From assembly GCA_031265365.1 (NCBI GenBank), contig JAISCS010000030.1, positions 1 through 56,282 of the forward strand: a stretch of DNA of 56,282 bases, given 5' to 3'. Made by a program: the position numbers and the translations under genes. The notes under the pieces were generated by a model that did no database searches, had not been told where the DNA came from, and saw only the letters and a program-made list of their open reading frames with translations. Below, piece by piece: positions 1 through 56,282 of the stretch. The stretch is from Verrucomicrobiales bacterium (GTDB lineage Bacteria > Verrucomicrobiota > Verrucomicrobiia > Methylacidiphilales > JAAUTS01). Numbering within the stretch: the first letter of the stretch is position 1; the number at the start of each line of letters is the position of its first letter.

Positions 1-64
1 CTGCTGATGGTGAAAAAAGTGGACGCTAGGACCATTGCCGTTATTTTGTGAGCGCACAAAAATC

Positions 65-241
65 AATTCCCCTTCCGTGAAGGGGTGGCCGCGGAGCGGA
101 CGGGGTAGTTCAGCGTTAACAAGGACCTTGCCCCAAACGCGGAACTACCCCGTCGCTCCGCGCCACCCCTTCACGGAAGGGGAATTATTAAGCACTTACC
201 ACACGCCACCGCAATTCCACTGTTCACGGGATAGAACCAAA
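65..241. repeat. Family-A long hairpin, MITE-like element
   Basis: The left arm aattccccttccgtgaaggggtggccgcggagcggacggggtagttcagcgtt (65-117) has a near-perfect reverse complement at 136-186. A tail ending ctgttcacgggatagaacc follows (to 241). Related copies lie at 30422-30625, 43665-43900, 45764-45937 and 52819-53116. Confidence 0.8.
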
Positions 242-362
242 TCATTTTTGGTGCGCGCCAAAATCCTCATCCCCCCCAAAGCCCGCGCCAAAATCCCCTC
301 TTCCCACAACCGGTTTCCAGCTTAACCCATCGCGCCTTCGGATAGCGCCTCCGTTTGATTTT

Positions 363-443
363 TTAACGCAAAGACGCAAAGACTCATGACTAACCTGGTT
401 AAAAGATTCTTGGCGTCTTTGCCCCTTTGCGTCTTTGCGTTAA
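363..443. terminator. Family-B hairpin repeat overlapping the fumC stop codon; terminator-like stem-loop
   Basis: ttaacgcaaagacgcaaagac pairs with ctttgcgtctttgcgttaa across a ~35-nt loop. It sits immediately 3' of fumC (minus strand). Confidence 0.6.
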
Positions 444-1843
444 TTTCCGAATTCCCCAACCATCTGCTCCGGCTTCACCCACTCGTCGAATTGCTCCGGG
501 GTGACGTAGCCGAGTTGCACCGCCATCTCCTTCAGCGTGACGCCCCCCTGGTGCGCTTTTTGCGCGATTTCGGCGGCCGTGTAATAACCGATAGGCGGGT
601 TGAGCGCGGTGACCAGCATCAGCGAGTGGTCAACGTGCCGCCGGATGTTCGCTTCGATGGGTTCGAGACCGGCGGCGCATTTGTCGTTAAAACTGACGCA
701 GCCCTCGCCGAGGAGCCGGGCGCTGTGCAGGAAATTGTAAATCATCACCGGCTTGAACACGTTCAACTCAAACTGCCCGTTCGCGCCGCTGATGTTGATG
801 GTCACGTCGTTGCCGAGGACTTGCGCGGCGAGCATCGTCAGCGCCTCGCACTGCGTGGGGTTGACCTTGCCGGGCATGATGGACGAGCCGGGTTCGTTGT
901 CGGGGAGGCGCAACTCGCCGATGCCGGCGCGCGGGCCGGAGGCGAGCAGGCGCGTGTCGTTGGCGATTTTGAACAGGCTGACGGCGACGGTTTTCAACGC
1001 GCCGTGCGCCTCGACAATGGCGTCGTGCGCGGCCAGCGCCTCGAATTTGTTCGCGGCGCTGACGAACGGCAGGCCGGTGAGTTCGGCGATTTTCGCGGCG
1101 ACCGCGCCGGCGTAGCCGGGCGGCGTGTTGAGGCCGGTGCCGACGGCGGTGCCGCCCAGCGCCAGCTCGGACAAGTGCGCCAGCGAGTTGTTTATCGCGC
1201 GCAAGCCGTGCGTGAGTTGCGCGGCGTAACCGCCGAGTTCCTGCCCCACCGTCAGCGGCGTGGCGTCCATGCAATGCGTGCGCCCGATTTTGACGACGCG
1301 CATGTATTGCCGCGCCTTCGCCGTCAGCGTGTCGCGCAACCGCGTGATGCCGGGGACGGTCGTCTCGACCAACATCCGGTAAGCGGCAATGTGCATGGCC
1401 GTCGGGAACGTGTCGTTGGACGACTGCGATTTGTTCACATCATCGTTGGGATGCAAAAACTTGTCACGGTCAGCGAGCTTGCCGCCATGCAGGACGTGCC
1501 CGCGATACGCGATGACCTCGTTGACGTTCATGTTGCTCTGCGTCCCGCTGCCCGTCTGCCACACCACCAGCGGGAACTCGGCGTCGAGCTGGCCGGCGAG
1601 GATTTCATCGCACACGCTGGCGATGACCTTGGCCTTGTCGCGCGACAACACGCCGAGGTCGCGGTTCGTCAGCGCGGCGGCTTTTTTCAAAATGGCAAAC
1701 GCGCGGATGATTTCGCGCGGCATTTTGTTGATGTCGCGGGCGATGTTGAAATTGTCAATGCTGCGCTGCGTCTGCGCCCCGTAATAAGCGCCGGCGGGCA
1801 CCCGCACCTCGCCCAGCGTGTCATGTTCAACGCGGTAGTCCAT
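440..1843 (-). CDS. fumC: Class II fumarate hydratase
   Basis: Full-length match by eye to FumC, with the motifs [10 protein letters not shown] and [15 protein letters not shown]. The likely start is MDYRVEHD at 1843 rather than the ORF maximum at 1924. Confidence 0.95.
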
Positions 1844-2089
1844 GCCGCTAGGATAAACCACGAATGAGCGCGAATAAACACGAATTTTTTGGGTCACGGT
1901 CAGCGGGGTAATATTACGCGCCAACCGGCAGTTTGCACTTGTGCGTCATACTGCTAGGCGCCGCCGACCATAAACCCCAGGTTGACCTTGTGGCAACACG
2001 CCGTTGACACGCTGGAAAGCCGCTGGCGATGAAAAAATATTGCCACAAATAACTTGTCTCACTGTCAGCGAGTGGTAAACTGGCGGCGT

Positions 2090-2566
2090 ATGAACCATGG
2101 TTTCTTTCAAATTTTCTCCGATAAAAACATTGCCCCACGAGAACTCACCGATTTGCTGGTCGCCGTCGGTTGGGAGCCGCCACTGGCGGAGCGTGATGAT
2201 ACTGAAACGTTTTTGGCGAAACGTGGCGAGGCGTTGGCGAGGGCGTATTTCATTGCTTACGCCCGCGATGAAAAAGACCGGCTGGTCGGTTTCGTCAGCG
2301 TCGCGCGGGGATTTGCGGAATTTGTCGAATTGCTGTTAGTGCATCCGAAGGTGCAACGTCGCGGCGTCGGCGGGTCACTGTTAGCGGCGGTCGCGCAACA
2401 TTTTCACGGACGCCCGTTTTACGTTACGCCGTTCAAAGACCAGCAAGATTATTTTATCCGGCAAGGGTTCAAAATCGCCCGCCGCCCGATGACGGTTTTG
2501 TTTCATCCCAATGGCATGAAACCTCTCGCGCCGACCCCGGAAACGCAAGAGTCTTTGCCGAGGTAA
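2090..2566 (+). CDS. GNAT family N-acetyltransferase
   Basis: Acetyl-CoA motif A, VQRRGVGGSLL. ATG at 2090 is preferred over the TTG at 2054. Confidence 0.75.
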   Translation: MNHGFFQIFSDKNIAPRELTDLLVAVGWEPPLAERDDTETFLAKRGEALARAYFIAYARDEKDRLVGFVSVARGFAEFVELLLVHPKVQRRGVGGSLLAAVAQHFHGRPFYVTPFKDQQDYFIRQGFKIARRPMTVLFHPNGMKPLAPTPETQESLPR

Positions 2567-2633
2567 GCCGCTGACGGTGACGCATGAATAATTGGCGTGT
2601 ATTCGCGTTCGCTCGTGGTACACTTCCGTTTCT

Positions 2634-2960
2634 ATGTATTGGACGATTTTACTGTTAGCGGGTGTGTTTGAGGTCGGGTTCACGACGTGTTTGAAAATGT
2701 CGGGCGGGTTCACGCGGCTGTGGCCGACGGTGGCGTTTTGTGTGTGCGCGCTGGCGAGCTTCGGGCTGCTGACGCTGTCGCTCAAGGGCATCCCGCTGGG
2801 CACGGCATACGCGGTGTGGACGGGCATCGGCGCGGCGGGCACGCTGCTGATGGGCATCTGGCTGTTCAAGGACCCGACGACGACGCTGCGGCTGGTGCTG
2901 GTGTGCGGCATCATCGGCTGCGTGGTCGGGCTGAAATTCATCGCGCCGGAGAGCCATTGA
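2634..2960 (+). CDS. sugE: SMR-family small multidrug/guanidinium exporter (SugE/Gdx-like)
   Basis: A ~108-aa protein with four TM segments, MYWTILLLAGVFEVGFTTCLK...AYAVWTGIGAAGT, including the conserved membrane Glu. ATG at 2634. Confidence 0.85.
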   Translation: MYWTILLLAGVFEVGFTTCLKMSGGFTRLWPTVAFCVCALASFGLLTLSLKGIPLGTAYAVWTGIGAAGTLLMGIWLFKDPTTTLRLVLVCGIIGCVVGLKFIAPESH

Positions 2961-2985
2961 CGCCGGTGGTTAGGATGTTTTCGAT

Positions 2986-3061
2986 GTTCGCGCGGAGCCG
3001 CTAAGACGCGGAGAATTTATTAGGTTAAAAATATTCCGCGTTTCCGCGTCGCCGCGCGAAC
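2986..3061. terminator. Family-B-like hairpin downstream of sugE
   Basis: gttcgcgcggagccgctaagacgcggag ... ccgcgtttccgcgtcgccgcgcgaac forms an inverted repeat around an AT-rich loop. Confidence 0.55.
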
Positions 3062-3251
3062 ATTGTGGTTTGGAACTGGTAACGGTAGCCCGCTGTCAAA
3101 CCTCACGGTTTGTCGCGCTTGTCGCCGAAGCTGACCGCCGCCGTGCTGGGGTGCGTGAAATCGTGGAAGTGGCTCTTGTAGAGGGGAATTGTTGCCGTTA
3201 TCTTCGGGTGAAATGCTATCGAATGAACCGCCGAATATTTGAGGTGGTTTT

Positions 3252-3683
3252 TTATAGGCAGAGTTCCACTCCCACCGTTTGCGCGGCGGCAGTTAGCGCT
3301 TCGTCCTTGGTCGCCAGCGGCAAGCCGCGCCGGAGGGCGAGTTCGAGGTAGGCGGCGTCGTAGGCGGCGTCGTAGGCGGTGAGTTGGTGGCGGATGGCGA
3401 GGGTGTGGGTTTGCGACCAGGCGTTGGTCATGGTGTCAGGGTCAACGTTAATATCAAAGGCTTGCATTCTGATGAAAAAGTCTTTGGCTTTTTCCATGGT
3501 GGTTCGTTGCCGGCGCACAGCGGTTAGCAAGACATTGCAGATTTCCAGATGCCATAAGGTAGGAACCCACGCGCGCGCGCCATCCGCCAGGCGCTCATGC
3601 AAACGGTCACTTTCTGGAGTGGCCTCGTCCATAAAAATCCACGACAAAGCCGCCGAACTGTCCAATACCAATTCGTTGCTCAT
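3252..3683 (-). CDS. vapC: PIN-domain toxin (VapC family)
   Basis: N-terminal LVLDSSA with the conserved Asp, plus YDAAYLELA and ATKD motifs. A 4-nt ATGA overlap joins it to the upstream antitoxin gene. Confidence 0.85.
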   Translation of the reverse strand: MSNELVLDSSAALSWIFMDEATPESDRLHERLADGARAWVPTLWHLEICNVLLTAVRRQRTTMEKAKDFFIRMQAFDINVDPDTMTNAWSQTHTLAIRHQLTAYDAAYDAAYLELALRRGLPLATKDEALTAAAQTVGVELCL

Positions 3684-3931
3684 GCCCGCCCGTCTTCCCG
3701 CGCGGCGCGCAAGTCAAGCCCTTTGGCAAAACAGTCTTTGCGTAATTCACGCAACTCCATGAGGGCCTGCCAGCGACGTTCTCGAAGTTCATCCTTGCAG
3801 GAAACTATCTCCGCGACGGGATGGTGTTGCTTGAAGATGGTGACGGTCTCGCCGCGGGCGATTTGCCCCAGCAGCCGGTCAATCTTGGCGGCGAAGTCGG
3901 TGTCCTCGATTTCTGCGTATTGCGTGCTCAT
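3680..3931 (-). CDS. Type II antitoxin (Phd/YefM-like) paired with VapC
   Basis: An 83-aa ORF directly upstream of, and overlapping, the PIN toxin gene. It carries GETVTIFKQHHPVAEIV. Start taken at MSTQYAEI (3931). Confidence 0.7.
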   Translation of the reverse strand: MSTQYAEIEDTDFAAKIDRLLGQIARGETVTIFKQHHPVAEIVSCKDELRERRWQALMELRELRKDCFAKGLDLRAAREDGRA

Positions 3932-4039
3932 GGCCTCAAAATAACCGCGACAGGAAATTTTCGCAAGCAAGTTATCCGCTGTTAGCGCGGAAGAACGCGG
4001 GGCGAAAATGACTGACCGTCACAAATTTTTCATCGCCCT

Positions 4040-5116
4040 TTATTCCGCGCCGCCAGCCTTCGCCTTTTTCGCGTCACCGTCAGCGGCGGGGCCGTCGAGC
4101 TTGGCGAGCAGGGCTTTTTCCACGCGGGCGTAGAGGTCGGCGTTGTTCTTCAACTCTTCCTTCGCGGCATCGCGGCCCTGAGCCATTTGCACGCCCTCGA
4201 ACGACAGCCACGCACCGCGTTTCTCGATAACGTTTTGCTCAATTGCGAGGTCGAGCAGCGAGCCGGTCTTGGAGATGCCCTCGTTGTACATGATGTCAAA
4301 CTCCGCCTCGGTGAATGGCGGGGCGACTTTGTTTTTCACCAGCTTGACGCGCGTGCGGTTGCCGGTGACGGTGCCGTCGGCCTGCTTGATGGCGCCGATG
4401 CGGCGGATGTCCACGCGCACGCTGGCGTAGAATTTCAGCGCCTTGCCGCCCGGCGTCGTTTCGGGGTTGCCGAACATCACGCCGATTTTCTCGCGGATTT
4501 GGTTGGTGAAAATGCAAATGGTTTTCGACTTGCTGATGATGGCGGTCAGTTTCCGCATCGCCTGGCTCATCAAGCGCGCTTGCGAACCGACCACCGCGTC
4601 GCCCATCTGCCCCTCCAGCTCGTTCTTCGTGACCAGCGCGGCGACGGAGTCCACCACCAGCACGTCAATCGCGTTGGAGCGAATCAGCGTCTCGGCGATG
4701 GTCAGCGCCTCCTCGCCGGAGTCGGGTTGCGAGACCAGCAACTCGTTCATGTTCACGCCCAGCTTCCGCGCGTAGCCCGGGTCGAGCGCGTGCTCCACGT
4801 CCACGAACGCCGCCGTGCCGCCGCGTTTCTGCGCCTCGGCGACCACGGTCAGCGTCAGCGTGGTTTTGCCGGACGATTCCGGGCCGAAAATCTCGACGAT
4901 GCGCCCGCGCGGGAAGCCGCCCACGCCCAGCGCGCGGTCAATCACGACGCTGCCGGTGGGGATGACCTCGATTTTCAACTTCGCCGCCTCGTCGCCAAGG
5001 CGGAGGATGGAGTTGTCGCCGTACTGCTTGACGATGGACTGGATGGCGAGGTCGAGGTTTTTGCGGTCGCGGCTGTCAGCGGCAGCGGCGGGTTTGTTTT
5101 CGATTCTAGGCGGCAT
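4040..5116 (-). CDS. recA: Recombinase RecA
   Basis: Walker [11 protein letters not shown] and full-length RecA similarity ([30 protein letters not shown]-like). ATG at 5116 (MPPRIENK) is preceded by aagga. Confidence 0.97.
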
Positions 5117-5444
5117 ATATAATCCTTGGTTAAATTTAGGGCAAAGATTTTCCACGCTGACGACAGGATGTCCAGCGCGAATTTGTAAAACTTTGCGTGA
5201 TATTCGTGAACAAACGGCGTGAATGTAAATATTTGTAAAACCGTCTGCATTTACTCTTGTGTCAGCGGGTTAATATTTTGGGGAAAACTCAGGTCATGAA
5301 GAAGTCAAAGCGCGACACGATAGGCGTGGATAATTTAAGGGCTGGATGAGTGGGATGGCCTGTTGTAAAATATCAAATCGCTGAAATTCTCCAGTACTTA
5401 TGGACAAGCCACATAAAACCGAAGAAGAAGAAGGAAAACGCGCA

Positions 5445-5768
5445 ATGAATAATATTAATTTGCCGCACTCAATCCCGTGTATAAAAATTCCCGATGAAAT
5501 ATGGTTTAATATTGTAAGACTAAAACGGTATTCCACAGGTTTTCTAAGTGCAGTAAGACTTATTAACGGCACAATTTTAGAAGACATGATTACCTGTAAT
5601 CGAGGATACATTTTAGGACGTTTTGCGGAAGGACTTGCGGGCGGGCATGGTCATATTGTCAATTCAATGTTGACATTTAAGACGGAAGATATTAGCGCAA
5701 TTAGAGTGCCCGCATTCCATTTTTGGCAATCTCGAAAGTGGATAAAACTGGAAGGAATTACTACTTGA
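5445..5768 (+). CDS. Hypothetical protein in an AT-rich insert between cinA and recA
   Basis: ATG at 5445 is preceded by gaaggaaaa. The GC content is low and I recognise no motif. Its orientation opposes the flanking operon. Confidence 0.4.
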   Translation: MNNINLPHSIPCIKIPDEIWFNIVRLKRYSTGFLSAVRLINGTILEDMITCNRGYILGRFAEGLAGGHGHIVNSMLTFKTEDISAIRVPAFHFWQSRKWIKLEGITT

Positions 5769-5810
5769 ACGAGGACGGTTGTTATTGGTTGTAAAAAATG
5801 AACCGTTGAC

Positions 5811-7049
5811 TCATAACTCCACCAACTTCAATCGCAGCAAATTCAGCGCGAATTGCGCGGCGGTGTGTTTGAAATCGGAGCGGTCGGGGACGAGGAGCTG
5901 ATGGTGTGTCTCAACGCGCGGCTCACCGTCAGCGGCGCGCCACGCGAGGCCAGCGTGCAGCGTGCCGACCGGTTTTCCCACCGTGCCGCCGTCGGGTCCG
6001 GCAATGCCGGTGAGCGCGACCGCCAAGTCGCAGCCGCTGACGGTCAGCGCGCCAAGCGCCATTTCGCGCGCGCACTCGGCGCTGACGGCGCCGTGCTGGC
6101 GCAAGGTTTCGCCGCTGACGTTCAACTCGTCTTGCTTGGACTGGTTGCTGTAGATGACCCAACCACGTTGCAGAACGGCAGACGCGCCGGGCACGTCAGT
6201 CAACCGGCTCGCCACCAGCCCGCCGGTGCAGGATTCGGCAGTGGCGATGGTTTTGTTTTTCGCGCGGGCGCTGGTGATGACGGCTTGCTCCATCGTCGCG
6301 TCACCGTCAGCGTAAACGGCGTCGCCGAGGATGGCGTGGGCGGTGGCGGCGGCTCGATTGACCAACGCACCGTCAGCGGCGATAAAACGCAAATCCACCT
6401 CGCCAAGCCGCGCGCAGTAGCCGATGTCAATGCCATCGCCGAGGTCGCACACGGCTTGCTCGACGCGCTCTTGCACTAACGATTCACCAATGCCGTACAC
6501 CCGCAACGTCCTGACCGTCAGCGGCGGTGTGTCGGCGAATAATTTTCGCAACACCGGCAGCGCGTAATTCTCAAACATCGGCTTCAATTCACACGGCGGT
6601 CCCGGCAGACAAAACACGTGCTTGCCGTCCTTTTGCAACCACAAGCCGGGCGCGCTGCCGTGGTCATTGGGCAACACCGTCGCCCCGCGCGGCACGAACG
6701 CTTGCGCGCGGGTTAACGCGCCCGGCACATGGTGACGCCTGGCGAAGTAGGCGTGAATTTTATCCAAAATTTCCTGATGAAACTCCAGCGGCACGTCGAA
6801 AATCCTAGCGATCAAATCGCGCGTCACATCATCCGAAGTCGGCCCCAAGCCGCCGCTGACCAGCACCACCTCGCTACGGTTCAACGCCTCACGAATAGCG
6901 TCCCCAATCGCCACCCCGTCCGGCACAATCGCCGCCCGCGCCACGCTGACACCCAGCGGCAACAGTTGTTCCGAAAAATAACCGAGGTGCGTGTTCAACA
7001 TCCGCCCCAGCAACAACTCGCTGCCGGTGTTAATGACTTCCAGCTTCAT
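5811..7049 (-). CDS. cinA: CinA-family competence/damage-inducible protein (MoCF-binding domain + PncC-like nicotinamide-nucleotide amidase)
   Basis: MKLEVINTGSELLLG...VVLVSGGLGPTSDDVT at the N-terminus; C-terminal TAESCTGGLVA motif. Confidence 0.93.
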   Translation of the reverse strand: MKLEVINTGSELLLGRMLNTHLGYFSEQLLPLGVSVARAAIVPDGVAIGDAIREALNRSEVVLVSGGLGPTSDDVTRDLIARIFDVPLEFHQEILDKIHAYFARRHHVPGALTRAQAFVPRGATVLPNDHGSAPGLWLQKDGKHVFCLPGPPCELKPMFENYALPVLRKLFADTPPLTVRTLRVYGIGESLVQERVEQAVCDLGDGIDIGYCARLGEVDLRFIAADGALVNRAAATAHAILGDAVYADGDATMEQAVITSARAKNKTIATAESCTGGLVASRLTDVPGASAVLQRGWVIYSNQSKQDELNVSGETLRQHGAVSAECAREMALGALTVSGCDLAVALTGIAGPDGGTVGKPVGTLHAGLAWRAADGEPRVETHHQLLVPDRSDFKHTAAQFALNLLRLKLVEL

Positions 7050-9511
7050 GCAAAGCCCGCCATATCCGCCAAACGAAATTCTTGCTCCGCTACCGGACGG
7101 TTGATTTTACTATCCCATGTCACCGTGAACCAGTGGGTGTCATCGTTTAAATAAAGAATCATCGCCCGCCCATAGACGCGGTGCTCAGCCAGCACTTTAG
7201 GCGCCTCATTCTTATCCGTAAAATCTCGTTTGGTATCCACCAATAATATTTTATCCTCGGTACGCCGACCGTTGATGCCAATGATGAAATCTGGGAAAAA
7301 TCCTTTGCCGTCGGTGCGCAGAACATTCACCGACCAAGGTTCATGCGGTTCATTGCGGTGCCACCACGCCACGATGTTGTTAGGCTCACGGTCTAATTTT
7401 TCAACGAAAAGACGTTCCCAAGTGTTCAAGTTTGGCGGCATGACGCCATAAACATTACGCGGCGACACTGTCAGCGGCCTGTCACTTTGGAGTTCTTTTG
7501 GTAATTCTTCAGTCTCGACAATTTCCATGTGCCGGGCCGTCGCTTCCTTTTGAGCGTTGCGCAATAAGTCAGGATACGCGGCGATGATTACATCCAAAAA
7601 ACTGGCCACTGTTTCCGGTTCACCAGCCTGCGGCATCGCTTCCTCACGCATCACCTCGCGCATTTTTTGCAACAATACACGGCGCAATTCACGGGCGTCG
7701 AACAATTGGTTTTTCAGCAAAAATTTTTGCGCTATTAGCGCCGCGTGTTCTGGTGATACGTCGGCCGCGTATTTGAATTCCTGCTGGACGACACCCGTAA
7801 AAATCTCCAAGGTGCGCTTTTCCACCGACACTTTGTTTTTTAGCGCTTCAAATAACGCGCGGGTGGAGACCTTGAACAGATTGGCGCATTCCTCCTCAAT
7901 GGCCGCATTATCAGTGCCAGCCTCTTGGGATTTGAATTTTCGCGGTACATCCCCGCGCAGTGAACAACAATGGTTCCCATTGTGGTTTTTTGTCCCGCCG
8001 CCCGTTGCGGTCGCTGACGCTGACGGTTTGGGTGCGCCGTCGAAAAATGCGCCGAAGTCAAAACTATCATTTCGTGCGCCGTTGCTGACGGTGGTGGCAA
8101 AGTTATCATGTTCAGCGTTGCCAAATCCCGCGTGTTGCGTTTCCCCTTGCAACACGAAATCAGTCTGCCCGCCATGCTCCACGCCGCTGACGATGGCAGT
8201 ACCGGCGCCAATGTTCATTCTGACCAAGGCGTTGCTGACGGTGGCGTAAGCGGTTTGGATTTGGTTGATGCGTTGCCCGGCCTCGTCAAGCCCGGTCTGC
8301 GTCTTGGGGTCGGCGAGGAATACATAACCATGAGCGAGTTCGTCCGGCAGGGTTTTATTGCGCGCTCTCGCTTGCAACAACCGGTGTGTTCGCAAAATTC
8401 GCCCCACCAACTGCACGCCAAAATCAGCGTCGCGGCTTGCCCGTGTGGAAACCAGCGTGAACGCGCGCGGGGCGTCGAAACCCAGCGCCACCGCCATTTT
8501 AAAAATCAACACCTCGCGCTGCTCGTCGTTCGCCAATGCCAGCAGACCGGCGTCCGGCTCCTCCGCCGTGTGCGTGGCGATTTGTTTCTCGGCGAAGCCC
8601 AACTCCAGCAAACGCTGCCGTAAATTTTCCACCTCACGCGCACCATTGCCCGCCTGTACCAGCAACAGCGGGGTCAACGGGATTTTTAATTCCGCCAACC
8701 GCGCCTTGAGTTGCCGGTGCGCCCGTATCGCGTCACGCAGAGCGGTGCCCGGCAAATCCACCAGCGAACGTTTTGTTTCCTCCACAAAATACGCCATGCA
8801 TTTGACTCCGCGCTTGATAAGTCCGGCGTCAACCGCGTCCGCGCGGCTGACGCTGACGCGATGCAATTCCGCGATGCCAAGCGCTTTTTCAAATTCGCGC
8901 ACGTCGCGGTCATCCGGCGTCGCGGTAACCAAAATGCAATAATCGGGGCGCAAAATTTCGTGAAAAAATTTCGCCGCCTGCGTGTCTTTGCCGAAGCCGT
9001 GATGCGCCTCGTCCACCACCACCCCGAGGCGAAAACCTTGCTCGCGCAGACTCACCGTCAGCGTGTCCACCGACGGATTGCTCTCGCTCTCGCGGCGCAA
9101 ATTGCGCCGGTCAGTCACGCGTGTCGCCACGGTTTGCCATGTGGTTACGAACACATCGCCGGCGCGATTGTTATCCAGCGAGCGGTCATGAGCCAAATCG
9201 CGCAACCGCAATCCGGCACATTGTTCGCGCAAAAAAGCCGCTGTCTGTCCAACCACGCCCTTGAACGGCGCGAACCAAAACCACACGACTTTTTCCTCGC
9301 GGGAAAAATTTTCAATAATATTCCCCGCCATCAGCGTCTTGCCGCTGCCGGTGGGAGCTTCGATGAGCAAATAACCGTTGTGCTTGACCACCGTCGCGCG
9401 CCGCCCCTCATCGTCAGCGGCGATATCCAGTTGTCGCGCTGCTTCCGTGAACAATGCAACACCACTGCCAATGGCTTTTTTCTGAAATTCGACGGGGGTT
9501 TGGAGTTTCAT
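7046..9511 (-). CDS. res: DEAH-box helicase with C-terminal PD-(D/E)xK-like nuclease module (type III restriction Res-like subunit)
   Basis: Helicase motifs EAPTGSGKT, VVDEAHHG and VTATP. The C-terminus carries FFPDFII...ILLVDTKRD. Its stop overlaps the cinA ATG (ATGA). Confidence 0.8.
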   Translation of the reverse strand: MKLQTPVEFQKKAIGSGVALFTEAARQLDIAADDEGRRATVVKHNGYLLIEAPTGSGKTLMAGNIIENFSREEKVVWFWFAPFKGVVGQTAAFLREQCAGLRLRDLAHDRSLDNNRAGDVFVTTWQTVATRVTDRRNLRRESESNPSVDTLTVSLREQGFRLGVVVDEAHHGFGKDTQAAKFFHEILRPDYCILVTATPDDRDVREFEKALGIAELHRVSVSRADAVDAGLIKRGVKCMAYFVEETKRSLVDLPGTALRDAIRAHRQLKARLAELKIPLTPLLLVQAGNGAREVENLRQRLLELGFAEKQIATHTAEEPDAGLLALANDEQREVLIFKMAVALGFDAPRAFTLVSTRASRDADFGVQLVGRILRTHRLLQARARNKTLPDELAHGYVFLADPKTQTGLDEAGQRINQIQTAYATVSNALVRMNIGAGTAIVSGVEHGGQTDFVLQGETQHAGFGNAEHDNFATTVSNGARNDSFDFGAFFDGAPKPSASATATGGGTKNHNGNHCCSLRGDVPRKFKSQEAGTDNAAIEEECANLFKVSTRALFEALKNKVSVEKRTLEIFTGVVQQEFKYAADVSPEHAALIAQKFLLKNQLFDARELRRVLLQKMREVMREEAMPQAGEPETVASFLDVIIAAYPDLLRNAQKEATARHMEIVETEELPKELQSDRPLTVSPRNVYGVMPPNLNTWERLFVEKLDREPNNIVAWWHRNEPHEPWSVNVLRTDGKGFFPDFIIGINGRRTEDKILLVDTKRDFTDKNEAPKVLAEHRVYGRAMILYLNDDTHWFTVTWDSKINRPVAEQEFRLADMAGFA

Positions 9512-9517
9512 GGGAAG

Positions 9518-10216
9518 TTAGTTTAATTGAATCCAAAAGTGGTGAAGTTGAATGGTTGGAGATTTGCAATCAGCCGTATTACGGGGGTGTGAAGAAGTTG
9601 AATATGCTAATCCATTACATTTACTAAATTGGATATTCAATAATTTTTCGCAAGGATTCCACAATACCGGGGCGTCATTTGCCAGTTGGTCAATCCAACC
9701 GTTGATAATAGGATACCAGTCTTTGGGTGTTTGTTCCTGAACATATCCAACGATAATAGCCTTTTCATGTTCTTTGCCATGTTTCCCAAGTTTAAACCGC
9801 TGAATGCCACCAGTTATTTCTCCATTTTCGCCAGTCACATATTCCCGCTCCCTGTCCTTGGTAGGCGCTGGAAGACGCTTTGCTTCTATCAAAAGGATAG
9901 GTTGTGAATAATTATAACTTCTGCCGCTAACCATCACAGTCTCTCGCGGCTTGGCGGCAATATCGACAGAGCGCGAGTTTTCTTCTTCATCCTGTTCGTG
10001 GCGAAAATATATCATGCGATGCGAAATGGTTAAAAAATCACTAAGATTACCATTTAATTTTCTTTCAGGCTTGGTGTGTTTGCCTTTTAGCGCGTCATCA
10101 TTACTCCACGGCAAAAGAGAATTATAAACAAATTCGATAGTTTCTTGGATAAGTGAATCAGGGGGAATTATTTCTTCGCTGGGGCGATTAGAAAATGTGG
10201 GGGGTGGAAGTGCCAT
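9518..10216 (-). CDS. Hypothetical PD-(D/E)xK-fold nuclease candidate
   Basis: SVDIAAKP...(about 24 aa)...ILLIEAKRL fits the D-(x)n-E-x-K pattern. The gene is AT-rich and lies 3 nt downstream of the methyltransferase gene. Confidence 0.5.
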   Translation of the reverse strand: MALPPPTFSNRPSEEIIPPDSLIQETIEFVYNSLLPWSNDDALKGKHTKPERKLNGNLSDFLTISHRMIYFRHEQDEEENSRSVDIAAKPRETVMVSGRSYNYSQPILLIEAKRLPAPTKDREREYVTGENGEITGGIQRFKLGKHGKEHEKAIIVGYVQEQTPKDWYPIINGWIDQLANDAPVLWNPCEKLLNIQFSKCNGLAYSTSSHPRNTADCKSPTIQLHHFWIQLN

Positions 10217-10219
10217 AAG

Positions 10220-13093
10220 TCAAAAACCTTGTTGATACAAATAAGCCAGTGTCTCATCCGCATCCCAAATGGCTGTGGATTTTATCCAATGGCGCAAAAG
10301 ATTTGGTTTGACGATGATTAATTTATCATTTTCAAAATAATGGAAAATTCGACTGGTTTGAAAAACAGAATTATTTTTATGAATAATAGTTTGCAATTTT
10401 TCATCCCAATTTTCCGGCCAGTCTATTTTACTGTTTTTTTCTCCAAAATAAAACGCTTGATAGGCAAGTCCGTTTGAACAATCTGACGGTCCAAGATGCA
10501 AATTGCGATAAACACTGCCCAGCAGCCATACAAACAAGTCCGCATAATCTTTTCTTATTTCACTGTTGGCAGCCTGAGTAAGAACTTTTGAATTTTGGCC
10601 GACTTGAATAAGTTCGGCCATATAATCTAAAATATCATCCAACAAGATTTTTTCCCATCGAGACAAATTCATGAAGCGCATGTCCTCAGTCCATGGAAGT
10701 TCCTCTAAATCGTGTTTCAAGATAGCGGTGGATTTTCCAACCAATACTTGCGAACTTCGCAAATAGCAAAATGCTCTTAGCATTTTTTTATTCTTCTCAA
10801 ATACTCGTGAAAATTTCAAAAGTTTTTCAGTATCAAATGATGGCGCGTTGATTGAAATGATTTTATGTAGGAACGTAAGATACCCGTCATTCTCGCCCCA
10901 AAAAATAGTCGGTAATGTCTCATTCTCCTTGATTAAAACCATTGGCGGGGTAAAACGCTCCTTACAGCGAGGCGCGGTAAATTTTTTCTCGTGAACAATA
11001 TTTATCCATTCCCTATCCAATCCTTTTCCAGTAAATGCATCTGTAGGCAAAAATGGCTTGCCGGTCAACCAGTCAGCGAATTTTCGTTTGTCCGCCTTTC
11101 CGTTTGCAGGCGGATTACCCGCAATAAATCCTTCTCCATGAGTCCAACCCTGTTCATTCCAATACATTTTTAACGTTGGATACTTGGAGATTTCCTTAGA
11201 AATATGAACCAACCGCCCGCCTCCCAAAAGATTAGCTTTCCACACTGAAGGAAATTCTTCCGCCAACCGTTGCGGCACTTGATGCCAGTCATAATGGTCT
11301 AGTTCAAAATTTACTCGTTCATGCAGGCTCTTGGTGCGGCGAAAAGTCAGATGGGAAATTTCATGTTTCTTCTCCGGCTTCCCTTTCTTGGAAAAAATCG
11401 CCACAGCCTTGGCATCCGCGCTTTCAAACAGATTCCGAATGGAGACAAAATCCAAAATTGTATCCACCGTATTCTCAGAAATCCATTTTTTAAGAAATTC
11501 TTGCGTGTTGGAATTGTAAAGAAAACCGGGCGGCTGAATAAGGCACATTTTTCCGTCCAGTGCCAGCAAGGTTGCAGCTTCCTCAATAACGCGATAAGAA
11601 ATTTGATTATCAGGAATGGGCCTCGAATTGTCTTGACGCGTTGCCCGCGCCGCCTGTGTTAATTTGGACTTGAACGGTGGATTGCCCAAAATTGTGGTAA
11701 ATCCATTTTCTGCAAGATTACGAATTTGCTCAAGGTTCGCAAATACATCACCAACGATGATATTTTTACCGACGAGCTTGTCAAACGTCAGTTGTTCCCA
11801 AATAATTCTTGGGTGCAAGGCATCGCACACTGCCAGTGCCAAATTGAACGCCGCCACATGAGCGGCATCTTCATTGAGTTCAGCGCCAAAAATGGAATCC
11901 CTCAGCATTTTTTGCAGCACCGGAACTCCCGGACGTTTTTCCCATCCATTTTGCTTTTTCCAATAATGAACCAGCCGCCGAAACGCGCCGACTAAAAAAA
12001 TTCCGGAACCGCAGGTCGGGTCAAAGATAGTCTCCCGTCCTGTGATTCTTTCATGAGGCAGCGCGTAATCCAGCATTAAATCCACAACCAACGGCGGTGT
12101 AAATACCGCGCCGTCTTTCTTCTGGGCAAAGTGTTGATACAAATGGCTAAGAACTTCGACCGGAATATAATTAAAACTGTATTGTTGCCACAAATACATT
12201 TGTTGTTTTAATGTCCGCGCTTCGATTAATGTGGCAAATTGCTTCAAATCCTCACGGGTGAATGACACCTCAATACCAAAAATATCACCGTTAAATTTAA
12301 GTTTTAATTCGTCCAGCATTTTTTCAACATCTTGGACATTGCCGCTGGCAAGAACCTTTAAAAAGCTGGTTGCGTTGTCGCTGAATTGAGCAAACCAATC
12401 TTGCGCGAACACACCCCTGTCCTCCAGATATTTTGCAAGAATGAACAATAGCAACAGGCGGCGCATCAACGGATTTTTCGCGCCTTTGATTTTTGTGTCC
12501 ACTTCAACAACCGCTTGAATCAGAGATTGGTGAGCAGCCTTGTCCGCGCATGCCCATTTTGCATTTTCAGGCGCGTCCCAAAAAGTTCCGTCACTCAGGC
12601 GATAGGCGGAAAAGCGTTTGGTTTTGGCGGCGTCAAGCTCGCGGGAAACATCTGAAATTATTTCCAGATTTTCCTTCGGATTGTATTGAGGCTGGGAACT
12701 TTTGGCATTCCAGAAATCTGGTTCCGCCGCGCATCTCAAAACATCCACGCGCGTCGGCCACTCGACATAAAACAATGGAACTTTACCATTCAGCCAAATA
12801 CGATGATGCAACTCGGCAATCTGTTTGTCTGTGTAACGATTGTCACTATTGTCAAGGATGTAAGCAACGGCTTGTGAAGAGCGACCGTCGGCAAATCGGC
12901 GAAAAAAAACGTAATCAATGGGAATATTTTTTGTTTTTTTATCCCCCTCCAAAATCCGAGCCTCATATCGAGCGGCTTCTTCCGCAATAGAACAAGGAAG
13001 CAAACGGTCATCTCTCACCGAAACCAAACCGGAAAGCTGTGGTTTGCCTTTGGGCGGCGGTGCAAGATGAAGTTGTGACAATAGCTTGTTCAT
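10220..13093 (-). CDS. Large gamma-class N6-adenine DNA methyltransferase (Eco57I/type IIG-like) with long unknown N- and C-terminal regions
   Basis: Motif I FDPTCGSGIFLVG precedes motif IV ILGNPPF. The protein is 957 aa and AT-rich. I could not recognise a nuclease motif in the N-terminus. Confidence 0.8.
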   Translation of the reverse strand: MNKLLSQLHLAPPPKGKPQLSGLVSVRDDRLLPCSIAEEAARYEARILEGDKKTKNIPIDYVFFRRFADGRSSQAVAYILDNSDNRYTDKQIAELHHRIWLNGKVPLFYVEWPTRVDVLRCAAEPDFWNAKSSQPQYNPKENLEIISDVSRELDAAKTKRFSAYRLSDGTFWDAPENAKWACADKAAHQSLIQAVVEVDTKIKGAKNPLMRRLLLLFILAKYLEDRGVFAQDWFAQFSDNATSFLKVLASGNVQDVEKMLDELKLKFNGDIFGIEVSFTREDLKQFATLIEARTLKQQMYLWQQYSFNYIPVEVLSHLYQHFAQKKDGAVFTPPLVVDLMLDYALPHERITGRETIFDPTCGSGIFLVGAFRRLVHYWKKQNGWEKRPGVPVLQKMLRDSIFGAELNEDAAHVAAFNLALAVCDALHPRIIWEQLTFDKLVGKNIIVGDVFANLEQIRNLAENGFTTILGNPPFKSKLTQAARATRQDNSRPIPDNQISYRVIEEAATLLALDGKMCLIQPPGFLYNSNTQEFLKKWISENTVDTILDFVSIRNLFESADAKAVAIFSKKGKPEKKHEISHLTFRRTKSLHERVNFELDHYDWHQVPQRLAEEFPSVWKANLLGGGRLVHISKEISKYPTLKMYWNEQGWTHGEGFIAGNPPANGKADKRKFADWLTGKPFLPTDAFTGKGLDREWINIVHEKKFTAPRCKERFTPPMVLIKENETLPTIFWGENDGYLTFLHKIISINAPSFDTEKLLKFSRVFEKNKKMLRAFCYLRSSQVLVGKSTAILKHDLEELPWTEDMRFMNLSRWEKILLDDILDYMAELIQVGQNSKVLTQAANSEIRKDYADLFVWLLGSVYRNLHLGPSDCSNGLAYQAFYFGEKNSKIDWPENWDEKLQTIIHKNNSVFQTSRIFHYFENDKLIIVKPNLLRHWIKSTAIWDADETLAYLYQQGF

Positions 13094-13105
13094 GGTGAAA
13101 CGAGT

Positions 13106-14767
13106 TTAAGTTTGCGTTTTTTTGCGAGGTAAGTCAACTGTTCCTGTCAAGCCAAATTTCCGCGCGAGGCTTTCCGGTATCGGTTCATGAGCGGCTTTGC
13201 GGGTACGAATATGGCAGCACAACAAAGCAGTTTGCCATGAATAAATCAACGCGCTGTCGCAGTTTTTCAGCACTTTGCGAAGCGCGGGAAGTATGCGTGT
13301 GGTGAAACGCGGCACATACACCAGCGCCACGCCGCCGATTTGCGCCCATGCTAAACCACCATCAGCGGCGTAGGGCGAAAGTTGGTTGTGATGCATGAAT
13401 TGCAACGAATGCCAAACTTGCGCGTGCTCGATGTTCACCAACCGTCCCGATTTGATGCGACGACAACGCAGGTAAGCAAAGTTGCCGCCAAGTCCGGGCG
13501 TATCGCCATAACCCTCAATGACACGCCGCACACGGCGGGCACACACATCACGGCATAGATTTTTGTCAGGCTCGCTGACGGTGGACTCGGTGTTGGAAAC
13601 CAAAATAAAGCGCCGCTGACCTTGGTTCTCGGCGTTGAGTTTCAAGACCGCGTGTGCCGTGGTGCCGCTGCCGGCGAAGAAGTCCAGCACGAGGTCACCG
13701 CTGACAGTAGCAATGCGGAGAATGCGTTCAATCAACGCCACTGGTTTTGGTGTGGAAAACGAACGCGCATCCTCGGCAAGAATTGTCAGAATTTCTTTTT
13801 TAGCTGTATCATTGTGCCCAACATCATCAAACGTCCACCAAGTTGTTGGCACCACACCGTCAGCGTTGCGGAGCATGTGCTTGTAACGCTTGAATGATGG
13901 CGTTTTACCGTTGCCGTCTTTACCCCAATAAATCAAGCCATTGTCTGCGTTGCGGAAATGTTCTTCCTCTGAATACGCCCAAACACGCGTTTTTTTGGGC
14001 CAAATTCTTTTGCCGGTTTTTGGTTGAATGATTGGATAATAAAGATTAGGGCGTTCTTCCGCACTCTTCGGGCACGTGTAGTCGCTGCATCGAAAAATAC
14101 CTTTTTCGTCATTGAATCGATACATATCGTCCTTGTCAGCGGTGCGGGGTAAAAGATTGCGCCGCCACAAGTCGGACATTTGATAAACCAACACGTATTC
14201 GTGCATCGGTGCGATGGTTTTGTGGTCGTTGGATGATGCGTAACGCTTCTGCCAAATACACGACGCGACAAAATTATTCTCGCCGAACACGCGGTTCATC
14301 AACAACCTCAGCGACGCGACTTCATTGTCATCAATCGAAACAAAAATCACGCCGTCCTGCCGCAACAAATCCTTCGCCAGCGTCAGTCGCTGCCACATAA
14401 ACTCCACCCATGTCGAATGCCGCCACGCATCGTTAGCGTCCACGAAACGGTCATTATACACAAAATCGCGATTGCCGGTGTTATAGGGCGGGTCAATGTA
14501 GATACATTTCACTTGCCCGGCATAAGTCATACGTAGATGCCGTAGCGCATCAAAATTGTCACCCTCAATGATGAGATTGTTCCAAGGTTCACCGCTGACA
14601 CTCAACTCCGGGTCAAGGTCGAGCGCAACGAAATCAGAATTGAGCGCACGGTCACGCTCAATCTCACTGGCTTCCCAAACCAAGCCAAAGCGCGTGGCGT
14701 CGCGCCGGTCGCGCGCCTCAAGCAAGCGTTGTAATTCATTTCTGGACAAATGGTCATATTTTCCCAT
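13106..14767 (-). CDS. mod: Beta-class N6/N4 DNA methyltransferase, type III Mod-like
   Basis: Motif IV IYIDPPYNTGN precedes motif I LDFFAGSGTTAHAV. ATG at 14767 (MGKYDHL) is preferred over the ORF maximum at 14806. Confidence 0.85.
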   Translation of the reverse strand: MGKYDHLSRNELQRLLEARDRRDATRFGLVWEASEIERDRALNSDFVALDLDPELSVSGEPWNNLIIEGDNFDALRHLRMTYAGQVKCIYIDPPYNTGNRDFVYNDRFVDANDAWRHSTWVEFMWQRLTLAKDLLRQDGVIFVSIDDNEVASLRLLMNRVFGENNFVASCIWQKRYASSNDHKTIAPMHEYVLVYQMSDLWRRNLLPRTADKDDMYRFNDEKGIFRCSDYTCPKSAEERPNLYYPIIQPKTGKRIWPKKTRVWAYSEEEHFRNADNGLIYWGKDGNGKTPSFKRYKHMLRNADGVVPTTWWTFDDVGHNDTAKKEILTILAEDARSFSTPKPVALIERILRIATVSGDLVLDFFAGSGTTAHAVLKLNAENQGQRRFILVSNTESTVSEPDKNLCRDVCARRVRRVIEGYGDTPGLGGNFAYLRCRRIKSGRLVNIEHAQVWHSLQFMHHNQLSPYAADGGLAWAQIGGVALVYVPRFTTRILPALRKVLKNCDSALIYSWQTALLCCHIRTRKAAHEPIPESLARKFGLTGTVDLPRKKTQT

Positions 14768-14846
14768 GCGACATTTGAAACTAGCCAGTGAACACTGGCA
14801 CTTCAATTACTTATTACCACTGATTATGACTGGCACATACAAAAAA

Positions 14847-15748
14847 TCATTCGCCGGATTTCCCGCCGGTGGTGAAAGTCTGCCACGCTTTCGCAAAAGC
14901 CTCCTCCGGCAGCCACGTGGTGGTCTTGTTGCTCGCGGCTTGCCCGCTTTTGGCGTAAATCTCATGGTCAGCGAGGTTGCCGAGCCAGGAAATATCGCCG
15001 CCGGTCGCTGATGATGAGCGCCATGCCGTCACGCCGCGCAAAAAGTCACGCCCTAACACCGCCGCTTGCCCGACCTCGTGGCCGCTGTTCGGCTCGAAGG
15101 CAAAGCACCACACCGCGCCGCGCCGCGCCGGCCGGCGGTGTAACGCTCGGTGATAAGTTCCGTGCGCTCGCGGTCGTTCTCGCCGCCAATAAATAACGCG
15201 GGTACTTTCAACATCGCGCTGCGTGGGTCGTTGGTGTTCAGCGCTGACTTGACCAGCACGAAACCCGCCACGCGCTCCGGCTTCCAGTTGGCAAAATTGT
15301 ACGCGAAACCGCCGCCCGCCGAGTGCCCCCACAGCAACAACGGCGCGGTGGCGAGCTCCAGTTTTTGCGTTTGCGCGGCGAAATGTTTCAGCGTGTCGAG
15401 CAGCGCCTTGCCCGACCAATTTTCCACGCGGACATAATGCGGCGCGCTGCCGCCCTTGTTGTTAACCAGCCGGCACGCGAGAATCGCGCACCGCTGCTCG
15501 TCGGCGAGCCGCTGCCACGCGGCCTCATCCGCCATGCCGCGCCCGTCGCCGTTGTAACCGGGCAGCAACACGAGCGTGTAGTTAATCTCACCGTCAGCGG
15601 CGGGCAACCGCAGCCGAAACTCCGCCATATAGGGGTCGGGCGCGTTGTATTTATAATCCAGCGACTCCGCCACCGTCAGCGACGCGGCGAACGCTGACAC
15701 TGTCAGCGACAATAATAATTTCACTTTTTCACACATAATTTTTCTCAC
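14847..15748 (-). pseudogene. Secreted alpha/beta-hydrolase (esterase) interrupted by a frameshift
   Basis: Frame 1 (15053-15748) carries the signal peptide and the nucleophile elbow GHSAGG. Homology continues in a second frame (14847-15419) as ...VWCFAFEPNSGHEVG.... The frame switch falls within the GC repeat at 15109-15140. The true start may be MCEKVK at 15736. Confidence 0.7.
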
Positions 15749-15790
15749 ACGAAGCCATGAAGGGGAAAAATATTCTTGCCTTCGTGTGAG
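15744..15790. repeat. Family-B hairpin between the 882-aa gene and the esterase gene
   Basis: ctcacacgaag...cttcgtgtgag forms an inverted repeat. Confidence 0.6.
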
Positions 15791-15800
15791 CCTTTCTTTT

Positions 15801-18449
15801 TCATGGTTTTAACTGTCTGGCTAAAAATTCGCGGGCATCTTGTTCCAGTTCCAACACCGTCGGCGGTGTCAAATCGGGATAATTTTTCCACTCTACCTGA
15901 ACGTCAGCGGCTTGCAACAACGTAGCGAAATGCACGGCGGTTGCATAACGGTCCATGTGATTGTAACGGCAATCATCATCAAATTCCGAGGCGCTAATAT
16001 GAAACGCCACTTTTTTTAACGCCGAAAAAGGACGCAATCCGGGTTCTGCCAGTCTGGGACAACCAAGATTGCTGGGACGCCCCACCGCCACTGCCGCGAC
16101 CAAATCAGGACGCCAGCGTGCAAAGCGAAGCGGAAATCCACTGCCAGAGGCGTAAGTGTAAAATAATAACTGTTCTTTTTGGATGGCGCATTGCTGGTTG
16201 ATTTGCGCCAGACCATCTAACAACGCTTGTCCCGACCAAACTTGCGCCGCGATATAATAACTGTACGTATCGTTTTTTTGCCAAGCCCATGACGAAGTTT
16301 TGAACTGCGGCATGACTACAACTAGATTGTGCGCGTCGGCAAATTTCGCCCACGCGCTATCTAGCCGGAGGTAGGAAAGATTTTCCGCGTTGGAACCCGC
16401 GCCTAATACTAGCACCCGACGCGGCTGGTCACCGTCAGCGGCGGATGGCACGCGATAAAAAATTCGCAATTCTGGATTGTCCATGTTGGGCGTGGGGACT
16501 GAAATCACGCGCACTTGCTCAGGCAAATTCGCGCGTTGCGGGTCAAAACGCAAATCTTTCAACAATCGGACCGACTGCCGTGCCAAGTCACCGCTGACAC
16601 CTAAATCCATGTCCCCGTTCGTCAATTTTTCATCGTAACGCTTCTTTATCAGGGGAATGGTCTCATTGTTGCTTAATTGCAGGGCAAGTTGGGCTTGTTG
16701 CACGGCTTCAGGAAAACGCCGGTTCATCCGATGAATTTGCGCGCGGCAAAAGGCGGCGTTGGCTTTGACAAGGTTATTAGTGTAACCGCGGTTCAAATCG
16801 GTGACTGGCGCGTGCTGGATTTTTTCAAGCATCGCCTCCGCTTCAAGATAACGACCGCCATGCAACAATGTCAGTGCCTGTTCATATAAAAAGCCGAATT
16901 CCTTGGAATTAAAATCACCGCTATCGAGCTTCTCAAAAGTTTGTGTTTTGAATTTGAGATAAAACTCCGCCAATTCGGACTGGGTAAAAGCTCGGTGCAT
17001 ATCTTCACTACGCAGTAATTTCCACCAATCGGCGGGATTGAATTTCCCAGAATTGGCGTTGGCTTCCGCAATTGTGAGTTGTTGCTCGAAAAAACCACGC
17101 TCAAAAATATAGCGAATAAAATTGAATAATTCGTTGCCATGTTGCCGCTCGGCTTGCTCGCGGGTTAGAGTTTGCCACGGAATATACCGCTGTAGCTGAT
17201 TACTCTGACGCTGACGACCTATCCGCTGTCCGGCTTTTTCCACGCACTCAGCCAATTGTTTCTGCAAGGCGGTGTACTGTTGGTCGGAGACAATTTCAAT
17301 AAACGCGCGTTCAGTTAACGAAAATATGAACTGGCTAACCGAGTTTTCAAGCTGGTTGAGTTGCTGCTCGGAATCCACCCGTTCAAGCCAGAATTTCAAG
17401 CCATTCGCCGTGTAATTGATTTGCCGCTGGTAGGACGCCTGTTCTTCTTTGCCATTGAACGGATATTGAATTGGCAAGCCGAGTGTGGCGTTGTGTTCGT
17501 ACAATGACTGTCCTGCCACCCAAGTGGTCATGGCGATTGAATTGGAGAATTGTGCCAGCCATTCATCGGGTGGCACCGCGCGAAAACTGCCTTTGCTGTT
17601 AAACAGAATGGCGGCCTGGGCTTCCTTGATTTTGTCCTCCGGCGGGACACACGAATAAGACTGCGCTTCATTGAAAAACCAACGGGTAAATTCGTTCAAG
17701 CAAGGAATTTTTTGCTCTTTTTTCCATGTCAGCCGGATTGTGTGCGGATAAGGTTTCCAATCTTGACTGTCAGCGGTCATCTCGTCCCCATAGTCACCCC
17801 GCCAGTGGTCTCCCCAATATTCAGCCGTGGTGTCACCGTCAGCGAGGCGCGCCAGATTTTGCGTGGACTTGGTGTATTTGGCGATTTTGAAAAGGTCGGG
17901 AAAATTGGCGGGATTCGCCTGTTTAATATCTGCCAGCAAACTGGCGCATTGGTGGATAAGTTCCCGGCGGGACATTTTCCCTTGCGTATCGAATAACAAC
18001 GAGTAGTGCGCGACCAATGCCGGCGCGTCTTGGTCATTGTCAGCGATAAAATTTTTAAGCAAGGTGACAAAATCCGATTTTTGACCGGAATAAATTCTGC
18101 CGACATGGTCGCTGCCGATGTAAGTGTAAATTTGCGTTAGTTCCAGCCAGCGTCGCTGTGGATGACCTGCCGACAATTTCGCAATGCAATAATCACGCAA
18201 AGCGTTGCTCAAAAAACCTTCAACACCGGCGCGTTTATTATTGTTTTTTTCAAAACTATATGACGGCAACATGACATTGGCTGGGTCAGTTAAAGCTAGT
18301 TTGAGCAGTGCGACGTTAACATCGCTACCGTTTGCTTGCCGCAAATTATTTTCTAATTCTACGATAGAAGTTTCAGCTTTCGCCGCTGACGCTGCCGGTG
18401 CAACAGTCGAAGATTCATGTGCCATCCCACCCGCGCAAAAATTTTTCAA
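15801..18449 (-). CDS. Large unknown protein: novel N-domain + TPR-like region + degenerate alpha/beta-hydrolase domain (module gene B, copy 1)
   Basis: Paralog of 19937-22654 along its whole length. The C-terminal domain aligns with the esterase at 14847-15748 (WSGQALLDGL vs WSGKALLDTL), but the nucleophile elbow reads YASGSG. Confidence 0.8.
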   Translation of the reverse strand: MKNFCAGGMAHESSTVAPAASAAKAETSIVELENNLRQANGSDVNVALLKLALTDPANVMLPSYSFEKNNNKRAGVEGFLSNALRDYCIAKLSAGHPQRRWLELTQIYTYIGSDHVGRIYSGQKSDFVTLLKNFIADNDQDAPALVAHYSLLFDTQGKMSRRELIHQCASLLADIKQANPANFPDLFKIAKYTKSTQNLARLADGDTTAEYWGDHWRGDYGDEMTADSQDWKPYPHTIRLTWKKEQKIPCLNEFTRWFFNEAQSYSCVPPEDKIKEAQAAILFNSKGSFRAVPPDEWLAQFSNSIAMTTWVAGQSLYEHNATLGLPIQYPFNGKEEQASYQRQINYTANGLKFWLERVDSEQQLNQLENSVSQFIFSLTERAFIEIVSDQQYTALQKQLAECVEKAGQRIGRQRQSNQLQRYIPWQTLTREQAERQHGNELFNFIRYIFERGFFEQQLTIAEANANSGKFNPADWWKLLRSEDMHRAFTQSELAEFYLKFKTQTFEKLDSGDFNSKEFGFLYEQALTLLHGGRYLEAEAMLEKIQHAPVTDLNRGYTNNLVKANAAFCRAQIHRMNRRFPEAVQQAQLALQLSNNETIPLIKKRYDEKLTNGDMDLGVSGDLARQSVRLLKDLRFDPQRANLPEQVRVISVPTPNMDNPELRIFYRVPSAADGDQPRRVLVLGAGSNAENLSYLRLDSAWAKFADAHNLVVVMPQFKTSSWAWQKNDTYSYYIAAQVWSGQALLDGLAQINQQCAIQKEQLLFYTYASGSGFPLRFARWRPDLVAAVAVGRPSNLGCPRLAEPGLRPFSALKKVAFHISASEFDDDCRYNHMDRYATAVHFATLLQAADVQVEWKNYPDLTPPTVLELEQDAREFLARQLKP

Positions 18450-19950
18450 TCTGCCCGCGCCATTCCCCAGGCTTCACCAGCAGCGGCAACTCGGCGCTGG
18501 CGGTCAGCGTGCCGTTCAGCGTGTCGCGCAAAAACCAGCGAACCACCGACCGACCGTCGCTGATGGTGGTGCGATTAAAAAAACTCGGCGCTTGCTCCCA
18601 GCGGGGACCGTCAGCGTCACTGAGTCCCGTGAGCCAGTCGTATTCGCGACAAATTTGCGCGGGATTTTCCGGCAAACAAATTTTTTGTCCGGGCAACGAA
18701 TTCAGAACGTCAGCGGTCAGCACGGACAATCGCGCGCACAACTCTGGCGCGGCGCCGCTGACGCCCAGAAAAGCAACCGCGTCGCTGACCGTGGGCGCAT
18801 CGCTGTTGGTGGACACGGAGTAATCGAAAAACACGCGCGCATAACGGCGCATGGCGTCACCGAGCGGCGTCAGCGCCAGCGCGTCGTAACAACGCGCCTC
18901 CCACTCGTAGGCTTCCCTGAACTGGCGGTCGAGCATATAGGCGCGGCTGAATTCGTTGGTCGCCTCGGCGAATTTGCCCTCGTCATAAAGTTTGAGTCCG
19001 CGATAAAACGGTTGCAATGCCTCGACGCTGACGCTGGGCAAATACGGCTGCACGTTTTTCTCCGGCGTGCCAAACAACGGAAACAGCCACGATTGGATTT
19101 GGTTGACCACCGAAACACTCGCGCCGGAAAAATCTTTCGAGGCGACAAGCTGGCCGTCAGCGGCGTTGACGAGCCGCAGTTCGCAATGGTCACCGTCAGC
19201 GGGCGCGAGTTGCAAAAAATAATCCGCGCCGAGAAACGAGTTGTTAGGTATCGCGTCGCGCATCCCGCGCTCAGCCTCGTTGCGCCCGATGACAATCTCC
19301 TGCGTCAGCGCGCGGTCAAGCACGATGAAGCCGCTGACCGTCAGCGCGTCGCGCAGCCGCGTGGCGAGGATGAAAACTTGGTCATTCGCCAACCCGCCGG
19401 TCGGCTCAATAATCGCGACTCGCGGCGTGTGCCTGGCGAAGGTTTTCCCCGCGATATTTTTGAACAACCCGCGCGTCACCTCCGCCAACCGCGCGGCATC
19501 AGCGAGCCAAACATCTTTAACCTGCCCCGACGCGAGCAACGTCCCACGGTCAGCGGCGACAATTTCCACCAACCAATTACCGACTGAACTTTCTCGAAAA
19601 TGCAAATAATAAGTAATCACCGGCAACGGTGGCAACGGTCGCCCACCATCAGCGTCACCGCGCAATGCCAACTCCTCCCGTTCTCGCAACACCCGCGCAA
19701 ACTCCGCCCGCTCGACAACCTGAAACTCCGCAACCTTGCCCAACTCCGTCGTCAGCACACTCTGCCACCTCTCCCCGTCGCTCCCGCTGACACTGATCGC
19801 CACACGCGGCACCTCCGCGCACCAACCGCTGATGGTGAACCCTAACAACAACAAACTCACACGCAGCCATGGAATCACGAGGATTTTTCCAATCAAACAA
19901 TTCTTCCCTCGGATTCTCGTGCCTTCGTGGGAGACTTTACTTTTTTCCAT
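18415..19950 (-). CDS. Secreted unknown protein with repeated alpha/beta modules and TPR-like helix pairs (module gene A, copy 1)
   Basis: Paralog of 22667-24085. Conserved leader SHEGTRIRGKNCLIGK...WLRVSLLLLGFTISG. PRVAISVSGSDGERWQSVL... resembles CsgG/LpoB-type modules (by eye, low certainty). Confidence 0.75.
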   Translation of the reverse strand: MEKSKVSHEGTRIRGKNCLIGKILVIPWLRVSLLLLGFTISGWCAEVPRVAISVSGSDGERWQSVLTTELGKVAEFQVVERAEFARVLREREELALRGDADGGRPLPPLPVITYYLHFRESSVGNWLVEIVAADRGTLLASGQVKDVWLADAARLAEVTRGLFKNIAGKTFARHTPRVAIIEPTGGLANDQVFILATRLRDALTVSGFIVLDRALTQEIVIGRNEAERGMRDAIPNNSFLGADYFLQLAPADGDHCELRLVNAADGQLVASKDFSGASVSVVNQIQSWLFPLFGTPEKNVQPYLPSVSVEALQPFYRGLKLYDEGKFAEATNEFSRAYMLDRQFREAYEWEARCYDALALTPLGDAMRRYARVFFDYSVSTNSDAPTVSDAVAFLGVSGAAPELCARLSVLTADVLNSLPGQKICLPENPAQICREYDWLTGLSDADGPRWEQAPSFFNRTTISDGRSVVRWFLRDTLNGTLTASAELPLLVKPGEWRGQIEKFLRGWDGT

Positions 19951-22654
19951 AATTATTTTCAGTTAATTGGCTGGCCAAAAATGTCCGCGCGTCATTTTCC
20001 AATTCTGTCACCGGTGGCGATTGCAAACCGGCGTAATTCTTCCATTCCGAGGCAACGTCAGCGGCTTGCAGCAGCGTGACAAAATGCACGGCGGTCTCGT
20101 AACGATTATATAACACGGTCGTCTTGTCGCGGCATTGGTCGTCGTCAATCTCCGCCGCGCCGATGAAAATTTTCACCGCTGACAGTGACTTCAATGGTTG
20201 CAAACCCGGCTCGACAAATCGCGCCAATCCACCCTGACTGGGGCGACACAGCGCGACGGCGGCGACCAAGTCCGGCCGCCAGCGCGCAAACCGGCAGACG
20301 AATCCCGTGCCCGGCGCGTAGCCGTGGAACAGCAAACCGTCTTTTTGCAGCGGGCACCGCTCATTGATTTTATCCAATCCCGCCAAAAACGCCGCGCCCG
20401 ACCAAACCTGCGCGCTGGCATAATGACAAAACACGCTGGACGAATTCCAGTGGTATGTCTGGGCGCGAAACTGTGGCGCGACTAACACTAAATTGTAAGC
20501 GTCAGCGAACCGCGCCCATGCGCCACCCGGTTGCAGGTACGACAAAACCTCCGCGTTGGAGCCGACCGCCAGCGTCAACACGCGACGCGACTTGCCATCA
20601 GTGGCGGCGGGCACGCGGTAAAAAATCCGCAGCTCGGGATTGTCCAAATTCGGCGTCGGCACCGTCACCACGCCGACGCGGTCGGGCAATTCGGCACGTT
20701 CCGGCTGGAACCGCATATCGCTCAAAACCCCCGCCAGTTTCCGCGACAAATCGCCGCTGATGCCGCGCTCGGTCACTTCGTTTTCCCATTTCTCCTCGTA
20801 ACGGCGGATAATTCCTTTGAATGTCCCGCCATCGGCGAGTTGCAAGCCCTCGCGTAATTTTTGCACCGCTTCCGGTACGCGACCGTCAGCGCGGTAAATC
20901 TGCGCCAACCGGTACGCGGTATTGATACGAATCAAGTCGTTGTTGTAGCCGCGGTTCAAATCCGTCACCGGCAGCGCCTGCAATTTCTCCAACAACTCGA
21001 CGGCGGCAGTCCGCTCGCCGCCGTACAACAGTGTCAGCGCTTGCTCAAACAATCGGCTTAATTCCTTGCCCGTCAAATCGCCACTGCCGGCGAGTTTGAA
21101 CGACGCCGTGTGCAACTTGAGATAAAATCGCGCCAGTTCAGGATACGTGAATGTCTCGTCCAGTTTTTTTGTCCGCAGCAAATTCCACCACGCGGCGGGC
21201 TTGAAGTCACCGTCGGCGGTCGCCGCTTGCGCGGCATCCGACAACTTGTTGGTAAACCAATCGCGGTTCAACGGTTCCTCGTCAAAATTGTACAATATGT
21301 GCGCGGTTTGCCCGCCAACTTTTTCGCGCGTCAACTCCGGCCACGACAAATGGCGTCCGGGCTGTTTGCTAGGGTCGTCACGACCGGCGCGTTGGAACGC
21401 TTGCGCCGTTAGCGCTGTCAATTTTTGCCGCAGCGTGACATATTCCTCATCGGTAAAAATTTCCAATAATGGTCGCTCGTTCAACACGCCAAGCAAACGG
21501 TTGACATAATCCGTGTACCGCAGCACGTCCTCGTGGCGTGTGCGCGCCAGCCAGTATTCAACACCGTTGGCGACGTATTCAATCTGCCGCCGATACGACG
21601 CCAGTTCCGCCTTGCCGTCGAAACGGTGCTGAATGGGCAGACCGAGGTCGCGGCAAATTTTGTCCAACGAGGAAACGGCAAACGCGGTCATCGTCAGCGA
21701 ATTGGGATTTTGCGCCAGCCACTCGTCGCGGGCGATTTCCGTAAAACCACCGCGCCCGTAAATCAACAGACAACTCCGCGCCGCCGTGATTTTTTCCACC
21801 GGCGTCATTTTGAAAAATGAAACAATATTGGTGCGCCACGGCACATACGGCTCCAACGTCGGCGTCGGCTTGCCGCGCTGCCACGACAAACGGATGCTGC
21901 GCGGACAAGGCAGTGAGTTGCTCCGGCGCTCATCCTTGTTCATCGGCTCCATGTCGAACTCAATTCCCGTCTCGCCGCTGGCGATGCGCGCGAGGCGGAG
22001 GATGGCTTCGGTGTAATCGGCGACGCGGCCTAATTCCCTGAATTCGCCGCCGTCAGCGGCGCGCAAATCCGCCAGCAATTTCCCGCTCGTCGCGATTAAC
22101 TCCGGCAACGGCATTTGTCCCTGCGTGTCGTACAACAACGAATAACGCGCCAGCAAACCGGGCAAATCCGCGCCGCTGACGGTGATAAAATTTAGCAAAA
22201 GTTTAAGATAATCTTCCTGCTTGCCCGAAATGATTTTCCCGCGCGGGTCGTGGGGCAGATAACTATAAATCCGCATCAGTTGCAACCAACGGCGTTGCGG
22301 ATTATCCACGGGTAATTTTTCCACCAACCAATCGCGAAAGGCGAAGGTTAAAAACTCGCCGACATTGAGCCGTTGCAGATCATCCGCCTTTTCCAAACTG
22401 AACGACGCCAGCAGCGGATTAGTCGGGTCAACCGCCGCGAGATTGAGCAGCGCGACGTTGGCGTCGAGACCGCGAGCGCCGCGTAATTTTTGTTCCAGTT
22501 CTTCTATGAAAGTCCGGCTCGGCGGCGGCGGTTCTTCCACATACACGGAAAAAGGATTAAACACGGGTCGCAAAAAATCTTTGATTTGCGCCGACCAATC
22601 CTGTGGATTGGCGGTTAGCGTCAATTCTTTTTCTTCAAGCCGGTTGTCAAGCAA
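19937..22654 (-). CDS. Large unknown protein: novel N-domain + TPR-like region + degenerate alpha/beta-hydrolase domain (module gene B, copy 2)
   Basis: Colinear with 15801-18449. The elbow position reads GYAPGTG, with no Ser. Confidence 0.8.
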   Translation of the reverse strand: MLDNRLEEKELTLTANPQDWSAQIKDFLRPVFNPFSVYVEEPPPPSRTFIEELEQKLRGARGLDANVALLNLAAVDPTNPLLASFSLEKADDLQRLNVGEFLTFAFRDWLVEKLPVDNPQRRWLQLMRIYSYLPHDPRGKIISGKQEDYLKLLLNFITVSGADLPGLLARYSLLYDTQGQMPLPELIATSGKLLADLRAADGGEFRELGRVADYTEAILRLARIASGETGIEFDMEPMNKDERRSNSLPCPRSIRLSWQRGKPTPTLEPYVPWRTNIVSFFKMTPVEKITAARSCLLIYGRGGFTEIARDEWLAQNPNSLTMTAFAVSSLDKICRDLGLPIQHRFDGKAELASYRRQIEYVANGVEYWLARTRHEDVLRYTDYVNRLLGVLNERPLLEIFTDEEYVTLRQKLTALTAQAFQRAGRDDPSKQPGRHLSWPELTREKVGGQTAHILYNFDEEPLNRDWFTNKLSDAAQAATADGDFKPAAWWNLLRTKKLDETFTYPELARFYLKLHTASFKLAGSGDLTGKELSRLFEQALTLLYGGERTAAVELLEKLQALPVTDLNRGYNNDLIRINTAYRLAQIYRADGRVPEAVQKLREGLQLADGGTFKGIIRRYEEKWENEVTERGISGDLSRKLAGVLSDMRFQPERAELPDRVGVVTVPTPNLDNPELRIFYRVPAATDGKSRRVLTLAVGSNAEVLSYLQPGGAWARFADAYNLVLVAPQFRAQTYHWNSSSVFCHYASAQVWSGAAFLAGLDKINERCPLQKDGLLFHGYAPGTGFVCRFARWRPDLVAAVALCRPSQGGLARFVEPGLQPLKSLSAVKIFIGAAEIDDDQCRDKTTVLYNRYETAVHFVTLLQAADVASEWKNYAGLQSPPVTELENDARTFLASQLTENNYGKK

Positions 22655-22666
22655 ATCATGCCGCTG

Positions 22667-24085
22667 CTAGCGAATCACCGGCTGGTTATCTTTGATGGTT
22701 AGCGTGCCATTGGCAATTTTATGGCATAAGAAACCTCGCGTTTGATTCCAGTGTCGGTTGTTAGTGTCATTCAGTCCGGCCTGCCAATCGTATTCCCTGG
22801 CAACTTGGGCAAGACTGTCGGGAAGAATAATGTCCCGCTCTTGCGCCGCCAGCGCGCTGGCGAATATCGCAGACAATCTAATGGCAAGCTCCCGCGGCTC
22901 GCCGCCAATGCCGAGAAACGCGATGGCATTAACGCCGGGGGACGCAATGGCATTGGTGGAAGCCGCGTAGTCTAGCATGATTTTCTCATAGCGCCGCACG
23001 GCATCGCGGAGTTGCGGGAATCCTAGCAATTCATAACAACTGCTCTCCCATCCGTAAGCCTCGCGAAATTGTCGGTTAATCAAATACGCGCGGGTGAACT
23101 CGCTAGTAGCCTCGGCATGTTTCCGTTCATGCCAAAGTTTCATGCCGCGATAAAACGGCTGCAACGCCTCTATCTCCACGCTCGGCGTGTATGGCGGCAA
23201 TTCCTTGATTGACTTGCCCAGCAGCGGTAACAACCATTGTTGAATATGGTCAATGGACGCGTCGTTGCTGATGGTGAATGTTTTACTATCCGCCAGTTTT
23301 CCGTCGTCGTTGTTGATGAGCGTCAACAAGGCATTCCCGCTGTTGAGCATGTCCACTATCAGTGTATGTGTGACGCCGAGAAATTTTTGATTGGGCACGA
23401 CGTCGCGCATGCCACGCTCACTCTCATTGATGGTGATGGCGAGGTCTTGCGTCAGCGCGCGGTCAAGCACCGCGCAACCGCTGACTGTCAACGCCTCGCG
23501 TAACCGCGCGGCGAAGATGAACGCTTCCTCGCGGGGAATTTCAATCACCGCGATAGTCGGGCGACGGTCAGCATCAGTGGAAACCGGCGCGTTGTCCAAT
23601 AACCTCCGCCCTGCCGCCGCCAGCACTGGCGCGGCATCAAACCCACCACCGTCAGCGACAGCGGAACCTAACAATCTGCCGCTGGCACCGTCAATATTTT
23701 CCACCAACCATTTGCCGCTGGCAATCTCGCGAAAATGCAAATAACGATTAATGCCAAGCAACGACGGCGGCGGCGCGTCACCGGTAGCGACGCGTTGCCA
23801 CGCCAGTTGCCCGCGCTCCCGCCACACCCGTTCCGCCTCCTGCCGTTCGACAATTTGAAGCTCCGACGACTTGCTCAACTCCACCGTCAACACACTCTGC
23901 CACCGCTCCCCGTCACTCCCGCTGACACTGACCGCCACGCGCGGCAACTCAGCGCTCCGGCCGCTGACCGTGAATCCTAGTAACAATAAACTCACACGAA
24001 GCCACGAAGGCACGGGGATTTTTCCAATCAGATAATTCTTCCTTCGTGTCCTCGTGCCCTCGTGCGAGCTTCCATTATTTTTCAT
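22667..24085 (-). CDS. Secreted unknown protein (module gene A, copy 2)
   Basis: Colinear with 18415-19950. Start chosen at MKNNGSSHEGTRTRR (24085), 4 nt after the upstream stop. Confidence 0.75.
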   Translation of the reverse strand: MKNNGSSHEGTRTRRKNYLIGKIPVPSWLRVSLLLLGFTVSGRSAELPRVAVSVSGSDGERWQSVLTVELSKSSELQIVERQEAERVWRERGQLAWQRVATGDAPPPSLLGINRYLHFREIASGKWLVENIDGASGRLLGSAVADGGGFDAAPVLAAAGRRLLDNAPVSTDADRRPTIAVIEIPREEAFIFAARLREALTVSGCAVLDRALTQDLAITINESERGMRDVVPNQKFLGVTHTLIVDMLNSGNALLTLINNDDGKLADSKTFTISNDASIDHIQQWLLPLLGKSIKELPPYTPSVEIEALQPFYRGMKLWHERKHAEATSEFTRAYLINRQFREAYGWESSCYELLGFPQLRDAVRRYEKIMLDYAASTNAIASPGVNAIAFLGIGGEPRELAIRLSAIFASALAAQERDIILPDSLAQVAREYDWQAGLNDTNNRHWNQTRGFLCHKIANGTLTIKDNQPVIR

Positions 24086-24089
24086 AATT

Positions 24090-27000
24090 TTATTCCTCAA
24101 ATTTTGCCAAATCCTCATACGGGATAAACCAAAAACCGTGTTCGTTCGCGGTCAGCACCAAACCGGAATCCGCGGCGTGGAGATGTAAAAATGAGTGGTG
24201 TTTTTCGGGAAACAATGTTTCCTCGGCGTTGCAAAGAAACGGTTTCACGCTGACAATGGGAACGATGATTTTGGCGTCTTCCTCCGGCATGGCAAAAGTC
24301 AGTGATATTTGTACACCAAATCCGGGTTGGTTGGCTTGCCACCAGCGCAGGTAATAATTATCCGCCGAATCGCGCTCGAGGCGAAATAATGAACCTGCAT
24401 GATAAGCGTAATTTTTCATCGCCATGTTCGTGGAGTCGGGACGAAATTTGGCGCGGTTGGGTATTTTCCAGCCAAACACAGTGGGTTGCGGATTAGTTTT
24501 TTTGGAACGGGATTCTTGGATAAGCCACGCAGGTTCATTATACTGACGACCCGTTAGCAATACGTCCCCGCGAGATTCTAACAAGCTCTCATCGCCATAA
24601 TTGGTCGGGGCGGGACGATAGAGTTCGGTAATAATTTCCCAATCACCGCCCAATCGCCGAATTTCGCCGCCGTCATTATTCATCACGAGCAGCGGTTCAT
24701 CATTGAAACCGTGAATGATGCCGGGACATTCGTTAGTCGGTCGCTCATCCAGCGGTGTTTCCGCCGGTTTGCGGCGCGCGCTGAACCAGAGCTTGAAACT
24801 GTCCTCTTGCGGTTGCCATTCCCACAACGCGCCGCCACGCCCGGCACCTTCGTCGGTCATGAAAAACACGCGATTGTTAAACACGAGAGGTCGCCCGGCG
24901 CCGGCAACTTCATGCAAGGTGGCGGTCTTGGTTGCCAAATCATAACAAAGCAGAGATTTGCGAACTTTGTTGTTGTCCGAATTGTACATATAAAACTTAC
25001 CGTCAGCGGGAACCAGCCAGCGCGACGACTCAGGTATGGTATGGATGGTCGTGGTCAACGTTGGCAAATCAATCTGGAAAACATATCGCCGGTACCCTTC
25101 GATACTCGGATACCAAACCGTGTTGCCGCTGACAATGACTTCGTCGGTCAATAAATGTTTAATATTCAATTCCAGCATTTGGTAGGGGCGCCAGAAGCGC
25201 GTGATTTTCAATTCCGGCGCGCCACTTTGGTCTGTCGCGGGCGGATTTAATCCGTTGCGACCCGCTAGGTTAGCCAGATTTTGAATCAGCAACGATTGCT
25301 GTGCCGCAGTTTTTCCGGGGACAGCGAGGCAAACTTGATGATAACGGGCAAATGCGGTATTGGCGCGGTCGCGCAAATCTGCGGGAAATTCAGGGACTTG
25401 TAAATATTCAATCGCAAATTCAAAATCAGGCAAATTTTCTAATAACGAGATTAACAATTCACTGCGCTCGCGGTGGAATAACCGACGGCGCTCATGGCTT
25501 TTATCGTCTGTCTCCAATAAAAATTTCAATTCTCCAGTATTGTACAACTCCACGCAATTTGCCGCCAAATATTGCAGAAACTCGCGATAAGCCGCTTGTT
25601 CCTCCGGCGTTTTCGCATTGCCTGCCCGCACTAACATTACCCGTCCTTTGAGCCTGGCATCATGCTCCCGGCGCTTCAGCATTTCTTGGCAAGCCTGCCG
25701 CGCCGCCTCGTTTTGCGCGAAGCGAAGTCCCAAGATATTTTCACGTGCCATCATTCGCAGTTGGATTCCCAATTTAATTCTCAACTGGATTCTTTGTCGA
25801 GAATTGGGTAATTCCAGCGATGTGGAAATAATTTGCTCAGCGTAAGCAAGCAACTCCTGATAATTCAATGCAAAATCCGCCGGATACTCAGAGTCTTCCG
25901 CAAACGTGCCGTCTTTGGTGCCGAGAAATTCTCGCGTTTGTCGGCGCAAATCATCCAACACATGACTACCGTCGCGGTCATGCGCTTGCAGCAAGTCGTG
26001 GATGTGGGTCAGGATTTGATACCGAACCCGCTCGAAAGAAAAACTATCCATAGAAAAGTAAGGTTGGTTCTTGTGGTAATCGGCGGGGAAATATTTTAAT
26101 TCGCCATCGGTGTGTCGGTAGTTTTGTAAATCCCGCACCGCGTCCTTGAGCAAGTCGGCGCGCCGATTTTTCATAAAGTCGTTATTTTGTTGATTGTCAT
26201 GAATAAACCGGTCAACGGTTTTGGCTCGCACCAAGTAAATATCCGCCGCCTTGCCGCCCAGCGTCTCCGCCGAATTGGGTGCCTCGCGGCAAGTGTGCCA
26301 CTGTTGCGCCCGCCACGCCCATAGTGCTTCCCACATGAATTCATCCGCCTCGCCGCTGATGGTGACACTGCCGGCGGGGAGGTTGAAATCGGCGAGGAGT
26401 TTTTGCAGCGCGGCTTCGGCGATGGATTTGGCGTCGGCGGGGATGGGGCTGACGGTCAGCGTGGTCGTGGTGGCATCACCGTCTGCAGCGCGGCGGAGGC
26501 GGAGTTTTAGCGTTACGGTTTTGCCGTCGTCCGGTTCGATGGAGCCATCTAATAAAATTTGGCTCGCTAACAGTGGCAGTGCATCCGTCGCGTTTAACGT
26601 TTTCTCAAACATCACGTCCGCCAAGGAACGACGTTCTAACAAAATAAATTTTTCCTGTTTGCCCAGGCCGAACTCCAACAACCGCGTCGCCGTTCGTTCC
26701 AGCTCAAGGTCACGCGCCGAGCCGCTGACCGAGCGCAAATTCAACACCGCTACCGCCGCCACCGGCAGCGTCCGGCTCCGCAACGCCGTCGCGCGATTGG
26801 CGACCCACGCCGCCACCACCGCGCTCCACGTCACAAGGCCACCGTCAGCGGGAATTTTTTCCGCGAACAAACACGCCCCGCTGTTGGTGGCAAGCAACTG
26901 CGCCAAGCGAAATTTCTCCCCGTTCTTCACCGTCAGCGTTTCCAGCAACAACCCGTCCGCCCCCGCCAATTCCCCCAACGCCCGAAACTCCCCGCTGACC

Positions 27001-27290
27001 ATCAACGCCCGCAATTTTTGTTCCGCGACAATTTCCCACAACTCCGCTCGCTCCAACACGTTGACCGTCTTCTGTGCCGTCAACGCCGTCACCATCAGCG
27101 CCTCCGCCTGCGAACTTCCATCCTTGTCCAACACCGCAATCTTAACCCCATCACTCGCGGTGGCAAGCACACCGCTGACGGTGAACCCTAACAATAGCAA
27201 GCTCACATGAAGCCACGAAGACACAACAGAAGAATATTTTGAAAAAAATATTCTTCGTGGCTTCGTGCCTTTGTGTGAGTTGTCGTTCAT
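24090..27290 (-). CDS. 1066-aa secreted unknown protein: two N-terminal CsgG/LpoB-like modules, a helical middle, and a beta-rich (propeller-like?) C-terminus
   Basis: Leader ...SSWLHVSLLLLGFTVSGVLA. Modules VKIAVLDKDG...VNVLERAEL and VAVLNLRSVSG...ILLERRSL. ATGA overlap with the upstream gene. Confidence 0.75.
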   Translation of the reverse strand: MNDNSHKGTKPRRIFFSKYSSVVSSWLHVSLLLLGFTVSGVLATASDGVKIAVLDKDGSSQAEALMVTALTAQKTVNVLERAELWEIVAEQKLRALMVSGEFRALGELAGADGLLLETLTVKNGEKFRLAQLLATNSGACLFAEKIPADGGLVTWSAVVAAWVANRATALRSRTLPVAAVAVLNLRSVSGSARDLELERTATRLLEFGLGKQEKFILLERRSLADVMFEKTLNATDALPLLASQILLDGSIEPDDGKTVTLKLRLRRAADGDATTTTLTVSPIPADAKSIAEAALQKLLADFNLPAGSVTISGEADEFMWEALWAWRAQQWHTCREAPNSAETLGGKAADIYLVRAKTVDRFIHDNQQNNDFMKNRRADLLKDAVRDLQNYRHTDGELKYFPADYHKNQPYFSMDSFSFERVRYQILTHIHDLLQAHDRDGSHVLDDLRRQTREFLGTKDGTFAEDSEYPADFALNYQELLAYAEQIISTSLELPNSRQRIQLRIKLGIQLRMMARENILGLRFAQNEAARQACQEMLKRREHDARLKGRVMLVRAGNAKTPEEQAAYREFLQYLAANCVELYNTGELKFLLETDDKSHERRRLFHRERSELLISLLENLPDFEFAIEYLQVPEFPADLRDRANTAFARYHQVCLAVPGKTAAQQSLLIQNLANLAGRNGLNPPATDQSGAPELKITRFWRPYQMLELNIKHLLTDEVIVSGNTVWYPSIEGYRRYVFQIDLPTLTTTIHTIPESSRWLVPADGKFYMYNSDNNKVRKSLLCYDLATKTATLHEVAGAGRPLVFNNRVFFMTDEGAGRGGALWEWQPQEDSFKLWFSARRKPAETPLDERPTNECPGIIHGFNDEPLLVMNNDGGEIRRLGGDWEIITELYRPAPTNYGDESLLESRGDVLLTGRQYNEPAWLIQESRSKKTNPQPTVFGWKIPNRAKFRPDSTNMAMKNYAYHAGSLFRLERDSADNYYLRWWQANQPGFGVQISLTFAMPEEDAKIIVPIVSVKPFLCNAEETLFPEKHHSFLHLHAADSGLVLTANEHGFWFIPYEDLAKFEE

Positions 27291-28249
27291 TTCACCATCA
27301 GCGGGATGATTCTGTCTAACAATTTGCCGACGGCGTTTTCAAGGGCTTGTTTGGCGGCGACGCTTTCGGCCAAGTCGGTGGCGGCGGCGGTTTCGCGGTC
27401 GGTGAGCAGCAGCTTGCCGGTGGCGCGTTCGGTGACGGTGATTTCCACGCGGGCGCGGCAGGCGACGAGGTTGCCGCGCCGCATGGCGAATTCGCTGAAC
27501 GCCTCGCCGTTGACGGCAAGCTCGGCATTTTCAGGATGATAAAACGCGATTCTATTGGTGCCGCTGGTAATGGTAAGCGGACTGTTAAAGCTAACGTTAA
27601 AAACAAGCGCTTGCAGGGTGCAGATGAATTCGGTTTGCGCGGCGGGGTCGGGGACTTGGCGGTTGAGGTGATGTTCGCTGATGTTGACACTGACGGTGGG
27701 CAGCGTTTTTCCGGCAAGGAGCTGTTTCAAACGTTCGAGACGGATGCAGGGGGCGTCGGGTTTCACGGTCAGCGTGGCGGCTTGTTTGTTGATGAGCGCG
27801 GCGATTCGGTCGGCGAGTTCGGCGGCGGCATGGTCGAGGCTGGCGGCGTCCTTGGCGGTGGTCATCTCACCGTACACGCGCGCGGTTTCGGCGCTGATGA
27901 TTTTAGCGACGAGATACAATTTGCCGCCGCTGTCGAAGAGCCGTCCGGTGACGAGCACTTTCGCGCCAAGCAACGCGCCAAGTTTGGCGGCGCTGTCCGG
28001 CGCGACGGTACCGGTCAGTCCGATTTCCTGCTCGCCGAGCACTTTGTCAATTTCCTGCCGCTCGACGAGGATGATGCCCGCCGCCGCTGACAGTCGGGCG
28101 CTGAGCAACACAGCGACTTCCGCGCCGCGTTTGCCGAGTTGCGGGTCGGCGGTTTGGAAGTCGAACACCGCCACGGTCAGCGGTTCGTTGGTGAGCGCCG
28201 CTGACAGTGTGCCGGCGGCGAATAATAATGTTAAGAACAGTTTTTTCAT
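27287..28249 (-). CDS. Secreted protein with CsgG/LpoB-like N-terminal module
   Basis: Signal peptide MKKLFLTLLFAAGTLSA, then VAVFDFQT...ILVERQEIDKVLGEQEIGLTG...LGAKVLVTGRL, the typical pattern of that fold (by eye). Confidence 0.7.
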   Translation of the reverse strand: MKKLFLTLLFAAGTLSAALTNEPLTVAVFDFQTADPQLGKRGAEVAVLLSARLSAAAGIILVERQEIDKVLGEQEIGLTGTVAPDSAAKLGALLGAKVLVTGRLFDSGGKLYLVAKIISAETARVYGEMTTAKDAASLDHAAAELADRIAALINKQAATLTVKPDAPCIRLERLKQLLAGKTLPTVSVNISEHHLNRQVPDPAAQTEFICTLQALVFNVSFNSPLTITSGTNRIAFYHPENAELAVNGEAFSEFAMRRGNLVACRARVEITVTERATGKLLLTDRETAAATDLAESVAAKQALENAVGKLLDRIIPLMVK

Positions 28250-28255
28250 AATAAT

Positions 28256-29110
28256 TTAATTTTCAACAATCATGACGCGACTGAGGTGTTGGTTAATCAG
28301 GTCGAGGAAAATCTCACAGCTGCGCGGGTTCGTTTCGAGGTCGCTAAGGATGGGCAGCGTGACTTTGGTCAATGCGCCGCCGCTGGCGGTCAGCGTGGTG
28401 TAAACGCCGGGCGGCAGGTCGCTGTCGCTGACAAACACAATGACGCGGGCGCGGTCACTGGCGGCAGACGGCAGGTTTTTTAATTCCTTCGCGGTGGTTT
28501 CGACGAGCGTCAGCGTGTCGGGTTGCGAAGCGGTTTCCACCCATGACAGATTGGCTTTCCGGTAGGCAAGAAAATTGGCAACGTGATGACTTTCATGTCC
28601 ATCGCTGACGGTGATGCATGGCATATTATTTTCCAAAAGTTTCTGATTAATAGCGCGACCAGTTACGGCTTTGTCCTCCGGCGGGTAAATAATCATTTGA
28701 ATCATGCCATAGTCAACATCAGCGTTTTTTTGTCGAAATTTTAGAGCAGCAGTCATGCGTTTTTTAACTTTTGGTATTTTGAAGCTGATGGTGTACAACG
28801 TGGTCAACGGATAGGAATGTCTGCTGACAGTCATGTCGGTTTTAAGTTTGGCCGCGATGCCGCCGCCAGTTTGAATGAAATCAATGGACAAGTCGTCAAG
28901 GGGAGACATAGGCGAAGAGACAATTACGGAAAAGTCGTCGCCACCGATGGCGTAGAGTTCAGGCTGAGGGCACCGCTGATAATGACTTAGCTGATTTCGC
29001 GCTACAAACGGTCTGACCATGTATTCGTCGCGGGAAACACCTTTTCCGTGGCAGGGCAAAGTTACGAACAAAGCAAACAAACAACAAAACGTTAGGGTTT
29101 TATTTTTCAT
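28256..29110 (-). CDS. Secreted hypothetical protein
   Basis: Signal peptide MKNKTLTFCCLFALFVTLPCHG. I recognise no motif. Overlaps the upstream gene by 4 nt. Confidence 0.6.
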   Translation of the reverse strand: MKNKTLTFCCLFALFVTLPCHGKGVSRDEYMVRPFVARNQLSHYQRCPQPELYAIGGDDFSVIVSSPMSPLDDLSIDFIQTGGGIAAKLKTDMTVSRHSYPLTTLYTISFKIPKVKKRMTAALKFRQKNADVDYGMIQMIIYPPEDKAVTGRAINQKLLENNMPCITVSDGHESHHVANFLAYRKANLSWVETASQPDTLTLVETTAKELKNLPSAASDRARVIVFVSDSDLPPGVYTTLTASGGALTKVTLPILSDLETNPRSCEIFLDLINQHLSRVMIVEN

Positions 29111-29709
29111 AACTTGACCATCAGCGGCCGGGCTTGGATGTTGTAGCCTAGCAATCGGTTGGAGTTTTCGCGGCTCCAGAGAAAATCGCCGTCGCTGACG
29201 ATGACGTGCCCGCCGGCGGTGAGCAGTGTTTCGAGGGAAATTTCCCTGCCATCCAGATTGAAGCGGACGACGCGCCCACTGAAGCTGAGGATGTTGATTT
29301 TTTCGCCGCGCCGTTCAAGACTCACCAACAGCGGTTGGGTGACGGTCAGCGACGGGTCGGCGCGGTCGGCGAGGATGATGCGCGTGTCGCCATCGCGCTC
29401 GATGACGGCGTTAAGTTGGTCGGGAAAAAGTTGCGCGATTTGGGCGAGCATTTTGCCGGACGGGTTGGTGTGGCGCGGGCTGGTCAAAAACGCCAACACC
29501 ACACCGACGCTGACGATGAGCGCGGCTTTGCCACAAAAACGCAGAATAGTTTTGAAATTTGTGATTTGAAATTTGGAGTTTTCTTGGAGCTTGGAATTTG
29601 GAGTTTGAGACTTAAACGCCATCAGCGCATGATATTTGGCGCGTTCCTTACGGTCAGCGTCCGGCCTCGGCACTGGCAAACCATTCAATATTTTTTCAAA
29701 ATCATTCAT
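29107..29709 (-). CDS. Putative anti-sigma factor (single-pass membrane protein)
   Basis: It lies directly downstream of the ECF sigma gene and overlaps it by 8 nt. It has a short cytoplasmic N-terminus, one TM segment (AALIVSVGVVLAFL) and an extracytoplasmic domain. The assignment rests on position only. Confidence 0.55.
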   Translation of the reverse strand: MNDFEKILNGLPVPRPDADRKERAKYHALMAFKSQTPNSKLQENSKFQITNFKTILRFCGKAALIVSVGVVLAFLTSPRHTNPSGKMLAQIAQLFPDQLNAVIERDGDTRIILADRADPSLTVTQPLLVSLERRGEKINILSFSGRVVRFNLDGREISLETLLTAGGHVIVSDGDFLWSRENSNRLLGYNIQARPLMVKL

Positions 29710-30265
29710 GACGTTTCGCTGCGTGATGCAGCCGTTGTTTGAGTTGACGTTTGGCGCGGAAAATTCTCCATGACACCGTGGCCTCGGCACAGCCTAGGAT
29801 TTGCGTGGCTTCGGCGTGGTTGCGGTTTTCGTAATAAGCCAGCACCAGCGCGTGCCGCCAATCATCGGGCAGCGCGGCAAGGGCGGCGTGCAATGGTGAA
29901 AAATCAGCAATATCACCGTCTCCGCCGGCAACATGGGTTTCCTCAATGCCGGCGGTCAGCGGCAAATTAAAATCGCGCCGCCGCTGACGTTGACGGAATA
30001 AATCCCGCTGCCGGTTGGCGGCGATTTGATAGAGCCAGTTTTTGAACGACGCCTCGCGCCGGAACCCGCCGATGGCACGCGCGGCGCTGACAAAGGTCTC
30101 CTGCGCGATGTCGTCGGCATCGTGGGCGCTGAGTGTCAGGCGGTAAGCAAAGGCGTGTATCATCGCGTAATACCGGTTGAACAAGTCCGCGAAAGCATCC
30201 GCATCGCCGCTGATGGCGGCCCCGACCAATCTCGATTCGTTGGCAAGCTCCTCGGTCTGGTTCAT
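29702..30265 (-). CDS. ECF-type RNA polymerase sigma-70 family factor
   Basis: Region 2 (FADLFNRYYAMIHAFAYRLT...DADDIAQETF) and region 4 (LPDDWRHALVLAYYENRNHAEATQILGCAEATVSWRIFRAKRQL). Confidence 0.9.
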   Translation of the reverse strand: MNQTEELANESRLVGAAISGDADAFADLFNRYYAMIHAFAYRLTLSAHDADDIAQETFVSAARAIGGFRREASFKNWLYQIAANRQRDLFRQRQRRRDFNLPLTAGIEETHVAGGDGDIADFSPLHAALAALPDDWRHALVLAYYENRNHAEATQILGCAEATVSWRIFRAKRQLKQRLHHAAKRHE

Positions 30266-30421
30266 TCTTTACGCTGATTATGACGAAAAAAACGCGCGAA
30301 TCCTTTGATATTTTTCAAAAATCAATGGCGTGCCGGCGGAAGAAATCAAACCGGTTATTATAACAAATGCTTGTTACACCAGCCAGTTTCTGTGAAAACT
30401 ATCGCCGTGACCACAAAAATA

Positions 30422-30625
30422 AGATTCTATCCCGTGAACAGAGGAATTGCGGCGGCGTGTGGTAAGCGCAGCATAATTCCCCTTCACGGCAGGGGAATTA
30501 ACGTTCGCGGAGAGCGGAGGGGCGGAGAGTACGAGCGGGGAATTTGCTTGCACGGAGGGGTATAGAGGTATGGTCAGCGGGATTTGTTTCAATGCTGACG
30601 ATTCCACAGCTCACGGGATAGAACC
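30422..30625. repeat. Family-A MITE-like element with terminal inverted repeats
   Basis: Ends agattctatcccgtgaacag ... ctcacgggatagaacc. The internal segment ataattccccttcacggcaggggaatt is shared with the other A copies. Confidence 0.75.
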
Positions 30626-30675
30626 AAAAAAGAACGTGGATTTTTATCCCGCGACCCGCTAACCTTCATCCCCCC

Positions 30676-31686
30676 ATGATTGAAGATTTGCAACAACTCA
30701 AAGACCAAGCCCTGACCGAGCTTGCCGCCGCCGCTGACGCTGACGCCGTCGAAGCGTGGCGCGTCAAATATCTTTCCCGCCAGGGCCTGCTGCCCGTCTT
30801 CCTCGAAAAAATCAAAACGCTGCCCAAGGAACAACGTCCCGAGGCGGGCAAAGCCGCCAACCTCGCCAAGCTCACCATCAGCGACGCCTACGAGGCGAAA
30901 AAAGAACAATTCTCCACCGTCACCAGCAGCGCCCCCGAAGACCCGACCCTGCCCGGCCGCCCCGTCCCGTGGGCGACGCAACACGTGGTCAACCAGACCA
31001 TTGACCGCGTCGTGCAAATTTTCCGCCGCATGGGTTTCGCCCTCGCCACCGGCCCCGAAATTGACACCGAGTTTTACAACTTCGACGCCCTCAACACCCC
31101 CGCCGACCATCCCGCGCGCAACGAGCAGGACACGTTCTACGTGGACGCCCCCGCTGACCGTGACGGCCACCGCTGGCTGTTGCGCTCGCAAACCAGCACC
31201 GTGCAAATCCGCGCCATGCAAACGCAACCGCCGCCGATTAAAATCGTCGCCCCGGGCCGCTGCTACCGCCGCGATGAAATTGACGCGACGCACGGCGTTT
31301 TCTTCCACCAAATCGAGGGCTTGGTCGTGGACGACGGCATCACCCTCGCCGACCTCAAAGGCACGATGGAATACTTTTTCAAGGAATTTATTGGCGCTGA
31401 CACTCGTGTTAGGTTTCGCCCGCACTTTTTCCCGTTCACCGAGCCGAGTTTTGAAATAGACATGGCGCGCAGCGGCGCGACGATGAAAGGCAAAGAATGG
31501 CTCGAAATCGCCGGCTGCGGCATGGTTGACCCCGCTGTGTTTGACAACGTCAACATTGACAGCCGGCGCTACACCGGCTTCGCCTTCGGCATGGGCGTCG
31601 AGCGCCTCGCCATGCTCCGGCACGGCATCAACGACCTCCGCCTCATCTACGAAAATGACCTCCGCTTTTTGTCACAGTTCAAATAA
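30676..31686 (+). CDS. pheS: Phenylalanine--tRNA ligase alpha subunit
   Basis: Full-length PheS similarity: HPARNEQDTFY, LLRSQTSTVQIR, FRPHFFPFTEPS, GFAFGMGVERLAML. Confidence 0.96.
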   Translation: MIEDLQQLKDQALTELAAAADADAVEAWRVKYLSRQGLLPVFLEKIKTLPKEQRPEAGKAANLAKLTISDAYEAKKEQFSTVTSSAPEDPTLPGRPVPWATQHVVNQTIDRVVQIFRRMGFALATGPEIDTEFYNFDALNTPADHPARNEQDTFYVDAPADRDGHRWLLRSQTSTVQIRAMQTQPPPIKIVAPGRCYRRDEIDATHGVFFHQIEGLVVDDGITLADLKGTMEYFFKEFIGADTRVRFRPHFFPFTEPSFEIDMARSGATMKGKEWLEIAGCGMVDPAVFDNVNIDSRRYTGFAFGMGVERLAMLRHGINDLRLIYENDLRFLSQFK

Positions 31687-31715
31687 GTCTTTGCGAACAT
31701 AAAACCCGCCGACGG

Positions 31716-32549
31716 TCACAACCGCGCCACATACTCCTGCGGATTAAACTCCACCAAATCATCCATCCCCTCGCCGAGGCCCACAAACAGCGGGTCAATG
31801 CCCTCCTCGGCTTTGATGGCGGCGACGGCGCCGCCTTTCGACGAGGTGTCGAGCTTGGTCACGATGATGCCGCTGATGGTGAGAAATTTGTGGAATTGCC
31901 GCGCTTGGTCGAGCGCGTTGCCGCCGTTGGTGCCGTCGAGCACCAGCAGCGTCTCGTGCGGCGCCGACGGGGATTGTTTCTGAATAACGCGCTTCATTTT
32001 TTCCAGCTCGCGCATCAGGTTTTCCTTGTTGTGCAGGCGCCCCGCCGTGTCAATCATCACCAACTCCGCGCCCCGCGCCTTCGCGTCCGCCAAGCCTTGA
32101 AACGCGGCGGCGGCGGGGTCGCCACCCTCGCGCCCGGCGCTGAAGCCGATGTCGAGCCGGTCAGCCCAAATCTTGAGCTGGTCAATGGCCGCGGCGCGAA
32201 ACGTGTCGGCGCCGATGAGATGAACTTTTTTGCCAAGTTTTTGATAACGGTTGGCGAGTTTGGCGATGCTGGTGGTCTTGCCCGTGCCATTGACGCCGAT
32301 GATGAGCCACACGGCGGGGTCGCCGCTGACAATGGGCTTGCGGACGGGTTTTTTCCAAAGTTCAAGAATAGCCTGCGACGCGGCGGCGGTCACTGTCTGG
32401 TCGGACAACGCCTGGCCTTTCAGCTTGTCCAAAATCCGCTCCGTCAGCGCCAGCCCCAAGTCCGACTGGATGAGATGCGCCTCAATTTCATCCCAGTCAA
32501 CCTTGCCCCCCTTGAGTTCCGTGACCCATTTTTTGAAAAAAGAGAACAT
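31716..32549 (-). CDS. ftsY: Signal recognition particle receptor FtsY (short form)
   Basis: GVNGTGKTTSIAKLA, DTAGRLH and TKLD GTPase motifs. Confidence 0.93.
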   Translation of the reverse strand: MFSFFKKWVTELKGGKVDWDEIEAHLIQSDLGLALTERILDKLKGQALSDQTVTAAASQAILELWKKPVRKPIVSGDPAVWLIIGVNGTGKTTSIAKLANRYQKLGKKVHLIGADTFRAAAIDQLKIWADRLDIGFSAGREGGDPAAAAFQGLADAKARGAELVMIDTAGRLHNKENLMRELEKMKRVIQKQSPSAPHETLLVLDGTNGGNALDQARQFHKFLTISGIIVTKLDTSSKGGAVAAIKAEEGIDPLFVGLGEGMDDLVEFNPQEYVARL

Positions 32550-32558
32550 AATGCGTCG

Positions 32559-33389
32559 TTATTTTAGTCGTTTTGTCAAATTACGATTTTCCACCAGTGA
32601 CCGCATTTGCGTAATCGCCACGCGGTTAAGTTGTCGCAGGCGCTCGCTTTGCGGCAAGGCTTGGCGTATCAACAGGGCGTTGATACTTTCCATGTTGGAG
32701 AGCACGACCAGTTGTTCCAAGGCGGCGTGGTCGCGCACATTGCCGTCCGCCGCTGGATTTTGCTCCCGCCACTGCGCCGCTGTTTTGCCGAACAACGCAA
32801 CGTTCAATAAATCGGCTTCATTGGCGTAAATAATCGCGGCTTGCTCCTTGGTGACAACGCGCGGGATGATTTCCTCCTTGATTGCGTCGGTGTGAATCCG
32901 GTAATTGATTTTCGACAACGTGCGTTGCAAGTTCCATTCCAAGGACAAACGGCGCTGTTCATTGCGTTTAAGACGCTTGAACTCCGTGACTAAATAAAGT
33001 TTAAATTCGGAAGAAATCCATGAGGCAAATTCAAAGGCAATATCCTCATGGGCGTACGTCCCGCCATACCTTCCGGATTTTGAAATAAGGCCAATCGCGT
33101 TGGTGGCTTCAATCCATCTCTGTGGCGAGAGCACAAAATAATTGCTGCCCGCCTCCATTTTAAACCTCTCGAATTCGAGAGGTTTAAAATTAGGATTATT
33201 TAATTGCTCCCACAATCCAATAAACTCAATCGTACTGCGACTACGCAGCCAGTTATTGATTATGGAAAATGATTCTACTGGGTTCCGATATTTTGCAATG
33301 TCGGTTATGCAAATATAACTCTCTCCTTTTTGCTTGGACCAAAGGGTTATTTTTGTCCCCTGTACATTGACCGTTTCTTTCTTGCCCAT
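32559..33389 (-). CDS. KilA-N domain-containing protein
   Basis: N-terminal ...YICITDIAKY...NWLRSRSTIEFIGLWEQLNNPNF...GRYGGTYAHEDIAFEFASWIS matches the widespread ~270-aa KilA-N family. GC is lower than in the neighbouring genes. Confidence 0.8.
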   Translation of the reverse strand: MGKKETVNVQGTKITLWSKQKGESYICITDIAKYRNPVESFSIINNWLRSRSTIEFIGLWEQLNNPNFKPLEFERFKMEAGSNYFVLSPQRWIEATNAIGLISKSGRYGGTYAHEDIAFEFASWISSEFKLYLVTEFKRLKRNEQRRLSLEWNLQRTLSKINYRIHTDAIKEEIIPRVVTKEQAAIIYANEADLLNVALFGKTAAQWREQNPAADGNVRDHAALEQLVVLSNMESINALLIRQALPQSERLRQLNRVAITQMRSLVENRNLTKRLK

Positions 33390-33495
33390 ATTTTCTATTT
33401 CTGTTCAACCCCCTCGAATTCGAGGGGTTTGTTCTCTTTCCATGGCCAGCCTAAAAAGTTTTCTAATTATGGCGAATTCGCCGTAATTAAATGGG

Positions 33496-33945
33496 TCACT
33501 TATTTTTCCTCCCACCGTCAGCGTCCCCGCGCGCGGGGCGGTTGAGCGTCTTGATGATTTGGTCGAGGATGCCATTCACAAAACGGCCCGACTCCTCGGT
33601 GCTCAGTTGCTTGGCGATTTCAATGGCTTCGTTGATGGACACCACGGGCGGGATGTCGGGACAGTGCAGCATTTCGTACAACGCCAGGCGCAGGATGTTG
33701 CGGTCCACGGCGGCGATGCGTTTCAACTCCCAGTTATGCGAATACTTGGTGATTTGCGCGTTCAGTTCCTCGTAATTGGCGAGCACGCCGCGAATGGCGG
33801 GTTCGGCGAGTTTTCGCAATGCCGTCGCCGCCTCGGTAGTGTCCCAGAAGTTCAGCAGACTGCGGTCCAAGTCCTGCTTGGCGCCGACTTCCACTTGGTA
33901 TAAAAATTGCACCGCCAACAATCGTGCATCGCGTCGTTTGCCCAT
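33496..33945 (-). CDS. nusB: Transcription antitermination factor NusB
   Basis: RRDARLLAVQFLYQ... and IELAKQLSTEESGRFVNGILD. Confidence 0.92.
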   Translation of the reverse strand: MGKRRDARLLAVQFLYQVEVGAKQDLDRSLLNFWDTTEAATALRKLAEPAIRGVLANYEELNAQITKYSHNWELKRIAAVDRNILRLALYEMLHCPDIPPVVSINEAIEIAKQLSTEESGRFVNGILDQIIKTLNRPARGDADGGRKNK

Positions 33946-33957
33946 AAAGTTTTTTTT

Positions 33958-34365
33958 CTAGGAAAGTTTCATCATCGTCAGCGCCGCCCGCGCGCCCTCG
34001 ACGCCGCGGTTGAGCGCCTTGCCGAAGCAACGCTCCCGCGCCTGTTTTTCGTTGCTGACATCCAGCACTTGATGAATGACCGGCTTGTCAAATTCCAGCG
34101 CCAGCGCCATCAAGTTGTTCGTGACGGCGCTGGCGATGAGGTCGGCGTGCGCGGTCTTGCCCTGCCAGATGACGCCGAACGCAATCGCCACGGCGACATC
34201 CCGGCGCTTCAGCAACCGCTTCACCATCAGCGGGATTTCATACGCGCCGGGCACCCTGACCGTCAGCGCGGGATGCCCGCGCAATTCCCGCTGACAATGG
34301 CGCACCAGCCCGTCCACGTATTCCTTGTTAAACTCGCTGGCGACAATGGCGATTTTTTTCCTCAC
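33958..34365 (-). CDS. ribH: 6,7-dimethyl-8-ribityllumazine synthase
   Basis: IAIVASEFN...VPGAYEIP...GVIWQGKTAHADL pattern. Confidence 0.9.
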   Translation of the reverse strand: MRKKIAIVASEFNKEYVDGLVRHCQRELRGHPALTVRVPGAYEIPLMVKRLLKRRDVAVAIAFGVIWQGKTAHADLIASAVTNNLMALALEFDKPVIHQVLDVSNEKQARERCFGKALNRGVEGARAALTMMKLS

Positions 34366-35612
34366 AAATTATGCCCCATTTTTGTTTTTTTTGTTTCCAA
34401 ATATTTCCGATTGTGCTTGTTCGGCTTCACGCGAATTGGCACTTGCGAGACAATCTCCAAGCCGTACCCGCTGAGGTTCACCACCTTCTTCGGATTATTC
34501 GTCAGCAAGCGCATTTTCCGCACGCCCAAGTCGTATAGAATCTGCGCCCCGATGCCGTACTCGCGCAAGTCGGCGGGGAAGCCGAGCTTGACGTTCGCCT
34601 CCACCGTGTCGTAGCCCTGTTCCTGCAACTTGTACGCGTGAATCTTTGCCCCGATGCCGATGCCGCGCCCCTCCTGCCCGCGCATGTACACCAGCACACC
34701 ACCGTCGGCGGCGATGCGTCGCATGGCTTCGTGCAACTGGCTCCCGCAATCGCAGCGGCGCGAGCCGAAAATGTCGCCCGTCAGACACTCGCTGTGCACG
34801 CGCACCAACAGCGGCTTGTTAGGATTAATCTTGCCCCTGGACAAGGCGAGGTGATGCGCGCCGTCCAACTCCGAGCGGTACAGATGCAAGTCAAACGCGC
34901 CGTAATCCGTCGGCATCGCCACGGTCTCCTCGCGCGCGACCAATTTTTCCGTGCGGCGGCGGTACGCTATCAAATCGCGGATGCTGCCGATTTTCAAGTC
35001 ATGCTCGGCGGCGAATTTCAACAAATCCGGCAGCCGCGCCATCTCGCCGTCGTCGCGCATCACCTCGCAAATCGCGGCGGACGGGTCAAGGCCCGCGAGC
35101 CGCGCCAAGTCCACCGCCGCCTCCGTGTGCCCCGCGCGCTGCAGGACGCCGCCGGGCTTGGCTTGCAACGGGAAAATGTGTCCGGGCTGGATGAGGTCGG
35201 CGGGCGTGGATTTTTTGCCCGACAAAATTTTCACCGCCTTTGCCCGGTCGGCGGCGCTGATGCCCGTGGTCACGCCGCGCGCCGCGTCCACGCTGACGGT
35301 GTAATCCGTGCGGAGCGAGTCGCGATTGTCAGCGACCATGCGCTGCAACCCAAGTTGCCGCGCGCGCTGCTGCGTGACGGGCGCGCACACCAACCCGCGC
35401 GCGTGCCGCACCATGAAATTAATCGCCGCCGGTGTGACCTTCTCCGCCGCGACGATGACATCACCCTCGTTCTCGCGGTCGGGGTCGTCGGTCATGACGA
35501 CCAGCCGTCCCTTCCGCACCTCGGCGATAATCTCCTCAATCGGGCTGAATCCGACGCTGACAGTGGGTGGTGTTTTTTTCATAATAAAATTCATTGTCAG
35601 CGGCATTACCAC
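34362..35612 (-). CDS. ribBA: Bifunctional 3,4-dihydroxy-2-butanone-4-phosphate synthase / GTP cyclohydrolase II
   Basis: DDPDRENEGD and RAGHTEA (RibB half); VRVHSECLTGDIFGSRRCDCG (RibA half). The start may instead be at 35582 (MKKTPP). Confidence 0.93.
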   Translation of the reverse strand: MVMPLTMNFIMKKTPPTVSVGFSPIEEIIAEVRKGRLVVMTDDPDRENEGDVIVAAEKVTPAAINFMVRHARGLVCAPVTQQRARQLGLQRMVADNRDSLRTDYTVSVDAARGVTTGISAADRAKAVKILSGKKSTPADLIQPGHIFPLQAKPGGVLQRAGHTEAAVDLARLAGLDPSAAICEVMRDDGEMARLPDLLKFAAEHDLKIGSIRDLIAYRRRTEKLVAREETVAMPTDYGAFDLHLYRSELDGAHHLALSRGKINPNKPLLVRVHSECLTGDIFGSRRCDCGSQLHEAMRRIAADGGVLVYMRGQEGRGIGIGAKIHAYKLQEQGYDTVEANVKLGFPADLREYGIGAQILYDLGVRKMRLLTNNPKKVVNLSGYGLEIVSQVPIRVKPNKHNRKYLETKKTKMGHNL

Positions 35613-36583
35613 CCCAGCAAATACGCGAACATCAGCGGCGCGACGATGGTGGCGTCGGACTCAATGATGAATTTCGGCGTGTCGATGCCGAGCTTGCCCC
35701 AGGTGATTTTCTCGTTCGGCACCGCGCCGGAGTAGCTGCCGTAGCTCGTCGTGCTGTCGCTGATTTGGCAAAAGTACGCCCACAGCGGCACGTTCGGGCG
35801 TTGCAAATCCTGATGCAACATCGGCACCACGCAAATCGGGAAATCGCCCGCGATGCCGCCGCCGATTTGGAAAAAGCCGAGCGGCGCCTGCACCGTCAGC
35901 GCCGTGTACCACTCCGCCAGCTCGCGCATGTACTCGATGCCCGTGCGGACGGTGTGCACGTTTTTCACGTCGCCGCTGATGACGTGGCCGGTGAACATGT
36001 TGCCGAGCGTCGAGTCCTCCCAGCCGGGCACGAAAATCGGCAGGTCACGCTCGGCGGCGGCGAGCAGCCAACTGTCCCGCGGGTCAATTTGATATTCCGC
36101 CCGCAACTTGCCGCCGAGCAAAATTTGGTACATGAACTGGTGCGGGAAAAAGCGTTGGCCGGCACGGTCGGCGGCGACCCATTCCTCCAGCACCGCCTGC
36201 TCAATGCGCCGCATCGCCTCGCCCTCCGGGATGCACGTGTCGGTCACGCGGTTGAGATGACGGTCTAACAACTCCTGCTCGTCGCGCGGCGTCAGGTCGC
36301 GGTAATGCGGCACGCGCCGGTAATAATCGTGCGCCACCAGGTTGAACACATCCTCCTCCAGGTTCGCGCCCGTGCAGCAAATGCCGTGCACCTTGCCCTG
36401 CCGAATCATCTCCGCCAGCGACAGGCCAAGCTCCGCCGTGCTCATCGCGCCCGCGAGCGTGACGAACATCTTGCCGCCGTCAGCGAGCAATTTTTCATAA
36501 CCTTGCGCCGCGTCCACCAGCGCGGCGGCGTTGAAGTGGCGGTAGTGGCGCGTGATAAATTGGGAAACAGGCCCTTTAATCAT
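35606..36583 (-). CDS. Deoxyhypusine synthase-like (homospermidine-synthase-type) protein
   Basis: HFNAAALVDA...TLAGAMSTAELG...CCTGANLEED...GGGIAGDF family pattern. Start MIKGPV at 36583. Confidence 0.8.
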   Translation of the reverse strand: MIKGPVSQFITRHYRHFNAAALVDAAQGYEKLLADGGKMFVTLAGAMSTAELGLSLAEMIRQGKVHGICCTGANLEEDVFNLVAHDYYRRVPHYRDLTPRDEQELLDRHLNRVTDTCIPEGEAMRRIEQAVLEEWVAADRAGQRFFPHQFMYQILLGGKLRAEYQIDPRDSWLLAAAERDLPIFVPGWEDSTLGNMFTGHVISGDVKNVHTVRTGIEYMRELAEWYTALTVQAPLGFFQIGGGIAGDFPICVVPMLHQDLQRPNVPLWAYFCQISDSTTSYGSYSGAVPNEKITWGKLGIDTPKFIIESDATIVAPLMFAYLLGW

Positions 36584-36616
36584 GCGCCATACGCTACCAG
36601 TGAATGAAAAAATTTC

Positions 36617-36706
36617 AACCACGAATGAACACGAATGGACGCGAATAATTTTGAAATTCATCGTCAGCGGCTGTTTATTCGTGTGAATTCGTGTTCATTC
36701 GTGGTT
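36617..36706. repeat. Family-B hairpin in a divergent intergenic region
   Basis: aaccacgaatgaacacgaatggacgcgaataa pairs with ttattcgtgtgaattcgtgttcattcgtggtt. The loop contains cgtcagcgg. Confidence 0.7.
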
Positions 36707-36716
36707 AAACTCCGTC

Positions 36717-37295
36717 ATGAAAAATCCCGTCGTACTGGTACACGGCTTCAAGGACAGCGGCCAAAAAATGTCGCGCATGGCGGCATGGCTGCGCGCGCGC
36801 GGCTGGGCAACGCACACGCCGACGCTGGCGCCGAGTTGGGGGCAAATCGGCATTGATCAACTGGCGCGGCAACTCGACGACTACATCGCGTCGTCACTGC
36901 CGGCGGCGGGAAAATTCGACCTCATCGGTTTCAGCATGGGCGGCTTAATCACGCGCTACTGGCTGCAAAAACTTGACCGTCAGCGGCGGGTCGAACATTA
37001 CCTCAGCATCGCCGCGCCGCATCACGGCACGCTGACGGCGTACTGTCTGCCGCTCCCCGCCGCGCGCCAAATGCGTTACCGCAGCGAGTTCTTGCGCGAC
37101 CTCGACGCTGACGCTGACATTTTGCCCAACATCAAAACCGCCGTGCTCTGGACGCCGCTGGACTTGATGATAATCCCCGCGACCAGCGCGCGTCTGCCCG
37201 GCGCCCGCGAATATAAAATCCCCGTCCCCGCGCATCAGCTGATGGTGACCTCGGAAAAAGTTTTCCGTGTTGTCGAGCGGGTGCTAATCGAATAG
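36717..37295 (+). CDS. Small alpha/beta-hydrolase, lipase/esterase-like
   Basis: VVLVHGF..., nucleophile elbow GFSMGG, and AAPHHGT. Confidence 0.75.
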   Translation: MKNPVVLVHGFKDSGQKMSRMAAWLRARGWATHTPTLAPSWGQIGIDQLARQLDDYIASSLPAAGKFDLIGFSMGGLITRYWLQKLDRQRRVEHYLSIAAPHHGTLTAYCLPLPAARQMRYRSEFLRDLDADADILPNIKTAVLWTPLDLMIIPATSARLPGAREYKIPVPAHQLMVTSEKVFRVVERVLIE

Positions 37296-37318
37296 AATAT
37301 GTTTGTTGATTCAATCAA

Positions 37319-37679
37319 ATGAATTTTGTAAAAAACACGTTTAAAATCGGAAGCCGTGGATTATCCATAATATTGGGAATGTTGGCATTGCTGGCCTTGG
37401 CAATGCCTCTTATTTACGGCATCACTGGTGCTTATGCAGAAGCGGAAGGTGGCGACGCAATCTTGGGGGTATTTTGGTGGTTTATTATATTTCCTTATAT
37501 TTCCCTTATTTGCCTTGCCGGCTTCGATTTTTAGTTTGATTAACATTGGATTAAACGGATGGAAACGCGCGAGATTCGGATATTATGTGATTGGTATAAT
37601 ATGGTTTTTTCCAATACTTTTTTTGATTATTGTGCTGGTTGCGTGGTTATTAGGAGCGTTGGGAATCTTGCATAAGTAA
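37319..37679 (+). pseudogene. Small multi-pass membrane protein, apparently split by a 1-nt frameshift in a T5 run
   Basis: ORF 37319-37534 ends ...LAGFDF*. Removing one T at 37526-37530 would continue as SLINIGLNGWKRARFGYYVIG..., which is the C-terminal part of ORF 37428-37679. The fused product would be a ~120-aa hydrophobic protein. AT-rich. Confidence 0.4.
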
Positions 37680-37904
37680 ATGCGGTTCCACAGCGATTTT
37701 TTACGTGACCTCAACGCTGCCGCTGACATTTTGCCAAACATCAAAACCACCGTGCTCTGGACGCCGCTGGACTTGATGATAATCCCCGCGATCAGCGCGC
37801 GCCTGCCCGGCGCCCGCGAATACAAAATCCCCGTCCCCGCGCATCCGCTGATGGTGACCGCGAAAAAAGTTTTCCGTGTTGTCGAGCAAGAATTATCGCG
37901 CTGA
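37680..37904 (+). pseudogene. Orphan diverged copy of the 3' end of the lipase gene
   Basis: The 225 bp are colinear with 37071-37295 at about 90% identity by eye (MRFHSDFLRDLNAAADILPNIKTTVLWTPLDLMIIPA... vs MRYRSEFLRDLDADADILPNIKTAVLWTPLDLMIIPA...). Confidence 0.8.
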
Positions 37905-37917
37905 ATTTTTGAAAAAA

Positions 37918-38142
37918 TCAAACCGCCACTGCCATTGCCACCATCGCTTGAGGCCGGGGAATGGCTTGGTGACGTCGGTTCAGTTCCTTGATTTCGTCCG
38001 CGACGAGCGAGCACAACTCGGCGTACACTTTGCGTTTGTCCCTGCCGTGGCAAACGCCGCCGATGAACAGGTCGGGACAGTAACCCACGTAAATTTCGTC
38101 CGCATCGCTCCATTGCACGAATTTCAAATAGTCGGTTTTCAT
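37918..38142 (-). CDS. hicB: HicB-like antitoxin
   Basis: MKTDYLKFVQWSDADEIYVGYCPDL... resembles the HicB N-terminal fold family. It is preceded by a hicA remnant with an ATGA overlap. Confidence 0.6.
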   Translation of the reverse strand: MKTDYLKFVQWSDADEIYVGYCPDLFIGGVCHGRDKRKVYAELCSLVADEIKELNRRHQAIPRPQAMVAMAVAV

Positions 38143-38221
38143 AACTGCACCTCGCGGATTGCCTCTTTCACCAGTTTTTCTTGATAATGAAAAGTGTCAG
38201 TTGCCGCACTTTTCGTGGCAT
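38139..38221 (-). pseudogene. hicA: Decayed hicA toxin remnant
   Basis: The minus strand reads MPRKVRQL... (typical HicA start) and stops after 17 codons. A second frame gives ...QEKLVKEAIREVQL*, whose TGA overlaps the hicB ATG. The 83-nt span is not a multiple of 3, implying an internal deletion. Confidence 0.55.
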
Positions 38222-38314
38222 GGGATCAATCTAAGTCAAAGGTAAAAATTGAGAAGCGGAAATTATGAAATCTTGCGTCTGGCTTTGAAGTTAATCCGCG
38301 GCTAAAATCAACAC

Positions 38315-38731
38315 ATGAAATCCTATCGCCAGGAACTTTGGTTCGACCTCAAGCAACGCCGCGAATTTGTCAATATCACGCCGCAAGTGGAGCGATGCCT
38401 CGCTGACAGTGGCATCAAGGAAGGCTTGTGCCTCGTCAACGCCATGCACATCAGCGCCAGCGTGTTCATCAACGACGACGAATCCGGCTTGCATCACGAC
38501 TTCGAGGTGTGGCTGGAAAAGCTCGCGCCGGAAAAACCGCATAGTCAGTACCAGCACAACGGCTACGAGGACAACGCTGACGCTCACCTCAAGCGCACCG
38601 TCATGGGGCGCGAAGTGGTCGTCGCCGTCAGCGGCGGCAAATTGGATTTCGGCCCGTGGGAGCAGATTTTTTACGGCGAGTTCGACGGCAACCGCAAGAA
38701 GCGCGTACTCGTCAAAATCATCGGCGAGTGA
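38315..38731 (+). CDS. yjbQ: YjbQ/UPF0047 family protein (secondary thiamine-phosphate synthase-like)
   Basis: [36 protein letters not shown]...[13 protein letters not shown]...[13 protein letters not shown]. Confidence 0.85.
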
Positions 38732-38809
38732 ACTCCGGTCACGAAGACGCGAAGGGGCAAAGATATTTTTAATAAAACTTCGTGTCTTTGCGTCTTCGTG
38801 ACCGGAGTT
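38731..38809. terminator. Family-B hairpin between convergent yjbQ and rlmH; probable bidirectional terminator
   Basis: aactccggtcacgaagacgcgaagg pairs with cgtgtctttgcgtcttcgtgaccggagtt around an AT-rich loop. Confidence 0.65.
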
Positions 38810-38810
38810 G

Positions 38811-39254
38811 TTATTCCCGATGATACGGCTCACCACGGCGGATGGTTTGGGCGCGGTAGAGTTGTTCGAGCAACACCGTCAGCGTCAACTCGTGTTGCAA
38901 CGTCAGCGGGCTAAACGACCAGAGCCAGTCGGCGCGCTCGCGCACCGCCGCCGCGTGACCGTCCGCACCGCCAATCAGGAAGGCGACGGTCTTGACGCCG
39001 GCGTGTTGTTCCCACTTTTCAAATCTCACCGCCAGCGTTTTCGACGCGACCAACTCGCCGCGCTCGTCCAGCGCCACGCGCAGACAACCGTCGCTGACCG
39101 TGAGCAACCGCCCGCCCTCCTGTTCCCGCGAGCCTTCCTTGACTTGCTTCCACTCGACGGGCAAATAACGCGCCAACCGCGACAAATACTCCGCCGCGCC
39201 GCGCTTGGCGTAATCGAGCTTGGGTTTGCCGACGCTGACGATGAGCAGTTTCAT
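38811..39254 (-). CDS. rlmH: 23S rRNA (pseudouridine1915-N3)-methyltransferase RlmH
   Basis: SPOUT family: MKLLIVSVGKPK...FLIGGADGH...LSFSPLTLQHEL. Confidence 0.88.
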   Translation of the reverse strand: MKLLIVSVGKPKLDYAKRGAAEYLSRLARYLPVEWKQVKEGSREQEGGRLLTVSDGCLRVALDERGELVASKTLAVRFEKWEQHAGVKTVAFLIGGADGHAAAVRERADWLWSFSPLTLQHELTLTVLLEQLYRAQTIRRGEPYHRE

Positions 39255-39262
39255 TTTATTTT

Positions 39263-39346
39263 AACTCCAGTCACGAAGGCACAAAGACGCGAAGATGTTT
39301 TAATCAAACTAAACTTTGTGTCTTCGCGTCTTTGTGACCTGAGTTT
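39263..39346. repeat. Family-B hairpin
   Basis: aactccagtcacgaaggcacaaagacgcgaag pairs with cttcgcgtctttgtgacctgagtt. It overlaps the last codons of the FMN reductase ORF. Confidence 0.7.
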
Positions 39347-39882
39347 AACCGCGCGGCGAAATCCGTGAAACCCTTGGCTTGCTCGGTCAACCGCTGCACG
39401 AGGTCCGCCGATTTGAGTCGACCGTCAGTGCCGATTTCCTGGAACACGCCGGGGATGAACACACGCGCCGGATAAATGAACGCGTTGCGGTAGCCAAAGA
39501 TTTGCTGCAAATGCTCCACCGGTCGCAGCGCCCCCCAAATGCCCGCTGACACTCCGACGAACGCGACCGGTTTACTCTCGAAACTTTCGGGAAATTTCAG
39601 CATATCAATAAAATATTTCAGCACGCCGGGGATGCCGCCGTTGTACTCCGGCGAGACAATAAGCAATCCGCTCGCGTCCAGCACACGCCCGCTGAGGGTG
39701 GCGAACACCGCCGGTTTCTCCGCATACGCTAACGGTGAAAAAATATCCGGCGGCAACTCCGCGAGGTCGAGGATTTGCGCGGACGTGCCCTGCTGTTTGA
39801 AAATCTCCAAAATTTGCGCCGCGACTTTTTTGCTGTTGCTGCCCGGACGATTGGTGCCGATGATGATTTCTATCATAAACAA
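39304..39882 (-). CDS. NAD(P)H-dependent FMN reductase family oxidoreductase
   Basis: IIIGTNRPGSNS...LLIVSPEYNGGIPGVLK. The C-terminal ~12 aa are encoded by the hairpin repeat, so the true end is uncertain. Confidence 0.8.
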   Translation of the reverse strand: MFMIEIIIGTNRPGSNSKKVAAQILEIFKQQGTSAQILDLAELPPDIFSPLAYAEKPAVFATLSGRVLDASGLLIVSPEYNGGIPGVLKYFIDMLKFPESFESKPVAFVGVSAGIWGALRPVEHLQQIFGYRNAFIYPARVFIPGVFQEIGTDGRLKSADLVQRLTEQAKGFTDFAARLNSGHKDAKTQSLV

Positions 39883-39884
39883 AG

Positions 39885-40109
39885 TTAATTTAGTACGGGA
39901 ACATTTTCGTCCTCGTATTTTTCAATCAAAACGCCGACCACTTCCATCAACGACGCCAATGGATGCTGTTCGTTCTCACCGATTTCATCAACCAGCCCGT
40001 CCAGCAAGTTGACCAGTCGGCGGTATTGCCGCTCCGAATGCGGCACGTATAGCGTATCGGCGACACCCGTCCAAGCGGTTTTGGTTTTTTCAATTTGCAG
40101 CGTAGTCAT
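39885..40109 (-). CDS. HigA-like antitoxin N-terminal fragment (no HTH domain)
   Basis: It lies downstream of higB. SERQYRRLVNLLDGLVDEIGENEQHPLASLMEVVGVLIEKYE parallels the N-terminal half of E. coli HigA (from memory). It ends 2 nt before the next gene. Confidence 0.5.
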   Translation of the reverse strand: MTTLQIEKTKTAWTGVADTLYVPHSERQYRRLVNLLDGLVDEIGENEQHPLASLMEVVGVLIEKYEDENVPVLN

Positions 40110-40112
40110 AAC

Positions 40113-40400
40113 TTACCTTTTCCAATTATCCTTGTCGTATTCCGCGTGGGTCAGTATAGCACGAATGTAAATCCGGCGTCTATGGTAATGAATGGCGGCA
40201 ATCAAACGGTATTTGTTGCCGCTGATGTTGAAGACGGTTTTATGGTCCACCTGGTCGGCATTGGGAAAGAAAATCCTGAGTTCGGCGAAAGAACGAAAAT
40301 CCCGATTTTTCACCAGGGCGTACCATTGCGCCAACGATGAGTGCGCGTCGGGGTGCCGTTCGACAAATTCATTCAATCGTTTGCGGGTAATGATACGCAT
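40113..40400 (-). CDS. higB: HigB-family mRNA interferase toxin
   Basis: MRIITRKRLNEFVERHPDA...VFNISGNKYRLIAAIHY...IYIRAILTHAEYD is colinear with E. coli HigB (from memory). Confidence 0.8.
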   Translation of the reverse strand: MRIITRKRLNEFVERHPDAHSSLAQWYALVKNRDFRSFAELRIFFPNADQVDHKTVFNISGNKYRLIAAIHYHRRRIYIRAILTHAEYDKDNWKR

Positions 40401-40405
40401 AAAAT

Positions 40406-42259
40406 TTACAATAACTCAGACAACTCCCTTACCCTCAGCGCGAATAAGTCCAGCGCGGCTTGCACGGGCGCTGAGGTTGACATGTCCACGCCCGCCAGCT
40501 TCAGCGTGTCGAGCGGGAATTTGCTGCCGCCGGATTTTAGGAAATTCATGTACGGTTCACGGTTGGCGGCAGGATTTTCCAGCACGCCCGCTGACAGTGC
40601 CAGCGCGGCGCTGATGCCGGTCGCGTATTTGTACACGTAAAACGCGCCGTAAAAATGCGGGATGCGGAGGCATTCCAATTCCAGCGCGTCGTCAATCACC
40701 AGCCCCGCGCCGTGGTATTCCTCCAGCAATTTGCGGTACACCGCGCGGAACGACTCCAGCGTCAGCGGCTCGCCCGCCTCGTCCATCTCGTGAATGATTT
40801 TTTCAAACTCCGCGAACATCGTCTGCCGGATGAGCGTCGCGCGAATGTCGTCAATCTGCCGGTTCAAAATGTACGCGCGCATGTCACGGTCAGCGGTCGT
40901 TTGCAACAGGTGATGCGTGAGCAATTCCTCGTTGAATGTCGAGGCGACTTCGGCGAGGAATATCGGATAATTGTAATCCTGAAATTTTTGCGCCCGCTGA
41001 CTGTGCCACGAGTGCATCGAGTGCCCCGCCTCGTGCGTCAGCGTGTAAATGTCGGAAAAAACATCGTCCTGATAATTCATCAAAATATACGGCGGGCTGG
41101 TGTAACTGCCGCTTGAAAACGCGCCGCTACGCTTGCCTTTCGTCTCGTAACGGTCGACCCAGCGGTTTGCGAAACCGTCGCGCAACGTGTTCACATAATC
41201 GTCGCCGAGCGGCGCCAGCGATGACAACACCAGCTCGCGCGCTTGGTCAAACGTCGTGCGGACGCTGACGCTGGCGGCGAGCGGAACATACGTGTCGTAA
41301 AAATGCAAGTCGGTCAACTTCAGCGTCCTTTTCCGCAGCTCGTAATACTCGCGCAACGCGCCGAGATTGTTCTTCACCGTGGCGATGAGATTGTCGTACA
41401 CTGTCAACGGGATGTTGTCGGCGAACAGCGCCGCCTCTCGCGCCGAGGCGTAATTGCGCGCCCGCGCGTTGAACACGCCGCGCTTGACCGCGTGCGCGAG
41501 GGTCGCCGACAGGGTGAACTTGTGCGCGTCAAACTCGGCGTAATATTGGTGAAAAGCATCGCGCCGCAACCTGGCGTCGCGCTTGACCAGGAACGACGAG
41601 AACGCGCCGTGCGACAGCTCAACGGCAGCGCCGCGCTCGTCCTTGATAACGCCGAAATTCATGTCCACGTTGGTGAGTTGCGAAAACGCCTCGCTCGCCC
41701 CGCCCAGCGGCAGCGCCGCCAGCGCCAACAGTCGCTCCTCTTGCGCCGACAAAATATACGGTTTGAACCGGCGCAACCGTTCGAGTTTGCCGTGCCACTC
41801 CGCCAGCAGCGGGTCGGCGAGAAAGTCCCCCCAAGCACCGTCAGCGATGGCTTGAATCTCCGGCGTGAGAAACGCCGCCGTCTCCGCCGCCAGTGTCATC
41901 AAGTACATGAACCGTCCCTCGCGCGCGAGGTTGGTGTTGTCGGAAGAATCCTCCGCCGACCGCAATCCGGCATAATGCCCCAGTTTCTCCGCCAGCAAAT
42001 CCATCTCGCGGTCAAATTCAAGACATGCCTTCAACCGCTCCGCTGACGCTGACAGCGTGCCCTTGAACTCCGCATAGCGCGGATAAAGTTTTTCATACTT
42101 GGCGAAATCCGCCTCCCAACCCGCGTCATCGGCGTACAAGTGGGACAAGTCCCAAGTGTCACCGGCAGCGACCTCTGAACGTTTCGGAATGGTTTTGGCG
42201 GGCGTCACCGTCTCATCGTCAGCGTGGTAGAACATGGGGAAAACATAACCGAAAAACAC
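40406..42259 (-). CDS. pepF: Oligoendopeptidase F (M3B family)
   Basis: Zinc motif HEAGHSMH with full-length family similarity. The start may be at 42235. Confidence 0.9.
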   Translation of the reverse strand: MFFGYVFPMFYHADDETVTPAKTIPKRSEVAAGDTWDLSHLYADDAGWEADFAKYEKLYPRYAEFKGTLSASAERLKACLEFDREMDLLAEKLGHYAGLRSAEDSSDNTNLAREGRFMYLMTLAAETAAFLTPEIQAIADGAWGDFLADPLLAEWHGKLERLRRFKPYILSAQEERLLALAALPLGGASEAFSQLTNVDMNFGVIKDERGAAVELSHGAFSSFLVKRDARLRRDAFHQYYAEFDAHKFTLSATLAHAVKRGVFNARARNYASAREAALFADNIPLTVYDNLIATVKNNLGALREYYELRKRTLKLTDLHFYDTYVPLAASVSVRTTFDQARELVLSSLAPLGDDYVNTLRDGFANRWVDRYETKGKRSGAFSSGSYTSPPYILMNYQDDVFSDIYTLTHEAGHSMHSWHSQRAQKFQDYNYPIFLAEVASTFNEELLTHHLLQTTADRDMRAYILNRQIDDIRATLIRQTMFAEFEKIIHEMDEAGEPLTLESFRAVYRKLLEEYHGAGLVIDDALELECLRIPHFYGAFYVYKYATGISAALALSAGVLENPAANREPYMNFLKSGGSKFPLDTLKLAGVDMSTSAPVQAALDLFALRVRELSELL

Positions 42260-42331
42260 GGTGCAGACAATCTTATCCGTGGGTAGTGCTTCAGTTTGCG
42301 TTAAAATATCAAACCGACGTACTACCTATCC

Positions 42332-42811
42332 GTGGTTAAACTTGCAAAAGCCGTTCAGTTTCGGCATTATAAAAACGTGGGACTCACGCACGCCAACATC
42401 ATTTTGGAAAATCCGAAAAGACCAGAGTTGAAGCCGGTCGAAACGACGGCGTTGGCGGACACTAGGTCATGGTACTTGTGCATCCCTGAGGTTGTCCAGA
42501 TGCAATTGCAACTTGAAGCGACCTCGCGGAAAACCGTCACCACCGCTGACGGCAAAAGAACCATTTGCCCCTACGTCGGCCCGCTGAGGGTGAAGTTTGA
42601 AAACCGCAAATGTTATGTCGGCGCGGTCGTGTTGGGGGATGAAGTGTTGTTAGGCACGGTGCCGATGGAGGATATGGATTTGGTGGTGTCGCCGCCGTTG
42701 CGCCGCGTGATGGTCAATCCGGCGCATCCAAATTTCTGCCATGCAAAAGCGAAAAAAATTCCTGATATTGGTAATTACCTCCACGGTTGCGTGTGCTTTC
42801 GTGCCCTTTAA
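42332..42811 (+). CDS. Retropepsin-like (clan AA) aspartic protease family protein
   Basis: ...ANIILENP...ALADTRSWYLCIPE...LLGTVPMEDMDLVVSP...NP pattern. The start may be the GTG at 42377. The last ~13 codons are encoded by a 39-bp direct repeat. Confidence 0.6.
   Translation: MVKLAKAVQFRHYKNVGLTHANIILENPKRPELKPVETTALADTRSWYLCIPEVVQMQLQLEATSRKTVTTADGKRTICPYVGPLRVKFENRKCYVGAVVLGDEVLLGTVPMEDMDLVVSPPLRRVMVNPAHPNFCHAKAKKIPDIGNYLHGCVCFRAL
42771..42809. repeat. 39-bp direct repeat, copy 1
   Basis: gtaattacctccacggttgcgtgtgctttcgtgcccttt is repeated at 43971-44009 with one mismatch, exactly 1200 bp away. Confidence 0.9.
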
Positions 42812-42829
42812 TGAGCTGGCACCTTTTTT

Positions 42830-43312
42830 ATGAGTGTACAAGATTACGAAAAAGCAAAAGAATTAATTAAAAATGCCGGAGAGGGAGATTTCTTTGGGCC
42901 AATCCCAGCATCTCTAATTCTCAAGGCTGAAACAGCACTTAGTGTCAAGTTCCCGCCGAGTTATCGTCGGTTTTTACTTGAGATGGGCTGCGGTAGCATC
43001 TATGGACTAGAGGTATTTGGATTAATTGATGATAATTTTGAAAAGTCTGCCGTACCCAATGGAATATGGCTGACACTGGATGAGAGGAAATCAATAAGCC
43101 TTAATCCAGCATATATAATTGTTGGTGCAAGTGGATATGGACCTTATTACGCACTTGACGTGAGGAAAATTGATGTTGCGGGTGAAAATCCTGTCATGAT
43201 GTTATCAATAGATGGAAAGCCAGTCGAACAGATAGCTGAAAGTTTCGGTTCTTATCTTCTGACTATAATATCTGAACAGCAATCAATAATCGAAAATGAA
43301 TCGCACCTGTAA
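42830..43312 (+). CDS. SMI1/KNR4 (SUKH-1) family immunity-type protein
   Basis: LSVKFPPSYRRFLLEMGCGSIYGLEVFGL... is the hallmark of the SUKH family. AT-rich. Confidence 0.8.
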   Translation: MSVQDYEKAKELIKNAGEGDFFGPIPASLILKAETALSVKFPPSYRRFLLEMGCGSIYGLEVFGLIDDNFEKSAVPNGIWLTLDERKSISLNPAYIIVGASGYGPYYALDVRKIDVAGENPVMMLSIDGKPVEQIAESFGSYLLTIISEQQSIIENESHL

Positions 43313-43413
43313 AAGACATCAGACCTCATTTGTTGATAAATTCTTTTAGCTTCTGGTTTATTTTTAATCGCATTATTGGGTTTTTGGGTTCTTACCCATT
43401 ATCAGTGAAATAG

Positions 43414-43562
43414 GCCCCGTCATGCTGAGCGAAGTTGCGCAGCAACGCAGTCGAAGCATCGGGTTGAGCGGGCGAAAGGCGCTGACCGTGGCGCTGGTGT
43501 GCGGTGGGACCAACCGATTCCTCGACTGTAACAACTGCGTTGTTACGCTCGGAATGACGGGG
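43414..43562. repeat. Family-C hairpin MITE-like element
   Basis: gccccgtcatgctgagcg ... cgctcggaatgacggggc. Related copies lie at 49691-49841 and 55555-55709 (cgtcatcctgagcg ... cgctcaggatgacgg). Confidence 0.75.
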
Positions 43563-43664
43563 CGTGTTTACTGACGGCATGATTATTCCACCGATAACGG
43601 CGAGGAACCTGATTTAACCAATCTTTGTGCTCTTGGCGTTCTTGGTGCCTTTGCGTTAAAAAAT

Positions 43665-43900
43665 GGTTCTATCCCGTGAACAGTGGAATGGCGGTGGCGT
43701 GTGGTAAGCGCAGCATAATTCCCCTTCCGTGAAGGGGTGGCGCGGCGCGACGGGGTAGTTTAGCGTTGGGACAGGCGCAAGACGAAAGCAGAAAGTTGAA
43801 AACAGAAATAATTTCAGCTTTCTGCTTTCGGCTTTCCCATTTCCTGTAACGCTGAACTACCCCGTCCGCTCCGCGGCCACCCCTTCACGGAAGGGGAATT
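43665..43900. repeat. Family-A MITE-like element with a nested small hairpin in its loop
   Basis: ggttctatcccgtgaacag terminus and long arms aattccccttccgtgaaggggtggcgcgg.../...ccgcggccaccccttcacggaaggggaatt. The centre, gaaagcagaaagttgaaaacagaaataatttcagctttctgctttc, recurs at 52819-52850. Confidence 0.8.
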
Positions 43901-43970
43901 CGCTGACGCAGGCAGCAGGGCCGGTGGGGATGGGCGGCGTCAGCGCTTCCACTGCTAACAGCGAGGAACC

Positions 43971-44009
43971 GTAATCACCTCCACGGTTGCGTGTGCTTTC
44001 GTGCCCTTT
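43971..44009. repeat. 39-bp direct repeat, copy 2
   Basis: gtaatcacctccacggttgcgtgtgctttcgtgcccttt; see 42771-42809. Confidence 0.9.
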
Positions 44010-44088
44010 TATCAGGAAATGGGATTGGTTTTTTACCCGTTAAAATATTCTTGATTGTGTTCTTAAATTTGAGAGCATACAAAAAAAC

Positions 44089-44544
44089 ATGCCGGAGATT
44101 TATCAAGAAAAAATGAAACTTGTTTTTACCCGGCTTAATTCCAACTGGAATGCGGAACCCAATAACCCAAACCCTCAGGCAGTATGGTTGGGGAAAGATT
44201 TAAGACTTCAATTTTATATGAATCCATTTCAATTCCCTCAATTCAAAAAAGGTGATATTGGCATCATCACATTTGCCGACTGTGCAAGATATCGGTTTGG
44301 CGAAATAAACGATGAAGGATGGTATCGCGGACAATGTAGATTTAGCCAGGTCATTCCATGGGGAGAGTTTTACGAAGTTTCAGGAAATCTAAAACTTGAT
44401 GAAATTCCGGATGATTGGATTACCAGAACCAAAGACCAATTCAAACGACGGCATTTTCTGTTTTATTTTCGAGATAATGAATTTGAGTGCGACACTATGG
44501 ATTGGAAGTTGGAAATACAAAAAGGGGTCAGGCTTCATTTTTGA
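44089..44544 (+). CDS. Hypothetical protein (possible orphan immunity-type protein)
   Basis: A clean 151-aa AT-rich ORF following the second direct repeat. I recognise no motif; the immunity call rests on context only. Confidence 0.5.
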   Translation: MPEIYQEKMKLVFTRLNSNWNAEPNNPNPQAVWLGKDLRLQFYMNPFQFPQFKKGDIGIITFADCARYRFGEINDEGWYRGQCRFSQVIPWGEFYEVSGNLKLDEIPDDWITRTKDQFKRRHFLFYFRDNEFECDTMDWKLEIQKGVRLHF

Positions 44545-44628
44545 CCAATTCTTTTTTGAGGTCTTTTCAATCCTGCTCATCTATCAATAAATGAAAAACT
44601 GCTTCCTTTTCCTGCCCCCTTTTTCGCA

Positions 44629-45048
44629 TCAATCCACCTTCTTTTTCAGAATGTAATGCTTTGCCAAATCGCCGGTGATGGGCTTGCCTTCAAGGTCAAG
44701 TTGCATCAATTGGTTCTCGCCGACTTGGTAGTGAGTCGGCGCGCCTTTGCGGTCCAGCATGATGACGCCACCGTCTTGGTCCCATTGAAATTTGCCCGCG
44801 TCGGTGAACACACCTTCTTTGCCGAGGTACTCGTGGGTCACGGTGTAGGTCTCGTCGGCGTTCAAGGTGAGTTGCACCTTGATGCCGGGGACGTCCGCAC
44901 CGGGGATGGTGCCGGTGTAAACCCCCGCCCAGTCGAGGCTGTTTCTGGAGTTGTGAGTGTCAGCCGCTGGCGCGGCAACATTCTGTTTGCAAGCGCTGAT
45001 GGTGACCACCGCGCAGACCGCGGCGAGGGAGAGGATGAATTTTTTCAT
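44629..45048 (-). CDS. NlpE N-terminal-domain (copper resistance/CutF-like) lipoprotein
   Basis: Lipobox VTISAC. NSLDWAGVYTGTIPGADVPGIKVQLTLNADETYT...YQVGENQLMQLD family pattern. Confidence 0.75.
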   Translation of the reverse strand: MKKFILSLAAVCAVVTISACKQNVAAPAADTHNSRNSLDWAGVYTGTIPGADVPGIKVQLTLNADETYTVTHEYLGKEGVFTDAGKFQWDQDGGVIMLDRKGAPTHYQVGENQLMQLDLEGKPITGDLAKHYILKKKVD

Positions 45049-45104
45049 AGGTAATTACAATACCACGGCAGGCGGGTTTTGCAAATTTTTGCACAGAGCC
45101 ATCG

Positions 45105-45599
45105 TCAACGGCTCTCCGGCAAACTCCACGGCGTCGGGCGCGGAATCCAGCGCGGGACGTTTTTCTTGTACAACGCGTAATCGTCGCCGAAACGTCGCCG
45201 CAAGGTTTTTTCCTCGACCAGCGGGAAGTAAATCACGTTGCCGAGCCAGAAGAGCAGGAACAAAACCGCCACCGCCCACGAGTTGAGCAACAGCGCCTCC
45301 GCGAGCAACATCACCAGCACGCTGGTAATCATCGGGTTTCTGACGTGGCGGTACGGACCGCGGACCACCAGCTTTTTCGGCGGGTTCCACGGCGCGGCGG
45401 TGCCTTGGCCGACGCGGTCGAACAGTCGCATCGTCCACGCGGCCAGTGACAAGCCCGCCGCCAGCAGCACGCCGCCGGTGACCGTCAGCGCGAGATGATT
45501 GACGTGAAAACGCCAGCCCGTGAGCCACAGCGTCAACGCGGGGATAATCACCAGCACGTTGAACGGCAACAGCAGGATGGTCTTAATCCAAGCGGACAT
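45105..45599 (-). CDS. Isoprenylcysteine carboxyl methyltransferase (ICMT/PEMT) family membrane protein
   Basis: RGPYRHVRNPMI...EEKTLRRRFGDDYALYKKNVPRWIP. Confidence 0.8.
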   Translation of the reverse strand: MSAWIKTILLLPFNVLVIIPALTLWLTGWRFHVNHLALTVTGGVLLAAGLSLAAWTMRLFDRVGQGTAAPWNPPKKLVVRGPYRHVRNPMITSVLVMLLAEALLLNSWAVAVLFLLFWLGNVIYFPLVEEKTLRRRFGDDYALYKKNVPRWIPRPTPWSLPESR

Positions 45600-45763
45600 G
45601 ATGGTGTTAAGTTAACGGCCCGCCGGTTCAAGTCCAGCGCAATGTGCCACACAGACAGGATGGTCTGTGCCACGTTGATGCTTTCCCTTAAATTTGGTTC
45701 CTCGCTGTTAGCAGTGGAAGCGTTGACGCCCCCCCCTCACCGCCCCGGCCTTCTGCGCCAGCA

Positions 45764-45937
45764 AATTCCCCTTCCGTGAAGGGGTGGCCGCGGAGCGGAC
45801 GGGGTAGTTCAGCGTTTACAGGAACCTCGCCCCAAACGCTGAACTACCCCGTCGCTCCGCGCCACCCCTTCACGGAATGGGAATTATGCTCCGCTTACCT
45901 CACGCCACTGCCATTCCTCTGATAACGGGATAGAACC
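45764..45937. repeat. Family-A MITE-like element
   Basis: Same arms as 65-186 (near identical), with tail ...ctgataacgggatagaacc. Confidence 0.8.
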
Positions 45938-46022
45938 TTGAATTTACGTTGTCACACAACCGGCGACAAGGCTGGACAAACAAAGGATTTTCAAAAAGTC
46001 AACTTCCAGCATCATTGACGGC

Positions 46023-46472
46023 ATGACTACAAAACGATTGCGTTCGCGCGGTTTCACTCTCGTGGAAGTGTTCCTTTCGCTGGGAGTGTTGACGACGGCG
46101 GCGGCGGGTTTGCTGGCGGCGCTGCCGGTGGCCCTCAAGAACGGCGCCGACGCCGCGCGCACCGGCACGGCGGGAATGATTGCCGAGTCCCTGTTGGCGG
46201 ATTTCAGCGCCTTCGGGAAGTTGCGGCTCGCCGCTGACGCTGACACGACCGAATTCCTCGCGCTCGACGACGACGGTAAAATTTTGCGCGCGGTCGGTGC
46301 GGACATTTTCGCCGTCGGTGACGCCACCGCCAGTTTTCTCGCGTCGCTCCGCCGCGAACCGGCGCGGTCCAGCCTGTTCGCGCTGACCGTCACGGTCGAG
46401 TGGCCCGCCGCCGCGCCCGCCAGTCACCGTCAGCGCCGGCATTTCGGCACCCTGCTCCCGCCATGTCCCTGA
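46023..46472 (+). CDS. Pseudopilin with prepilin-type N-terminal cleavage/methylation motif
   Basis: RSRGFTLVEVFLSLGVL (G|FTLxE). Confidence 0.8.
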   Translation: MTTKRLRSRGFTLVEVFLSLGVLTTAAAGLLAALPVALKNGADAARTGTAGMIAESLLADFSAFGKLRLAADADTTEFLALDDDGKILRAVGADIFAVGDATASFLASLRREPARSSLFALTVTVEWPAAAPASHRQRRHFGTLLPPCP

Positions 46473-47131
46473 AACACCCAGCCGCCGCCTTCACGTTGAC
46501 GGAACTACTCGCCAGCTGCGCCATTCTCTCCGTCATGCTGTTGGCCGGCGCCGGCTTGGTGCAATTCACGGCCCGCTCAGCCGCGCGCGCGCGACAACAC
46601 GCCGAGTTTCACCGCCAAGCCCGCGCCGCCATCCGCGTCTTGCGAAACGATTTTCGCCACGTCACCGTCAGCGGTGACACGCCGTTGTATCTCAACCCGC
46701 CGCCGGAGATTGCGGCAATGCCCGACCAAGCGCCCGCCGCCGACGGTGACACGGTGTTCTTTTTCACCAACCAGCCGCGCTTTGGCCGGAGCGAACTTTG
46801 CGCCGCTGGCTATTATCTCGACGCCGCCCGCCGACTGCGCCGTTATTTCAAGGATAGCGACGCGACCTGGCAAAGTGCCGGCACTGACAGCGGTTTCCTG
46901 CCGCACGCGCTCGACCCCGCCAGGCCGTTGTTTCCCATCGTCAGCGGCGCGGCGGAAAACGAGACGTTGCTGGTCAATGTCAGCGCCTTCCGCGTGCGCG
47001 CCCGGCGCACCGACACCTCGGTCATCACCGACTCGCCGCTGACCGAGCGGCCCGCTTTGCTGGAAATAACCTTCAAACCGCTGGAGCGCGACCTGACGCA
47101 TGAATTTACCATTTGCATCCCATGCCAGTAA
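46463..47131 (+). CDS. Pseudopilin (GspJ-like position)
   Basis: AAAFTLTELLASCAILSVMLL. The ATG at 46463 overlaps the upstream stop. Confidence 0.7.
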   Translation: MSLKHPAAAFTLTELLASCAILSVMLLAGAGLVQFTARSAARARQHAEFHRQARAAIRVLRNDFRHVTVSGDTPLYLNPPPEIAAMPDQAPAADGDTVFFFTNQPRFGRSELCAAGYYLDAARRLRRYFKDSDATWQSAGTDSGFLPHALDPARPLFPIVSGAAENETLLVNVSAFRVRARRTDTSVITDSPLTERPALLEITFKPLERDLTHEFTICIPCQ

Positions 47132-49670
47132 ACGAGGCTTTGCCCTTGTCGTCATGCTGGTTGTCATGCTGGCGCTGGGCACACTGGTGGCGCTGGCGCT
47201 CACCGTCGTCCGGTTCGAGGTGAACGACAGCGCCCTGCACGCCGAAAAAATCCGCGCCGACTGGGCCGCGCGCGCCGCGCTGAACGAGGCCGTCGCACGC
47301 CTGCTCGACGCCGTGACTGTCAGCGGCAGCGCCGACCGCATGTTTGTCACCAGCCAGCTTGAGCCGCCGGCGGAGTTCGCCAACCTCTCACCCATTCTCA
47401 CCATCAGCGGCAACGGCCAAATCCATCCGCTCATCTCCACCGAGATTCAACCGTTTGTCGTCGACGATGACGCCGTGCCCACCGCGTTGTTCCAAGAACG
47501 CGACGGCGCTGATCTGAACCGCGACGGCCTCATCGTCAGCGCCACGCCCGCGCCGGATTACACGGTCAAATTGCTGGAACTAAAAAACGACGACGACATC
47601 GTGGCGCGTTACGGTTATCAAGTTTTCGACGAGGAGGCGCGGCTCGACGCGCGGCTGCACCGCGCCGCCGACCGTGACGGTTTCGGCCAGAGCGCGGCGG
47701 AGATTCCGCCGGCCGTGCTCACCGGAACGGAGCAAGAATTATTGCTGACTTTTCCAAAATTACCGGCAAGTCCGCTGGCCTTCGCGCAAGCCGTGGACAG
47801 TGTCCGCCGCCGCGAGGAATTAAAACATTTTTTCGGTCTGCGCGGCGCTGACGGTGAGGAGGTCATTCCGCGCGGGTTGCCGGAGGCGGGCCGGCCCAAG
47901 TATAATATCAACGACCTCGCCGCTGACGCCGAACTCGCGCCCGAACAGCGCGCCGAAAAAATCGCCGCCATCATTGACCGCAACCTGCCCGATTTCAAAA
48001 AACGCGACCCCAGCCTCGCCGGTGAATCCGCCGACGGTCAGCGCCGTTATCTCCAACGCCTCGCCGCGTCCATCGTGGAATACGTTGACCCCGGCGCCAA
48101 CTGCGTGACCGTCGGCGGCGAGCCGGCGGGGCGCGGCCTGTTCCCGCTGGTCGTCGGCGTCGCCGAGCGGTATTTATGGGTCGGCGGCGACAGCGTCAGC
48201 GCCGTCATTGAGACGCGCGCCTTCGCGCAAGTGTGGAACCCATGCACCATGACCGTCAGCGGCCGGGCGCGCCTCCGGCTCGCCAACCGCCAGCGCGTCA
48301 CCTTCGGCGCCGGCATCGTCACGCCGCTCGACGACTACGACGCCGTCGCTGACGATGAGATTATGGTCAGACCGAACGAGTTCAAGGTCATCGCCTTCCC
48401 CGCCGCGCGCCAGACTTTCACCAGTCCGACCGCCAGCGTCAGCGGCCCGCGCTGGGCCGGCTCGCCCGCCGATTCCGCCGACCAAACCACGCACGAGCCG
48501 TTTGAATTTTTCTGGAACGGCGCGCGCGTGGACATGCATCGCCGCGCGCCCGTCGGCCCCGGCACGGCCAGCGCCGGCTTGGTACGCAATGCCAAAACCC
48601 TCGAATTCAACCGAGTTCACTATCAGGTTAATACTATTCCGACCTTCGCCGGCGTGAACGTGGTCGGCGACCCGCGCGCGACATACCTCGGCAATTACGA
48701 CTGGGGTTCCACCATCAGCGGCGACGACACCTACGCGCGCAACACCCACTGGGGCGGGCGCGGCTTGCGCGGCGGTGATTACCGGCAGGATTTCGTCGCC
48801 ACCTGGGTGGCGCGCGATTACATTCGCGCGAATCCGCCGGTGGGCAACCCGCCCGGTAGCGTGAACGTCAGCCCCGACCAAGTGCCGTTGCCTTACGACG
48901 CCGACCGTGACGCCCCGAACGCGCCGTTTTTTATTCGCAAGGACCGGATGAAAAGCATCGGCGAACTCGGCCATATTTTCGACCCCGCGCAGGCCAACGA
49001 CGCGGGCCTCGCGCCGAAGGGCGGCTCGCCGGCGAGCGTCTTTGTCAGCGGCGGTGGGCGGACGCTGCGCGTGGGCCAGCCGGAGTTTGCCTACTGGGAC
49101 CGTGACGGTTGGCGGGCGCTGGAGTTATTGGACATTTTTACCGTGAATCCGGTCGCCGCTGACGGTGATTATCCGCGCATGGCGGGGCGCATCAACATCA
49201 ACACCGCGCCGCGCGAGGTGCTGGCGGCGTTGTTGCACAACATTGAAATCAAGTCCGACGAGGAGGCCAATGCTGGCGGTGACATTGGCAAACTCGACAC
49301 CGCGCGGTTGGCGGAAGTCATTATCAGCGAGCGTCGGAAAGCGCCGTTTGAAAAATTGTCCGACTTGCGCCGCGTGTTGCCCGCGCTCAATCGCGCCGAC
49401 GCTTACCAGCCCAGACTCGGCACGGGCGCTGGTGGCGACCCGCCGCTGGTGATGGACCGCGCGCGCGAGGAGGCGTTTGCCAAGTTCTGCAACCTTGTCA
49501 CCGTGCAATCGTGCAACTACCGCGTGTGCGCCGTCGGCCAGGCGCTGGCCGCTGACGGTCGCGTCGCCGCCGTGACTTTTCTGACCGCCATCGTCAGCGT
49601 CGAGCCGGAAAAAGACGCCGATGGCCGGACCGTTTTCAAACCGAGGGTTATTTATGTTTACCAGCAATAA
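47100..49670 (+). CDS. Large GspK-like pseudopilin
   Basis: KRGFALVVMLVVMLALGTLV has no Glu at +5, as in GspK. The protein is 856 aa and overlaps the upstream gene. Confidence 0.65.
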   Translation: MNLPFASHASKRGFALVVMLVVMLALGTLVALALTVVRFEVNDSALHAEKIRADWAARAALNEAVARLLDAVTVSGSADRMFVTSQLEPPAEFANLSPILTISGNGQIHPLISTEIQPFVVDDDAVPTALFQERDGADLNRDGLIVSATPAPDYTVKLLELKNDDDIVARYGYQVFDEEARLDARLHRAADRDGFGQSAAEIPPAVLTGTEQELLLTFPKLPASPLAFAQAVDSVRRREELKHFFGLRGADGEEVIPRGLPEAGRPKYNINDLAADAELAPEQRAEKIAAIIDRNLPDFKKRDPSLAGESADGQRRYLQRLAASIVEYVDPGANCVTVGGEPAGRGLFPLVVGVAERYLWVGGDSVSAVIETRAFAQVWNPCTMTVSGRARLRLANRQRVTFGAGIVTPLDDYDAVADDEIMVRPNEFKVIAFPAARQTFTSPTASVSGPRWAGSPADSADQTTHEPFEFFWNGARVDMHRRAPVGPGTASAGLVRNAKTLEFNRVHYQVNTIPTFAGVNVVGDPRATYLGNYDWGSTISGDDTYARNTHWGGRGLRGGDYRQDFVATWVARDYIRANPPVGNPPGSVNVSPDQVPLPYDADRDAPNAPFFIRKDRMKSIGELGHIFDPAQANDAGLAPKGGSPASVFVSGGGRTLRVGQPEFAYWDRDGWRALELLDIFTVNPVAADGDYPRMAGRININTAPREVLAALLHNIEIKSDEEANAGGDIGKLDTARLAEVIISERRKAPFEKLSDLRRVLPALNRADAYQPRLGTGAGGDPPLVMDRAREEAFAKFCNLVTVQSCNYRVCAVGQALAADGRVAAVTFLTAIVSVEPEKDADGRTVFKPRVIYVYQQ

Positions 49671-49690
49671 ATATGGCGCTTGCTTGCAGT

Positions 49691-49841
49691 CCCCTGTCAT
49701 CCTGAGTGCGGCCCTGAAAGAGCGCGGTCGAAGGATTGGGCAAGCACTGGCTAACAAGTGTGCCGCAATCAAGCCGCTGACGCTAATCAAGCCGGTACTT
49801 CGACTACGCGCCTTGGGCGCTTCGCTCAGGATGACGGGGGG
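49691..49841. repeat. Family-C hairpin MITE-like element
   Basis: cccctgtcatcctgagtgcgg ... gcttcgctcaggatgacgggggg. Confidence 0.8.
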
Positions 49842-49845
49842 ATGG

Positions 49846-50499
49846 ATGCTTTGTGTGGTTGGCTCGTTAGATGGACTGTCACTGTCAGCGCAGGAAGTTC
49901 GGCTCATCAACGCCACGAGCGTGCCGGAGATTTCCGTCGCCATTGACGGGCGGCCATGCTACCCGCGCTTCTCGCAGGGCGGTTACACCGGCGGCTCGGT
50001 CACCGACAGCGGCGCCGTCGTTTACCAAATCAAGGACCTGCGCGGCGGCAAAGAGCGCGCGCTGACCGTGACCTTCGCTCCCGGCTCGCGGCAGGCGCTG
50101 GTGATTCATGGCGATTTCTCGCCGTCAGCGGATAAAAATTCCAAGCGCAAAAACGCGCCGCCGAACGTCAAATTATTCCCGCTGGATTTCGCGCTGAAAA
50201 AAGACGAGTCGCGCTTGCGTTACCGGCTGGTCAATTTGGTGCCCGGCCAAACTTTGCAACTCCTCGCCAAGCCAGAGCCTATCGAGATTCCCCACGGGGA
50301 AATCCTCACCCTCAGCGGGCAGAAGCCCACTGTCACGCTGACCGTGCGGGTCACCGACCGTTGCATCCCCGTGCTCATTCACCAACAGGGGGTGTTGCGC
50401 GACTGCGTGATAATTTTTTACGAGACCGGCGGCGGCGTTGACTTCATCCGTTTTTTCGAGCCGAACCGCGCCGCTGACGGTAAGGCTGGGGAGGAGTGA
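49846..50499 (+). CDS. Hypothetical secreted protein downstream of the pseudopilin genes
   Basis: The ORF maximum starts at 49621, but residues 1-75 are encoded by the overlap with the upstream gene and by the family-C repeat. MLCVVGSLDGLSLSAQE at 49846 is the first start outside the repeat. Confidence 0.5.
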   Translation: MLCVVGSLDGLSLSAQEVRLINATSVPEISVAIDGRPCYPRFSQGGYTGGSVTDSGAVVYQIKDLRGGKERALTVTFAPGSRQALVIHGDFSPSADKNSKRKNAPPNVKLFPLDFALKKDESRLRYRLVNLVPGQTLQLLAKPEPIEIPHGEILTLSGQKPTVTLTVRVTDRCIPVLIHQQGVLRDCVIIFYETGGGVDFIRFFEPNRAADGKAGEE

Positions 50500-50521
50500 G
50501 AGATTCCCCTCTCGTTGTCAG

Positions 50522-51475
50522 TCACCCATTCACAATATTGCGCGGCGCGCCGGTGAGGAAGGCGGCGATGTTGTCGCGCGTGGCGGTCATGAGGGCGCGG
50601 CGGGCTTGCAGGCCGCTCCAGGCGATGTGCGGGGTGAGGACGCAACGCGGTTCGCTCACCAGCGGATGACCCGGCGGCGGCGGTTCTTGCGCCAGCACGT
50701 CCACGGCGGCGCCGGCGATGACGCCCTCGCGCAACGCGTCGGCCAAGTCGCGCTCGTTCACCAGCGCGCCGCGCCCGGTGTTAATCAAAAACGCCGTGGG
50801 TTTCAGGCCGGCGAGGAACGCCTTGTTGACAAAGCCGGCGTTGTCCGCCGTCAGCGGGCAGTGCAGCGTGATGACATCCGCCTCGCGTTGCAACTCCGCC
50901 AAGTCCACGGCGCGCGCGCCGTCAGCGTCAGCGCCGGCGGCGCGGCGCAGACGGATGATGTTCATGCCAAACGCCCGCCCAAGCTCCGCCACGCGCCGGC
51001 CAATGCGCCCGTAGCCGATGACGGCCAGTGTCTTGCCGCGCAACTCGATTTGCGGCGCGAGCCAGTAACAAAAATCCGCGCTCCGGCTCCAGTCGCCGCG
51101 CTTCACCGATTGGTCGTGCCGGCCAACGCGGTGGCACAACTCCAGCAACAGCGCGAAGACATGCTGCGCCACCGTGTCCGTCCCGTACTCCGGCACGTTC
51201 GCCACCAAGACCCCGCGCTCGCGGGCGGCGGCGGTGTCCACGATGTTATAACCCGTCGCCAGCACGGAGACGAAGCGCAACTTGGGCAAGCGCGCCAGCG
51301 TCGTCGCCGTCAGCGGGGTTTTGTTAGTCAGGATAATCTCACTGCCGGCGGCGCGCGGCACGATTTCATCCGCCGGCGTACGGTCGTGCACCGTCAGCGC
51401 GCCCAGTTTGGCGATGTCGTCCCACGGATTGTCGCCGGGGTTCAGTGTGTGTCCATCCAGTACAGTGATGTTCAT
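50522..51475 (-). CDS. D-isomer-specific 2-hydroxyacid dehydrogenase (glycerate dehydrogenase-like)
   Basis: NAD-binding motif LAVIGYGRIGRRVA. FLINTGRGALV and LTPHIAW motifs. Confidence 0.88.
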   Translation of the reverse strand: MNITVLDGHTLNPGDNPWDDIAKLGALTVHDRTPADEIVPRAAGSEIILTNKTPLTATTLARLPKLRFVSVLATGYNIVDTAAARERGVLVANVPEYGTDTVAQHVFALLLELCHRVGRHDQSVKRGDWSRSADFCYWLAPQIELRGKTLAVIGYGRIGRRVAELGRAFGMNIIRLRRAAGADADGARAVDLAELQREADVITLHCPLTADNAGFVNKAFLAGLKPTAFLINTGRGALVNERDLADALREGVIAGAAVDVLAQEPPPPGHPLVSEPRCVLTPHIAWSGLQARRALMTATRDNIAAFLTGAPRNIVNG

Positions 51476-51587
51476 AAAATAGGTTCCATTATTTTTTACA
51501 AAGAGTTCATGGAGTTATTGGAGAAAGTTTACTTTGACTAAACCGCCCCCCTCCAATTCCTCCATGTTCTCGTTGTAAAAGGTTCAT

Positions 51588-52736
51588 TTAACATTCGCGG
51601 TAATCGCGCGTGCGCGGCCATTGCGGGAGCGGCGCGGCGCCGGCGCGGGGCTGGCCGGGGGTGAGTTCCTTCGCGCGCCGGTAGCCGGCGACCAGGTTTT
51701 CCCACGGCACCTCGACGCCCGTGACGTTGCTGGTGAACAGGAACAGGCCGCGCCCGTTATCCGTGGCGTCGAAGAAATAATCCACCTCGCGGCGCACCTC
51801 GTCGGGCGTGCCGAACGGCAGTGTGCGGGTGACGCTCAGCCCAGCGAAGAACAGCAAATCGCGCCCGCCGGCGGCTTTTTTCCCGCGCAGTTCGGGGATT
51901 TCCAAGCCCAGCTCGTATTGAAATCCTTGCAGCCCGCTGAAGCCCGTCGCGATGAAATCATCCACCACCGGCCGGATGTCGCCGTCGCAATGATGCACCA
52001 CACGCACGCCCGCCGCCACCAGCGGGGCGAGGATGTCCTTGACGACGGGGAAATAATACCGGCGCAGTAATTCGGGGCTGACCATCGGGCCGGAGTTGTT
52101 GCACAAATCCTCGCCGCAGAACAGCAGCGGGACGAGGTCCAGCTCGGCGTAGAGCGGGGCGAGGAGCTTGGCGCGCTCGCGGGCGACGAGGGCGCGGACG
52201 CGCCAGATTTTGCCAACCGCCTCCGGATACAGCGCGCAGGCGGAGAGGAAGGCGATGTAGCCGTACTTTTGATACAACGCGAACGGGCCGCCGAGGTCCC
52301 AGAAATTCGGCAACGGCTCCAAGCCGCCCCAGTCGGCGCGCGCGTGGGCGAAGATGTCGAGGAAGCGCTGGCGTTCCCGCACGCGGTCAAAGTCCTTGAG
52401 CGCCTCGTCCTCGTCGTCGGGCAACTGCTCGGCGACCTCCAGCAACACCTCCGGCTCGATGTCCTGAAAGTCCGATTCCTGCACAGAGCCGGCGCGCAGT
52501 TGCTCAAGTTCCTTGGGATAGACGGGCATGGTGACGATGCCGTCGGTGTCGAGTGCGAGGTTAGCGCGGACCATGCCTTGCTCCGGGTTCTGCAAATATT
52601 CCTCGACCGTGGTGCCGGCGATGGCGGCGAGGTTGCGGGCGCTGAGCATCCAGCCGCCGATGGACGGCACGCGGTCAACTTCGAGGCCGAGGGCTTGGCG
52701 GCGGAGGCGTTCTTTGCGGGAGAGGGCGGCGGGCAT
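51588..52736 (-). CDS. Uroporphyrinogen decarboxylase (URO-D)-like family protein
   Basis: General URO-D/MtaA-like pattern (...VVHHCDGDIRPVVDDFIATGFSGLQGFQ...). Start MPAALSRKERL at 52736. The family call is made by eye. Confidence 0.6.
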   Translation of the reverse strand: MPAALSRKERLRRQALGLEVDRVPSIGGWMLSARNLAAIAGTTVEEYLQNPEQGMVRANLALDTDGIVTMPVYPKELEQLRAGSVQESDFQDIEPEVLLEVAEQLPDDEDEALKDFDRVRERQRFLDIFAHARADWGGLEPLPNFWDLGGPFALYQKYGYIAFLSACALYPEAVGKIWRVRALVARERAKLLAPLYAELDLVPLLFCGEDLCNNSGPMVSPELLRRYYFPVVKDILAPLVAAGVRVVHHCDGDIRPVVDDFIATGFSGLQGFQYELGLEIPELRGKKAAGGRDLLFFAGLSVTRTLPFGTPDEVRREVDYFFDATDNGRGLFLFTSNVTGVEVPWENLVAGYRRAKELTPGQPRAGAAPLPQWPRTRDYREC

Positions 52737-52818
52737 AAAGTGATGAAGGTTAGCGTAAAAGCGGGGGGATGGATATAGAAAATTCACCGCAGAGGCGCGG
52801 GGATGCGGAGTTTGTTGG

Positions 52819-53116
52819 GAAAGCTAAAAACAGAAATAATTTCAGCTTTCGGCTTTCTAATTTCTTTAACGCTGAAACACCCCGTCCGCTTACGCGGCCA
52901 CCCCTCTTCGAGAGGGGAATTTGCTTTGCGAGTGGGGAATTTACTGGCGCGAAGGACATGGCTGGTGAGGGTGGTCTCGGCGGCAGCATAAATAATTCCC
53001 CGCTCGTAGAGGGGTGGCGCGGAGCGACGGGGTGTTTCAGCGTTGGAGCTCTTTTCCCGTTGAATGCTAAAACACCTCGTCCACTGGCGCCGCCACCCCT
53101 CTGCGAGAGGGGAATT
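52819..53116. repeat. Composite family-A' repeats (small hairpin + half element + full hairpin)
   Basis: The right-arm-only copy is aacgctgaaacaccccgtccgc...cctcttcgagaggggaatt (52868-52921). The full hairpin has arms 52994-53044 and 53066-53116 (aattccccgctcgtagaggggtggcgcggagcgacggggtgtttcagcgtt / reverse complement). Confidence 0.75.
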
Positions 53117-53146
53117 TGCTCGTGCGGCGGGCTTGGGCGGTGACGG

Positions 53147-55420
53147 TCAGCGGCGGCGGCGGACGGTGAGTAGCAGCGCCGCGCCGAGGGTCAGCAGGAG
53201 CCATGTCGAGGGTTCGGGGATGGCTTCCAGCGTCAGGCGCAGGTTGTGGTTGTCGAACAGCAGCGTGTATTCCCAATTTGGATGCAGCAGGTCGCTGACG
53301 GTCATGTCGGTGAGGAAACCGTCGGTGTTGGTGGCGCCACTGGAAGTGGTAAAACCGTCGGTCAGCAGCCAAGTCGCGCCGGCGTCGGGAGTGTAGCCGC
53401 CGAGGAAGTTGAGCATCAGCGTGGTCAGCGCGTTTTCCTCTACGTACAATCCGCTGCCGCCGCTACGCGTGGCCCGCACCAGGTCGTTCGCGTCGGCGGA
53501 CAAATCCACCGCGAAAATGCCGCCATCGTCAAAGACCAAATCGGTGACAGTCGCGCCGAGCAACAGCGTGCCGGCTTGATAATTGCCGGAAATGTCGCCC
53601 GGTGCCAGGATGCCGCTGCCGCTGACCACGAGCTGACCGCCCGAGGCGGGGTCGCCTTTGCCGACCACCAACCCGCCGCTGGCGTTCACCGTGCCGACGC
53701 CGGACAGTTTTCGCACCTTGGAACTGGCATTGACGCTAACCACCCCGCCGCGGTCCACACGCAATTCCGTCGTCGCGGGCAGCGCCAAGGCGTTGCTAAT
53801 TGTCAGACCGCCCTGCGCCAAGGTGATGCCGTGGTAGGTGTTGGCGCCGCTGAGCGTCACGCCAGTGCCCACGTTCGCCGCAATCAACCCGACCTCATCG
53901 TCAGCGACGGAGTTGGTGATGCCGGCGCCCACGCCAATAGTGGCGCGGCCCGTGATAATCAGCGGATTGTCGCCGGTGTTCAGGATGCCGCTGCCATTGA
54001 TGTCGACGTAATTGCCGCCCGCCACGATGGCGCCGGAAGTGACCGTCAGCGTCGTGTTAGCGGCGATGGTGTGCGTGATGTTGTTGCTGTCGAGCTTCAG
54101 CGCGTTGACAGTCAAATCTTGGTCAACCGTAACGCCGGTGCCGCCCAGCGACACGTTGTCATAACTTCCGGACGCTAAAAATGTCGTGCTGTCGTCAGCC
54201 GTGTAATACTCGCTGGCGGTCAGGGCGCGGAAACCATCGGCGGCGGTGTACGTGACCAAATTCGCGCCGGACCATGCGCCGTTGTTTTCGGTGCCCAGAA
54301 AGTCGTTGTCATTGCTGTTGTTCGCCGCCGCCCACGGCAGGATTTTCACTTGGTCCCCGCCGCCCACCAAGGCATCAAGCACGGCCTGGCTGCTTTGGGC
54401 GTCGCTAATCTTGACAAAATGGCCGAAGCCCAGCGTGCCGCTGTTGTTTGAACTAAGAATGTTGAGCGTGGCGAAATTCCGGCGCTCCAGCGCGCTGATG
54501 GTCAGGGTTTTGTTCAGGCTGGAAATCACCGCGCGTCCCCCGTACAAATTGACCGCGCCGACCGACTGGTCAACGACATTGCTCCGCCCCATGAACAGCC
54601 CGCCACTGTACAAATTCACCGGTGCGTCGCCCAGCACGTTGGTGTCAGTGACGCTGACATTACTCAACAGCACACCGAGGAGCGAGCCTTGGCCGACCAC
54701 GTTGTACTCGGTCGCGCCAGTGATTTTGCCGAAACCGCTCTGGTCATAGCCCAGCGCCAACTGGCCTGCCAGCACCTCGACTTTGCCGCTGCCACTGCCG
54801 CTGATGGTCACGGTGCGGTTGAGAGACAAATAACCGCCGCCGTTTTTGGTCAGCGAGCCGACGTTGCTCATGGTGGCGTGCATCGCGAAAATATCACGGC
54901 CTTGCGCGTTGCCGATGGCTTGCGACGACGGGGAGATGGTGAACGTCAGCGCGCTATCGGGCTGGAACTGGAGGGAGAAATTCCGGTTGTGCACGCCGAA
55001 GTTCAAGGTTTTGTTCAAGGTAATCCCGCCGATGTCCACGAAAAACACGGGCTGCGTGGAGGCAAAAGTCCAAGTCTGGCCATTGGGATACGACGTCACC
55101 GTGGCCGCGTCCTCCACCTGCCAAGTGAAATTATTTTCCACGGTGTGGTTGGAATTAATGTTAATGGAAAAATTACCGTCTCCCCAGCCGTAGAGTCCGC
55201 TGAAGGTGTCGTTGATTTTGCTGTCAACCCAATTGGTAGGGTCGGTGTACTGAAGGTCTGTGACAGTGCCCGTCCATTGCGCTTGCGCCGGCCCGGCCAG
55301 CGCCACGAACCCTAACAAACTAATAAGATGGACTACCCCCCCCCCCCGCTTATATATTGTATAAATTGAGGTTAGGCGATTGACGTTTTCCCTGACGGTT
55401 TTGAAAAATACGCTTTTCAT
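53147..55420 (-). CDS. PEP-CTERM-anchored surface protein with autotransporter-associated beta-strand repeats
   Basis: The C-terminus IPEPSTWLLLTLGAALLLTVRRRR is a PEP-CTERM sorting signal. Repetitive G/T/N/V-rich beta-strand repeats are present (LTKNGGGYLSL, TISG...). The signal peptide LISLLGFVALAGPAQA follows a homopolymer-encoded GGG. Confidence 0.85.
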   Translation of the reverse strand: MKSVFFKTVRENVNRLTSIYTIYKRGGGVVHLISLLGFVALAGPAQAQWTGTVTDLQYTDPTNWVDSKINDTFSGLYGWGDGNFSININSNHTVENNFTWQVEDAATVTSYPNGQTWTFASTQPVFFVDIGGITLNKTLNFGVHNRNFSLQFQPDSALTFTISPSSQAIGNAQGRDIFAMHATMSNVGSLTKNGGGYLSLNRTVTISGSGSGKVEVLAGQLALGYDQSGFGKITGATEYNVVGQGSLLGVLLSNVSVTDTNVLGDAPVNLYSGGLFMGRSNVVDQSVGAVNLYGGRAVISSLNKTLTISALERRNFATLNILSSNNSGTLGFGHFVKISDAQSSQAVLDALVGGGDQVKILPWAAANNSNDNDFLGTENNGAWSGANLVTYTAADGFRALTASEYYTADDSTTFLASGSYDNVSLGGTGVTVDQDLTVNALKLDSNNITHTIAANTTLTVTSGAIVAGGNYVDINGSGILNTGDNPLIITGRATIGVGAGITNSVADDEVGLIAANVGTGVTLSGANTYHGITLAQGGLTISNALALPATTELRVDRGGVVSVNASSKVRKLSGVGTVNASGGLVVGKGDPASGGQLVVSGSGILAPGDISGNYQAGTLLLGATVTDLVFDDGGIFAVDLSADANDLVRATRSGGSGLYVEENALTTLMLNFLGGYTPDAGATWLLTDGFTTSSGATNTDGFLTDMTVSDLLHPNWEYTLLFDNHNLRLTLEAIPEPSTWLLLTLGAALLLTVRRRR
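55336..55347. repeat. C12 (G12 on the coding strand) homopolymeric tract in the 5' end of the PEP-CTERM gene
   Basis: Twelve consecutive C counted at 55336-55347. The tract lies between the first ATG (55420) and the signal peptide. Confidence 0.9.
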
Positions 55421-55554
55421 ATACAGAAAAAATAATCCTCCGCTATTTGCGCGTCAAGAAAAAATATTATTTTTTTTCGCCGCTGCCGGCACCACCGATG
55501 TCACCATCAGCGCCGGTCTTGTCCATATATGGTAATTCATCATATATTGGCAGA

Positions 55555-55709
55555 GTACTCCGTCATCCTGAGCGTAGCACCGTAGGTGCGAAGTCGAAGG
55601 AGCGGTCGGGTCAGGGTCTGCGGATTAGTTGCTGCCAGCCGGTTAGTCAGTGCTTGGCCGGTCCTTCGACTACGCCCTTTCAGGGCTACGCTCAGGATGA
55701 CGGGGTACT
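55555..55709. repeat. Family-C hairpin MITE-like element
   Basis: gtactccgtcatcctgagcgtagc ... gctacgctcaggatgacggggtac. Confidence 0.8.
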
Positions 55710-55934
55710 CGGCCAATGTTATGATGAATTATCATGGCAGTTTCCCGCCACTCGCAATGGTATCGCTAACGGCGGAATGACCCACACCGACTAAGACAAA
55801 TTCCCTTCTTCGAGCGGGGAATTTACCGGCGCGATTGTTCCGGCATTAGCTATTCCATCAATAACCGCGAGGAACCCTAAACCAAAAAAATCTTTGCGAA
55901 CCTTTGTCCCTTCGCGCCTTTGCGTCAAATTATT

Positions 55935-56282
55935 TCACAACAACGCCTTCGCCGCGCTGACGAAACCGGCGGCGCCGAGGCCGTATTTGTCATACAACTC
56001 ATCCGCGGTGTAGGCGGACTGGCCGAAGACGCCGGGGATGCCGAGACTCCGCCCGCTGATGCTCACGCCCGCGTTGACGAGCGCGTGGAATAATTGCGCG
56101 CCGAAGCCGCTGTTCAACTGGTGGTCCTCGGCGACGACGACGCGGCCCTTGGTCTTGCGCACTGCCGCGCTGATGGTGGGCAGGTCGATGCGGTTGACGA
56201 AGGGGCTGTTGATGACCGTCGCCGACACACCGTCAGCGGCCAGTTGGTCGGCGGCGGCGAGGGCTTTGCCGACTAGCGGGCC
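55935..56282 (-). CDS. Transketolase family protein, C-terminal part (5' end lies outside the window)
   Basis: ...VVVAEDHQLNSGFGAQL...GIPGVFGQSAYTADELYDKYGL...AAKALL* is typical of the transketolase C-terminal domain. The ORF is open to the window edge. Confidence 0.8.
   Translation of the reverse strand, partial: GPLVGKALAAADQLAADGVSATVINSPFVNRIDLPTISAAVRKTKGRVVVAEDHQLNSGFGAQLFHALVNAGVSISGRSLGIPGVFGQSAYTADELYDKYGLGAAGFVSAAKALL

Follow-up and report, generated by a model that had tools for sequence, protein, structure and literature searches.

A run of twelve G on the coding strand, lying within the 5' coding region of a PEP-CTERM protein gene from an uncultured Verrucomicrobiales bacterium, is probably a contingency-locus switch of the translational type known from Neisseria pilC and opa. 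Across a large gene family, dozens of slippery repeats are found at the corresponding place, and a heritable on/off switch is therefore the most likely role of the tract. Our best reading is phase variation of the pilC/opa type in a new phylum and a new gene family.

The G12 tract and the protein encoded at the locus

The window is the whole stretch of DNA analysed here (56,282 nt). The tract had been placed at 55336-55347 in the preliminary description, and the position is exact: C12 on the forward strand and G12 on the minus (coding) strand, where it is read from 55347 to 55336. It was also said to be the longest homopolymer of the window, which holds, the runner-up runs being of 8. No run of 12 appeared in the dinucleotide-preserving shuffles of the window (0/100), and the iid expectation for such a run is 0.044. 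The tract begins 73 nt 3' of the ATG at 55420, directly before the hydrophobic core of the signal peptide, and is 935 nt from the contig end with unique flanks. The translation of the open reading frame (55420..53147, minus strand), MKSVFFKTVRENVNRLTSIYTIYKRGGGVVHLISLLGFVALAGPAQA/QWTG..., was reproduced as first written, and as assembled the frame is intact. The features of the locus, all on the minus strand, are as follows.

55429..55457, minus: putative sigma-70-like promoter box TTGACG-17 nt-TATTTT, with the A/T-rich tract AAAAAAAATAATATTTTTTC before it (consensus scan)
55418..55420, minus: ATG start codon in leaderless-mRNA geometry (-10 hexamer 8 nt upstream), the sole start giving a signal peptide
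55348..55420, minus: signal-peptide n-region, A/T-rich (34% G+C), MKSVFFKTVRENVNRLTSIYTIYK(R) (stop pattern, charge)
55351..55364, minus: near-palindrome TTATACAATATATA, consensus TTATACAaTGTATA, directly 5' of the tract (pattern scan of the genome)
55336..55347, minus: G12 homopolymer encoding part of R-G-G-G-V, proposed slipped-strand switch (sequence, frame test)
55333..55335, minus: TAG adjoining the tract, stop for G11 and also G14 (frame test)
55320..55322, minus: TAG, stop for G13 and also G10 (frame test)
55280..55335, minus: signal-peptide h- and c-regions VVHLISLLGFVALAGPAQA, predicted cleavage A-Q-A/QW (hydropathy, family alignment)
53225..55279, minus: mature body, predicted right-handed beta-helix (AlphaFold2, Foldseek)
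53150..53224, minus: PEP-CTERM sorting signal AIPEPSTWLLLTLGAALLLTVRRRR (PF07589, TIGR02595)
53147..55420, minus: whole open reading frame, 757 aa, ON phase (translation, frame test)

The pattern of stop codons indicates that the G12 tract is translated, because stops upstream of it are absent specifically in the ATG frame. At the window locus there are none between the ATG and the tract in this frame, and 2 and 1 in the others. Over ten poly-G leaders with an ATG-to-tract interval of 66-86 nt, the counts in frames 0/+1/+2 are 0/31/15 (joint shuffle P ~5e-8). The tract lies, as proposed, downstream of the true start codon and ahead of the signal-peptide core, and the predicted effect of a change by one base is borne out: G12 gives a product of 757 aa, G11 one of 28 aa and G13 one of 33 aa. 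The same arrangement, a G tract followed by TAG, is found in C70, C196, G003:C254 and G002:C47. The public gene calls begin 3' of the tract, at TTG 55318 (723 aa) or GTG 55306 (719 aa), and neither has a signal peptide. Starts in this region leave no n-region and no usable signal peptide, and the N-termini that they give (MLGFVALAGPAQA or MALAGPAQA) carry no charge and are too short to direct the export of a PEP-CTERM protein.

The promoter box is the only good -35/-10 pair here, and its -10-like hexamer is followed by the tract 81 nt downstream. Nine other family leaders have this box too, likewise followed by an ATG 6-8 nt past the -10 hexamer; of 10 leaders in G000, 9 have an ATG at this distance from a -10-like hexamer, and in C196 the ATG follows a weaker -10. 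No conserved Shine-Dalgarno sequence is present. Judging from the promoter geometry, the mRNA appears to be leaderless. Phase variation of the promoter spacer (Neisseria porA/opc type) was rejected, the tract being neither between the hexamers nor overlapping them. Folding of the leader gave no sign of a stimulatory RNA structure (z = -0.95), and a structural role of the leader RNA was rejected on this value. The near-palindrome occurs, with at most 2 mismatches, at just 5 sites in 2.76 Mb, 3 of which lie directly 5' of G11-12 tracts (C186, C70 and C196). The palindrome-plus-poly-G unit appears to be species-specific because it was absent from the 60 relatives searched.

The first 31 residues have a net charge of +5, hydropathy is maximal at residues 29-43, and A47, Q48 and W49 vary little or not at all across the aligned family. 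Charge, hydrophobic core and the AQA/QW site predict a Sec signal peptide only if translation starts at 55420. The AlphaFold2 model (pLDDT 83, pTM 0.83) has a helix at 739-756, and the top Foldseek matches are beta-helix and autotransporter passenger domains, with Ag43, pertactin and Hap among the nearest folds; these matches are weakly supported (E ~1e-4, low TM of 0.2). A type Va autotransporter was rejected, given that the protein has no C-terminal beta-barrel translocator and ends in a single PEP-CTERM helix. The assignment to the PEP-CTERM proteins, already made in the preliminary description, agrees with both models, which score above their cut-offs (PF07589, 23.8 bits, cut-off 20.7; TIGR02595, 26.4 bits, cut-off 16). 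An exosortase gene is located on C32 of the same genome (PF09721, 150 bits), and the full set expected of an exosortase substrate is found: a C-terminal PEP motif, transmembrane helix and basic cluster, an N-terminal Sec signal peptide, and an exosortase in the genome. The 757-aa protein is presumably displayed on the surface.

Repeats in the paralogous family and in sister species

The genome is a 78%-complete MAG of 213 contigs (2.76 Mb, 60% G+C) that encodes both MutS and MutL. The sample names of the nearest MAGs are of a style that hints at a termite gut, an origin that the literature search did not confirm. At this size and composition, the iid expectation is ~2 runs of at least 12 and ~24 runs of at least 10; only 5 G/C runs of at least 10 lie well inside contigs, and long G/C runs are depleted. 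The genome-wide count of long runs is not significant by itself, and the non-random feature is position: 4 of the 5 internal runs are flanked by an ATG close to a promoter on one side and by the hydrophobic core of an exported protein on the other. A G11 run at C12:1026 lies at an ORF's 3' end. Paralog C70 has the ATG-to-tract and tract-to-core phases of the window gene and is out of frame with G11; C119 (G10) and C196 (G11) are one base off open reading frames of 931 and 1383 aa, respectively. P0011, a "cluster member" of 54 aa grouped with paralog C70, is an unrelated fragment and was discarded.

Perfect octanucleotide repeats occupy the same leader position in at least 17 paralogs, and all 6 complete octamer paralogs are one unit away from an open reading frame of 616-965 aa. 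Genome-wide, we counted 66 perfect repeat loci (58 octamer and 8 heptamer) and none with a period of 6, 9 or 12. The seemingly broken genes of the family are disrupted at the repeat only, with 570-1350 codons remaining open beyond it.

Repeat arrays form 42 of the 426 contig ends, many of them exactly 118 nt long; this length fits arrays that an assembly with k=119 could not bridge, and k119 is part of sister-MAG contig names. The clusters of G/C runs at the ends of contigs C3, C124 and C202 resemble poly-G artefacts of two-colour chemistry.

In the sister species G002 and G003, tracts of C11-C15 or G11-G15 occupy the same leader position in at least 13 family genes; the flanks of these leaders are often alike, their tract lengths unlike. 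Three of these 13 genes are in frame. With the G000 loci and the octamer locus G003:C134 included, the count is 5 of 24, and the remaining 19 homologous leaders lose the frame right at the repeat. Free-running switches should be ON in one third of cases, and 5/24 falls short of this; individual ON/OFF calls are uncertain, since short-read metagenome assembly can miscount homopolymers of at least 11 by one. Tract lengths range from 10 to 15 among homologous (paralogous or orthologous) leaders. This range, together with the mixed ON/OFF phase, provides strong indirect support for slippage.

Reciprocal-best orthologs retain a repeat at the position, with its type or length changed. Pairs combine an octamer with C14 (88.7% identity), an octamer with C12 (77%), an octamer with G12 (74%) and G10 with G12 (60%). 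The leader block, comprising promoter, ATG, repeat and h-region, is exchanged as a cassette between orthologs. For the window gene itself, the sister genomes compared contain neither an ortholog nor a counterpart in synteny. In G003, the closest species (97% identity over transketolase), a small membrane ORF and a methyltransferase replace it, and the best sister-genome matches to the N-terminal domain reach only 32-37% identity. Exact look-ups of the 757-aa and 723-aa products gave no match, nor did two metagenome scans, of which one used a gapped pattern of the leader and the other a 23-nt anchor on the 3' side of the tract; no relatives of the window locus were found among the genome contigs.

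Proposed mechanism and alternatives

We propose that transcription starts at or adjoining the ATG at 55420, as the geometry suggests, and that the ribosome would read ~24 A/T-rich codons, then Arg-Gly-Gly-Gly-Val from the G tract, and continue through the hydrophobic core to the AQA/QW cleavage site. The Sec signal peptide would lead a 710-aa beta-helix protein, anchored through its PEP-CTERM tail by the exosortase. During replication, slipped-strand mispairing may add or remove one G. With G12, G9 or G15 the frame would be intact and the protein made; with G11 or G13, a TAG 0 or 5 codons past the tract would end translation, leaving only the 28- or 33-aa peptide. Such a switch would be both heritable and reversible. 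A paralogous surface-protein family would have at least 20 such switches at this position, some poly-G and some octanucleotide, this one included, and a clonal population would therefore express varied combinations of these proteins. The locus has the length, the translated position and the early off-frame termination of a contingency locus; for the length of candidate phase-variable poly-G/C tracts, the field uses at least 9 (PMC5953494), which G12 exceeds. The switching rate at G12 may be modest because the genome has MutS and MutL, and mononucleotide runs slip by +/-1 less often where mismatch repair operates.

The broader claim, which we hold to be evenly balanced, is that of an undescribed lineage-wide contingency system in this uncultured Verrucomicrobiales genus. 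Each genome would carry dozens of hypermutable repeats (here the 66 perfect 7/8-nt arrays plus poly-G, in the sisters mainly poly-C/G of 11-15). The ~200-nt leader cassettes (promoter, leaderless ATG, repeat, signal-peptide core) would be homogenised within a genome and swapped wholesale between the orthologs of different species. The outcome would be stochastic combinatorial expression of at least 20 PEP-CTERM beta-helix proteins together with pseudopilin-like and other secreted proteins.

The tract could instead be a stretch of stable glycine codons in a tolerant n-region, present by chance or mutational bias and with no relevant switching rate. The ~2 runs of at least 12 allowed by the iid model, the presence of MutS and MutL and the intact frame of the window gene all agree with this, yet it is unlikely, given that long G/C runs are depleted and 4 of the 5 internal ones nevertheless sit at one position. 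Further, 19 of 24 homologous leaders are off-frame at the repeat, unlike a coding tract under purifying selection, orthologs replace the tract by another repeat and not by ordinary codons, and the repeat units, of 7 or 8 nt, are all frame-shifting. The frame could also be restored at the RNA level, if slippage of RNA polymerase or the ribosome on G12 yielded a fixed in-frame fraction whatever the length of the DNA tract (transcriptional slippage or recoding). Long homopolymers are known slippage sites of RNA polymerase (dnaX, mxiE and the poly-A tracts of endosymbionts), and such a process would account for the expression of a family whose copies are mostly "OFF". We consider it quite unlikely, as the known cases are mainly A/T runs and the leader offers no stimulatory RNA structure by its fold score. 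It also leaves unexplained the octanucleotide repeats found at the same position in most paralogs, because RNA polymerase is not known to slip by 8 nt.

An assembly or sequencing artefact in the tract length or the ON/OFF pattern, or decay of the family into pseudogenes, is very unlikely. The genome is incomplete and fragmented, and artefact-like G/C runs occur at contig ends, but the window tract lies well inside its contig between unique flanks, the repeats are perfect, the family genes are broken at the repeat and nowhere in the long open frames downstream, and independent MAGs of three species have the same design. It is hardly plausible that translation starts downstream of the tract and that the tract instead acts on transcription or within the 5' UTR, its length setting the promoter spacing or the extent of the UTR. 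This had been the fallback of the preliminary description and accords with both public annotations, which start the gene downstream of the tract; it does not stand against the position of the tract relative to the sole good -35/-10 pair, the lack of any downstream start that gives a signal peptide, and the openness of the ATG frame alone, which indicates translation 5' of the tract.

Significance and comparison with known systems

Repeat-driven phase variation is textbook knowledge for Neisseria, Haemophilus, Campylobacter and Helicobacter and, as far as we know, almost undocumented in uncultured environmental or symbiotic phyla. Our literature search found no paper tying it to Verrucomicrobia or to PEP-CTERM proteins. 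If the proposal is correct, a Verrucomicrobiales lineage varies its cell surface by the logic of pathogens on a larger scale, and the lineage-wide system would rank with the largest known phasomes while lying beyond the classical host-adapted pathogens. Standard gene callers would mis-start or split such genes, as in both public calls of the window gene, and short-read assemblies would break at the switches. The system would also be a test of the older idea that repair-proficient bacteria prefer long repeat units, with mononucleotide tracts where repair is weak.

The closest counterpart is Neisseria pilC (pilC1/pilC2), where a G homopolymer within the 5' coding region of a surface-organelle protein toggles translation by slippage frameshift. 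The pilC tract was reportedly placed within the signal-peptide region by Jonsson et al. in 1991. PilC is a pilus tip adhesin of the Pseudomonadota, whereas the protein described here is an unrelated PEP-CTERM beta-helix protein of the Verrucomicrobiota. Unlike pilC, the window gene has an apparently leaderless mRNA, its tract is one variant in a family that has at least 20 members and mostly uses octamers, and its switching is presumed from comparison. The pilC poly-G ranges from G9 to G20 (PMC5953494). The opa genes of Neisseria are similar in another respect: they form a multigene surface-protein family with a frame-shifting repeat in each copy between start and signal-peptide core, and most copies are OFF at any time, which results in combinatorial expression. 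Their units are of 5 nt (CTTCT/CTCTT pentamer in the leader-peptide coding sequence), those found here of 1, 7 or 8 nt; Opa has 7-21 repeats of CTTCT in up to 12 copies (PMC5953494). In comparison with opa, the family described here is larger and of unrelated fold, with a leader block exchanged as a cassette between orthologs.

The phasomes of Campylobacter jejuni and Helicobacter pylori likewise rely on genic G/C tracts that act by frameshift. In these species, many tracts of ~8-14 govern surface-structure genes, and MutS/MutL-type mismatch repair is lacking, whereas the window genome has both proteins. Units of 7/8 nt escape repair, which may be why such units dominate here. Finally, the phase-variable autotransporters Neisseria nalP and E. 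coli Ag43 are beta-helix surface proteins with on/off control. Ag43 switches epigenetically via Dam and OxyR and not by slippage. A genic C9-13 tract is present in nalP (PMC5953494). The window protein differs from these autotransporters in having no beta-barrel translocator and a PEP-CTERM anchor at its end.

The G12 tract and the start of translation

The homopolymer in the window is present exactly as the preliminary description had it (C12 on the forward strand, G12 on the coding strand, 55336-55347) and is indeed the longest there, the runner-up runs being of 8 nt. Shuffling the window 100 times with dinucleotides preserved never produced a run of 12, and 0.044 are expected per window from iid composition. 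For the whole genome (G000; 2.76 Mb assembly, 60% G+C, 213 contigs, the window being contig C186), the iid expectation is ~2 G/C runs of at least 12 nt and ~24 of at least 10 nt. The tract count by itself is thus unremarkable genome-wide, and it is the placement of the G/C runs that is striking. They are rarer than the iid expectation, with five runs of at least 10 nt internal to contigs, and four of the five share one leader design; the fifth (C12:1026) lies at the 3' end of an ORF. Artefact-like contig-end clusters in C3, C124, C202 and C21 were set aside from this count. Interrupted poly-G/poly-C clusters at contig ends (C3:25228-25291, C124:21-78 and C202:39-64, with G21, G18 and C9-C11 in series) look like poly-G read artefacts of two-colour chemistry and are not to be tallied as biological tracts.

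The ORF that contains the tract (55420..53147, minus strand) encodes 757 aa and ends in AIPEPSTWLLLTLGAALLLTVRRRR, for which the PF07589 and TIGR02595 (PEP-CTERM) scores exceed curated cut-offs; an exosortase is encoded in the genome (150 bits). Read from ATG 55420, the N-terminus is MKSVFFKTVRENVNRLTSIYTIYKRGGGVVHLISLLGFVALAGPAQA followed by QWTG. The charge of residues 1-31 is +5, and residues 29-43 form a hydrophobic core. The A-x-A/QW junction is conserved in the family alignment (A47 and W49 invariant, Q48 nearly so). AlphaFold2, given 11 sequences of the family, returned a confident model (pLDDT 83, pTM 0.83) in which residues 1-45 are disordered, the body is all beta and residues 739-756 form the terminal helix. 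In Foldseek the body resembles right-handed beta-helices, mainly autotransporter passenger or adhesin domains (Ssp, IgA1 protease, Hap, pertactin and Ag43 among the matches; E about 1e-4, TM about 0.2). Because these scores are weak, the resemblance of the model is taken to indicate a probable fold class and not family membership. An autotransporter identity is ruled out for this protein, which is without a beta-barrel.

Public gene calls begin 3' of the tract, at GTG 55306 (JGI, 719 aa) or TTG 55318 (NCBI, 723 aa). Their products (MALAGPAQA... or MLGFVALAGPAQA...) have no n-region and at most 9 hydrophobic residues, and these starts are implausible because the protein must be exported to reach its exosortase. 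The public calls leave a PEP-CTERM protein annotated without a signal peptide, and the paralog on contig C70 is mis-started likewise (726 and 730 aa). Two elements lie 5' of the tract:

55457-55429 (minus strand): sigma-70-like box TTGACG-17-TATTTT, after an A/T-rich tract and ending 8 nt 5' of ATG 55420
55351-55364 (minus strand): near-palindrome TTATACAaTGTATA, also found at C70:7731-7744 and C196:25560-25573

In the genome, ten leaders of the family have their upstream sequence intact; nine of them show TTGACx-16/18-TAxxxT followed 6-8 nt on by an ATG, and the leader on contig C196 has the same arrangement but a weaker -10. This geometry matches that of leaderless mRNAs, and we infer that the window mRNA is probably leaderless. 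The ATG-to-tract interval (73 nt, 34% G+C) is free of stops in the ATG frame, against two and one in the others. When ten poly-G leaders are pooled (four from this genome and six from the sister species, 246 codons in all), the stops by frame are 0, 31 and 15, ATG frame first (joint shuffle P about 5e-8). Since promoter geometry and the frame-specific absence of stops, here and over the ten leaders, point to ATG 55420, we conclude that the tract is translated. This evidence supports the earlier placement of the tract between the start codon and the signal peptide, and leads us to reject the fallback then offered, a downstream start with the tract altering 5' UTR spacing. A promoter-spacer switch is ruled out, as the tract begins 81 nt 3' of the -10 box, and folding of the leader RNA revealed no unusual structure (z = -0.95). 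The predicted break of the product by a change of one base also holds: G12 gives 757 aa, G11 gives 28 aa (stop at a TAG adjoining the tract) and G13 gives 33 aa (stop 5 codons further).

Repeat-bearing leaders in the genome

At least 20 genes of the genome belong to the family, and all 15 complete bodies have a PEP-CTERM ending. Three other leaders carry poly-G tracts, for which single calls of ON (in frame) or OFF (out of frame) are soft because homopolymer lengths in short-read MAGs may be off by one:

C70, G11: closest paralog (53% identity), OFF; with G12 the product would be 763 aa long
C119, G10: 1 base away from a 931-aa ORF
C196:25538-25548 (minus strand), G11: leader of a 1383-aa protein, 1 base off ON

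The C70 gene is called OFF with G11 because its ATG-to-tract interval (70 vs 73 nt) and its tract-to-core distance are in the same phase as those of the window gene. The C196 protein begins RGAALIIALFALLLI..., is prepilin-like (pseudopilin or T2SS-K type) and is not a member of the PEP-CTERM family; therefore the repeat-switch design extends beyond that family. With up to 2 mismatches, the near-palindrome occurs at only five sites in the genome; three of them are immediately 5' of G11-12 tracts, one of these preceding the non-homologous pseudopilin-like gene. The unit of near-palindrome and poly-G was not found in 60 relatives. A related sequence, AATATATACA, lies just 5' of the array in octamer-type leaders.

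At least 17 family members have perfect octanucleotide repeats at the tract position, mostly (GGCAATTC)n in 9-15 copies, directly 5' of the conserved LNRSLTLA... core. These data are free of the off-by-one weakness, and a gain or loss of exactly one unit would bring each of the six complete octamer leaders into frame with an ORF of 616-965 aa. Genome-wide, Tandem Repeats Finder (at least 95% perfect, at least 5 copies) yielded 58 octamer and 8 heptamer loci, 66 in total, with 5-17 copies each. Periods 6, 9 and 12 were not represented under equal criteria, which amounts to a clear bias towards frame-shifting units. GGCAATTC recurs most often as the unit (19 loci). In PEP-CTERM family genes, at least 17 of the arrays separate an ATG of the leaderless type from the core of the signal peptide. 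Examples of the 7/8-nt loci are:

C181:12953-13023
C174:1828-1921
C146:3241-3328
C102:5157-5243
C65:7507-7582
C150:2382-2467

Of the 66 loci, 42 are located at contig ends, where the repeat is in many cases exactly 118 nt long, in keeping with the k=119 assemblies that the records of sister MAGs mention.

A second type of repeat-bearing leader has a promoter-like box and a short ORF (MHFLIDNA...) that enters a perfect octamer array. On its 3' side follow a conserved box (CCGCCTAGTTTTACCCGCTT..TTCCCCATGCGG), a stretch of ~200-250 nt made up of 21-22-nt repeats that form hairpins and, finally, a ribosome-binding site and the ATG of a secreted protein. In the related genome G004 a terminator-like hairpin follows the repeat-bearing short ORF. 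This leader type may be an attenuation-type switch. It is found at:

C202:9007-9070
C64:12410-12498
C41:27386-27465
C209:19857-19916
C8:5732-5804
C39:2602-2686
G004:C138 and C212 (records L027 and L040)

Leaders in related genomes

By a housekeeping gene of the window, the nearest named relatives are 'Verrucomicrobiales bacterium' MAGs (79-85% identity). The nearest MAGs (L095-L098: Pc512, Gx481, Gx485 and Cf509) share sample prefixes with Treponema MAGs, and this naming suggests termite-gut metagenomes, presumably a host-associated lineage; a literature search gave no confirmation of that origin. Exact product look-ups and metagenome scans found no other assembly of the window gene, and its ortholog was not found in the sister genomes; the locus beside transketolase differs in G003. 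Between transketolase and the promoter, the window has a MITE-like inverted repeat (~55540-55740; arms CGTCATCCTGAGCGTAGC / GCTACGCTCAGGATGACG, inner GTCGAAGGA / TCCTTCGAC). A second short element (~55879-55928) is close by, and each of the two is present in dozens of copies in both sister species, G002 and G003.

In these two genomes, at least 13 genes of the family have a tract of C11, C12, C14 or C15, or of G11, G12, G14 or G15, placed after a promoter-proximal ATG and before the core of the signal peptide; the flanks are often similar. Three of the 13 loci are in frame, or 5 of 24 once the ten G000 loci and G003:C134 (4 octamer copies, in frame) are included. Most copies are out of frame at the tract only, with 570-1350 open codons beyond. 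Reciprocal-best orthologs keep a repeat at the leader position, but a different one:

C146b (GCACTTCG)11 vs G003:C192 C14: 88.7% protein identity over 924 aa
C146a octamer vs G002:C141 C12: 77% protein identity
C81 octamer vs G002:C146 G12: 74% protein identity
C119 G10 vs G002:C47 G12: 60% protein identity

In the first pair (G000:C146:3000-3530 vs L077:2725-3258), DNA identity is ~97% from the signal-peptide c-region on and upstream of the promoter, and the ~200-nt middle block (promoter, ATG, repeat and h-region) is unrelated, octamer array vs C14; the leader therefore behaves as a replaceable cassette. The block is homogenised per genome, mostly octamer in G000 and mostly poly-C in G002 and G003. 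A presumably hypermutable tract is kept at the leader position, its sequence, unit and length varying freely. Conservation of position with breakage at the tract only would be expected of contingency loci, and would be unexpected for ordinary coding sequence or pseudogenes. The 20-contig genome G001, of the same genus, has no G/C run of at least 10 nt, no (GGCAATTC)3 and no match to the family N-terminal domain; either the repeat-switched family is patchy in the genus or G001 belongs to another sub-lineage.

Proposed switch mechanism and known systems

In the best-supported model, which we consider quite probable, the gene undergoes translational phase variation: slipped-strand mispairing at G12 would shift the tract length and so turn translation ON or OFF. 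Some leakiness could also come from slippage during transcription of G12. Mismatch repair suppresses slips of one base in mononucleotide runs and not loops of 7-8 nt, and both MutS and MutL are present in the genome. Because such repair curbs only the former, it may account for the dominance of octamers, and it suggests slower switching at G12 than in Campylobacter, which is repair-deficient.

The mechanism itself is of an already known kind. The searchable literature yielded no paper tying repeat-based phase variation to Verrucomicrobia or to PEP-CTERM proteins, and as far as it shows, what is new is the phylum of the host, the family of PEP-CTERM beta-helix proteins, the leaderless geometry, and the scale and cassette-like behaviour of the system. 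Like the proposed window switch, Neisseria pilC (a poly-G tract) and the Neisseria opa family (pentamer repeats) undergo slipped-strand translational phase variation. The ranges given are G9-20 for pilC, 7-21 copies of CTTCT for Opa and C9-13 for the autotransporter gene nalP, with poly-G/C of at least 9 as the criterion (PMC5953494).
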